In this document: positions 1 to 64,000 of the stretch, piece by piece
Layout: each line of letters begins with the position of its first letter
How positions within the stretch are numbered: the first letter of the stretch is position 1
NCBI RefSeq assembly: GCF_039654945.1
Contig: NW_027362023.1
Coordinates: 1 to 64,000, forward strand
Origin: Dendrobates tinctorius
Lineage: Eukaryota
Length of the DNA: 64,000 nt
Direction of reading: 5' to 3'
Position numbers and translations under genes: made by a program
The notes under the pieces: generated by a model
The model's input: only the letters and a program-made list of their open reading frames with translations
The model's database searches: none
Told to the model about the DNA's origin: nothing

Positions 1-45
1 GCACTGTCACCTGTTCTTATTAAATCTGTAAAAAAAAAAAAAGAC
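1..45 (-). other. Probable splice acceptor and exon edge of a minus-strand gene continuing off-window (possibly the C3orf18 orthologue)
   Basis: Reverse complement reads cttcagtc-T-run-acag|atttaataagaac: polypyrimidine tract plus CAG (AG at 27-26). Gene identity is inferred only from human synteny, where C3orf18 is head-to-head with HEMK1. Confidence 0.35.
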
Positions 46-3000
46 TGAAGAGCGCCCCCTGCTGACAGTCCGAAGAGCAGCCCCCGCCTCCCCCCGACAG
101 TCCAGAGAGCTCCCACCCGCCTCCGACAGTCCAGAGAGCTCCCACCCGCCTCCGACAGTCCAGAGAGCGCGCCCCCCGCCTCCGACAGTCCAGAGAGCGC
201 GCCCCCCGCCTCCGACAGTCCAGAGAGCGCGCCCCCCCGCCTCCGACAGTCCAGAGAGCGCGCCCCCGCCTCCGACAGTCCAGAGAGCGCGCCCCCCGCC
301 TCCGACAGTCCAGAGAGCGCGCCCCCCCGCCTCCGACAGTCCAGAGAGCGCGCCCCCCCCGCCTCCGACAGTCCAGAGAGCGCGCCCCCCCGCCTCCGAC
401 AGTCCAGAGAGCGCGCCCCCCGCCTCCGACAGTCCGAAGAGCGCCCCCCGCCTCCGACAGTCCAGAGAGCGCGCCCCCCCGCCTCCGACAGTCCAGAGAG
501 CGCGCCCCCCGCCTCGCAGTCCAAGAGCGCGCCCCCCGCCTCCGACAGTCCAGAGAGCGCGCCCCCCGCCTCCGACAGTCCAGAGAGCGCGCCCCCCGCC
601 TCCGACAGTCCAGAGAGCGCGCCCCCCCGCCTCCGACAGTCCAGAGAGCGCGCCCCCCCGCCTCCGACAGTCCAGAGAGCGCGCCCCCCGCCTCCGACAG
701 TCCAGAGAGCGCGCCCCCCCGCCTCCGACAGTCCAGAGCGCGCCCCCCCGCCTCCGACAGTCCAGAGAGCGCGCCCCCCCGCCTCCGACAGTCCAGAGAG
801 CGCGCCCCCCCGCCTCCGACAGTCCAGAGAGCGCGCCCCCCCGCCTCCGACAGTCCAGAGAGCGCGCCCCCCCCGCCTCCGACAGTCCAGAGAGCGCGCC
901 CCCCGCCTCCGACAGTCCAGAGAGCGCGCCCCCCCGCCTCCGACAGTCCAGAGAGCGCGCCCCCCGCCTCCGACAGTCCAGAGAGCGCGCCCCCCCGCCT
1001 CCGACAGTCCAGAGAGCGCGCCCCCCGCCTCCGACAGTCCAGAGAGGCGCGCCGCCCCCGCCTCCGACAGTCCAGAGAGCGCGCCCCCCGCCTCCGACAG
1101 TCCAGAGAGCGCGCCCCCCGCCTCCGACAGTCCAGAGAGCGCGCCCCCCGCCTCCGACAGTCCAGAGAGCGCGCCCCCCCGCCTCCGACAGTCCAGAGAG
1201 CGCGCCCCCCCGCCTCCCCGACAGTCCAGAGAGCGCGCCCCCCCGCCTCCGACAGTCCAGAGAGCGCGCCCCCCGCCTCCGACAGTCCAGAGAGCGCGCC
1301 CCCCGCCTCCGACAGTCCAGAGAGCGCGCCCCCCCCCGCCTCCCCGACAGTCCAGAGAGCGCGCCCCCCGCCTCCCCGACAGTCCAGAGAGCGCGCCCCC
1401 CGCCCTCCCGACAGTCCAGAGAGCGCGCCCCCCGCCTCCCCGACAGTCCAGAGAGCGCGCCCCCCCCGCCTCCCCGACAGTCCAGAGAGCGCGCCCCCCG
1501 CCTCCCCGACAGTCCGAGAGAGCGCGCCCCCCGCCTCCCCCGACAGTCCAGAGAGCGCGCCCCCCGCCTCCCCCCGACAGTCCAGAGAGCGCGCCCCCCG
1601 CCTCCCCCCGACAGTCCAGAGAGCGCGCCCCCCGCCTCCCCCCGACAGTCCCAGAGAGCGCGCCCCCCGCCTCCCCCCGACAGTCCAGAGAGCGCGCCCC
1701 CCCGCCTCCCCCCGACAGTCCAGAGAGCGCGCCCCCCGCCTCCCCGACAGTCCAGAGAGCGCGCCCCCCGCCTCCCCCGACAGTCCAGAGAGCGCGCCCG
1801 CCTCCCGCCTCCCCCCGACAGTCCAGAGAGCGCGCCCCCCGCCTCCCCCCGACAGTCCAGAGAGCGCGCCCCCCCGCCTCCCCCCGACAGTCCAGAGAGC
1901 GCGCCCCCCCGCCTCCCCCCGACAGTCCAGAGAGCGCGCCCCCCGCCTCCCCCCGACAGTCCAGAGAGCGCGCCCCCCGCCTCCCCCCGACAGTCCAGAG
2001 AGCGCGCCCCCCCGCCCCTCCCCCCCGACAGTCCAGAGAGCGCGCCCCCCGCCTCCCCCGACAGTCCAGAGAGCGCGCCCCCCGCCCTCCCCCCGACAGT
2101 CCAGAGAGCGCGCCCCCCGCCTCCCCCCGACAGTCCAGAGAGCGCGCCCCCCGCCTCCCCCCGACAGTCCAGAGAGCGCGCCCCCCGCCTCCCCCCGACA
2201 GTCCAGAGAGCGCGCCCCCCCGCCTCCCCCCGACAGTCCAGAGAGCGCGCCCCCCCCGCCTCCCCCCGACAGTCCAGAGAGCGCGCCCCCCGCCTCCCCC
2301 CGACAGTCCAGAGAGCGCGCCCCCCCGCCTCCCCCCGACAGTCCAGAGAGCGCGCCCCCCGCCTCCCCCCGACAGTCCAGAGAGCGCGCCCCCCCGCCTC
2401 CCCCCGACAGTCCAGAGAGCGCGCCCCCCCGCCTCCCCCGACAGTCCAGAGAGCGCGCCCCCCGCCTCCCCCCGACAGTCCAGAGAGCGCGCCCCCCGCC
2501 TCCCCCCGACAGTCCAGAGAGCGCGCCCCCCCGCCTCCCCCCGACAGTCCAGAGAGCGCGCCCCCCGCCTCCCCCCGACAGTCCAGAGAGCGCGCCCCCC
2601 GCCTCCCCCCGACAGTCCAGAGAGCGCGCCCCCCCGCCTCCCCCCGACAGTCCAGAGAGCGCGCCCCCCGCCTCCCCCCGACAGTCCAGAGAGCGCGCCC
2701 CCCCGCCTCCCCCCGACAGTCCAGAGAGCGCGCCCCCCCGCCTCCCCCCGACAGTCCAGAGAGCGCGCCCCCCGCCTCCCCCCGACAGTCCAGAGAGCGC
2801 GCCCCCGCCCCTCCCCCCCGACAGTCCAGAGAGCGCGCCCCCCGCCTCCCCCCGACAGTCCAGAGAGCGCGCCCCCCGCCTCCCCCCGACAGTCCAGAGA
2901 GCGCGCCCCCGCCTCCCCCCGACAGTCCAGAGAGCGCGCCCCCCGCCTCCCCCCGACAGTCCAGAGAGCGCGCCCCCCGCCTCCCCCCGACAGTCCAGAG

Positions 3001-6000
3001 AGCGCGCCCCCCGCCTCCCCCCGACAGTCCCAGAGAGCGCGCCCCCCGCCTCCCCCCGACAGTCCAGAGAGCGCGCCCCCCGCCTCCCCCCGACAGTCCA
3101 GAGAGCGCGCCCCCCGCCTCCCCCCGACAGTCCAGAGAGCGCGCCCCCCCGCCTCCCCCCGACAGTCCAGAGAGCGCGCCCCCCGCCTCCCCCCGACAGT
3201 CCAGAGAGCGCGCCCCCCGCCTCCCCCCGACAGTCCAGAGAGCGCGCCCCCCGCCTCCCCGACAGTCCAGAGAGCGCGCCCCCCCGCCTCCCCCGACAGT
3301 CCAGAGAGCGCGCCCCCCCGCCTCCCCCGACAGTCCAGAGAGCGCGCCCCCCGCCTCCGACAGTCCAGAGAGCGCGCCCCCGCCTCCGACAGTCCAGAGA
3401 GCGCGCCCCCCGCCTCCGACAGTCCAGAGAGCGCGCCCCCCGCCTCCGACAGTCCAGAGAGCGCGCCCCCCGCCTCCGACAGTCCAGAGAGCGCGCCCCC
3501 CGCCTCCGACAGTCCAGAGAGCGCGCCCCCCCGCCTCCCGACAGTCCAGAGAGCGCGCCCCCCGCCTCCGACAGTCCAGAGAGCGCGCCCCCGCCTCCGA
3601 CAGTCCAGAGAGCGCGCCCCCGCCTCCGGACAGTCCAGAGAGCGCGCCCCCGCCCCGACAGTCCAGAGAGCGCGCCCCCGCCTCCGACAGTCCAGAGAGC
3701 GCGCCCCCCGCCTCGACAGTCCAGAGAGCGCGCCCCCGCCCGACAGTCCAGAGAGCGCGCCCCCCGACAGTCCAGAGAGCGCGCCCCCGACAGTCCAGAG
3801 AGCGCGCCCCCGACAGTCCAGAGAGCGCGCCCCCCGACAGTCCAGAGAGCGCGGCCCCCGCCCCGACAGTCCAGAGAGCGCGCCCCCCCGACAGTCCAGA
3901 GAGCGCGCCCCCCGACAGTCCAGAGAGCGCGCCCCCCCGACAGTCCAGAGAGCGCGCCCCCCCGACAGTCCAGAGAGCGCCCCGACAGTCAGAGCGCCCG
4001 ACAGTCCAGAGAGCGCGCCCCCCCGACAGTCCAGAGAGCGCGCCCCCCGACAGTCCAGAGAGCGCGCCCCCCGACAGTCCAGAGAGCGCGCCCCCCGACA
4101 GTCCAGAGAGCGCGCCCCCCGACAGTCCAGAGAGCGCGCCCCCCGACAGTCCAGAGAGCGCGCCCCCCGACAGTCCAGAGAGCGCGCCCCCCGACAGTCC
4201 AGAGAGCGCGCCCCCGACAGTCCAGAGAGCGCCCCCGACAGTCCAGAGAGCGCGCCCCCCCGACAGTCCAGAGAGCGCGCCCCCCGACAGTCCAGAGAGC
4301 GCGCCCCCCGACAGTCCAGAGAGCGCGCCCCCCGACAGTCCAGAGAGCGCGCCCCCCGACAGTCCAGAGAGCGCGCCCCCCGACAGTCCAGAGAGCGCGC
4401 CCCCCGACAGTCCAGAGCGAGCGCGCCCCCCCGACAGTCCAGAGAGCGCGCCCCCCGACAGTCCAGAGAGCGCGCCCCCCGACAGTCCAGAGAGCGCGCC
4501 CCCCGACAGTCCAGAGAGCGCGCCCCCCGACAGTCCAGAGAGCGCGCCCCCCGACAGTCCAGAGAGCGCGCCCCCCGACAGTCCAGAGAGCGCGCCCCCC
4601 GACAGTCCAGAGAGCGCGCCCCGACAGTCCAGAGAGCGCGCCCCCCGACAGTCCAGAGAGCGCGCCCCCCGACAGTCCAGAGAGCGCGCCCCCGACAGTC
4701 CAGAGAGCGCGCCCCCCGACAGTCCAGAGAGCGCGCCCCCCGACAGTCCAGAGAGCGCGCCCCCCGACAGTCCAGAGAGCGCGCCCCCCCGACAGTCCAG
4801 AGAGCGCGCCCCCCGACAGTCCAGAGAGCGCGCCCCCCCGACAGTCCAGAGAGCGCGCCCCCCGACAGTCCAGAGAGCGCGCCCCCCGACAGTCCAGAGA
4901 GCGCGCCCCCCGACAGTCCAGAGAGCGCGCCCCCCCGACAGTCCAGAGAGCGCGCCCCCCGACAGTCCAGAGAGCGCGCCCCCCGACAGTCCAGAGAGCG
5001 CGCCCCCCGACAGTCCAGAAGAGCGCGCCCCTCCGACAGTCCAGAGAGCGCGCCCTCCGACAGTCCAGAGAGCGCGCCCCTCCGACAGTCCAGAGAGCGC
5101 GCCCTCCGACAGTCCAGAGAGCGCGCCCTCGACAGTCCAGAGAGCGCGCCCTCCGACAGTCCAGAGAGCGCGCCCCTCCGACAGTCCAGAGAGCGCGCCC
5201 TCCGACAGTCCAGAGAGCGCGCCCTCCGACAGTCCAGAGAGCGCGCCCTCCGACAGTCAGAGAGCGCCCTCCGACAGTCCAGAGAGCGCGCCTCCGACAG
5301 TCCAGAGAGCGCGCCCTCCGACAGTCCAGAGAGCGCGCCCTCCGACAGTCCAGAGAGCGCGCCCTCCGACAGTCCAGAGAGCGCGCCCTCCGACAGTCCA
5401 GAGAGCGCGCCCTCGACAGTCCAGAGCGCGCCTCCGACAGTCCAGAGAGCGCGCCCTCCGACAGTCCAGAGAGCGCGCCCTCGACAGTCAGAGAGGCGCC
5501 TCCGACAGTCCAGAGAGCGCGCCCTCCGACAGTCCAGAGAGCGCGCCCTCCGACAGTCCAGAGAGCGCGCCCTCCGACAGTCCCAGAGAGCGCGCCCTCC
5601 GACAGTCCAGAGAGCGCGCCCTCCGACAGTCCAGAGAGCGCGCCCTCCGACAGTCCAGAGAGCGCGCCCTCCGACAGTCCAGAGAGCGCGCCCTCCGACA
5701 GTCCAGAGAGCGCGCCCTCCGACAGTCCAGAGAGCGCGCCCTCCGACAGTCCAGAGAGCGCGCCCTCCGACAGTCCAGAGAGCGCGCCCTCCGACAGTCC
5801 AGAGAGCGCGCCCTCCGACAGTCCAGAGAGCGCGCCTCCGACAGTCCAGAGAGCGCGCCCTCCGACAGTCCAGAGAGCGCGCCCTCCGACAGTCCAGAGA
5901 GCGCGCCCTCCGACAGTCCAGAGAGCGCGCCCTCCGACAGTCCAGAGAGCGCGCCCTCCGACAGTCCAGAGAGCGCGCCCTCCGACAGTCCAGAGAGCGC

Positions 6001-6630
6001 GCCCCTCCGACAGTCCAGAGAGCGCGCCCTCCGACAGTCCAGAGAGCGCGCCCTCCGACAGTCCAGAGAGCGCGCCCTCCGACAGTCCAGAGAGCGCGCC
6101 CTCCGACAGTCCAGAGAGCGCGCCCCTCCGACAGTCCAGAGAGCGCGCCCCCCGCCTCCGACAGTCCAGAGAGCGCGCCCCCCGCCTCCGACAGTCCAGA
6201 GAGCGCGCCCCCCCGCCTCCGACAGTCCAGAGAGCGCGCCCCCCCGCCTCCGACAGTCCAGAGAGCGCGCCCCCCCGCCTCCGACAGTCCAGAGAGCGCG
6301 CCCCCCCCGCCTCCGACAGTCCAGAGAGCGCGCCCCCCCCGCCTCCGACAGTCCAGAGAGCGCGCCCCCCCCGCCTCCGACAGTCCAGAGAGCGCCCCGC
6401 CCCGCCTCCGACAGTTCAGAGAGCGCGCCCCCCCCGCCTCCGACAGTTCAGAGAGCGCGCCCCCCCGCCTCCGACAGTCCAGAGAGCGCCCGCCCCGCCT
6501 CCGACAGTCCAGAGAGCGCGCCCCCCCCCCGCCTCCGACAGTCCAGAGAGCGCCCCCCCGCCTCCGACAGTCCAGAGAGCGCCCCCCCCCCCCCGCCTCC
6601 GACAGTCCAGAGAGCGCCCCCCTGCCTCCG
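46..6630. repeat. GC/CpG-rich minisatellite, ~25-35 bp unit (CCGACAGTCCAGAGAGCGCGCCCCCCGCCT and variants)
   Basis: About 200 tandem copies visible directly. Unit length varies with C-run length and loss of the GCCT segment. Confidence 0.97.
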
Positions 6631-7695
6631 GACAGTGCCCCCTGACATTCCGGAAAGCGCCCTCCTACCCTCAATGGCGAACGCCATCCCTCAACCATCC
6701 GGAGAACTCGGCGAGCGCCCCCCAAACCGTCCGCAGAGCCCGGCGAGCGCCCCCCCTCCCCAATAGTCCGGAGAACCCAGAACCCCCCCTCCCCCGTTGG
6801 TGAGCGCAGTCTCCCCCCCCCCCCCCCCCAATGGGGCTAAGAGAAATAGCAGTAAATGGAGTAAGATTGCAGAATTCATTGCTTCCTTCCCTACTGATCC
6901 TGTGACCGCTGCCGCCTATCGGTTGACTGCCGTATATGCTGGCATCGTGGCGCCTGCCCTATGTGATTCCATACTCCTGCCCCATACAGGGAAACGATGC
7001 CACGCAGCGCCCAGAAGCCATAGCACAGCACAGCTGCGAGTGCTGCCTGACACATTATGGATGCGGTGCCGTCAGGTCATTAGCCGGTCGGGCTTTATCC
7101 TGTGATACCACACACATTATACCGCCATATGACGCCATCACCGCTGATGCACATGTCCTGCTGATTCTTCAGTCTGACTCTGGGCTCTGTTTTGGGCAGT
7201 CCTGGTGCAGATTTCCAGTGATCGGAGGAAGATCGGGCCCCCGCCCTGAATTCCTGGAACTGATGTAGACGGACGCGCAGCCTCCGCCGTGTCCGCGAGT
7301 GTAACTTCCTCCGATGTTCTCTATCATTATAATAAAAGGCACCTGAGCGTGTCACCGCCGCCATGAGTCTCATGACAGCGCTCGTGGTCACCCTGCTTTC
7401 CACATGTCCTGAATGGCATGTACACTGACATTTAGAGATACATCCCCGTCCTCCTGATGGCTGCCGCTCTCCTGTGTCAGTGGTCGCTGTAGTGCTGACT
7501 TTCTGTTCATGAGTCAGGATGCACCGCAGTGTGCTGCAGGTGATGCATTTTGTGTTGTCCATGGGGCAGGCAGAAGAGAAGGTGCTGAGGGCATTATGTG
7601 TGAGTGGTTGGCAGCGCTGGCCGAGCATCGGGCTGCAGACCTGGCGATTTATGTATTGCCGCATCACCGCAGAGTTTTCCTTTCTCCTGAAGGTC

Positions 7696-10600
7696 ATGCA
7701 ACTTTTACTGCGCCAGTTTCTTGCCAAAGTTTCCCATATACCAGTGCCATGCCGTAGGATGGGAGCGACAGGAATGACACCAGGCAAACTGGCATCATAC
7801 TGGGAGAAAGTCTTCTATCAACATGGGATCCCTGAACCCGAGGACTCCAGCCAAATACTAATAGCTCATGCACTGGGAGCAAAGACCGTGAGTGCAAAAT
7901 CCTGGGGGCAAAAGAGAAGTTTGAAGGAAGGGACTGAGGGGCGGGGGGGGATCTGGAGGAAGGGACTGAGGGGGGGGGGATCTGGAGGAGGGGACTGAGG
8001 GGGGGGGGATCTGGAGGAGGGGACTGAGGGGGGGGGGATCTGGAGGAAGGGACTGAGGGGGGGGATCTGGAGGAAGGGACTGAGGGGGGGGATCTGGAGG
8101 AAGGGACTGAGGGGGGGATCTGGAGGAAGGGACAGGGGGGGGGATCTGGAGGAAGGGACTGAGGGCGGGGGATCTGGAGGAAGGGACTGAGGGGGGGGAT
8201 CTGGAGGAAGGGACTGAGGGGGGGGATCTGGAGGAAGGGACTGAGGGGGGGGGATCTGGAGGAAGGGACAGGGGGGGGGATCTGGAGGAAGGGACTGAGG
8301 GCGGGGGATCTGGAGGAAGGGACTGAGGGGGGGGATCTGGAGGAAGGGACTGAGGGGGGGGATCTGGAGGAAGGGACTGAGGGGGGGGGATCTGGAGGAA
8401 GGGACTGAGGGGGGGGATCTGGAGGAAGGGACTGAGGGGGGGGATCTGGAGGAAGGGACTGAGGGGGGGGGATCTGGAGGAAGGGACTGAGGGGGGGGGA
8501 TCTGGAGGAAGGGACTGAGGGGGGGGGATCTGGAGGAAGGGACTGAGGGGGGGGGATCTGGAGGAAGGGACTGAGGGGGGGGGATCTGGAGGAAGGGACT
8601 GAGGGGGGGGGATCTGGAGGAAGGGACTGAGGGGGGGGATCTGGAGGAAGGGACTGAGGGGGGGGGATCTGGAGGAAGGGACTGAGGGGGGGGATCTGGA
8701 GGAAGGGACTGAGGGGGGGATCTGGAGGAAGGGACTGAGGGGGGGGGATCTGGAGGAAGGGACTGAGGGGGGGGGGATCTGGAGGAAGGGACTGAGGGGG
8801 GGGGATCTGGAGGAAGGGACTGAGGGGGGGGGATCTGGAGGAAGGGACTGAGGGGGGGGGATCTGGAGGAAGGGACTGAGGGGGGGGATCTGGAGGAAGG
8901 GACTGAGGGGGGGGATCTGGAGGAAGGGACTGAGGGGGGGGGATCTGGAGGAAGGGACTGAGGGGGGGGGATCTGGAGGAAGGGACTGAGGGGGGAGGAA
9001 GGGACTGGGGGGAATCTGGAGCAAGGGACTGAGGGGGGGGAAGGGACTGAGGGGGGGAATCTGGAGGAAGGGACTGAGGGGGGGGATCTGGAGGAAGGGA
9101 CTGAGGGGGGGAATCTGGAGCAAGGGACTGAGGGGGGGGAAGGGACTGAGGGGGGGAATCTGGAGCAAGGGACTGAGGGGGGGAATCTGGAGCAAGGGAC
9201 TGAGGGGGGGGATCTGGAGGAAGGGACTGAGGGGGGGGATCTGGAGGAAGGGACTGAGGGGGGGAATCTGGAGCAAGGGACTGAGGGGGGGAAGGGACTG
9301 AGGGGGGGAAGGGACTGAGGGGGGGAATCTGGAGCAAGGGACTGAGGGGGGGAATCTGGAGCAAGGGACTGAGGGGGGGGATCTGGAGCAAGGGACTGAG
9401 GGGGGGAATCTGGAGCAAGGGACTGAGGGGGGGAATCTGGAGCAAGGGACTGAGGGGGGGAATCTGGAGCAAGGGACTGAGGGGGGGGATCTGGAGGAAG
9501 GGACTGAGGGGGGGAATCTGGAGCAAGGGACTGAGGGGGGGATCTGGAGGAAGGGACTGAGGGGGGGAATCTGGAGGAGGGGACTGAGGGGCCTGGAGCA
9601 ATAGAGTTGGGGGGGGATCTGGAGGAGGGGACTGAGGGGTCTGGAGCAATAGAGTTGGGGGTGTTCTAGTGGAAGGAACTGAGGGGTCTGGAAAGGGAGG
9701 TGAGGACAAATGGGTCAGGTTTGGAGGGGAGAGAAGCGTCTGCTGTTTCATTACTTTTACTATACAGGTTCCTGTGGCTCCTCTCTGCTTCGGTGGTGGT
9801 GGTGGTGCTCTGGTTGGGGGAGTGCTCCTGTGGTGGTGGGGGGAGTTCTCCGGTCCTCACAGATCCCATTTTCTTTCTGGCAGATGCACAGTATCGGCTC
9901 CTGCGCAGCTTGGTCTCCAGTATCTACAGATCAGCTGCTGCTCGTAGAGAAAATGGCGCAAGAACGTCTGAAGAGGTGAGTCTCAGTATTAGGCCGGGAT
10001 CACACTACCGTGTGTGATGCGAGAAACTCGCACGAGTCTCTCGCATCAACACCCGGCACTAGCGCCGGCACTCAGGACCAGAGCTGCGGCTGCATAGAAA
10101 TACATACAGCCGCAGCTCCCGGTATATACGTGTATATGGTGTGCGGAGCGGCATGTCTCCGTGTGTGCGGTGTGCGGAGCGGCATGTCTCCGTGTGTACG
10201 GTGTGCGGAGCGGCATGTCTCCGTGTGTACGGTGTGCGGAGCGGCATGTCTCCGTGTGTACGGTGTGCGGAGCGGCATGTCTCCGTGTATACGGTGTGCG
10301 GAGCGGCATGTCTCCGTGTGTGCGGTGTGCGGAGCGGCATGTCTCCGTATATACTGTGTGCGGAGCGGCATGTCTCCGTGTGTACGGTGTGCGGAGCGGC
10401 ATGTCTCCGTGTGTGCGGAGCGGGAAGTCTCCGTGTGTACGGTGTGCGGAGCAGGAAACATGCAAAACACAAGCCACAGAGACACCATCACGTTTCTCAA
10501 CGCAAGCAATAACTTTTACTAGGCATTGCTCCTACTAGCCAGTTTCCTCCTCCACACTGATGAGGGGCAATACCCCGAAACAGCTGTCTGTGGATGGACA

Positions 10601-13600
10601 CCATGTTTTGGCATAGGTGGTTTCCTTCATTGGAGACTGCCCTTCCCGTGGTTGTTCCTTCCCGGGGAAAGACCTGGCTAGTCATTGCTTGCATTGAGAA
10701 ACATGATGGTGTCTCCGCGGCTTGTGTTTTATACGGTGTATGGAGTGGAGCGCGACGTCTCCACATGTATACGGAGCAGAGCGGGATGTCTCCGTGTATA
10801 CGGTGTGTGGAGCGGAGCGGGATGTCTCCATGTATACGGTGTGTGGAGCGGAGCAGGATGTCTCCGTGTATACGGTGTGTGGAGCGGAGCGGGATGTCTC
10901 CGTGTATACGGTGTGTGGAGCGGAGCGGGATGTCTCCGTGTATACGGTGTGTGGAGCGGAGCGGGATGTCTCCGTGTATACGGTGTGTGGAGCGGAGCGG
11001 GATGTCTCCGTGTATACGGTGTGTGGAGCGGAGCGGGATGTCTCCGTGTATACGGTGTGTGGAGCGGAGCGGGATGTCTCCGTGTATACGGTGTGTGGAG
11101 CGGAGCGGGATGTCTCCGTGTATACGGTGTGTGGAGCGGAGCGGGATGTCTCCGTGTATACGGTGTGTGGAGCGGAGCGGGATGTCTCCGTGTATACGGT
11201 GTGTGGAGCGGAGCGGGATGTCTCCGTGTATACGGTGTGTGGAGCGGAGCGGGATGTCTCCGTGTATACGGTGTGTGGAGCGGAGCGGGATGTCTCCGTG
11301 TATACGGTGTGTGGAGCGGAGCGGGATGTCTCCGTGTATACGGTGTGTGGAGCGGAGTGCGACGTCTCCACGTGTATACAGAGTGTGGAGCGGGATGTCT
11401 CCGTGTATACGGTGTGTGGAGCGGAGTGCGACGTCTCCACGTGTATACAGAGTGTGGAGCGGGATGTCTCCGTGTATACAGAGTGTGGAGCGGAGTGCAA
11501 CGTCTCCACGTGTATACAGAGTGTGGAGCGGGATGTCTCCGTGTATACGGTGTGTGGAGCGGAGTGCGACGTCTCCACGTGTATACTGTGTGTAGAGCGG
11601 AGTGCGACGTCTCCACGTGTATACAGAGTGTGGAGCACGATGTCTCCACGTGTATACGGTGTGCGGAGCGCGGCGTCTCCACGTGTATACGGTGTGCGGA
11701 GCGCGGCGTCTCCACGTGTATACGGTGTGCGGAGCGCGGCGTCTCCACGTGTATACGGTGTGCGGAGCGCGGCGTCTCCACGTGTATACGGTGTGCGGAG
11801 CGCGGCGTCTCCACGTGTATACAGAGTGCGGAGCGGGATGTCTCCACGTGTATACGGTGTGCGGAGCGGGATGTCTCCACGTGTATACAGAGTGCGGAGC
11901 GGGATGTCTCCACGTGTATACAGAGTGTGGAGCGCGATGTCTCCACGTGTATACAGAGTGCGGAGCGGGATGTCTCCACGTGTATACGGTGTGCGGAGCG
12001 GGATGTCTCCACGTGTATACGGTGTGCGGAGCGGGATGTCTCCACGTGTATACGGTGTGCGGAGCGGGATGTCTCCACGTGTATACGGTGTGCGGAGCGG
12101 GATGTCTCCACGTGTATACGGTGTGCGGAGCGGGATGTCTCCACGTGTATACGGTGTGCGGAGCGGGATGTCTCCACGTGTATACGGTGTGCGTAGCGGG
12201 ATGTCTCCGTGTATACGGTGTGTGGAGCGGAGCGGGATGTCTCCGTGTATACGGTGTGCGGAGCGGGACGTCTCCACGTGTATACGGTGTGCGGAGCGGG
12301 ATGTCTCCACGTGTATACGGTGTGTGGAGCGGAGCGGGATGTCTCCGTGTATACGGTGTGTGGAGCCGAGCGGGACGTCTCCACGTGTATACAGAGTGTG
12401 GAGCGCGATGTCTCCACGTGTATACGGTGTGCGGAGCGCGGCGTCTCCACGTGTATACGGTGTGCGGAGCGCGGCGTCTCCTCGTGTATACGGTGTGCGG
12501 AGCGCGGCGTCTCCACGTGTATACGGTGTGCGGAGCGCGGCGTCTCCACGTGTATACGGTGTGCGGAGCGCGGCGTCTCCACGTGTATACGGTGTGCGGA
12601 GCGCGGCGTCTCCACGTGTATACGGTGTGCGGAGCGCGGCGTCTCCACGTGTATACGGTGTGCGGAGCGGGATGTCTCCACGTGTATACAGAGTGTGGAG
12701 CGGGATGTCTCCACGTGTATACGGTGTGTGGAGCGGGATGTCTCCACGTGTATACGGTGTGCGGAGCGGGATGTCTCCACGTGTATACGGTGTGCGGAGC
12801 GCGGCGTCTCCACGTGTATACGGTGTGCGGAGCGCGGCGTCTCCACGTGTATACGGTGTGCGGAGCGCGGCGTCTCCACGTGTATACGGTGTGCGGAGCG
12901 CGGCGTCTCCACGTGTATACGGTGTGCGGAGCGCGGCGTCTCCACGTGTATACGGTGTGCGGAGCGCGGCGTCTCCACGTGTATACGGTGTGCGGAGCGC
13001 GGCGTCTCCACGTGTATACGGTGTGCGGAGCGGGACGTCTCCACGTGTATACAGAGTGCGGAGCGGGATGTCTCCACGTGTATACGGTGTGCGGAGCGCG
13101 GCGTCTCCACGTGTATACGGTGTGCGGAGCGCGGCGTCTCCACGTGTATACGGTGTGCGGAGCGCGGCGTCTCCACGTGTATACGGTGTGCGGAGCGCGG
13201 CGTCTCCACGTGTATACGGTGTGCGGAGCGCGGCGTCTCCACGTGTATACGGTGTGCGGAGCGCGGCGTCTCCACGTGTATACGGTGTGCGGAGCGCGGC
13301 GTCTCCACGTGTATACGGTGTGCGGAGCGCGGCGTCTCCACGTGTATACGGTGTGCGGAGCGCGGCGTCTCCACGTGTATACGGTGTGCGGAGCGCGGCG
13401 TCTCCACGTGTATACGGTGTGCGGAGCGCGGCGTCTCCACGTGTATACGGTGTGCGGAGCGGGATGTCTCCACGTGTATACGGAGTGCGGAGCGGGATGT
13501 CTCCACGTGTATACGGTGTGCGGAGCGCGGCGTCTCCACGTGTATACGGTGTGCGGAGCGCGGCGTCTCCACGTGTATACGGTGTGCGGAGCGCGGCGTC

Positions 13601-16600
13601 TCCACGTGTATACGGTGTGCGGAGCGCGGCGTCTCCACGTGTATACGGTGTGCGGAGCGCGGCGTCTCCACGTGTATACGGTGTGCGGAGCGCGGCGTCT
13701 CCACGTGTATACGGTGTGTGGAGCGGAGAGCGTCGATCCTGCAGGTGCACGATATACACAGCACATACAACTGAATATATGTGCGGGGGGTCGCTCCTCA
13801 CACCGGTGCTGTTCTGCCAAACAGGCAGTGGCTTTAGGGCTCGCACTGTTCTCTGTCTCCTGTGCCCTCGCTCTGTAGGCTTCCTTTGGGCAGAGCCCGG
13901 ACTCATCCTTCATATTTTTCTTGCCTCCAGGGTTCCCGTCCAGTATATAATTGGAGAATGGGACTTCCTGGACATGACGTTAGAAATGAGACCCCCAGTG
14001 CTGATCCCGAGGCCGGAGACTGAGGTAGGAGAGGGTTAGGGCTTTGTAGCTGCCTTATCTGCTCCATTATATCGCCTCCATAGCTGGAGTCTGAAATCTG
14101 CCACCTGCGTCATTAGAGACGCCATCTCCTGCTCCTCTCTTTCATACTTTACACTGCAGCTCTGCTCTGTTTCTTCAGGGAGGAGCCTCAATAGTAAGAG
14201 GGAGGAGTCTTGCGGTCGCCTGTACAGTATGGCCGTTGTAGTGATGTTGTGTCTCTGATGCAGGAGCTCGTGGGGCTGGTGGTGGCCGTCTGCGAGGAGC
14301 TGCACTGTTCTACCGAGGCCTCCGTCCTAGAGGTTGGCTGTGGATCAGGAGCTGTGTCCTTGGCGTTACTCCGGATGATCCCTCAGGTAAAGGGGCCTCC
14401 GCCGTGACGCTCACGCTCTATCCCTCCTACCGCTGTGTCCTGTGATGCCCTGTGATGAGTGGATCCTGCGCTCCCCGCATCTCCCCTGCGCTCCCCGGAT
14501 TCACCCTCTGCCTCTCCATGTCTCTTAGGTGTGCGTCATCGCCATAGATAAATCCGAGGCCGCCGTGAGTCTGACCCGTGATAATGCTGTGAGGTAGGTC
14601 CCTGAACTAGGACCGCAGAGCCGAGCGCTGCGCAGCTCCTTACTCTTTCCCTCCTTCCTCCAGGCTCGGCCTGCAGCACAGACTTCACCTCCTGCAGCAC
14701 GACATTCTGACCGGTGAGATGTGGACGCTTGGCAGCGCAGTGTCACAGACACCGTATCCGGTGCGCTACTGACCTCTTCTCTCACAACGCAGATCCCATA
14801 GAGCGACTGCTGGATCTGGGGGCCGTGTCTGCGGTGGTCAGTAACCCACCCTATATATGTACAGAAGACATGAGTCAGCTGGAGCCGGAGATCCTCAGGT
14901 GGGTGCTGTATGGGGCCGGGGGGGTCTCCTGTCTGTACCCTCCTGTTATTAGCCTGAGCTCTTCCAGCCTGTACCACGTTCCTAGATATGAAGACCACTC
15001 AGCGTTACATGGGGGTCTCGATGGGATGGATGTGATGAAGGGGATCCTACGTCTTGCACCGCTCCTGCTAAAGGATGGGGGGTAAGTGACCTCATTGGAG
15101 GACAACATCTCCAAGGAGTCTGTATGTTTCCTCCGGGTTCTCCGGTTTCTTCCCACATTCCAAAGACATACTGATAGGGAATGTAGATTGTGAGCCTCAA
15201 TGGGGACAGTGATGATAATGTCTGTAAAGCGCTGTGGAATTAATGGCGCTATATAATGAGTAGAGTAAAATAAATAAAATCATTGCGACTTCTGCAGGAT
15301 GTTCAGGGACACCAATGTCTTCTATTCCTTCAATTTCCAGGGATGTTTTTCTGGAGGGGGATCCTCGGCATCCTGAGATGGTGAAAAAATGGCTGGAAGA
15401 CCACCCAGAAGGGCGACTACAGCTCCAGAATATAGTGAAGGATTTCTGCGGCAAGTAAGTGTCCGGGAAGGCAGGGTGAGCCTTGCCGGTGTGTGTGTGT
15501 GGGGGGGGGGGCAGGGTGAGCCTTGCCTGTGTGTGTGTGTGCGTGGGNNNNNNNNNNNNNNNNNNNNNNNNNNNNNNNNNNNNNNNNNNNNNNNNNNNNN
15601 NNNNNNNNNNNNNNNNNNNNNNNNNNNNNNNNNNNNNNNNNNNNNNNNNNNNNNNNNNNNNNNNNNNNNNNNNNNNNNNNNNNNNNNNNNNNNNNNNNNN
15701 NNNNNNNNNNNNNNNNNNNNNNNNNNNNNNNNNNNNNNNNNNNNNNNNNNNNNNNNNNNNNNNNNNNNNNNNNNNNNNNNNNNNNNNNNNNNNNNNNNNN
15801 NNNNNNNNNNNNNNNNNNNNNNNNNNNNNNNNNNNNNNNNNNNNNNNNNNNNNNNNNNNNNNNNNNNNNNNNNNNNNNNNNNNNNNNNNNNNNNNNNNNN
15901 NNNNNCTGGTGTGTGTGTGGGGGGGGCAGGGTGAGCCCTGCCGGTGTGTGTGTGTGGGGGGGGCAGGGTGAGCCCTGCCGGTGTGTGTGTGTGGGGGAGG
16001 CAGGGTGAGCCCTGCCGGTGTGTGTGTGTGGGGGAGGCAGGGTGAGCCCTGCCGGTGTGTGTGTGTGTGGGGGAGGCAGGGTGAGCCCTGCCGGTGTGTG
16101 TGTGTGGGGGAGGCAGGGTGAGCCCTGCCGGTGTGTGTGTGTGGGGGAGGCAGGGTGAGCCCTGCCGGTGTGTGTGTGTGTGGGGGAGGCAGGGTGAGCC
16201 CTGCCGGTGTGTGTGTGTGGGGGAGGCAGGGTGAGCCCTGCCGGTGTGTGTGTGTGTGGGGGAGGCAGGGTGAGCCCTGCCGGTGTGTGTGTGTGTGGGG
16301 GAGGCAGGGTGAGCCCTGCCGGTGTGTGTGTGTGTGGGGGAGGCAGGGTGAGCCCTGCCGGTGTGTGTGTGTGTGGGGGAGGCAGGGTGAGCCCTGCCGG
16401 TGTGTGTGTGTGGGGGAGGCAGGGTGAGCCCTGCCGGTGTGTGTGTGTGGGGGAGGCAGGGTGAGCCCTGCCGGTGTGTGTGTGTGGGGGAGGCAGGGTG
16501 AGCCCTGCCGGTGTGTGTGTGTGTGGGGGAGGCAGGGTGAGCCCTGCCGGTGTGTGTGTGTGTGGGGGAGGCAGGGTGAGCCCTGCCGGTGTGTGTGTGT

Positions 16601-17435
16601 GTGGGGGAGGCAGGGTGAGCCCTGCCGGTGTGTGTGTGTGTGGGGGAGGCAGGGTGAGCCCTGCCGGTGTGTGTGTGTGTGGGGGAGGCAGGGTGAGCCC
16701 TGCCGGTGTGTGTGTGTGTGGGGGAGGCAGGGTGAGCCCTGCCGGTGTGTGTGTGTGTGGGGGAGGCAGGGTGAGCCCTGCCGGTGTGTGTGTGTGTGGG
16801 GGAGGCAGGGTGAGCCCTGCCGGTGTGTGTGTGTGTGGGGGAGGCAGGGTGAGCCCTGCCGGTGTGTGTGTGTGTGGGGGAGGCAGGGTGAGCCCTGCCG
16901 GTGTGTGTGTGTGTGGGGGAGGCAGGGTGAGCCCTGCCGGTGTGTGTGTGTGGGGGAGGCAGGGTGAGCCCTGCCGGTGTGTGTGTGTGTGGGGGAGGCA
17001 GGGTGAGCCCTGCCGGTGTGTGTGTGTGGGGGAGGCAGGGTGAGCCCTGCCGGTGTGTGTGTGTGGGGGAGGCAGGGTGAGCCCTGCCGGTGTGTGTGTG
17101 GGGGAGGCAGGGTGAGCCCTGCCGGTGTGTGTGTGGGGGAGGCAGGGTGAGCCCTGCCGGTGTGTGTGTGGGGGAGGCAGGGTGAGCCCTGCCGGTGTGT
17201 GTGTGTGTGGGGGAGGCAGGGTGAGCCCTGCTGGTGTGTGTGTGTGTGGGGGAGGCAGGGTGAGCCCTGCAGGCGCGGTGCAGGACTGCGCAGTGCCCAT
17301 CGGTGTAACATATGCCGTCTGTCCACATTCATACATCTTGTTGTTGCTCTCTTGTCCGGCCCCAATGTCTGACTTATGTTTATCCTCAGGCCTCGCTTCA
17401 TCCATCTACGGAGGAGACAAAGCTCTGAGCGCTGA
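7696..17435 (+). CDS. HEMK1: HemK methyltransferase family member 1 (PrmC-like release-factor glutamine methyltransferase), 325 aa, 10 coding exons
   Basis: join(7696-7887,9884-9975,13931-14024,14264-14386,14529-14593,14664-14713,14793-14898,14986-15081,15341-15454,17390-17435) = 978 nt, all GT-AG and phase-consistent. Motifs: [44 protein letters not shown] motif [35 protein letters not shown]. Start ATG follows an acceptor at 7691-7692. Confidence 0.95.
7925..9655. repeat. G-rich ~29-bp minisatellite (GGGACTGAG-G7-9-ATCTGGAGGAA) filling HEMK1 coding intron 1
   Basis: Tandem copies visible, with long G-runs on the sense strand. Confidence 0.95.
9992..10122 (+). mobile_element. Truncated PIF/Harbinger-like MITE, left arm
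   Basis: tta|GGCCGGGATCACAC start (TWA flank, GGC end) and internal hairpin gagctgcggctg...cagccgcagctc. No right TIR found. Confidence 0.45.
10464..10730 (+). mobile_element. Short non-autonomous element with 50-bp inverted arms enclosing a hammerhead ribozyme (Penelope-like/retrozyme-type)
   Basis: 10464-10513 matches the reverse complement of 10681-10730 at 45/50 positions. Hammerhead core lies between the arms. The element splits a minisatellite array. Confidence 0.7.
10548..10598 (+). ncRNA. Type I minimal hammerhead ribozyme
   Basis: Stem I TCCACA(10551-56)/TGTGGA(10589-94); core CTGATGA(10557-63); stem II GGGG-CAATA-CCCC; GAAA(10577-80); short stem III with palindromic CAGCTG; GUC triplet with predicted cleavage after C10588. 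Confidence 0.88.
15116..15280 (+). mobile_element. 5'-truncated V-SINE-like element with L2-type 3' tail
   Basis: V-domain-like tttcctccgggttctccggtttcttcccacattccaaagacat, L2-type stem-loop agcgctgtggaattaatggcgct, A-rich tail. Confidence 0.65.
15466..17272. repeat. 35-39 bp minisatellite (GGCAGGGTGAGCCCTGCC + (GT)n + GGGGGA) in the last HEMK1 intron
   Basis: Tandem copies visible; array contains an assembly gap. Confidence 0.95.
15548..15905. other. Assembly gap (358 N)
   Basis: Run of N. Confidence 1.
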
Positions 17436-18109
17436 CACTGCGAACAAGTCACTCCTGAGGTACTCATCCTTCCATACTGTTGTATCTCAGCCCTGTGCAC
17501 TGACACTGTGGACACCAGGACAAGTCGCTAGTGAGGTATCTGTCCCTCCGTATTGGTGTAGCTCCGGGAAATGAGGATGCTCTATTGAGAGTGATGCATC
17601 ATGGGAAGAAACGTGAAATGTGGCTGGAGCATGTGTGTCCCAAATATAGAAGGAACCCCCTGAACATCTTTGCCCCGGACCCCAGAAATCAGAGCCGCAG
17701 CGATCAGCCTCGAACACTGAGCACCAATGACGCTGATGTGGGTAATTCTTTGTCCATTGATCAGATCTTTATTCCAGCACCAGGGGCTGACAACTTGTCA
17801 CTCATGTATACAGGCAGGTTGTCAGCAGTGATGGATGAGGGGCAGTGTTGTAGTGTGAGGTGTGTGGTCTGATCAGTGGATGGTGGCCTGGCAGCTTTCT
17901 GTCCTCCTCCTCCCTTGGTGTCCCTCTTCCCGACGCCGTCCCTCCTCCTCCATCATCCAGGAATCCTGCACTGTTGCCAGTTCCTAGAATCCGGGTGACA
18001 AAGTCCCGTCCGTCCTGGAGATCTTTCCTGGAATTCAGCAATGAATGACGAGGGTGGAAATTGTCTGACTCTCCCTGATGTCATGTATGATGGCGTCTGC
18101 TCTGTGTGT

Positions 18110-20135
18110 CGCCGGCTCTGTGGGGTGTCTTCTCTGTGGGTCTCCGGCTCTTGTGGGTCTCCGGCTCTTGTGGGTCTCCGGCTCTTGTGGGTCTCCGGCT
18201 CTTGTGGGTCTCCGGCTCTTGTGGGTCTCCGGCTCTTGTGGGTCTCCGGCTCTTGTGGGTCTCCAGCTCTTGTGGGTCTCCGGCTCTTGTGAGTTACCTT
18301 CTCTGTGGGTCTCCGGCTCTTGTGGGTCTCCGGCTCTTGTGGGTTACCTTCTCTGTGGGTCTCCGGCTCTTGTGGATCTCTGGCTCTGTGGGTCTCCGGC
18401 TCTTGTGGGTCTCCGGCTCTTGTGAGTTACCTTCTCTGTGGGTCTCCGGCTCTGTGGGTTTCCGGCTCTTGTGGGTCTCCGGCTCTTGTGAGTTACCTTC
18501 TCTGTGGGTCTCTGGCTCTTGTGGGTCTCCGGCTCTTGTGGGTTACCTTCTCTGTGGGTCTACGGCTCTTGTGGATCTCCGGCTCTGTGGGTCTCCGGCT
18601 CTTGTGGGTCTCCGGCTCTTGTGAGTTACCTTCTCTGTGGGTCTCCGGCTCTGTGGGTTTCCGGCTCTTGTGGGTCTCCGGCTCTTGTGAGTTACCTTCT
18701 CTGTGGGTCTCCGGCTCTTGTGAGTTACCTTCTCTGTGGGTCTCCGGCTCTTGTGAGTTACCTTCTCTGTGGGTCTCCGGCTCTTGTGAGTTACCTTCTC
18801 TGTGGGTCTCCGGCTCTTGTGAGTTACCTTCTCTGTGGGTCTCCGGCTCTTGTGAGTTACCTTCTCTGTGGGTCTCTGGCTCTTGTGGGTCTCCGGCTCT
18901 TGTGGGTCTCCGGCTCTTGTGGGTCTCCGGCTCTTGTGGGTCTCCGGCTCTTGTGAGTTACCTTCTCTGTGGGTCTCCGGCTCTTGTGAGTTACCTTCTC
19001 TGTGGGTCTCCGGCTCTTGTGAGTTACCTTCTCTGTGGGTCTCCGGCTCTTGTGAGTTACCTTCTCTGTGGGTCTCCGGCTCTTGTGAGTTACCTTCTCT
19101 GTGGGTCTCCGGCTCTTGTGAGTTACCTTCTCTGTGGGTCTCCGGCTCTTGTGAGTTACCTTCTCTGTGGGTCTCCGGCTCTTGTGAGTTACCTTCTCTG
19201 TGGGTCTCCGGCTCTTGTGAGTTACCTTCTCTGTGGGTCTCCGGCTCTTGTGAGTTACCTTCTCTGTGGGTCTCCGGCTCTGTGGATCTCCGGCTCTGTG
19301 GGTCTCCGGCTCTTGTGAGTTACCTTCACTGTGGGTCTCCGGCTCTGTGGGTCTCCAGCTCTGTGGGTCTCCGGCTCTTGTGGGTCTCCGGCTCTTGTGA
19401 GTTACCTTCTCTGTGGGTCTCCGGCTCTTGTGAGTTACCTTCTCTGTGGGTCTCCGGCTCTGTGGGTCTCCGGCTCTTGTGGGTCTCCGGCTCTTGTGAG
19501 TTACCTTCTCTGTGGGTCTCCGGCTCTTGTGAGTTACCTTCTCTGTGGGTCTCCGGCTCTTGTGGGTCTCCGGCTCTTGTGGGTCTCCGGCTCTTGTGAG
19601 TTACCTTCTCTGTGGGTCTCCGGCTCTTGTGAGTTACCTTCTCTGTGGCTCTCCGGCTCTTGTGAGTTACCTTCTCTGTGGCTCTCCGGCTCTTGTGAGT
19701 TACCTTCTCTGTGGCTCTCCGGCTCTTGTGAGTTACCTTCTCTGTGGGTCTCCGGCTCTTGTGAGTTACCTTCTCTGTGGGTCTCCGGCTCTTGTGAGTT
19801 ACCTTCTCTGTGGGTCTCCGGCTCTTGTGAGTTACCTTCTCTGTGGGTCTCCGGCTCTTGTGAGTTACCTTCTCTGTGGGTCTCCGGCTCTGTGGGTCTT
19901 CGGCTCTGTGGGTCTCCGGCTCTGTGGGTCTCCGGCTCTTGTGAGTTACCTTCTCTGTGGGTCTCCGGCTCTTGTGAGTTACCTTCTCTGTGGGTCTCCG
20001 GCTCTTGTGAGTTACCTTCTCTGTGGGTCTCCGGCTCTTGTGAGTTACCTTCTCTGTGGGTCTCCGGCTCTGTGGGTCTCCGGCTCTTGTGAGTTACCTT
20101 CTCTGTGGGTCTCCGGCGCTGTGGGTCGCCCGCGC
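18110..20135. repeat. Composite minisatellite of 17-bp (GTGGGTCTCCGGCTCTT) and 16-bp (GTGAGTTACCTTCTCT) subunits
   Basis: Tandem copies visible. Pure 17-mers give way to 33-bp composite units. Confidence 0.95.
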
Positions 20136-21181
20136 TGTGGATGAGGCTTTTAGTGCTGTAGTTTTTCTTAGTTGATGATTTGTACGGTTCTCTGGCCGGG
20201 CGGCGGGAATCTTAATATTTTTCTGAATCTGTTGTGTTTCGCTCTTCATTATGTAAAGTGGCCAAATCAATGACTTCCGTGTGCTTCACGTTCTCACGGC
20301 CTCCGCTTGCTGTCAGTGAATGGAAACCTCTTGTCCGCAGCTTTACCTTCCCTGGAGCTAAGCCTCGGCTTTATTCTGCCATGATGGATTTTAAGCCTGA
20401 CAGCAATCAGAGATCGTAATGATGGAAGATTAAAATGTAAAAGCTGTTGCAGAGTTGCAGAGCATTCTTTTATTAAGGTCTGATTGTATTTTTTTTGGTG
20501 GGGGGGTGAGAAGCACAATACCTGCCGCTGTGTTTTAGACTGTAGCGTCTTCCATTGCCGCCTGGGAAGTCGGATGGATCAGCGGCGACGACTCCGCTGA
20601 TCAGTACAGAGATGATACAGTGTAACTCGCCATTGGATAAATGGTAAGCTCCTTATTACCATGGCAACGGGAATATAAAATGTTCGCTAAAGGAACAAGC
20701 CAGAGCCACGACGTGCAGAGATTATTACAGGGGTCCGTGATAATGAGGTACACTACAATACCAGAGTCAGAGATGGCAAAGACTCTGCGTTCATACTAAT
20801 CAGTCACTGGCAACATCCGGACCTGATCGTACAGAAAGTCTGATCGTCCGCCACTTTGACCGTTAGATATTATAGGAGGTGGGTCGTCATTTCAGAAGCC
20901 CCCTCACCCTGAAGACCCTCGGCCCAATAATACATGCCCGGGGAGGTGGTTCTCTATGATCCGGAGCAGATGTGTGTGAGCAGGGATTCCAGGAAATCCC
21001 ATACCCGGCGGCCTTAAGGGAATCGCAGCCCCTGGACTCTGCTGAAGAGGGGATTTGTTTAGTAGATTCAGGACTGCGGAAAATTCTGTCTTTCCAGGGA
21101 ATGTTTATGATCTAGAAGCATTTCTGGAAAATGGATCAATAACAATTCATGGAAGAGTCAAGACGGAAAAAATCAGCGGCA

Positions 21182-23086
21182 GGCAGCGGAGGTCCCCGAC
21201 CGAGCACTGCACCCCCTACAGGGGAGAAAAGCGGGAGATCAAATCCACAGAAGGGATCAGAGGCCGACAAGTCAGCTCTCACCCTGATTACCAAGAATCG
21301 ACCATGCCAAATGTGGCAGCGGAGGTCCCCGACTGAGCACTGCACCCCCTACAGGGGAAAAAAGGGGGAGATCAAATCCACATAAGGGATCAGAGGCCAA
21401 CAAGTCAGCTCTCACCCTGATTACCAAGAATCGACCATGCCAAATGTGGCAGCGGAGGTCCCCGACCGAGCACTGCACCCCCTACAGGGGAAAAAAGGGG
21501 GAGATCAAATCCACAGAAGGGATCAGAGGCCAACAAGTCAGCTCTCGCCCTGATTACCAAGAATCGACAACGCCAAATGTGGCAGCGGAGGTCCCCGACC
21601 GAGCACTGCACCCCCTACAGGGGAAAAAAGGGGGAGATCAAATCCACAGAAGGGATCAGAGGCCAACAAGTCAGCTCTCGCCCTGATTACCAAGAATCGA
21701 CAACGCCAAATGCGGCAGTGGAGGTCCCCGACCGAGCACTGCACCCCCTACAGGGGAAAAAAGGGGGAGATCAAATCCACAGAAGGGATCAGAGGCCGAC
21801 AAGTCAGCTCTCGCCCTGATTACCAAGAATCGACAACGCCAAATGCGGCAGCGGAGGTCCCCGACCGAGCACTGCACCCCCTACAGGGAAGAAAAGGGGG
21901 AGATCAAATCCACAGAAGGGATCAGAGGCCGACAAGTCAGCTCTCGCCCTGATTACCAAGAATCGACCACGCCAAATGTGGCAGCGGAGGTCCCCGACCG
22001 AGCACTGCACCCCCTACAGGGAAGAAAAGGGGGAGATCAAATCCACAGAAGGGATCAGAGGCCGACAAGTCAGCTCTCGCCCTGATTACCAAGAATCGAC
22101 CACGCCAAATGTGGCTGCGGAGGTCCCCGACCGAGCACTGCACCCCCTACAGGGGAGAAAAGGGGGAGATCAAATCCACAGAAGGGATCAGAGGCCGACA
22201 AGTCAGCTCTCGCCCTGATTACCAAGAATCGACAACGCCAAATGTGGCAGCGGAGGTCCCCGACCGAGCACTGCACCCCCTACAGGGGAGAAAAGGGGGA
22301 GATCAAATCCACAGAAGGGATCAGAGGCCGACAAGTCAGCTCTCGCCCTGATTACCAAGAATCGACAACGTCAACTGCGGCAGCGGAGGTCCCCGACCGA
22401 GCACTGCACCCCCTACAGGGGAAAAAAGGGGGAGATCAAATCCACAGAAGGGATCAGAGGCCGACAAGTCAGCTCTCGCCCTGATTACCAAGAATCGACA
22501 ACGTCAACTGCGGCAGCGGAGGTCCCCGACCGAGCACTGCACCCCCTACAGGGGAGAAAAGGGGGAGATCAAATCCACAGAAGGGATCAGAGGCCGACAA
22601 GTCAGCTCTCGCCCTGATTACCAAGAATCGACAACGTCAACTGCGGCAGCGGAGGTCCCCGACCGAGCACTGCACCCCCTACAGGGGAAAAAAGGGGGAG
22701 ATCAAATCCACAGAAGGGATCAGAGGCCGACAAGTCAGCTCTCGCCCTGATTACCAAGAATCGACAACGCCAACTGCGGCAGCGGAGGTCCCCGACCGAG
22801 CACTGCACCCCCTACAGGGGAGAAAAGGGGGAGATCAAATCCACAGAAGGGATCAGAGGCCGACAAGTCAGCTCTCGCCCTGATTACCAAGAATCGACAA
22901 CGTCAACTGCGGCAGCGGAGGTCCCCGACCGAGCACTGCACCCCCTACAGGGGAGAAAAGGGGGAGATCAAATCCACAGAAGGGATCAGAGGCCGACAAG
23001 TCAGCTCTCGCCCTGATTACCAAGAATCGACAACGCCAAATGTGGCAGTGGAGGTCCCCGACCGAGCACTGCACCCCCTGCAGGGA
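21182..23086. repeat. 133-bp tandem repeat, ~14 copies
   Basis: ORF track recurs at exact 133-bp offsets; units near-identical. Confidence 0.97.
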
Positions 23087-24212
23087 AGGTCAGAACCAAA
23101 ACCACATAAAGCATCAGACCTCTGACTTATCTCCTGCAGCGCCAAATCTGATTTCTGACAATCTGGCAGTGGAGGAAACTTTAGGAAGGCCGTGGGGCAG
23201 CCCCCCCCCCGTGGTGGCTACAATTGCTTGTATTCTGAGAATGATTTGAGCCTGGTTCACCTGGCTGATAACAGGGAACAATAACCCGCACTCACAGCAG
23301 ATGGAGGGGACAGACTGCCGTTTACGGGACCGTACACCAGGAATGAGTCTGACTCCTGGCCCCTAATCCTGACAATAAGGGTCCTGGTCCTACCCATATG
23401 CACTGAGGGGGCACGGCTGCTTCCCATGGGGCATCACAGTGGGGATCATTGAGGGTCCCAGCAGTCGCACCCTCATTGATCAGCAAGGGGCCAAGATGTG
23501 ACATCTCATTGTGGCTGTGGATTTTTTCTGGTGCTTCTCTGTAGGGCTCCTATACAAAAGTCCAGATCACAAGCCCCGGCAGGTCAGGAGTTAAATCCTC
23601 GGTTTCTGCATTGATACATTGTATCTATAGATGTATCTCTGCTGGTTCCGCCTCCCTGACACATTACTGCAGGCTTTGTATCAGTTCCCAGGAAATCATG
23701 AGGGATTTTCCGGCCTCGGTCTTCTTAGGAAAAGGAACCTGCCAGCGCTGTGATTGGCTGCGCTCTGCTCTCATGCTCCGCCCACAGCTTTATCAGGATT
23801 TCTTAGAAAGGGCCTAGTTCCACTGAAATGCAGAGGAGGAGGGTGGAGGTTGTGATCTGCACATGACGTTACTGTGGACCTGGCTCCCTGCCACCTGGAG
23901 CCGCTGCCTTCAAGTGACATATACAGTACCTGACCTATAGCCGCAGGTACCGCAGGACCCCTGCAGAGCCATGACGACTCCGCTCACAGTCTAGGAAAGG
24001 GATTCCACAAAACCTCCCTCTACATGTTATTTCTGCTCCTAGGAAAGTTGGGTGACATGTACTGCCACAGTGACCGCTCAGGTTGTCAGCCAGCTATCTG
24101 TGCCAGGGGCATCACCAGCGTGGGCAGGGGCCTAGGAAAGCCGGGCACCCACCAACAGCGGGCACGACTGGTACGTCTGCCCGGGTACGGCTATCCTGGG
24201 GGGAGGTGACGA

Positions 24213-26950
24213 TATTCTATTACTTCCCGTTATCAGCCATTACTGGGGAAGGAGACTGTAGGACGGGAGACTACAATCTATTACTCCCCGTTATCAGCCA
24301 TTACTGGGGGAGGAGACTGTAGGACAGGAGACTACAATCTATTACTCCCTGTTATCAGCCATTACTGGGGAGGAGACTGTAGGACGGGAGACTACAATCT
24401 ATTACTTCCCGTTATCAGCCATTACTGGGGAGGAGACTGTAGGACGGGAGACTACAATCTATTACTCCCTGTTATCAGCCATTACTGGGGGAGGAGACTG
24501 TAGGACGGGAGACTACAATCAATTACTTCCCGTTATCAGTCATTACTGGGGAGGAGACTGTAGGACAGGAGACTCTAATCTATTACTCCCTGTTATTATT
24601 ATTATTATTATTTATTATTATTATAGCGCCATTTATTCCATGGCGCTTTACATGTGAGGGGGGTATACATAAAAACAAGTACAATAATCTTAAACAATAC
24701 AAGTCATAACTGGTACAGGAGGAGAGAGGACCCTGCCCGCGAGGGCTCACAATCTTCAAGGGATGGGTGATAATACAGTAGGCGAGGGTAGAGCTGGTCG
24801 TGCAGCGGTTTGGTCGATCGGTGGTTACTGCAGGTTATAGGCTTGTCGGAAGAGGTGGGTCTTCAGGCTCTTTTTGAAGGTTTCGATGGTAGGTGAGAGT
24901 CTGATATGTTGTGGTAGAGAGTTCCAGAGTAGGGGTGATGCGCGAGAGAAATCTTGTATGCGATTGTGGGAAGAGGAGATAAGAGGGGAGTAGAGAAGGA
25001 GATCTTGTGAGGATCGGAGGTTGCGTGCAGGAAAGTACCGGGAGACGAGGTCACAGATGTATGGAGGAGACAAGTTGTGGATGGCTTTGTATGTCATGGT
25101 TAGGGTTTTGTAATGGAGTCTCTGGGCAATTGGGAGCCAGTGAAGGGATTGACAGAGGGGAGAAGCTGGGGAATAGCGGGGGGGACAGGTGGATTAGTCG
25201 GGCAGCAGAGTTTAGAATAGATTGGAGGGGTGCGAGAGTGTTTGAGGGGAGGCCGCAGAGCATGAGGTTGCAGTAGTCAAGGCGAGAGATGATGAGGGCA
25301 TGGACTAGGGTTTTTGCAGATTCTTGGGTGAGGAATGAACGGATGCGTGAAATATTTTTGAGTTGAAGTCGGCAGGAAGTGGAAAGGGTTTGGATATGTG
25401 GTTTGAAGGAGAGATCAGCATCAAGGATTACTCCGAGGCAGCGAGCTTGTGGGACTGGGGAGAGTGGGCAGTCATTTACTGTAATTGATAGGTTCGTAGG
25501 GGGGGTCACGTGAGATGGGGGAAAGATGATGAATTCTGTTTTGTCCATGTTGAGTTTCAGATATCTAGTGGAGAAGAAGGATGAAATTGTGGACAGACAT
25601 TGAGGGATTCTGGTTAGTAGGGAGGTGATATCTGGTCCAGAGATGTAGATCTGTGTGTCATCAGCATAAAGATGATACTGAAAGCCATGAGATTCTATGA
25701 GCTGTCCCAGGCCAAAGGTGTAAATAGAGAACAGCAGGGGCCCTAGGACTGAACCTTGTGGGACTCCGACAGATAGGGGGCGAGGTGAGGAGGTGGTGTG
25801 TGAGTGGGAGACGCTGAATGTCCGGTCTGTTAGGTATGATGAGATCCAGGAGAGGGCCAAGTCTGTGATGCCGAGGGATGAGAGGGTCTGTAATAATAGG
25901 GAATGGTCCACTGTGTCAAAGGCAGCCGACAGGTCCAGGAGGAGGAGGACAGAGTAGTGTCGCTTGCTCTTGGCAGTTAAGAGGTCATTGGTGACCTTAG
26001 TAAGGGCAGTTTCAGTGGAGTGGTGTGACCGGAAGCCAGATTGTAAGCGGTCGAAGAGGGAGCAAGAAGAGAGATGGGAGGACAGTTCAAGGTAGACGTG
26101 TTGTTCCAGTAGCTTGGAGGCGTATGGGAGAAGTGATATAGGGCGATAGCTAGATACAGAGGATGGGTCAAGAGAGGGCTTTTTGAGGATAGGTGTGATG
26201 GAGGCATGTTTAAAGCTTGAGGGGAAAACACCAGTTGTTAGTGATAGGTTGAAGAGATGGGTTAGGGTTGGGATGAAGACTGTGGTGAGGTTTGGGATGA
26301 AGTGGGATGGGATCGGGTCGAGTGCACAGGTGGTGAGATGTGATCTTGAGAGTAGAGTGGAGAGTCGATCTTCTGTAATGGTGGAGAAGTTATCAGCCAT
26401 TACTGGGGAGGAGACTGTAGGACAGGAGACTACAATCTATTACTCCCCGTTATCAGCCATTACTGGGGAGGAGACTCTAGGACAGGAGACTACAATCTAT
26501 TACTCCCCGTTATCAGCCATTACTGGGGAGGAGACTGTAGGACAGGAGACTACAATCAATTACTTCCCGTTATCAGCCATTACTGGGGAGGAGACTCTAG
26601 GACGGGAGACTACAATCAAGTACTTCCCGTTATCAGCCATTACTGGGGAGGAGACTGTGGGACAGGAGACTACAATCTATTACTCCCTGTTATCAGCCAT
26701 TACTGGGGGAGGAGACTGTAGGACAGGAGACTACAATCTATTACTCCCTGTTATCAGCCATTACTGGGGAGGAGACTGTAGGACAGGAGACTACAATCTA
26801 TTACTTCCCGTTATCAGCCATTACTGGGGAGGAGACTGTAGGACAGGAGACTACAATCTATTACTCCCTGTTATCAGCCATTACTGGGGAGGAGACTGTA
26901 GGACAGGAGACTACAATCTATTACTTCCCGTTATCAGCCATTACTGGGGA
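24213..26950 (+). repeat. 60-61 bp minisatellite (TTATCAGCCATTACTGGGGAGGAGACTGTAGGACAGGAGACTACAATCTATTACTCCCCG) split by an L2 insertion
   Basis: Copies at 24213-24596 and 26389-26950. Confidence 0.95.
24597..26388 (-). mobile_element. 5'-truncated L2-clade LINE, young copy with open RT domain
   Basis: ORF 26400-25051 with [35 protein letters not shown]; C-terminus TFKKSLKTHLF in the next frame; 3' stem-loop agcgccatttattccatggcgct and (TAA)n tail; GTTAT on both sides. Confidence 0.95.
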
Positions 26951-27689
26951 GTGATTACCCTCTAGTACTCCTCTTATAATGCTGCTGTACTTTTATGAGT
27001 TTGGGCTGTTGGGTTATTGTCCCTTAATATTCTGGACAGTAGGGCACAGACAGCGCTCCAGTTCTGACTGCGGCAGTGTTAGTCGGGGCCCCTGATGTGC
27101 CGGGGGCCCTGGCCGGGGTGTGTGCAGGGATCTGGGCAGCTTCCCTGCGCAGTCGCTCTCCCTCCTGCTTCTGTCTCTGCTCAGATTCTCAGAAATACTG
27201 TGCGGAGCGTTTCCTGGTAAACCCTGTGTTCTGCTGAGGACGAGGAGGGGGGAGAAGTCTCAGAAATATTTGTGTCTGTAAAGTGTAACTCTGCCCGGGG
27301 GCTGAATGTGGAGAACGTCTACCGGAGGAATAATTGGCAGCGGATTGTGGAAGAAGACAGGTTCACATGAGGGAGAGTCGGCGATACGACTAGGGAGAGG
27401 AGATATCGCCACGTCACCAGGATCCCTCCAACATCACCCAAAAAAGTCAGGGTGATAAGAGCCGAACAAGAGACCCCTCCAAAAGCAGGAGGGGGCACAT
27501 GAACCGACTCCGGCGCTGAAGAGGCACAGAAACCCTATAACAGCTTTTTGTACATGGGGATTACTAATTTTGGAGATTCCGTTTGTCTGGGGTGGGATAG
27601 CGCCCCTCTTATGGAGGAAATCCAGTATGCTTTCACTGTTCACCCAGGGATCATTGCCTGTTAATGAGGCTATAGGGGGGCAGTAGACT

Positions 27690-29150
27690 GGGGTGCTCTG
27701 TAATGGGGTCACTATACTAGGGTGCTCTGTAATAGGGGCACTATACTAGGGCTCTCTGTAATGGGGGCACTATACTAGGGCTCTCTGTAATGGGGGCACT
27801 ATACTAGGGTGCTCTGTAATTGGGGCACTATACTAGGGTGCTGTGTAATTGGGGCACTATACTAGGGTGCTGTGTAATGGGGGCGCTATACTAGGGCGCT
27901 CTGTAATGGGGGCACTATACTAGGGCGCTCTGTAATGGGGGCACTATACTAGGGTGCTCTGTAATGGGGGCACTATACTAGGGCGCTCTGTAGTGGGGGC
28001 ACTATACTAGGGCGCTCTGTAGTGGGGGCACTATACTAGGGCGCTCTGTAGTGGGGGCACTATACTAGGGTGCTCTGTAGTGGGGGCACTATACTAGGGC
28101 GCTCTGTAGTGGGGGCACTGTACTAGGGCGCTCTGTAGTGGGTGCACTGTACTAGGGCGATCTGTAATGGCACTATACTTGGGAGCTCTGTAATGGGGCA
28201 CTGTACTAGGGCGCTCTGTAATGGGACACTGTACTAGGGCGCTCTGTAATGGGGGCACTGTATTAGGGCGCTCTGTAGTGGGGGCAATGTACTAGGGGCG
28301 CTCTGTAGTTGGGGCACTATACTAGGGCGCTCTGTAGTGGGGGCACTGTACTAGGGCGCTCTGTACTGGGGGCACTGTACTAGGGTGCTCTGTACTAGGG
28401 TGTTCTGTAGTGGGGGCACTGTACTAGGGTGCTCTGTAGTGGGGGCACTATACTAGGGCGCTCTGTAATGGGGGCACTGTACTAGGGCACTCTGTAATGG
28501 GGCACTGTACTAGGGCGCTCTGTAGTGGGGGCACTGTACTAGGGTGCTCTGTAGTGGGGGCACTATACTAGGGTGCTCTGTAGTGGGGGCACTATACTAG
28601 GGCGCTCTGTAATGGGGGCACTGTACAAGGGCGCTCTGTAATGGGGGCACTGTACAAGGGCGCTCTGTAATGGGGGCACTGTACAAGGGCGCTCTGTAAT
28701 GGGGTCACTGTACAAGGGCGCTCTGTAATGGGGGCACTGTACAAGGGCGCTCTGTAGTGGGGGCACTGTACTAGGGCGCTCTGTAGTGGGGGCACTGTAC
28801 TAGGGCGCTCTGTAGTGGGGGCACTGTACAAGGGCGCTCTGTAGTGGGGGCACTGTACAAGGGCGCTCTAGTGGGGGCACTGTACTAGGGCGCTCTGTAG
28901 TGGGGGCACTGTACTAGGGCTCTCTGTAATGGGGCACTATACTAGGGCGCTCTGTAATGATTGCACTGTACTATGGCGCTCTTTAATGAGGGCATTCTAT
29001 AGCTGTGCTCTCTAATAGGAGCACGCTATACTATAATACTCTCTAATGGGAGCCCTCTCAACCATAATACTTTAATAGCGGCACACTCTTAACAGCAGCA
29101 CTCTATAGCTGTGCACTCTCTATAGCAGGGCACTCTCTAATAGCAGGGTA
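27690..29150. repeat. 29-bp minisatellite (GGGGGCACTGTACTAGGGCGCTCTGTAGT), degenerating at the right end
   Basis: Tandem copies visible. Confidence 0.93.
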
Positions 29151-30244
29151 CTTTCTGGGAGCACTTCATACTACGGCACTCTCATCGGGGCTCTCACTCA
29201 GAAGCTTTCTTTTTACATCCCTGTATGGATTATTTCCGGGGTTTTTCAGTAATCACAGGACAGCGGATTTATTGTTCAGGGCCCTGGGAAAGCTGGGTAA
29301 TGTTCCTGCATACATGACCGCTGCAGGGGAGTGCTGCTTCCCATGATGCATTGCTGTACTCTTGGAGGACTTCTCGCTGGATCTCTTGTCGCGGCCCCCT
29401 GTTTTTTGTACTCTTCCTCTTCTGTGCCTCTCCATCACATAGTTCTGCCCCCTGGTATTGTGTAAATTTGCTTTTTCCCCTCTGATTCTGAGCAATCGCA
29501 GCTTTACTAGAAACAGTGGGGCAGCGACGATTAGAGGAGGGTCTGGGTATAAAAGATCCAGCGAGAGGTCTCCAGGCCGAGCGGCCGGACCACCAACTGG
29601 CCCGAGGGCGATAAGTAACCAGTGTAGCTGAACGTCGGCGATTCTACAAGCGTGAAAGGGTTAAGGACAATTTAGAATATCAGTTGGAGGAAGCAGAATG
29701 ATACATTGTCACCTCATTGCCTTTCTTTATAGTGAGTTATTAACCCTTAGTGGTGCCGAGAAAACAGTCGTTTTCCCTCGGTCTCCTCTGACTTTCATGT
29801 TGGCATTGCGGCTGAAGGATTCCTATAGACGCCCCTTTAAGTGAGCGGGGTTTATACGATCCTCAGTAATGTCTTCTGCTACAGTGTGAACTGCTCTGTA
29901 TTATGCCGTAATATGTCATATACTGCACTAATGTACGGCAGCTATATGACGGAGCAGTTGCTCTTTAAATCTTCTGTACTGTTAGTAACTCTTTATATCT
30001 GTCCCTGGGAAAGCTGGATGACAACCAACATGGCCGGCGTAATAGATCTTTCCCAGACTCCCGAACTTTGCCTGCACATTTGCCTTTTAGGGCTATAGGA
30101 AAGTTAAGTGTCTGCCCTTGTGATGGCGGGCCACACTGATGGTCACCCAGCTTTCCCAGTGCTAGATTTAATCCCGAGGACTTGATATGAGATGAAAAAG
30201 CTCTTTAAATAATCACAGGACGACTACGTTAGTAAGAAATCCTA

Positions 30245-30250
30245 TTTATT
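30245..30250 (-). terminator. Candidate CISH polyadenylation signal AATAAA
   Basis: tttatt on + strand ~390 nt beyond the stop codon. An alternative lies at 29268-29273. Confidence 0.5.
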
Positions 30251-30632
30251 GTTATCTCCAGCGGCCAGACGGAAAGGTTCCCCCCCACGTCATCGCCACG
30301 CAACCACTAAAGTGCATCTCTGCCGCCTTATCAGGGCACAGCAGAGGGGTCCGCGGTGGTCTATCAGCGACTACGCCCACGGGACAAGTCCAGACAATAG
30401 CCGCGCTCCACTGTAGGACGGGTGGTTACAGGGTACGCAGGGTATAATCCTCCGCGGGCACCAGTTCTGAGGGGCATGGGAAGCCCATCCTGGGGGAATC
30501 ATCTACTGACAAAGTATAAAACCCCCAGAAAAAAAAAAAAAAAAAAATAGTAGAGGGCAGGGGGCTTCATAATAAATAGTGTGTCTATGTACAGTGTTGG
30601 ACGTATGGTGGAAGTGCGAGTAGTAATGGCAG

Positions 30633-32754
30633 TCAGAGCTTGAATGGGTATCGCTGCAGGTACTCCACCATCCTCCGGGGCAGGGGCAGCTGTGTGAGGT
30701 CGGAGCCCGGCGCCACGCTGCGGCTGATCTGGAGCCGGCACAGATGCTGTAGACTCGGGCTTTCTGTGCTTCGGTGCAGCGGTTGCAGGAGCTTGAGGTG
30801 CACTGCAGCCGGCTCTTTAGGGGAGGTGGGTGCGGGGGGCGACTGGCTGGCGGGGTCCTTGGAGCTCTCAGAGTTGCAGGACGAGACGTAATATTGCACC
30901 AAGCTGACGACGTCGGGGAAGGAGAGGATCCGCGGCTTAGACAGCCAGTTAGAGTCCAGCCGGAAGAGACTGTCCGAGTACTCGATGCGAACGTTCGTGG
31001 GTCCGCGGTTCGTCCGGACTGATAAAGTAAAGAGGTAACTGGGGTGTGTGCTGTCCCGCACCAGGAAGACGCCTTCTGGCATTTTCTGGAGTCTCTGTTT
31101 GGCCTCGGTGGCGGTAATCGGCCCCCAATACCAACCTGAAAGGGGGAGAGAAAGCGACAACTTGTAGGAACGGCAAAATGAAGATCATCAACCCAAAACT
31201 CCCCAGACCCAATACTCCCGGCGTCTTCTGTCCTGCTGTTAAATGACTAATTCACGGCAGTTCTATCCATTTGTAGGAAAGCTGGGTGACAACTGTTACA
31301 GCAGCCGGCATAGATCCTGTGGGGTTGTCACTCAGCTTTCCCAGACTCCTGAACGGCAGTAGATCGTTTTGTAGTGATACTTTCACTGCTCCATTCCAGG
31401 CTCCCAAAAAGCTGAGTGACATCTGTCCCGGGGCCGAGTCTGGAACAACGAGGAAACCTCTGAACAGGGAACGTGACTGTGCGACAGAAGACGCCGGAGA
31501 CTTCACAGCACAGAATCCAGAAGGAAAAAACAAATCTGTCCAATTTACACAAAAATAAAAAAATGCAGAAAAAATTCTGACTTCTGTTCATACCAAAAAG
31601 ACGCTCCGCGGATTGTCATAAAGCTCAAATAATTCAGAAAATGCTTCCATCAAAAAGTTAATTAAGAAAGTGTCCAGGATCATTGGGGTTAAACGCGGAG
31701 CTATTTTGCAGAGCAAACTTTGTGCCGTGTCCCATCTGACGCCGTGGAGTGTCGGCCTCGGGTCCAAACCCATTCGTGTCGCGTTCCAGCTTTGTACACG
31801 TGGCCGCTCGGGTCTGTGAATACACAGAGATCTGGGAGCGTCCGACCGCCGCTGCGGCGCGTGAGACCGCGGGAGAAAAGCCGACGTGACGCCGATTATT
31901 CCCTTTGTAGCTTTTTTTCCTGTTTTTTTTTTCAATCCGACATAAATAGCGCCGTCATCTCCCAACATTCGCCCCCTGCGGCAGCCGGGACGGCGTCCAT
32001 CGGAGGGGGAGTACAAGCGATTCCCAATGCTGCTGACGTCGTCGCTTTCGCTCTTAAGTGTTAGCGCCCCTTTTTATTCCTTGAGGTGTATTATTATTTT
32101 CGCATCCACCGCTGTAATGTGTCACCGTGAGCTAATGGCGTCCGGTGTGGCCCGTCACAGCCGATGCCATCTCTGGTGAGGGTGGTGGGACGATAAGTCG
32201 TTTGCCAGGAAAGTGTTACTTAAAGGGACCCCCCATTTCTATATATACACTTATGGAGAACCGCCCCAATTAAAAGGTTCGCTCAGCTTCCAGCGGGTTT
32301 TGGGGTCTTACCAGATTCCCGGAGATAGCAGAACGTCTTGGCGATGCAGAGAAGATCTTCCTCTGGGTCCCTGATGTCCTGCGGAGGGGGCGGCAGCTCC
32401 TGGGGCTCAGATGCCCTTGGGGGCACTTCAGGTGCAGTCAGTGGGGGCCCCGGACAAGCGGGAGGGTTCAGGGGGTGCATGACTTGGTCAGCTGCAAAGC
32501 CTGGGACCCCCACACAAGATGAAGGTCGACAAATCCTTTGCTCTGCCAACAGGCTCTGTGGACTGGAAGAAAGAGAGGCGTTAAACGGATGCAGGTGGAG
32601 AGGACTTTAGTGCATCAGAAGAAAATCCCGTGACGTGCGGAGTCCTTCAGCGGAGCGACACAATAACCTCAGGCGTCACGTTGTCCTGCGCTGCGGAATA
32701 GGGCGCCGCTATCGGACTAATGAGCGTCTCTTACCTTCTCACACAAAGGATCAT
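30633..32754 (-). CDS. CISH: Cytokine-inducible SH2-containing protein (CIS), 257 aa, 3 coding exons
   Basis: complement(join(30633-31135,32312-32562,32735-32754)) = 774 nt, GT-AG. MILCVR start, [20 protein letters not shown]|WYWG, SH2 [21 protein letters not shown] box SLQHLCRL...[18 protein letters not shown]. Confidence 0.97.
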
Positions 32755-32940
32755 ATCCGTCCAGGAAGAGCGGAAAGGCATGTGTGTCCCACCGCAGAGA
32801 CCTCGACAGCAGGGAAAGGGGCGACTGTCCGAAAATCCACGATTTGTCAGATAATTAAATGGCGCTGCTGAGCGCCGGCGCCTGTGTCCTCTGCGCGCGG
32901 ATCGCTGCTTTCTAACCCCGTGCTGCCGCTGCGCTGCGTC

Positions 32941-33021
32941 TATATATAGTGGCATTGGGTGTGTGTTGTCCCAGGGTAAGAGCAGAACTCGGCTAATATA
33001 TTTCCAAGAACTTTCCAGGAA
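32941..33021 (-). promoter_or_regulatory. CISH proximal promoter: TATA box plus tandem STAT5 (GAS) sites
   Basis: TATATATA at 32941-32948; TTCCAAGAA (33002-33010) and TTCCAGGAA (33013-33021) 2 bp apart, i.e. TTCCTGGAA-AG-TTCTTGGAA on the gene strand. CISH is an established STAT5 target. Confidence 0.85.
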
Positions 33022-33295
33022 AAGAAGGCAGAACTATGTAAATCCACCAATGGCCGGGGGCCGGAGGAGGAGTGTCCCCGCTGCCTGCACTGTCCTCAGC
33101 CGCTGGGGTGATAGCAAGTGCTGCAGAGCAAGGCAGGGGCTTCTGCTGGCACCAGAAGGGTTAATTATATTTTATTTCTCCTGATTCCAGGGAATTGGTT
33201 TGATTCCAGAAATTCCACCAGACATTCCTCCTCTGCTGCCTCCCTGCAGCCATTACGTGGTCACACAGGCACGTTGCGATATATTTAGCTCGACA

Positions 33296-33425
33296 AGCAG
33301 CGGAAGTGGCCTCATGTCTCATTCCTGGAGCCGCGGGTGGAGGGCGCCTCGGACCCGCACGGGTCGGAAGCGGAGAGCCGGCATCTGGTGCCCCCCGCCG
33401 GACTGCCAGTGACGTCACGTACCGC
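33296..33425. promoter_or_regulatory. CpG-rich upstream element with ETS (CGGAAG) and full CRE (TGACGTCA) sites; possible divergent MAPKAPK3 promoter
   Basis: CGGAAGTG at 33301, CGGAAG at 33365, GTGACGTCAC at 33409-33418. Confidence 0.45.
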
Positions 33426-33650
33426 CAGAGATGATGACGATCATTGGCGCCTGTGGCCCCCACCGGTTTATAGGGTTCTCCACTTTGGATCGTCTCTACG
33501 TGTTCGAAGGGTCCCTTGACAATTCTCTGATCACATAGCGATCCAGTGATCTGTAGGGTAAACCTACCCCGGGGGCTACATTTCCCTCCAGCGCCACCAC
33601 AGGATAAATGAAATATTACACCATGTCTATTCTCTTGTCTTTGTGCCCTC

Positions 33651-34148
33651 AGCATGTGTGTCCTCCAACACTCAGCTCATTAGGTGGAGGGGACTGAGCC
33701 TGTGTGTCCTCCAGCACTCGGCTCATTAGGTGGAGGGGAATGAGCCTGTGTGTCCTCCAGCGCTCAGCTCATTAGGTGGAGAGGACTGAGAGTGTGTCCT
33801 CCAGCACTCTGCTCATTAGGTGGAGGGGACTGAGCGTGTGTGTCCTCCAGCACTCTGCTCATTAGGTGGAGGGGACTGAGCATGTGTGTCCTCCAGCACT
33901 CAGCTCATTAGGTGGAGGGGACTGAGCTGTTGTGTCCTCCAGGACTCTGCTCATTAGGTCGAGGTGACTGAGCGTGTGTGTCCTCCAGCACTCTGCTCAT
34001 TAGGTGGAGGGGACTGAGCTTTTGTTTTCTCCAGCACACCTCTCATTAGGTGGAGGGGACTGAGCATGTGTGTCCTCCAGCACTCAGCTCATTAGGTGGA
34101 GGGGACTGAGCATGTGTGTCCTCCAGCACTCGGCTCATTAGGTGGAGG
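33651..34148. repeat. 46-bp minisatellite, ~11 copies
   Basis: Unit GCATGTGTGTCCTCCAGCACTCAGCTCATTAGGTGGAGGGGACTGA. Confidence 0.93.
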
Positions 34149-34228
34149 TGCACATTACTATACGTTGTGGACATTGGGGCCCTGTAATTAATTTTCAACA
34201 CTCTGAATGCAGCAATGTAATGAATATA

Positions 34229-35819
<1,591 letters not shown>

Positions 35820-36806
35820 TATGATCAGTAAGTGAGGATGAGATTTGGCTGAGCGGATGGTCCTGGGCCGCACTCCTCACTCTCTTGGATACAGCTGGTT
35901 TTGCTGTGAATGTCAGTGGCTGCTGCAGATTACATTATATCCTTATGGCACCCTAAAATATCCAAATAAGTGGGTACCATCCCTCACCCATCGTATGGCC
36001 AGTGACCGATGGGTCTCACATTGTAGGGAGTAAATGTGACAATGAGTGCAATATGAGTCATTCATGTCCTTTTTTATAGAGTCAGGTAGGTGGAGCTTAT
36101 CCTGGATTGGTCGTTTCGTGGATGTAGTCGTAGATCCCTGGGGACAGGTTTCCATTAATCAGCTGCAGGTGGGAGCTACGCTGACATCACTGGTGACCTG
36201 GGTCATGACTGAACCTGCAGGTGCCGGAAGCAGACGGCGCGTCGTCATCACATGAAGTAAGTGTTCACCGCAGGGCTGGCGTCGGTCAGAGATGAGAACT
36301 TGCATTTGTTATGGCTCACGTGCTGAGGTGGATTTACAAAGCTGTAGGTCTGGATGAGAAGCATGGATCGGAGGCGATGGCGCAGCACAGAACAGCAGAG
36401 CTGGGTGAGCTGGACGACACCTTGTGCAAGAAATAGCAGAGCTGAGTGTGCAGATGGCACCATGGAGGTGGATCAGAAAAGCTGAGTATGTTGCTGGGCA
36501 CCTTAATTGTTGGACTGCAGGTAGGAGTATACAGGACCGCACCGCGGAACAGCAGATCCGAGTATGTGGTACAGCAAAGATGAGTTTGTCAGGAGACTTG
36601 TGACCGCACAGAAGCACGGCCGTTGCGAAGATGCCAAAATACCTGAATACTCGTGGTGTTGCCACATGAATCAGCCTAAGAAAAGGCCTAGGTGGTGTGC
36701 GCCGGGTTACTATCGTGACCCAAAGTACGCTGCAACGGAAAGACCTGAGCGCTGGGAAGCAGGCGCAGAGTAATGGTCAACGTCTCTGCCTGCAGTCAGC
36801 GAGCGA

Positions 36807-38760
36807 GAATAATAAGAATCTTTATATAGCGCCAACATATTCCGCAGCGCTTTACAGTTTAACAGTTTCAGACACAAGTCATAAGTAACAACATTAGCAA
36901 TACAATGATTACAGCCCAATCAGCCGCCCCTGCTGGTGAGAGCTTACACTCTACAGTGAGGAGGGGGAGATACAGAGGACGGGGGTGTATGTACAATGAG
37001 GCTGTGTGCCCACAATGCGATTGTTAAGCGTTTTGGCCGCGATTTTCGGCGCGAAAACGTTAATCGTGTACAGAACGCCCCCCATGCATTCCTATGGCAT
37101 TCCGCACATGCTGTGCTAATGCTGCGCTTTTTTCCGCGGCGGAATCGCATCGCGGAAAAAATCGCAGCATGCTCATTCTTTTGTGCGGAATCGCAAAGAA
37201 TTGCCGCGATTCTGCACCCATAGGAATGCATGAGAACCGCTGACTTCCCGCATGTGGCTATGCCCACCATGCGCAAAGTTAAGCGTCTCATGTGCGGCTG
37301 GTACCCACGGTGTGGAGGAGAGGAGACTGTCCTCCAGGCCCTGGGTACCATACCCCTGTAAAAAAAAGAATAAAAAATAAAAAATCGGGGTATATTTACC
37401 TTCCGACGTCCCGCGCTGCATTCCCGGCCTCAGCGTTCCCAGTAATGCCTTGCGGCAAGGTCCTGTGATGACGTAGTCTCGCGTGACTCCAGCGGTCTCG
37501 TGAGATCGCTATAGTAACGCGAGACCAACGTCATCACAGGTCTCGCAAGGCATCGCTGGGAACACTGTGGCCCGGGAATGCAGCGCGGGACGCCGGAAGG
37601 TAAATATACCCCGATTTTTTTATATTTTAATTATTTTTTACATTTTCTTTTACTATTGATGCTGCATAGGCCACCTCAATAGTAAAAACCTGGTCAAACT
37701 TGTCAAACGCTATGTTTGACGAGTGTGACCAACCTGTCAATCACTTTCCAAGCGATGCTTCAAATCGCTTGGAAAGTGCTTGAATATCGCGGCAAAATCG
37801 CACAGAAAAAAAGGCGCGATTTCTGGGAAGGAGTCCGGTTTTCAGTGTCCGGATTTAAACGCTACGTGGGCACATAGCCTGAAGGTCCTGCCGTCTTGAG
37901 GGAGTGGGGGATGGATGGAGATAGTGAATGGGCTACACACGCACACTTACACACAGAATGACTGTGATTAGTGAACGTGATGGGCCGCTCTAAACAAATG
38001 TGTTTTGAGGGAGCGCCTAAAACTATGCAAATTGTGGATAGTCCTAATTTCTTGGGGTAGAGCATTCCAGAGGATAGGAGCAGCACGGGAGAAGTCTTGG
38101 AGTCGGGAGGTGCGGATAAGCGCAGAGATTAGTCGAAGGTCGTTTGCGGAGAGCAGCGATCGGTTAGGTCGATTGACAGAAATGAGGGAGGAGATGTAGG
38201 GGGTTGCTGCACCGTGGATGAGCTTTGTGGGTGAGAACAAGTACTTTGAATTGGACCCTATAATGAATGGGCAGCCAGTGTAAGGACTGGCGAAGAGCGG
38301 ACGCGTCCGAGTACCGATTAATCAGATAGATTACCCTGGCTGCTGCATTAAGCATGGACTGGAGAGGGAATAGTCGAGTGACGGGGAGGCCAATTAATAG
38401 AGCGTTACAGTAATCCAGGCGGGAGTGGATCAGGGAGATAGTGAGGGTTTTTGTTGTTTCCATGGTGAGAAAAGGGCGAATTCTGGAGATGTTCTTTAGG
38501 TGTAAGCGGCAAGAGCGGGCAAGAGATTGTATATGAGAGGTGAAGGAGAGATTGGTGTCAAACATAACACCCAGACAGCGCGCCTGCTGCCGGGGAGTTA
38601 TTGTGGTGCCACCCACGGAGAGGGAAATGTCAGATTTAGGCAGGTTAGTGGACGGCGGGAGCAGAAGCAGCTCAGTTTTAGAGAGGTTGAGTTTCAGATA
38701 GAGAGCGGACATGATATTGGAGACTGCGGACAGACAGTCGCGTTCTGTCGAGAACATTCC
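36807..38760 (-). mobile_element. Degenerate 5'-truncated L2 LINE containing a MITE
   Basis: 3' stem-loop atagcgccaacatattccgcagcgct with TAA-like tail; frameshifted ORF2 remnants ([28 protein letters not shown]). Confidence 0.88.
37000..37879. mobile_element. PIF/Harbinger-like MITE nested in the L2 3' UTR
   Basis: TIR GGCTGTGTGCCCAC / GTGGGCACATAGCC; 3-bp TSD TGA on both sides; long internal palindrome. Confidence 0.8.
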
Positions 38761-39195
38761 GAGTTTCCATCCTTGGTCTGATAGCCTGTGCCCCACCTGA
38801 GACCTTGTAATAGACTGCTCGGCCGGGCAGGGATCTTTGTCGATGGACGTTTTTGCCCAATTTGCTGACGTTCTGGCGCTGACACTGGTCTATACACACC
38901 GCAGCCATCAGGTCCTCTGCCAGCAGTGCAGCCTCATAGGGCCGTCATTGCCCTGTTATTAGAGCAGTGCAGCACTGGCTATAGGGGGAAATCTGCCCTA
39001 GTTGCACCCTATAATAATAATTTATATAGCGCCAACATATTCCGCAGCGTTTTACAATTCAACAGTTCCTATACAGCAGTCATAACAAATGACGACCCTG
39101 CCCGTAAGAGCTTACAATCTGCAATGAGGTGGGGGTGACAAAGTGCAGGGGCCTATTTACAATGATGGTCCCGCCATCTTGAAGAAATGGGGGTA

Positions 39196-40816
39196 CAGTG
39201 GGTACGGAAAGTATTCAGACCCCTTTACATTTTTCCCTCTTTGTTTCATTGCAGCCATTTGGTAAATTCTATAAAGTTCATTTTTTCCTCATTCATGTAC
39301 ACTCTGCACCCCATCTTTACTGAAAACAAAACTGAAATGTAGAAATTTTTGCAAATTTATTAAAAAAAATAAACTGATATCTCCCATGGTCATAAGTATT
39401 CAGCCCCTGTGCTCAATATTGAGTAGACGCACCTTTTGAGCTAATACAGCCATGAGTCTTCTTGGGAATGATGCTACAAGTTTTTCACCTCTGGATTTGG
39501 GGATCCTCGGCCATTCTTCCTTGCAGATCCTCTCCAGTTCCGTCAGGTTGGATGGTGAACGTTGGTGGACAGCCATTTTCCGGTCTCTCCAGAGATGCTC
39601 AGTTGGGTTTAGGTCAGGGCTCTGGCTGGGCCAGTCAGGAATGGTCACAGAGTTGTTCTGAAGCCACTCCTTTGTTATTTTAGCTGTGCTTAGGGTCATT
39701 GTCTTGTTGGAAGGTGAACCTTCGGCCAAGTCTGGGGTCCAGAGCACTCTGGAAGAGGTTTTCATCCAGGATATCTCTGTACTTGGCCGAATTCATGGTT
39801 CCTTCAATTGCAACCAGTCGTCCTGTCCCTGCAGCTGAAAAACACCCCCATAGCATGATGCTGCCACCACCATGTTTCACTGTTGGGATTGTATTGGGCA
39901 GGTGATGAGCAGTGCCTGGTTTTCTCCACACATACCGCTTACAATTAACAACAAAAAGTTCTACTTTCGTCTCATCAGACCAGAGAATCTTATTTCTCAT
40001 AGTCTGGGAGTCCTTCATGTGTTTTTTAGCAAACTCTATGTGGGCTTTCATATGTCTTGCTCTGAGGAGAGGCTTCCGTCGGGCCACTCTGCCATAAAGG
40101 CCTGACTGGTGGAGGGCTTCAGTGATAGTTGACTTTGTGGAACTTTCTCCCATCTCCCTACTGCATCTGTGGAGCTCAGCCACAGTGATCTTGGGGTTCT
40201 TTTTTACCTCTCTCACCAAGGCTCTTCTCACACGATTGCTCAGTTTGGCTGGACGGCCAGGTCTAGGAAGACTTCTGGTGGTCCCAAACTTCTTCCATGT
40301 AAGGATTATCGAGGCCACTGTGCTCTTAGGAACCTTGAGTACTGCAGAAATTCTTTTGTAACCTTGGCCAGATCTGTGCCTTCCACAATTCTGTCTCTGA
40401 GCTCCTTGGCCAGTTCCTTTGGCCTCATGATTCTCATTTGGTCTGACATGCACTGTGAGCTGTGAGGTCTTATATAGACAGGTGTGCGCCTTTGCGAATC
40501 AAGTCCTATCAGTGTAATTACACACAGCTGGACTCCAATGAAGGAGTAGAACCATCTCATGGAGGATCACAAGGAAATGGACAGCATGTGACTTACATAT
40601 GAGTGTCTGAGCAAAGGGGCTGAATACTTATGACCATGAGATATTTGTTTTCTTTTTTTTAATAAATTTGCAAAAATTTCTACATTTGTTTTTTTCAGTG
40701 AAGATGGGGTGCAGAGTGCACATTAATGAGAAGCAAACCTTTTTGAATTTACCAAATGGCTGCAATGAAACAGAGTGAGAAATATAAAGGGGTCTGAATA
40801 CTTTCCATGGCCACTG
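39196..40816 (-). mobile_element. Degenerate full-length Tc1-like transposon (IR/DR type), frameshifted transposase
   Basis: TA|CAGTG...CACTG|TA ends, ~200-bp imperfect TIRs; remnants [20 protein letters not shown] and SPDLNPTEHLW in different frames. Confidence 0.93.
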
Positions 40817-41134
40817 TAGATAAAGGCTGCGTGAGCTGCTCACCAGACAATATTTGTGGTGCTATTGGGTGCGGTGAAGTTTGATGGAGGATTATGATCA
40901 GAGAAATAGTGAATGGGCTATATATAAAAGGATTTATTAGGGAATGTGATAGCTCTATACAGATGTGTTTTTATGGAGCTCCTAAAACTGTGTAAGTTGT
41001 GGTTAGTTCTAATTTCTTGGGGTTAGAGCATCCCAGAGGATTGGTGCAACTCGTGAGAAGTCTTAGAGAAGAGAGTGGGAGGTATGGATTAGTGCAGAGA
41101 TTAGTCGAAAGTCGCTTGCGGGGCGTAGAGAATG

Positions 41135-44100
41135 GGTGGGCTGATAAACAGAAATGAGGGAGGAGATGTAGGGGGGCCGCACTGTGGAGAGGACTGGTAG
41201 GCTGATAGACAGAAATGAGGGAGGAGATGTAGGGGGGCCGCACTGTGGAGAGGACTGGTAGGGTGATAGACGGAAATGAGGAGATGTAGGGGGGCCGCAC
41301 TGTGGAGAGGACTGGTAGGCTGATAGACAGAAATGAGGGAGGAGATGTAGGGGGGCCGCACTGTGGAGAGGACTGGTAGGCTGATAGACAGAAATGAGGG
41401 AGGAGATGTAGGGGGGGCCGCACTGTGGAGAGGACTGGTAGGGTGATAGACAGAAATGAGGGAGGAGATGTAGGGGGGCTGCACTGTGGAGAGGACGGGT
41501 AGGGTGATAGACAGAAATGAGGGAGGAGATGTAGAGGGGCTGCACTGTGGAGAGGACGGGTAGGGTGATAGACAGAAATGAGGGAGGAGATGTAGGGGGG
41601 CCGCACTGTGGAGAGGACTGGTAGGGTGATAGACGGAAATGAGGGAGGAGATGTAGGGGGGCTGCACTGTGGAGAGGACTGGTAGGCTGATAGACAGAAA
41701 TGAGGGAGGAGATGTAGGGGGGGGCCGCACTGTGGAGAGGACGGGTAGGGTGATAGACAGAAATGAGGGAGGAGATGTAGGGGGGCCGCACTGTGGAGAG
41801 GACGGGTAGGCTGATAGACAGAAATGAGGGAGGAGATGTAGGGGGGCCGCACTGTGGAGAGGACTGGTAGGCTGATAGACAGAAATGAGGGAGGAGATGT
41901 AGGGGGGCCGCACTGTGGAGAGGACGGGTAGGCTGATAGACAGAAATGAGGGAGGAGATGTAGGGGGGGCTGCACTGTGGAGAGGACTGGTAGGGTGATA
42001 GACAGAAATGAGGGAGGAGATGTAGGGGGGCCGCACTGTGGAGAGGACGGGTAGGGTGATAGACGGAAATGAGGGAGGAGATGTAGGGGGGCCGCACTGT
42101 GAAGAGGACGGGTAGGGTGATAGACAGAAATGAGGGAGGAGATGTAGGGGGGCTGCACTGTGGAGAGGACGGGTAGGGTGATAGACAGAAATGAGGAGAT
42201 GTAGGGGGGCCGCACTGTGGAGAGGACGGGTAGGCTGATAGACAGAAATGAGGGAGGAGATGTAGGGGGGCCGCACTGTGGAGAGGACTGGTAGGCTGAT
42301 AGACAGAAATGAGGGAGGAGATGTAGGGGGGCCGCACTGTGGAGAGGACGGGTAGGCTGATAGACAGAAATGAGGGAGGAGATGTAGGGGGGGCTGCACT
42401 GTGGAGAGGACTGGTAGGGTGATAGACAGAAATGAGGGAGGAGATGTAGGGGGGCTGCACTGTGGAGAGGACGGGTAGGGTGATAGACGGAAATGAGGGA
42501 GGAGATGTAGGGGGGCCGCACTGTGAAGAGGACGGGTAGGGTGATAGACAGAAATGAGGGAGGAGATGTAGGGGGGCTGCACTGTGGAGAGGACGGGTAG
42601 GGTGATAGACAGAAATGAGGAGATGTAGGGGGGCCGCACTGTGGAGAGGACGGGTAGGGTGATAGACAGAAATGAGGGAGGAGATGTAGGGGGGCCGCAC
42701 TGTGGAGAGGACTGGTAGGGTGATAGACAGAAATGAGGGAGGAGATGTAGGGGGGGCTGCACTGTGGAGAGGACTGGTAGGCTGATAGACAGAAATGAGG
42801 GAGGAGATGTAGGGGGGCCGCACTGTGGAGAGGACTGGTAGGGTGATAGACAGAAATGAGGGAGGAGATGTAGGGGGGCTGCACTGTGGAGAGGACGGGT
42901 AGGGTGATAGACGGAAATGAGGGAGGAGATGTAGGGGGGCTGCACTGTGGAGAGGACTGGTAGGCTGATAGACAGAAATGAGGGAGGAGATGTAGGGGGG
43001 CTGCACTGTGGAGAGGACTGGTAGGGTGATAGACAGAAATGAGGGAGGAGATGTAGGGGGGCCGCACTGTGAAGAGGACGGGTAGGGTGATAGACAGAAA
43101 TGAGGGAGGAGATGTAGGGGGGCCGCACTGTGGAGAGGACTGGTAGGGTGATAGACAGAAATGAGGGAGGAGATGTAGGGGGGCCGCACTGTGGAGAGGA
43201 CGGGTAGGGTGATAGACAGAAATGAGGGAGGAGATGTAGGGGGGCCGCACTGTGGAGAGGACTGGTAGGGTGATAGACAGAAATGAGGGAGGAGATGTAG
43301 GGGGGCCGCACTGTGGAGAGGACTGGTAGGGTGATAGACAGAAATGAGGGAGGAGATGTAGGGGGGCCGCACTGTGGAGAGGACTGGTAGGGTGATAGAC
43401 AGAAATGAGGGAGGAGATGTAGGGGGGCCGCACTGTGGAGAGGACGGGTAGGGTGATAGACAGAAATGAGGGAGGAGATGTAGGGGGGCCGCACTGTGGA
43501 GAGGACGGGTAGGGTGATAGACGGAAATGAGGGAGGAGATGTAGGGGGGCCGCACTGTGGAGAGGACGGGTAGGGTGATAGACGGAAATGAGGGAGGAGA
43601 TGTAGGGGGGCCGCACTGTGGAGAGGATGGGTAGGGTGATAGACGGAAATGAGGGAGGAGATGTAGGGGGGCCGCACTGTGGAGAGGACGGGTAGGGTGA
43701 TAGACGGAAATGAGGGAGGAGATGTAGGGGGGCCGCACTGTGGAGAGGACGGGTAGGGTGATAGACGGAAATGAGGGAGGAGATGTAGGGGGGCCGCACT
43801 GTGGAGAGGACGGGTAGGGTGATAGACGGAAATGAGGGAGGAGATGTAGGGGGGCCGCACTGTGGAGAGGACGGGTAGGGTGATAGACAGAAATGAGGGA
43901 GGAGATGTAGGGGGGCCGCACTGTGGAGAGGACGGGTAGGGTGATAGACGGAAATGAGGAGGAGATGTAGGGGGGCCGCACTGTGGAGAGGACAGGTAGG
44001 GTGATAGACGGAAATGAGGGAGGAGATGTAGGGGGGCCGCACTGTGAAGAGGACGGGTAGGGTGATAGACAGAAATGAGGGAGGAGATGTAGGGGGGCCG

Positions 44101-47100
44101 CACTGTGGAGAGGACTGGTAGGGTGATAGACAGAAATGAGGGAGGAGATGTAGGGGGGCCGCACTGTGGAGAGGACGGGTAGGGTGATAGACAGAAATGA
44201 GGGAGGAGATGTAGGGGGGCCGCACTGTGGAGAGGACTGGTAGGGTGATAGACAGAAATGAGGGAGGAGATGTAGGGGGGCCGCACTGTGGAGAGGACTG
44301 GTAGGGTGATAGACAGAAATGAGGGAGGAGATGTAGGGGGGCCGCACTGTGGAGAGGACTGGTAGGGTGATAGACAGAAATGAGGGAGGAGATGTAGGGG
44401 GGCCGCACTGTGGAGAGGACGGGTAGGGTGATAGACAGAAATGAGGGAGGAGATGTAGGGGGGCCGCACTGTGGAGAGGACGGGTAGGGTGATAGACAGA
44501 AATGAGGGAGGAGATGTAGGGGGGCCGCACTGTGGAGAGGACGGGTAGGGTGATAGACGGAAATGAGGGAGGAGATGTAGGGGGGCCGCACTGTGGAGAG
44601 GACGGGTAGGGTGATAGACGGAAATGAGGGAGGAGATGTAGGGGGGCCGCACTGTGGAGAGGATGGGTAGGGTGATAGACGGAAATGAGGGAGGAGATGT
44701 AGGGGGGCCGCACTGTGGAGAGGACGGGTAGGGTGATAGACGGAAATGAGGGAGGAGATGTAGGGGGGCCGCACTGTGGAGAGGACGGGTAGGGTGATAG
44801 ACGGAAATGAGGGAGGAGATGTAGGGGGGCCGCACTGTGGAGAGGACGGGTAGGGTGATAGACGGAAATGAGGGAGGAGATGTAGGGGGGCCGCACTGTG
44901 GAGAGGACGGGTAGGGTGATAGACAGAAATGAGGGAGGAGATGTAGGGGGGCCGCACTGTGGAGAGGACGGGTAGGGTGATAGACGGAAATGAGGAGGAG
45001 ATGTAGGGGGGCCGCACTGTGGAGAGGACAGGTAGGGTGATAGACGGAAATGAGGGAGGAGATGTAGGGGGGCCGCACTGTGGAGAGGACGGGTAGGGTG
45101 ATAGACGGAAATGAGGGAGGAGATGTAGGGGGGCCGCACTGTGGAGAGGACTGGTAGGGTGATAGACGGAAATGAGGGAGGAGATGTAGGGGGGCCGCAC
45201 TGTGGAGAGGACTGGTAGAGTGATAGACGGAAATGAGGGAGGAGATGTAGGGGGGCCGCACTGTGGAGAGGACTGGTAGGGTGATAGACGGAAATGAGGG
45301 AGGAGATGTAGGGGAGCTGCACTGTGGAGAGGACTGGTAGGGTGATAGACGGAAATGAGGGAGGAGATGTAGGGGGGCCGCACTGTGGAGAGGACTGGTA
45401 GGGTGATAGACGGAAATGAGGGAGGAGATGTAGGGGGGCCGCACTGTGGAGAGGACTGGTAGGGTGATAGACGGAAATGAGGGAGGAGATGTAGGGGGGC
45501 CGCACTGTGGAGAGGACTGGTAGGGTGATAGATGGAAATGAGGGAGGAGATGTAGGGGGGCCGCACTGTGGAGAGGACTGGTAGGGTGATAGACGGAAAT
45601 GAGGGAGGAGATGTAGGGGGGCCGCACTGTGGAGAGGACGGGTAGGGTGATAGACGGAAATGAGGGAGGAGATGTAGGGGGGCCGCACTGTGGAGAGGAC
45701 TGGTAGGGTGATAGACAGAAATGAGGGAGGAGATGTAGGGGGGCCGCACTGTGGAGAGGACGGGTAGGGTGATAGACAGAAATGAGGGAGGAGATGTAGG
45801 GGGGCCGCACTGTGGAGAGGACGGGTAGGGTGATAGACAGAAATGAGGGAGGAGATGTAGGGGGGCCGCACTGTGGAGAGGACGGGTAGGGTGATAGACG
45901 GAAATGAGGGAGGAGATGTAGGGGGGCCGCACTGTGGAGAGGACGGGTAGGGTGATAGACGGAAATGAGGGAGGAGATGTAGGGGGGCCGCACTGTGGAG
46001 AGGATGGGTAGGGTGATAGACGGAAATGAGGGAGGAGATGTAGGGGGGCCGCACTGTGGAGAGGACGGGTAGGGTGATAGACGGAAATGAGGGAGGAGAT
46101 GTAGGGGGGCCGCACTGTGGAGAGGACGGGTAGGGTGATAGACGGAAATGAGGGAGGAGATGTAGGGGGGCCGCACTGTGGAGAGGACGGGTAGGGTGAT
46201 AGACGGAAATGAGGGAGGAGATGTAGGGGGGCCGCACTGTGGAGAGGACGGGTAGGGTGATAGACAGAAATGAGGGAGGAGATGTAGGGGGGCCGCACTG
46301 TGGAGAGGACGGGTAGGGTGATAGACGGAAATGAGGAGGAGATGTAGGGGGGCCGCACTGTGGAGAGGACAGGTAGGGTGATAGACGGAAATGAGGGAGG
46401 AGATGTAGGGGGGCCGCACTGTGGAGAGGACGGGTAGGGTGATAGACGGAAATGAGGGAGGAGATGTAGGGGGGCCGCACTGTGGAGAGGACTGGTAGGG
46501 TGATAGACGGAAATGAGGGAGGAGATGTAGGGGGGCCGCACTGTGGAGAGGACTGGTAGAGTGATAGACGGAAATGAGGGAGGAGATGTAGGGGGGCCGC
46601 ACTGTGGAGAGGACTGGTAGGGTGATAGACGGAAATGAGGGAGGAGATGTAGGGGAGCTGCACTGTGGAGAGGACTGGTAGGGTGATAGACGGAAATGAG
46701 GGAGGAGATGTAGGGGGGCCGCACTGTGGAGAGGACTGGTAGGGTGATAGACGGAAATGAGGGAGGAGATGTAGGGGGGCCGCACTGTGGAGAGGACTGG
46801 TAGGGTGATAGACGGAAATGAGGGAGGAGATGTAGGGGGGCCGCACTGTGGAGAGGACTGGTAGGGTGATAGATGGAAATGAGGGAGGAGATGTAGGGGG
46901 GCCGCACTGTGGAGAGGACTGGTAGGGTGATAGACGGAAATGAGGGAGGAGATGTAGGGGGGCCGCACTGTGGAGAGGACGGGTAGGGTGATAGACAGAA
47001 ATGAGGGAGGAGATGTAGGGGGGCCGCACTGTGGAGTGGACGGGTAGGGTGATAGACGGAAATGAGGAGGAGATGTAGGGGGGCCGCACTGTGGAGAGGA

Positions 47101-47276
47101 CAGGTAGGGTGATAGACGGAAATGAGGGAGGAGATGTAGGGGGGCCGCACTGTGGAGAGGACGGGTAGGGTGATAGACGGAAATGAGGGAGGAGATGTAG
47201 GGGGGCCGCACTGTGGAGAGGACGGGTAGGGTGATAGACAGAAATGAGGGAGGAGATGTAGGGGGGCCGCACTGTG
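41135..47276. repeat. 61-bp satellite (~100 copies) derived from L2 ORF2 sequence
   Basis: Unit GATAGACAGAAATGAGGGAGGAGATGTAGGGGGGCCGCACTGTGGAGAGGACGGGTAGGGT; period 61 (43211->43272). Confidence 0.97.
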
Positions 47277-50200
47277 GGTCTATAATGAATGGGCAGCCAG
47301 TGCAGTGCAATGACTGACACAGAGCGGACGCATCTGAGTACTGATTAGCCAGATGGATGATCGTGGCTGCTGCATTGATGATGGACTGGAGAGGGGAAAG
47401 TCAAGTGAGGGGGAGGCCAATAGAGCGTTACAGTAGTCCAGGCGGGAGTGGATCAGGGCATCAATGAGGGTCTTTGTTGTTTCCATGATCAGAAAGGGGT
47501 GCATTCTCAGGTGTAAGCGGCAAGAGATTGTATATAGGAGGTGAAGGAAAGATTGGCGTCAGACAGCACGCCTGCTGCCGGGGTGTTTATTATGGTGCCA
47601 CACGCTTTCCACCTGGTAATATCGGAATGCAGGCTGCCATGATCAGTGCCCGTATGCCGCAGCAGTCGCGTGCTTTCTCTGTGATTATGGCTCCCTGGAA
47701 TAATCTAGCTGCACTCGTAATGACATTAGGGAGTCTCTGGTGATGCAATCCTCTAATGTAATCACCAGCCCGGGGGCTCATCAGTGAGCGCAGGTCGCCC
47801 TCCAGGACGCTCAGTAACGTCAGACATGTTGCTGCCTCACGTAGAGCTCCATCTGCTGCATCTATCAGACGTCTCTGCTTACATGTCCTGCGCTGCCCTC
47901 CAGCCCACCAATGTACCGAGGTAGCAGGAGACTGCGGAGTGATCCCGAGGAGGGACGGGGTGTTAGGGTCTCATGACCGCTGTGAAGATACCCGGAAATC
48001 CTTCATCTATGGCTCGGGCCGTACAGTGGAGAGGGGTCCCCTCCGTACCCCGACATCTGCAGGACTGGAGCACCAAGGCATATTTCACCCAGAGATATCA
48101 CAGAGCGACATCTGTGATGGGGGTAATGGAAGGCACCCTAAGAAAAACTTCACAAAACCTTTTCTATTGCTTGTGAAGTCAGATAATAGTGGGGAGAATC
48201 TGGAGTTAGACTGGAGCGCCCTCTGGTGACTGATGGAGGGAAGTGAGAAAAATATCTCTGATCACCCTTATTTTTTATTTTGTCTGTTTTCCAAAAATAC
48301 GTAAGAAAAAAGCCGTAATCATAAGGAAAATTAGATTGTATCCAAAATATTCGCGATATATCATGACAGTGTTAATTGTTCCCGTTCACTGACAGAGAAA
48401 CCCTATGTGCGGTGTTGCTACAATGTGTGATGGTGCAGGTTCTGTGGGGGCGGAGCTTGGCACATGGATACAAAGTGCAGCAGAGCCTTTGTGTCATGCT
48501 CCGCCCCCGCGGATCCAGCGCATTTTCTGTGATTTTAGATCATTAATTATGCCACGTTTTGCCGCAGTTTGAATTATATGCATTGTAGATGTAAATCGCT
48601 TGGGCGCCAGACTTATACATTGCAACAAATTACACAAATTTGCAGTTTCTGAGATCCCAGAAATAGTAAAAAGCCGAAACACTAAGTGGCCGATTCATCG
48701 TTCCTTTTGTTGTTTTTTTTTTTTTCCTGCTGTAATAATTGTTCCGGTAGTTTATTTGCAGTTAGTTTATTACTTTGCTGCTTTTTTACCGTTACTCCTG
48801 TTTGTTTTCGCTCGTGTTTATGGATCTCCAGACGGTTTTACATATTCATCATTTCAGGCTTTTAGAAATGTTAATAGTTTTTTGCGTAGTTTTTCTCTTC
48901 TACTTGGAGGAGTCTGAAGTCTGATTTTTGTTGTAGTTGAAGACTGATGTGCGACATTTTATATACATTTACATGAAAAAGTTTGGGCACCCTGCATGAT
49001 TGCTGCCTTGTAGCGCCCCATTTTGTTAGTAGCACAGTTTGTAACCGCTTTGCTCCAGTTTTGATGAATTTGGCCAATCATTTCCTGGCGCAAAAAGACA
49101 AAGCAACGAAAAAAATACTTGGGGGAAAAATGCTAATGATGAACCGAGGACAGAGAATATGGCCGAGCCGCTCTTTGTTCCTCTTTATAACATTTTCCTG
49201 TGTGACTGCAGAACACTTCCTTAGTGATCCACAAGGGGGCGCTCTACCCACGCTCACCAGGGGTGCAGGACATAATTCTAATTTATGGCATATTTTCCCA
49301 CAGGATCCTGCTAGTGGAATAATATGGCCGCCATGTTTCACCATCCTTGACACCAAACACGACTGTGGTGTATCTATATTTGGTTGAGAAAGGCGCCCAA
49401 TCCTGAGCCGAAACGTCGCCATTAAATAGCCACGAACTGGTGTGCTGCCTTTGTATTTGTCTGTATATTTAGGATGGATATTACATTTCTGTGGTTTCCC
49501 AAGCCCAAAAACCCCGACCCTTGAATCCAGAGGAACAGTCATGTCCCCAGATCGCAGCAGATCTGCCCGTGGATTGTCCCGACATCGGGTTGTTCTAGAT
49601 ACGACGCGGAGGCGCTGCGATGTCCCTGGTATGGAGACGTCCAGTCTACCTTAGTTTGCTCTTACTGGGAAGAGACGCTGCAGGGAGTCCAGTGACATCG
49701 GGATCTTATGGATCTACTCCATAACATGGATGAACCCTAATCTAATGCAGGACTGGAGTAGATCCTCCAATGACATCCGGCCGCCCAACCATGTATAATC
49801 TAATACAGTCCAATCAGATCTTCTACAATCTAATGCAATCTCAGCCAGTCGATCGGAGTCTGTGCAGAGCAATGTCCAATCCAATGGAATGAAGTCAAGA
49901 GCCATGCAGGGCAATGAAATCCAGCACAATATGCAGCCACGCAGTCATGCGCAGTCCTAGTTTCCTATGCAATCAGTTATAGACAAATCCTGATCTGTTG
50001 AGTGTTCACATTCCATCCAGAATTCACATTGCTGCGATCAAATCCAGTGCCATGGCTTCGCGTACAATCTGCCACAGGTTGATGCAGTCATGTGCGGTCT
50101 GTCACTGTGATGGAGACCAATCTCTTGGGTCGGGTTCATACTTCACACTTTGGCTCACCGCCCCGGTTCAGCCCGTGATCAGTGTCGGTACCGAATTGAT

Positions 50201-50707
50201 TGCACTAATTTATTCGCCATCTGCAGTCAGATCTGGCGAAATGACCCAGGGACGATCCGTAATCTCGCATGTTGTGAAGGTTCAGTGACCGTTGTGTTCC
50301 AAAAAGCAGCAGACCTGGCGAAATGTGAGGCGCAGTGACTTCAACTGTAGAGGGGTCCCCTTCCTCCCCACCATGGAGGAGGCACTTGTCATATAATGTA
50401 TTGTGATGAACCGCACCTCGTCTGACGTCACTATTACTTCGGAAGGATCACGCGGTACGGTCTCCCCGCTTTCGCCAACGTGACGTTCCGCACCTCTGGG
50501 GGACATGTGAGGTCAGCTTGGCACAGTTTTGCATGGACACCCCCTGTCCACATGGGTGCAGGAAGGCACGGGGAGTGAGAGGATGCGGCCCACACAGTCA
50601 CTGACGTGGTGCCACCCTCGCTCACAACTCTGACAGGCTGAGAGGCCCCTTTCACTAGCACCAGTGGACCAGCGCCTGATCTGCCAGCACAGTAGGACGG
50701 CCACCAG

Positions 50708-51644
50708 TGTCTCGTTAGATATAAATCTGGTCCATTAATGGGATTATGTCGGGCCGCAAACCAGCCCCGGTAGCATGTGATGTTAAACCGAGAAACACGT
50801 GTGGATTGAGATAAAAAAGCAGCCCAAGGTTAAATTATATATTTAATTGCCTTAAGGGCACCCTAGACAATGCACTGTATACACGATGGATGTGCATATA
50901 CAAGGGTCAGATATGCTAATACAGGCGAATTACAAAAGGTATAAGCAGATGAAACGTGTCCGTTACCGACTTGACGTTCGGCCTTGGGAGCTGAACCACA
51001 TGGAACGTCTGGGGTGCCAGGTGTTTCCAGTTCCTTCCTCCATTTTCCTCCCTTGAGATGATCCTATTCCTCCCCTGGGTTTTTGTAGGTGAAACTCCAA
51101 AGCCTTTTATTGATCATAACTTCCCAATGGAAGGTCATAGGGTGGCAGTTTTGGAGCCATCGGATCCAGACAGGCCTCTATTATGCTCGAAGACCAAACA
51201 TGGCTTTGCTACCTGGCTTCTACTAACAGTTATGCGTATCTCCCCACCATAGAGTGCTAGAGCAGATTGAGACCCTGGCAGGCATTCAGCCCGCACCCGA
51301 AATCTTGGAAATGTAACTGGTGTACATCGATCATGTACAATAACTCCACATTCTCCTTAATTCTCATTAAGAAATCCTATTCTGGGAGATTAGAATGAAG
51401 CAGTTAGTGTGTGCTCTGCAGGGGGTCATCCTGTTATGAAGGTCTTGGTACAAGCTAAGTGGGCGTTTTTCCCTTTGAAACTGAGGTGGTTGGACCACCT
51501 GCTGAGCCAGGTGTACTGTTACTGTTACAGCTACACATGCTGAAGGAGGATTGTAATCTGTGACTTGATATGATACAGTTTATTGGCATGACATTATATC
51601 CCCCCATATTCTTCATGTGCGTGAATTGCTAACAATTTGTGACA
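50708..51644. mobile_element. Possible solo LTR
   Basis: TGTC...GACA ends ~940 bp apart; no TSD recognised. Confidence 0.3.
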
Positions 51645-51775
51645 GCTGCGACTGTAATTTGTTACAATGTGGCAGTCATTATAAACAGCCATATCCTGCA
51701 CACATCGGCCTCACTACTAGGGGGCGCCAGGCTGAAAGTGAGCAATAGAACCGCCCCAACAGAGGTGGTCACCCA

Positions 51776-52672
51776 TGTTGTGAATTCGCTTTCTGGCCTA
51801 CCTCTGGTTACTAGTGAAGGTAGTGGAACTGGTTTTATTGACAGAGGGGTCGCGAGTCCTCTTTCTGGGCTCCCTCTGGTGGTTACTGGACGTAATGGAG
51901 CTGATCTAATGAACAGAGACCTGCCACCTGATAATGAGGAGGACGATTGGAGATCTGGGGTTTCAGACTGGATTTAAGACAGCTGACTCCCTCTATCCCT
52001 GCTGGTGATTTTTCCTGCCTCCTGAGGTCTTATTTTCCAGCTCAGTCCCTGCATGCTCAGCTAAGTGTTCTTTTGCTATTGTTCACATTTGATTTAGTTT
52101 TGTCTTTTTCAGCTTTGTGTGGTCAGCCAGCTCCGGCTTGGGCTGTGCTGAATTTCCATCCTTATGTTACTGCTTGTGCCAGTTTGTTTTGTCCCTTATT
52201 AGATTGGCCTCTTTTTGCTTTCAGAATATACCAGAGTGCTGATATAGTGGGGGCGAAGTCGTGCGACTTCAGTGTTTTTTGCATCAGACGTGTTGGACTT
52301 TTTGCAGGGTTTTTTGCGTGATTGCAGACAGTGTCTTTCCTGTCTAGTTAGTGTGGGCCCCATCGTTTGCTCATTCTATTTTCCTGCCTGTGTTTGTGTT
52401 TTCATCTTTTCTCACCGACAATATATGTTTGGGGGCTTTCTATTCCTTTGGGGATCTGCTCCGGGGCAGTTTAGATTTCCCCTTTCTTGCTTTAGGCTTA
52501 GTTAGCTCTCCGGCCGTGACGAGGCGTCTAGGATCATCGTAGGTACGCTCCACGGCTACTGCTAGTTGTGTGGATAGGATCAGGGGTCTGCAATCCGCTT
52601 AGCTCCCAACCTCTCTGGTTTTCTGTAGCTTAGCTTGGTCTTGCTCTCCTCCTCAGTGACCCAATCATAACA
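51776..52672 (+). mobile_element. Solo LTR (897 bp)
   Basis: TGTTGTGA...TCATAACA terminal inverted repeat; CACCCA duplicated on both flanks (51770-75, 52673-78). Confidence 0.75.
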
Positions 52673-52769
52673 CACCCAGCTTCCCAGGACTCATGAACAG
52701 CAGCGTTGTCCAGGGATTAGTCCACTGCTTTTGGGGCATAGTGAGACGACCACCTACAACTGCACTGGA

Positions 52770-54350
52770 AAGTGGTGTCCTCATAGAGGTGGTGTTCTCT
52801 TACGGTTGGCTTCATAGAGGCGGTCTTCTTTTGGGTGGTTTCATAGAGGTGGTCTCTTATGAATGGTCTCAGAGGTGGTCATCCCTAAGAATATATACAG
52901 TAAGGAGGAGGTGACCATTCATATGAGTGGTCTTTATCATAGACATGGTCTTTTCATATGGGCGGTCTCTTAAAGGTGTTCTTTTCATATAGGTCGTCTT
53001 TTCTTACTGTGGTTTTCTCAGAGGTGGTGTTTTCATAGAGGTGGTCTTCTCATGTAGGTGCTCGTATTAGTGTTGGTATTCTCAAAAATATAGTCTTATA
53101 CAGGTAGTCTTTTCATAGAGGTGATCTCATATGAGTGATCTTATTATAGAAGTGGTCTTTTATGAATGGTCTTCTCATAGAGTTGTTCTCATATGGATGA
53201 TCTTCTCTTATGAGGTCCTCATATTAGTGGTCTTATAAGGGTGGTTTATTATAGAGGAGGTCTCATATGGATGGTCTCTAATGGGTGTCCTCATGGAGAT
53301 GATCTCATATGACTGGTCTCATACGGGTGGTCTTATTATAGAGGTGATCTTTTATGGGTAGTCTTTTCATATTAGTGATCCCATATGGGTGGTCTGCTCA
53401 TAGAAGTGGTCTCATATAGATGGTCTCTTATGGGTGTCCTCACATGGGTGATCCTATTATAGAGGTGGTCTTTTATGGGTAATCTCATAGAGGTGGTCTC
53501 ATATTAGTAGTCTCATGGGTGGTGTTTTCTTAGAAGTGGTCTCAAATGGTCTCTTATGGGTGTCCTCACATGGGTGGTCTTATAGAGGTGGTCTTTTATG
53601 GGTAGTCTTCTCATAGAGGTGGTCTCATATTAGTGATCTTGTGTGGGTGGTCTTCTCAGGTGGTCTCCTATGGGTGTATGGGTGTCATCACATGGGTGGT
53701 GTTGTTATAGAGGTGGTCTTTTATGGGTAGTCTCATATAGGCAGTCTCATATGGGTGGTCTTCTCATAGAGGTGGTCTCCTATAAATGGTCTTATTGTTG
53801 TCCTTCTTATGTGGGTGGTCTTATTGTAGAGGTGGTCTTTTATGGGTGGTCTTCTCTTAGAGGTGGTCTCTTATAGATGGTCTCATGGGTGTCCTCACGT
53901 GGGTGGTCTTATAGAGGTGGTCTTTTAGAGGTGGTCTCATATAGATGGTCTCTTAGGGTGTCCTCACATGGGTGGTCTTACTATAGAGGTGGTCTTTTAT
54001 AGGTAGTCTTCTCATAGAGGTGGTCTCCTATAGATGGTCTCTTAGGGGTGTCAGGTGGGTGGTCTTATTATAGAGGTGGTCTTTTATGGGTGGTCTTCTC
54101 TTAGAGGTGGTCTGCTATAGATGGTCTCTTATGGGTGTCCTCACGTGGGTGGTCTTATTATAGAGGTGGTCTTTTATGGGTGGTCTCTTAGAGGTGGTCT
54201 CATATAGATGGTCTCATGGGGGTCCTCACGTGGGTGGTCTTATAGAGGCGGTCTCATATGGGTGGTCTAATCTTAGAGGTGGTCTCCTATAGATGGTCTC
54301 TTAGGGGTGTCCTCACATGGGTGGTTTTATTATAGAGGTGGTCTTTCAGA
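52770..54350. repeat. Degenerate short-period repeat (AGAGGTGGTCT / TGGGTGGTCT variants)
   Basis: Recurring GGTGGTC cores every 15-35 bp; briefly resumes at ~54675-54700. Confidence 0.85.
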
Positions 54351-54486
54351 ATATACACGGTATTATCTCCTCTTCAGAGAGGTAGAGAGCTCTAGCGCCA
54401 CCTAATGGAAGGCACAATCCTATTGGTCAGTGTCGACCCCTTAACGAGTCTCGTCACAGGTCTTCGGGTAAGAAGCCAAGCCAGAC

Positions 54487-54539
54487 TCTCCGTTGGCAGA
54501 CACGAGTTTCGGGGTGTTTGCTCCTCATCAGTGGAAGGA
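54487..54539 (-). ncRNA. Diverged type I hammerhead ribozyme motif
   Basis: Minus strand: TTCCA-CTGATGA-GGAG CAAACA CCCC-GAAA-CTCGTG-TC-TGCCAACGGA. Core intact; one stem II mismatch; stem I interrupted. Confidence 0.6.
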
Positions 54540-54992
54540 ACGTCGTATGATGGGGGGGATGGATCTCCTTGTGGGGAGCACCAGGCCGGTGTATGAAGCC
54601 TTACAGGGTCTGAGCACAAGGAGAGATGTTACCTCTTTTTGTATGACAGAAGTGGAAATCTGCTCTGGCTGTGAGGGTCTGCTCATAGAGGTGGTCTTCT
54701 GTTTAAAGGCACAGTACCGCTGACTCTTCTAACTTGTGCTCTGCAGGGTCTGTGGCTCTTTCACACAGCGACTTGTCAGTGGGATTGATGGGACAGATCT
54801 TCAGGATTGCTGGTGGTTAATGGCAGCGGCAGTCCAGGGGTTAATGGTCGGCTAGCTCCTCCTCGGTGCTGCCTCCTCCTGTCCTCCGCTCCCCTCCTTT
54901 GTGGAAGAGCAGATTTACTGTGGGAGTCGCAGGCACCAGGACTTTAGCACCGAGCTGTCGCCATGAGGTTGCTGCTTGCTCGAGAGTCTTGA

Positions 54993-55751
<759 letters not shown>

Positions 55752-58234
55752 TAACAGAACGGCACAGGAAGGATCATGTGATCAGCTGATGGATGGGTAC
55801 ATACATAGGATATATGTGTGCCAATCAGTGCCAGCGCTGCCCCCGTACAGCACCATCAGCAGGCACCAGTGCAGAACGAGGTTATATCAGTACTGGAGCG
55901 TTATAAGAGGGGCTGATATCAGTCACATATGATGTAATGTCTGGGGGTTATATCAGTACTGGAGCATTATAAGAGGGGCTGATATCAGTCACATATGGTG
56001 TAATGTCTGGAGGTTATATCAGTACTGGAGCGTTATAAGAGGGGCTGATATCAGTCACATATGGTGTAATGTCTGGAGGTTATATCAATACTGGAGCGTT
56101 ATAAGAGGGGCTGATATCAGTCACATATGGTGTAATGTCTGGGGGTTGTATCAGCACTGGAGCGTTATAAGAGGGGCTGATATCAGTCACATGGTGTAAT
56201 GTCTGGAGGTTATATCAGCACTGGAGCGTTATAAGAGGGGCTGATATCAGTCACATAAGGTGTAATGTCTGGGGGTTATATCAGTACAGGAGCGTTATAA
56301 GAGGGGCTGATATCAGTCACATATGATGTAATGTCTGGAGGTTATATCAGTACTGGAGCGTTATAAGAGGGGCTGATATCAGTCACATATGGTGTAATGT
56401 CTGGGGGTTATATCAGTACTGGAGCGTTATAAGAGGGGCTGATATCAGTCACATATGGTGTAATGTCTGGAGGTTATATCAGTACAGGAGTGTTATAAGA
56501 GGGGCTGATATCAGTCACATATGGTGTAATGTCTGGGGGTTATATCAGTACTGGAGCGTTATAAGAGGGGCTGACATCAGTCACATATGGTGTAATGTCT
56601 GGGGGTTATATCAGTACTGGAGCGTTATAAGAGGGGCTGATATCAGTCACATATGATGTAATGTCTGGAGGTTATATCAGTACTGGAGCGTTATAAGAGG
56701 GGCTGATATCAGTCACATATGGTGTAATGTCTGGGGGTTGTATCAGTACTGGAGCGTTATAAGAGGGGCTGATATCAGTCACATATGATGTAATGTCTGG
56801 AGGTTATATCAGTACTGGAGCGTTATAAGAGGCAGATATCAATCACATATGGTGTAATGTCTGGGGGTTGTATCAGTACTGGAGCGTTATAAGAGGGGCT
56901 GATATCAGTCACATATGGTGTAATGTCTGGGGGTTATATCAGTACAGGAGCGTTATAAGAGGGGCTGATATCAGTCACATATGATGTAATGTCTGGAGGT
57001 TATATCAGTACTGGAGCGTTATAAGAGGGGCTGATATCAGTCACATATGGTGTAATGTCTGGGGGTTGTATCAGTACTGGAGCGTTATAAGAGGGGCTGA
57101 TATCAGTCACATATGGTGTAATGTCTGGAGGTTATATCAGTACAGGAGCGTTATAAGAGGGGCTGATATCAGTCACATATGGTGTAATGTCTGGGGGTTA
57201 TATCAGTACTTGAGCGTTATAAGAGGGGCTGATATCAGTCACATATGGTGTAATGTCTGGGGGTTGTATCAGTACTGGAGCGTTATAAGAGGGGCTGATA
57301 TCAGTCACATATGGTGTAATGTCTGGGGGTTGTATCAGTACTGGAGCGTTATAAGAGGGGCTGATATCAGTCACATATGGTGTAATGTCTGGGGGTTGTA
57401 TCAGTACTGGAGCGTTATAAGAGGGGCTGATGTGAAATTATCCCCAGATGTCGGTAACATCCAATCCACAGAGGCAAATAAATCCCCATAGATGACCATA
57501 AAATCCATTGTGTAATGATGAGAACTGACGCAGGGATTGAACACGTTACTAAAATGTAAATAATATTTGGTATAAAAGCCTTTCCTTTGTTGGTGATGAA
57601 GCTTCCAGATGCCTCCTGTATGGAGAAACTAGTCGCAGACATTGCTCAGGTGTGATTTTGGCCCATTCTTCCACACAAACAATCCTCACATCCCAAAGCT
57701 TCCGTGGCTCCTTCTATGATCTCTGAGCTTTTAGTTTCTTCCATACATTTTCTCTTGGACTCAGGTCCGGTGATCGGCTCGGCTGTTCCAGCAGATTTGT
57801 GTTCTTTCTCTGAAACCAGTAGAGAGTTTTCTTGGCCGTGTGTTGGGATCAGCGTCTTGCTGAAATGTCCACCGTTGTTTCACCTTCATCATCCTGGTAG
57901 ATGGCTGCAGATTATTATCCAGAATGTCCGTATACATTTGTCTGTTCATCCTTCCTTCAGTTACATGAAGTTTGCCAGTCCCGTATGCTGAAAATCAGCC
58001 TCGCACCATGATGTTCCCACCTCCATATTTCACTGTTGTATGGTGTTTTTCGGCTGATATACAGTTACTTTTGGCCTCCAAACTTGGTGGGTATTATGGC
58101 ATCCAAAGGGTTCAGTTTTGGTCTGATCTGACCAAACTATATTATCCGAGTATTTCACAGGCTTGTCTACATGTTGTTCAGCAAGCTGTAAACACACTTG
58201 AACATGCTTTTTGTTCAGCAGTGGAGTATTGCAT

Positions 58235-58700
58235 GGTGAGCGTGCACACAGGTCATGGAGAATGTATAGTGAGCGTGCACACAGGTCATGGAGAATGTAT
58301 AGTGAGCGTGCACACAGATCATGGAGAATGTATAGTGAGCATGCACACAGGCCGTGGAGGTTGAGTGGTGAGCATGCATACAGGTCGTACAGAATATATA
58401 GTGAGCGTGCATAGTGGCTGTGGAGGTTGCATGCTGAGCATGCTTACAGGCCGTGGAGGTTGTGGGGTGAGCATGCATACAGGTCGTACAGAATATATAG
58501 TGAGCGTGCATAGAGGCTGTGGAGGTTGCATGCTGAGCATGCTTACAGGCCGTGGAGGTTGAGTGGTGAGCATGCATACAGGTCGTACAGAATATATAGT
58601 GAGCGTGCATAGAGGCTGTGGAGGTTCCATGCTGAGCATGCATACAGGTCACGGAGGTTGTGGGGTGAGCATGCATACAGGTCACAGAGGGTGAGCGCAT
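58235..58700. repeat. Tandem expansion (~33-40 bp, GTGAGCGTGCACACAGGTCATGGAG...) inside the Tc1 relic
   Basis: Tandem copies visible. Confidence 0.85.
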
Positions 58701-58750
58701 TACTTATAGTTTTCTATGTAACAATTGTACCTACTGTTTCTAGGTCTTTA

Positions 58751-59130
58751 GGTACTGTCACACTTAGCGATGTACCAGCGATCCCAACCAGAGATATGAC
58801 GCGGTCAGGATCGCTGGTACATCGCTAAGTGGTCGCTAGTGAGCTGCCACACTGGCAGATCTCACCAGCGACATAGCAGGGGTCGGGGGTCGCTACTTAC
58901 CTGTCAGACGAGGCGATCCTGACGTCCTCCCACCCGCGTCCACTCGTCGCTCATCGGCGCCACAGGAAGCTGACAACGAGAAACGGCTCAGGACGTTCTC
59001 GCGCGATCAGCGATAACCAGCAGGAGAGCGGTCGGAGGTAAGTATCAGACATAGCGATATCGCTGCTCTGTCACAAAACCAGTGACGTTATAGCGATATT
59101 GCTAGCGATATCGCTTAGTGTGACAGGCCC
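58751..59130. mobile_element. Harbinger-like MITE
   Basis: tta|GGTACTGTCACACTTAGCGA ... TCGCTTAGTGTGACAGGCCC|ttt inverted termini; internal AGCGA/TCGCT palindromes. Confidence 0.7.
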
Positions 59131-62100
59131 TTTTCTGTAGCTTCCCGCAGTTGGTCCTTGGCTCTCCACAGGTGGTTCTTAGCTCTTGGACATTCCTACT
59201 GATGATTCTTTTTACTCCTCTGCCTGTAATCCCGTGGGAAACACCTTGCCATGGCCGGTTTATGGTGAAATCATGTCTATTACACTTCTGGATTATGGCC
59301 ACAGCAGCGCTCACTGGAACCTCCAGTAGTTTAGAAATTCTTCTGTAACCAATGCAATCAGGATGTCTTGCAACAATAAGGTTGTGAAGGTCTTGAGATA
59401 GCTCACTGGTGTTACCCATCATGAAATGTTTCTTGTGTGGCCCCTTTGTAATGTCACACCTTTTATATTGCCCATCAGTTGAACCAGCTGATATTATTTG
59501 TCACTAAGTGTCAGGATTGCATCCTAATTACTGATAGATCCCAGCCGGTGTCCGGATTTTCTAGGGCTTTTTTTCTCCTCTTTCTTCATGTGTTCAGTAC
59601 TTTTTCCCTGTGTCATTTCTCATTGTTACACATAATTTATGGACATCTCTGGTGATTTCTGTCCTGTGTGGTTGGACGGGTTCTCACTGACATCTGGGGA
59701 GAATTTAATTTTAATAGAAGCTTTACTAATAGACTTACTAGTAACATTGGTGACAAGTTCAATATTTCACCCACTGTGTGATGTAATGTCTGGGGGTTAT
59801 ATCAGTACTGGAGCGTTATAAGAGGGGCTGATATCAGTCACATATGGTGTAATGTTTGGAGGTTATATCAGTACTGGAGCATTATAAGAGGGGCTGATAT
59901 TAGTCACATATGGTGTAATGTCTGGGGGTTATATCAGTACTGGAGCATTATAAGAGGGGCTGATATCAGTCACATACGATGTAATGTCTGGAGGTTATAT
60001 CAGTACTGGAGCGTTATAAGAGGGGCTGATATCAGTCACATATGATGTAATGTCTGGAGGTTATATCAGTACTGGAGCGTTATAAGAGGGGCTGATATCA
60101 GTCACATATGATGTAATGTCTGGAGGTTATATCAGTACTGGAGCGTTATAAGAGGGGCTGATATTAGTCACATATGGTGTAATGTCTGGGGGTTATATCA
60201 GTACTGGAGCGTTATAAGAGGGGCTGATATCAGTCACATATGGTGTAATGTCTGGGGGTTATATCAGTACTGGAGCGTTATAAGAGGGGCTGATATCAGT
60301 CACATATGATGTAATGTCTGGAGGTTATATCAGTACTGGAGCGTTATAAGAGGGGCTGATATTAGTCACATATGGTGTAATGTCTGGGGGTTATATCAGT
60401 ACTGGAGCGTTATAAGAGGGGCTGATATCAGTCACATATGGTGTAATGTCTGGGGGTTATATCAGTACTGGAGCGTTATAAGAGGGGCTGATATCAGTCA
60501 CATATGGCGTAATGTTTGGGGGTTATATCAGTACTGGAGCGTTATAAGAGGGGCTGATATCAGTCACATATGGTGTAATGTTTGGGGGTTATATCAGTAC
60601 TGGAGCGTTATAAGAGGGGCTGATATCAGTCACATATGATGTAATGTCTGGAGGTTATATCAGTACTGGAGCGTTATAAGAGGGGCTGATATTAGTCACA
60701 TATGGTGTAATGTCTGGGGGTTATATCAGTACTGGAGCGTTATAAGAGGGGCTGATATCAGTCACATATGGTGTAATGTTTGGGGGTTATATCAGTACTG
60801 GAGCGTTATAAGAGGGGCTGATATCAGTCACATATGATGTAATGTCTGGAGGTTATATCAGTACTGGAGCGTTATAAGAGGGGCTGATATCAGTCACATA
60901 TGGTGTAATGTCTGGGGGTTATATCAGTACTGGAGCGTTATAAGAGGGGCTGATATCAGTCACATATGGCGTAATGTTTGGGGGTTATATCAGTACTGGA
61001 GCGTTATAAGAGGGGCTGATATCAGTCACATATGGTGTAATGTCTGGAGGTTATATCAGTGCTGGAGCGTTATAAGAGGGGCTGATATCAGTCACATATG
61101 ATGTAATGTCTGGAGGTTATATCAGTACTGGAGCGTTATAAGAGGGGCTGATATCAGTCACACATGATGTAATGTCTGGAGGTTATATCAGTACTGGAGC
61201 GTTATAAGAGGGGCTGATATCAGTCACATATGGTGTAATGTCTGGGGGTTATATCAGTACTGGAGCGTTATAAGAGGGGCTGATATCAGTCACATATGGT
61301 GTAATGTCTGGAGGTTATATCAGTACTGGAGCGTTATAAGAGGGGCTGATATCAGTCACATATGGTGTAATGTCTGGGGGTTATATCAGTACTGGAGCGT
61401 TATAAGAGGGGCTGATATCAGTCACATATGGTGTAATGTCTGGAGGTTATATCAGTACTGGAGCGTTATAAGAGGGGCTGATATCAGTCACATATGGTGT
61501 AATGTCTGGAGGTTATATCAGTACTGGAGCGTTATAAGAGGGGCTGATATCAGTCACATATGGTGTAATGTCTGGAGGTTATATCAGTACTGGAGCGTTA
61601 TAAGAGGGGCTGATATCAGTCACATATGGTGTAATGTCTGGGGGTTATATCAGTGCTGGAGCGTTATAAGAGGGGCTGATATCAGTCACATATGGTGTAA
61701 TGTCTGGGGGTTATATCAGTACTGGAGCGTTATAAGAGGGGCTGATATCAGTCACATATGGTGTAATGTCTGGGGGTTATATCAGTGCTGGAGCGTTATA
61801 AGAGGGGCTGATATCAGTCACATATGGTGTAATGTCTGGAGGTTATATCAGTACTGGAGCGTTATAAGAGGGGCTGATATCAGTCACATGGTATTGTGTG
61901 GGTCAGTGCAGGAAGTTTCTTTCTCTCTGGAGTTGAGGGTCAGACGTGTTCAGTTCTTGGGGAAAGTGTCAGCACTTATGTGAAGTTATGTGAATTCTTC
62001 CTTGTCGATCTGCCGAATTCATGACAAAACCTCAACTCTTCTCCAAAATCAATAAATCAACTCCTGTCGCTGCAAAGCCTCTCTTCTAAATGTCATGTCC

Positions 62101-62630
62101 TTTCCTTCAGAGCTGCACTCACTGTTCTGCATGTTCTCGATGAGTACAAGAGCAGTCAGTCATGTTGATCAGATGTACAATGATGGGTCGGACTCCGCAG
62201 CTGATGAGAAAGTTGTGATTGTTGTGTACAGCAGATAACAGCAGCCGCGAGTAATCAGCGATTGATGGCGACTTCCACATTGAGACTCTGTCGCTCCCGT
62301 CACTTGGTTTACAAAGTTCATGTCACCTTCGCTCCATTTATGTGCCGTGGTCGGGAAACCACAGAGTTTTTTGCCTCCCCTGGATCAATACATTGGGTTA
62401 TAGGTTAAATTTGATGATCTTGTATTTTCTTCAAACTTTGAAATTATAAAACTGTTGTGAACTAAGAAATAACTTGATCCAGTTACAACCAAAGCTGCAA
62501 TCGCACTACAGATGTGAGGAATAGCCGCACCCTGTGCTGCAGTGCACGCCCCAGTCCAGCAGCTCAGGAGTTAACGAATGAAGGAAAAGGTTACAGTCAT
62601 GTGAGATAAGTAATCTGTATCATATCCAGA

Positions 62631-64000
62631 AATGGCTGATAACGGGGAGTAATAGATTGTAGACTCCTGTCCTACAGTCTCCTCCCCAGTAATGGCTGAT
62701 AACAGGGAGTAATAGATTGTAGTCTCCTGTCCTACAGTCTCCTCCCCAGTAATGGCTGATAACAGGGAGTAATAGATTGTAGTCTCCTGTCCTACAGTCT
62801 CCTCCCCCAGTAATGGCTGATAACAGGGAGTAATAGATTGTAGTCTCCTGTCCTACAGTCTCCTCCCCAGTAATGGCTGATAATGGGGAGTAATAGATTG
62901 TAGTCTCCTGTCCTACAGTCTCCTCCCCAGTAATGGCTGATAACGGGGAGTAATAGATTGTACTCTCCTGTCCTACAGTCTCCTCCCCAGTAATGGCTGA
63001 TAACAGGGAGTAATAGATTGTAGTCTCCTGTCCTACAGTCTCCTCCCCCAGTAATGGCTGATAATGGGGAGTAATAGATTGTAGTCTCCTGTCCTACAGT
63101 CTCCTCCCCAGTAATGGCTGATAACGGGGAGTAATAGATTGTACTCTCCTGTCCTACAGTCTCCTCCCCAGTAATGGCTGATAACAGGGAGTAATAGATT
63201 GTAGTCTCCTGTCCTACAGTCTCCTCCCCAGTAATGGCTGATAACAGGGAGTAATAGATTGTAGTCTCCTGTCCTACAGTCTCCTCCCCCAGTAATGGCT
63301 GATAACAGGGAGTAATAGATTGTAGTCTCCTGTCCTACAGTCTCCTCCCCCAGTAATGGCTGATAACAGGGAGTAATAGATTGTAGTCTCCTGTCCTACA
63401 GTCTCCTCCCCAGTAATGGCTGATAATGGGGAGTAATAGATTGTAGTCTCCTGTCCTACAGTCTCCTCCCCCAGTAATGGCTGATAATGGGGAGTAATAG
63501 ATTGTAGTCTCCTGTCCTACAGTCTCCTCCCCAGTAATGGCTGATAACGGGGAGTAATAGATTGTACTCTCCTGTCCTACAGTCTCCTCCCCCAGTAACG
63601 GCTGATAACAGGGAGTAATAGATTGTAGTCTCCTGTCCTACAGTCTCCTCTCCAGTAATGGCTGATAACGGGGAGTAATAGATTGTAGTCTCCTGTCCTA
63701 CAGTCTCCTCCCCCAGTAATGGCTGATAACGGGGAGTAATAGATTGTAGTCTCCTGTCCTACAGTCTCCTCCTCCAGTAATGGCTGATAACGGGGAGTAA
63801 TAGATTGTAGTCTCCTGTCCTACAGTCTCCTCCCCAGTAATGGCTGATAACGGGGAGTAATAGATTGTAGTCTCCTGTCCTACAGTCTCCTCCTCCAGTA
63901 ATGGCTGATAACAGGGAGTAATAGATTGTAGTCTCCTGTCCTACAGTCTCCTCCCCCAGTAATGGCTGATAACGGGGAGTAATAGATTGTAGTCTCCTGT
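62631..64000 (-). repeat. 60-61 bp minisatellite, reverse complement of the 24213-26950 family; runs off-window
   Basis: Unit AATGGCTGATAACGGGGAGTAATAGATTGTAGTCTCCTGTCCTACAGTCTCCTCCCCAGT. Confidence 0.96.

What the first reader, a model, noticed from the sequence alone, without database searches (positions are those of the whole stretch)
10548..10598. Intact minimal hammerhead ribozyme in sense orientation inside a HEMK1 intron
Seen: every conserved core nucleotide is present (CUGAUGA, GAAA, GUC), with a perfect 6-bp stem I (extendable by TCC/GGA after one bulge), a 4-bp GC stem II and a very short stem III whose sequence CAGCUG is palindromic. Known: minimal type I hammerheads with short palindromic stem III are typical of Penelope-like elements, retrozymes and amphibian satellite transcripts, and cleave best as dimers. 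Inference: it is transcribed with every HEMK1 pre-mRNA, so it could cut coding intron 2 after C10588, possibly only when a partner copy from the same family pairs in trans. That would couple retroelement expression to processing of a mitochondrial translation-factor methyltransferase transcript.
Basis: partly seen in the sequence, partly recalled or inferred. Interest (0 to 1): 0.88.

Follow-up and report, generated by a model that had tools for sequence, protein, structure and literature searches.

The report
Solo retrozyme hammerhead copy in intron
The hammerhead ribozyme motif is real and lies in sense inside a HEMK1-like intron, but it is one of about 7,700 letter-identical copies of a 352-base repeat family already known from amphibians, and nothing suggests it regulates the host gene.

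Summary
Window 10551-10594 (+) has the full type I hammerhead core, a 6-bp helix I, a 4-bp GC helix II and a 2-bp helix III inside the palindrome ACAGCUGU. It lies in sense, 575 nt into a 3,955-nt intron of a HemK-type methyltransferase gene.

It is not special to this gene. The same 42-nt ribozyme occurs 7,730 times in this 6.36-Gb genome, against 0 for the reversed control. It belongs to a 352-nt unit found in head-to-tail arrays and in many solo insertions. This matches the known non-LTR retrozymes and amphibian satellite hammerheads.

The window copy is a young, partial, solo insertion into a minisatellite. A direct segment carrying the ribozyme is joined head-to-head to an inverted 59-nt segment of the same unit. 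That junction explains the "51-nt inverted arms". Sister insertions show the same two-arm build with 12-16-bp target duplications, the signature of Penelope-like elements.

Folding predicts an inactive monomer (-20.1 against -14.9 kcal/mol for the ribozyme fold). The native fold appears only as a dimer, through an 8-bp intermolecular helix III. A neighbouring non-ribozyme 42-mer is kept more often (11,843 copies), so intactness reflects youth, not selection. No RNA-end data could be obtained. The proposed coupling to HEMK1 processing is unsupported. The scan had also noted the 267-nt unit and a second hammerhead in this window.

The parts
10551..10594 (+). Type I hammerhead motif: helix I 10551-10556/10589-10594, core CUGAUGA 10557-10563, helix II 10564-10567/10573-10576 with loop CAAUA, GAAA 10577-10580, helix III inside the palindrome ACAGCUGU 10580-10587, C17 = 10588. 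Predicted cleavage between 10588 and 10589.
   Evidence: Rfam RF00163, full model, 20.2 bits, below the gathering score of 34.
10513..10730 (+). Direct segment of the 352-nt retrozyme-like unit, from unit position ~277 through the cleavage site to ~144. It is 97-98% identical to many genomic copies.
   Evidence: hits covering query 59-276 at 97-98%; L001 1559-1776, + u277->u144; alignment.
10456..10514 (-). Inverted partial copy of the same unit (unit positions ~92-152), joined head-to-head to the direct segment. With 10680-10730 it forms the 51-nt, 90% complementary inverted arms.
   Evidence: arms 10464-10514 / 10680-10730; L001 1502-1560, - u152->u92.
10129..10452 (.). Left part of the 31-nt minisatellite into which the element inserted.
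   Evidence: period 31, 10.7 copies.
10747..13725 (.). Right part of the same minisatellite (period 33, 88 copies). It fills most of the intron.
9976..13930 (+). Host intron of the HemK-type methyltransferase gene. The upstream exon ends at 9975 and the downstream exon is 13931-14024.
   Evidence: The Pfam scan of single exons was uninformative.

Best explanation
Window 10456-10730 is a young, solo, partial insertion of a high-copy non-LTR retrozyme-like repeat. The repeat has a 352-nt unit with one type I hammerhead per unit. The element landed in a minisatellite inside a HEMK1-like intron. In the family, tandem transcripts would let neighbouring ribozymes pair through the palindromic helix III, cut out unit-length RNAs, and be copied back into DNA by Penelope-like-element machinery. 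That machinery cuts and extends both target strands, which gives head-to-head inverted arms and target duplications. The intronic copy is a passenger. Its ribozyme is intact because the insertion is recent. As a lone monomer it should fold into an inactive alternative and cleave poorly or not at all. Any cut would fall in an intron that is removed anyway. Shown here: the motif, its copy number, the tandem unit, the insertion architecture and the gene context. Inferred: RNA processing, mobilisation by Penelope-like elements, and low activity of the solo copy.
For: There are 7,730 exact copies of the 42-nt ribozyme and 0 for the control. Arrays have periods of 351-354 nt, for example 5 or more units in L014 and 22.5 units in L031. 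The window copy differs from the family only at 10549, 10599, one G>A near 10690 and a 2-nt deletion, with none of these in the 42-nt ribozyme. A control 42-mer from the same unit has 11,843 exact copies, so the ribozyme is not kept better than its neighbours. Among 95 sampled copies, substitutions hit core and stems alike. In 18 of 19 two-arm insertions the arms are head-to-head, with outer ends at unit positions ~150 and ~275. Target duplications of 12-16 bp flank L003, L004, L005, L006, L010 and L012. GIY-YIG/Penelope-like reading frames are abundant in the genome, with 5,686 first-look candidates and open frames up to 855 aa. Folding gives the monomer ribozyme fold -14.9 against a minimum of -20.1 kcal/mol, in which CUG of the core pairs with CAG of helix III. 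The dimer minimum of -45.7 kcal/mol is the double hammerhead with an 8-bp helix III. Literature: metazoan type I hammerheads have a 6-bp helix I, a 4-bp helix II and a 1-2-bp helix III with a palindromic loop, and are active as dimers (PMC4209133). Amphibian retrozymes are 330-350 nt, weak as monomers and efficient as dimers (PMC7229834). Penelope-like insertions have inverted 5'-truncated copies and a bias for microsatellites (PMC8557442). A Penelope-like protein cleaves and extends both strands and initiates internally (PMC11167929).
Against: No RNA data show that the family is transcribed or cleaved in this species. The runs that hold it are contigs of uncertain kind, and they span the cleavage site. 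The 352-nt unit showed no blastn similarity to 30 sampled Penelope-like loci, so the autonomous partner is not identified. The window copy has both outer ends near unit position 150, unlike 18 of 19 sisters. Its own target duplication cannot be told apart from the periodic minisatellite. Two private changes (10549, 10599) lie in distal helix I and lengthen it, with unknown effect on activity.
Confidence: 0.85

Rival explanations
1. One reading: the intronic hammerhead cuts HEMK1 pre-mRNA after C10588, mainly when a family RNA pairs with it in trans through the palindromic helix III. This would tie retroelement expression to HEMK1 output.
For: The motif is intact and in sense. The dimer minimum-energy structure is the native double hammerhead, about 5.5 kcal/mol better than two monomers. 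Thousands of potential partner copies exist. The preprint reports depletion of retrozymes from introns relative to intergenic DNA, which is compatible with some cost.
Against: No RNA evidence was obtained. The copy shows no constraint. Bimolecular pairing in the nucleus depends on high partner concentration. Only 1 of 9 predicted Xenopus dimers cleaved in vitro. From general knowledge, not tested here: a slow cut inside an intron is tolerated because exons stay tethered to RNA polymerase II. About 44% of Xenopus copies sit in introns.
Confidence: 0.07
2. The relevant feature is the hairpin, not the ribozyme. The 51-nt inverted arms form a long double-stranded stem in the pre-mRNA that feeds small-RNA or editing pathways.
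For: The arms are 90% complementary over 51 nt. The 276-nt fold is -129.9 kcal/mol with the arms paired. Rfam miRNA-precursor models align weakly to the hairpin, MIR172 at 27.6 bits and MIR869 at 25.2 bits, both far below gathering.
Against: The Rfam matches are to plant families and are generic hairpin hits. The arms are explained as a by-product of the insertion mechanism seen in the sampled sister loci. There are no small-RNA data.
Confidence: 0.05
3. A chance match to the hammerhead consensus with no ribozyme ancestry.
For: The Rfam score is below gathering.
Against: There are 7,730 identical copies against 0 for the control. There is one per unit of a tandem family. A second, related hammerhead family lies in the same genome. 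The full Rfam model aligns.
Confidence: 0.01

Closest known systems
Non-LTR retrozymes of amphibians (axolotl Rtz331/Rtz353; newt satellite 2 transcripts)
   Same: The unit is ~350 nt in head-to-tail arrays, with one type I hammerhead per unit. Helix I is 6 bp, helix II is 4 bp, and helix III is 2 bp capped by a palindromic tetraloop. Dimer-dependent folding is predicted. There are thousands of copies, including solo monomers (PMC7229834).
   Different: The sequence family belongs to this genome, and no sequence comparison with the published families was possible here. Expression as linear or circular RNA is not shown. The window copy is a partial solo unit with an inverted arm, not a tandem.
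Penelope-like elements and their hammerhead-bearing pseudo-LTRs
   Same: Shared features are partial tandems, an adjacent inverted 5'-truncated copy, two defined outer ends, variable target duplications, insertion into a mini- or microsatellite, and a hammerhead in the repeat (PMC8557442, PMC11167929, PMC4209133).
   Different: There is no RT/GIY-YIG reading frame in or next to the element. There is no blastn similarity to 30 sampled Penelope-like loci. The two outer ends are ~125 nt apart, whereas the published 'tail' is 30-40 bp. The ribozyme has a real, if short, helix III, unlike the 'min-HHR' of many Penelope-like elements.
Conserved intronic hammerheads of amniotes (Rfam HH9, HH10)
   Same: A hammerhead in sense inside an intron of a protein-coding gene.
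   Different: Those are single-copy, kept at orthologous sites and stable as monomers. This one is a recent copy of a repeat, has an unstable helix III and gave no HH9/HH10 match.

Membership tests
Hammerhead ribozyme, type I (Rfam RF00163) | Conserved core: CUGANGA, GAAA, and a cleavage triplet ending in H17 after U16.1 | tested here: met
   CUGAUGA 10557-10563, GAAA 10577-10580, GUC 10586-10588.
Hammerhead ribozyme, type I (Rfam RF00163) | Three helices around the core, with helix I open-ended | tested here: met
   Helix I 6 bp (+3 after a bulge), helix II 4 bp, helix III 2 bp, all standard pairs. The helix III hairpin adds +0.8 kcal/mol, so it is unstable as a monomer.
Hammerhead ribozyme, type I (Rfam RF00163) | Score at or above Rfam's gathering threshold (34 bits) | tested here: not met
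   20.2 bits, E 0.0049 on 76 nt, full-length alignment. No hit in the gathering scan.
Hammerhead ribozyme, type I (Rfam RF00163) | Mg2+-dependent self-cleavage at the predicted site | not testable with these tools
   Only contigs were available, and they cannot show RNA ends.
Non-LTR retrozyme | Short tandem repeats (150-450 bp), each carrying a type I hammerhead | tested here: met
   Met for the family: 352-354-nt arrays in L014, L015, L031 and many places. The window copy itself is a solo partial unit, a monomer derivative.
Non-LTR retrozyme | Expressed as unit-length linear and circular RNA | tested here: inconclusive
   Runs of two organisms hold family sequence, but whether they are RNA is a guess. 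No RNA-Seq-labelled run was listed.
Non-LTR retrozyme | Retrotransposon-type insertions with target site duplications | tested here: met
   12-16-bp duplications in L003, L004, L005, L006, L010 and L012. In the window the flanks are a periodic minisatellite, so the duplication is ambiguous.
Penelope-like element (autonomous) | Single reading frame with telomerase-like RT and GIY-YIG endonuclease between pseudo-LTRs | tested here: not met
   No such reading frame in the element. The unit has no similarity to 30 GIY-YIG loci of this genome.
Penelope-like element (insertion signature only) | Partial tandems plus an adjacent inverted 5'-truncated copy, with different outer ends on the two sides | tested here: met
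   18 of 19 two-arm insertions have ends at ~u150 and ~u275 in opposite orientation. The window copy is inverted but has both ends near u150.
Conserved intronic hammerhead (HH9/HH10 type) | Single-copy, kept at the orthologous intron across species | tested here: not met
   Single-copy is not met: 7,730 copies. Orthologous conservation was not tested, since no related genome was at hand.

The most novel reading that the evidence does not exclude
The solo intronic hammerhead is switched on in trans by abundant unit-length RNA of its own family, through the 8-bp palindromic helix III. Bursts of retrozyme expression would then cut HEMK1 pre-mRNA, and the pre-mRNAs of the many other genes with sense intronic copies. 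This would be a genome-wide link between repeat expression and host transcript integrity.
Probability: 0.05. Interest if true: 0.6.

Novelty: new member of a known kind. Interest (0 to 1): 0.15.

Why it matters
For HEMK1 it matters little, because the ribozyme is a recent passenger of a very abundant repeat. The family is more useful than the single copy. It offers thousands of near-identical insertions with clean boundaries. Those boundaries (two-arm inverted build, two fixed outer ends, target duplications, one array starting at the ribozyme cut site) bear on an open question: how animal retrozymes are mobilised, and whether Penelope-like enzymes do it.

Tried and rejected
- The Rfam gathering scan of the whole window found nothing. 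The first E-value scan kept only a misregistered Hammerhead_3 match at 15.9 bits, because of clan competition. A narrow scan gave the correct Hammerhead_1 alignment.
- The MIR172/MIR869 matches were rejected as generic hairpin hits to plant families, far below gathering.
- RNA evidence: 20 listed runs hold part of the stretch, all as Logan contigs of unknown kind. Laid on 10455-10740, they carry the family letters (A at 10549, T at 10599), not the window copy's, and give no ends. A second search restricted to 'RNA-Seq' listed none.
- Link to Penelope-like elements by sequence: blastn of the unit against 30 GIY-YIG loci found nothing. This is a small sample out of 5,686 candidates, so it is not evidence of absence.
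- The 2,124-nt spacing of exact motifs on C3 looked like a longer element. It is a plain 354-nt array in which only some units carry the exact 42-mer.
- Pfam on single exon peptides was uninformative. Gene identity rests on the HemK motifs GEWDF, PRPETE and NPPY, and on frame-correct splice sites.
- The reading of 10464-10730 as a 267-bp mobile unit with terminal inverted repeats was rejected. The unit is 352 nt, and the arms are two copies of unit positions ~92-152 in opposite orientation.
The N run 15548-15905 was left untouched.

Full report
**Observation.** The sequence at 10551-10594 on the + strand reads TCCACA-CUGAUGA-GGGG-CAAUA-CCCC-GAAA-CAGCUG-UC|UGUGGA.
Helix I has 6 bp and gains three more (C10550-G10596, C10549-G10597, U10548-A10598) if U10595 bulges. 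Helix II has four G-C pairs. Helix III is A10580-U10587 plus C10581-G10586, inside the 8-nt palindrome ACAGCUGU.
- The predicted cut is after C10588.
- Rfam's gathering scan of the window found nothing. On a narrow stretch, Hammerhead_1 (RF00163) aligns its whole model to 10551-10594 at 20.2 bits, E 0.0049, below the gathering score of 34.
- Chance is excluded. A relaxed core pattern matches three times in the window against 0.16 expected. The exact 42-mer occurs 3,870 + 3,860 times in the 6.36-Gb genome, against 0 for the reversed control.

**Gene context.** On the + strand an exon ends at 9975 (..[14 protein letters not shown], donor GT 9976-9977).
- The next exon starts at 13931 after AG 13929-13930. 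It reads (R)[31 protein letters not shown] up to 14024. An NPPY motif follows at 14843.
- These are the hallmarks of HemK/PrmC-type glutamine methyltransferases, identified from my own knowledge of the family. Pfam on single exons gave nothing useful.
- The ribozyme therefore lies in sense, 575 nt into a 3,955-nt intron.
- Most of that intron is a 31-33-nt minisatellite (10129-10452 and 10747-13725).

**What the element is.** A search of the window's own genome with 10455-10740 gave at least 1,594 first-look candidates. The best matches cover query 59-276 at 97-98% identity.
- The sampled loci show a 352-nt unit in head-to-tail arrays, each unit carrying the same ribozyme. L014 has five or more units, L031 has 22.5 units of 354 nt, and one search lists runs of twenty or more.
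- This matches the non-LTR retrozymes and amphibian satellite hammerheads. Those have tandem units of ~330-350 nt and a type I ribozyme with a 6-bp helix I, a 4-bp helix II and a 1-2-bp helix III capped by a palindromic loop. They are weak as monomers and efficient as dimers (PMC4209133; PMC7229834).

**Anatomy of the window copy.** Against four natural units of L014, the window holds a direct segment 10513-10730 (unit ~277 through the cut site to ~144). It is joined head-to-head to an inverted segment 10456-10514 (unit ~152 down to ~92).
- The 51-nt, 90% complementary arms found are therefore two copies of the same part of the unit in opposite orientation. They are not terminal repeats of a 267-bp mobile unit.
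- The build is typical of the family. In 18 of 19 two-arm insertions the arms are head-to-head, with outer ends near unit positions 150 and 275. Target duplications of 12-16 bp flank six of the loci read by eye (L003, L004, L005, L006, L010, L012).
- Penelope-like elements are known for partial tandems, an adjacent inverted 5'-truncated copy, an extension at one end only, and a bias for microsatellite targets (PMC8557442).
- A purified Penelope-like protein cleaves and extends both target strands and starts reverse transcription at internal sites of its RNA (PMC11167929).
- GIY-YIG reading frames of up to 855 aa are abundant in this genome. The unit showed no blastn similarity to the 30 loci sampled, so the partner is not identified.

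**Is this copy special?** No.
- It differs from the family at 10549 (C for A), 10599 (C for T), one G>A near 10690 and a 2-nt deletion. None of these lie in the 42-nt ribozyme. At about 2% divergence, zero changes in 42 nt is what one expects by chance.
- Family-wide the ribozyme is not kept better than its surroundings. A control 42-mer from the same unit has 11,843 exact copies against 7,730. That comparison is partly confounded by 5' truncation.
- Among 95 sampled ribozyme copies, substitutions hit core and stems alike.

**Would it cut?** ViennaRNA gives the monomeric ribozyme fold -14.9 kcal/mol. The minimum-energy fold is -20.1 kcal/mol, in which CUG of the core pairs with CAG of helix III. 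The helix III hairpin itself costs +0.8 kcal/mol.
- Two copies together have as their minimum (-45.7 kcal/mol) exactly the double hammerhead with an 8-bp intermolecular helix III.
- A lone intronic copy would therefore need a partner RNA in trans.
- Published tests caution against equating intact motifs with activity. Single minimal motifs did not cleave. Axolotl monomers cleaved weakly. Only one of nine Xenopus retrozyme dimers cleaved in vitro.
- About 44% of Xenopus retrozyme copies lie in introns, so the position is ordinary.
- No RNA evidence was obtainable. The runs holding the family are contigs of uncertain kind, carry family rather than copy-specific letters, span the cut site and cannot show ends. 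No RNA-Seq-labelled run was listed.

**Verdict.** The identification as a retroelement-type, dimer-dependent type I hammerhead is correct. The proposed coupling to HEMK1 processing is unsupported and unlikely. This is a new member of a known kind, of low interest as a single locus.

**Operator rules.** The N run 15548-15905 was not touched. Read laying received 286 letters.

Noticed in passing
L002-L030 (family loci), e.g. L003:1385-1790, L004:1376-1778, L012:1496-2144: In 18 of 19 two-arm insertions of the 352-nt family, the arms are head-to-head inverted. One outer end lies near unit position 150 (..GTGTTTTGCATG) and the other near 275 (..CATCCTCATTTT). Target duplications of 12-16 bp flank six of the loci read by eye. 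This looks like the Penelope-like 'both strands primed, tail at one end' signature, but with ends ~125 nt apart. It could serve as structural evidence for how animal retrozymes are mobilised.
   Followed up: partly
L014:1200-1230: A tandem array of five or more units begins almost exactly at the ribozyme cut site (..TTTTTTTTAAAAAAAACAGTC|TGTGGATGG..) next to a T8A8 tract. This is as expected if the template RNA's 5' end was made by self-cleavage.
   Followed up: no
window 54484-54531 (-), within 54365-54670: A second hammerhead from a different, older family (~79% identity to other copies, at least 1,056 candidates; the 262-nt spacing between two motifs in L064 suggests tandem copies). Family copies read UUUGCA-CUGAUGA-GGGG-CAGUA-CCCC-GAAACACAGUGUC-UGCAAA. 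The window copy is degenerate, with an A-C mismatch in helix II and a broken helix I.
   Followed up: partly
G000:C3:7803771-7813897: About 10 units in minus orientation are directly followed by about 20 units in plus orientation. This is the same head-to-head build as the solo insertions, but with long arrays on both arms.
   Followed up: no
L031:342-7361 (-): Each 354-nt unit of this 22-unit array holds a 97-aa open frame on the strand opposite to the ribozyme. It is probably mechanical and was not examined.
   Followed up: no
window 7925-9639, 15909-17270, 18099-20140, 21182-22000+: The region is unusually rich in minisatellites: a 27-28-nt G-rich array just upstream of the exon at 9887, then arrays of 39 nt, 17/33 nt and 133 nt. 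A run of 358 N lies at 15548-15905.
   Followed up: no
window 10549 and 10599: The two private substitutions of the window copy both lie in the distal part of helix I. Together they turn an A-G mismatch into a C-G pair, lengthening helix I where type I hammerheads usually have the loop that contacts loop 2. The effect on activity is unknown.
   Followed up: no
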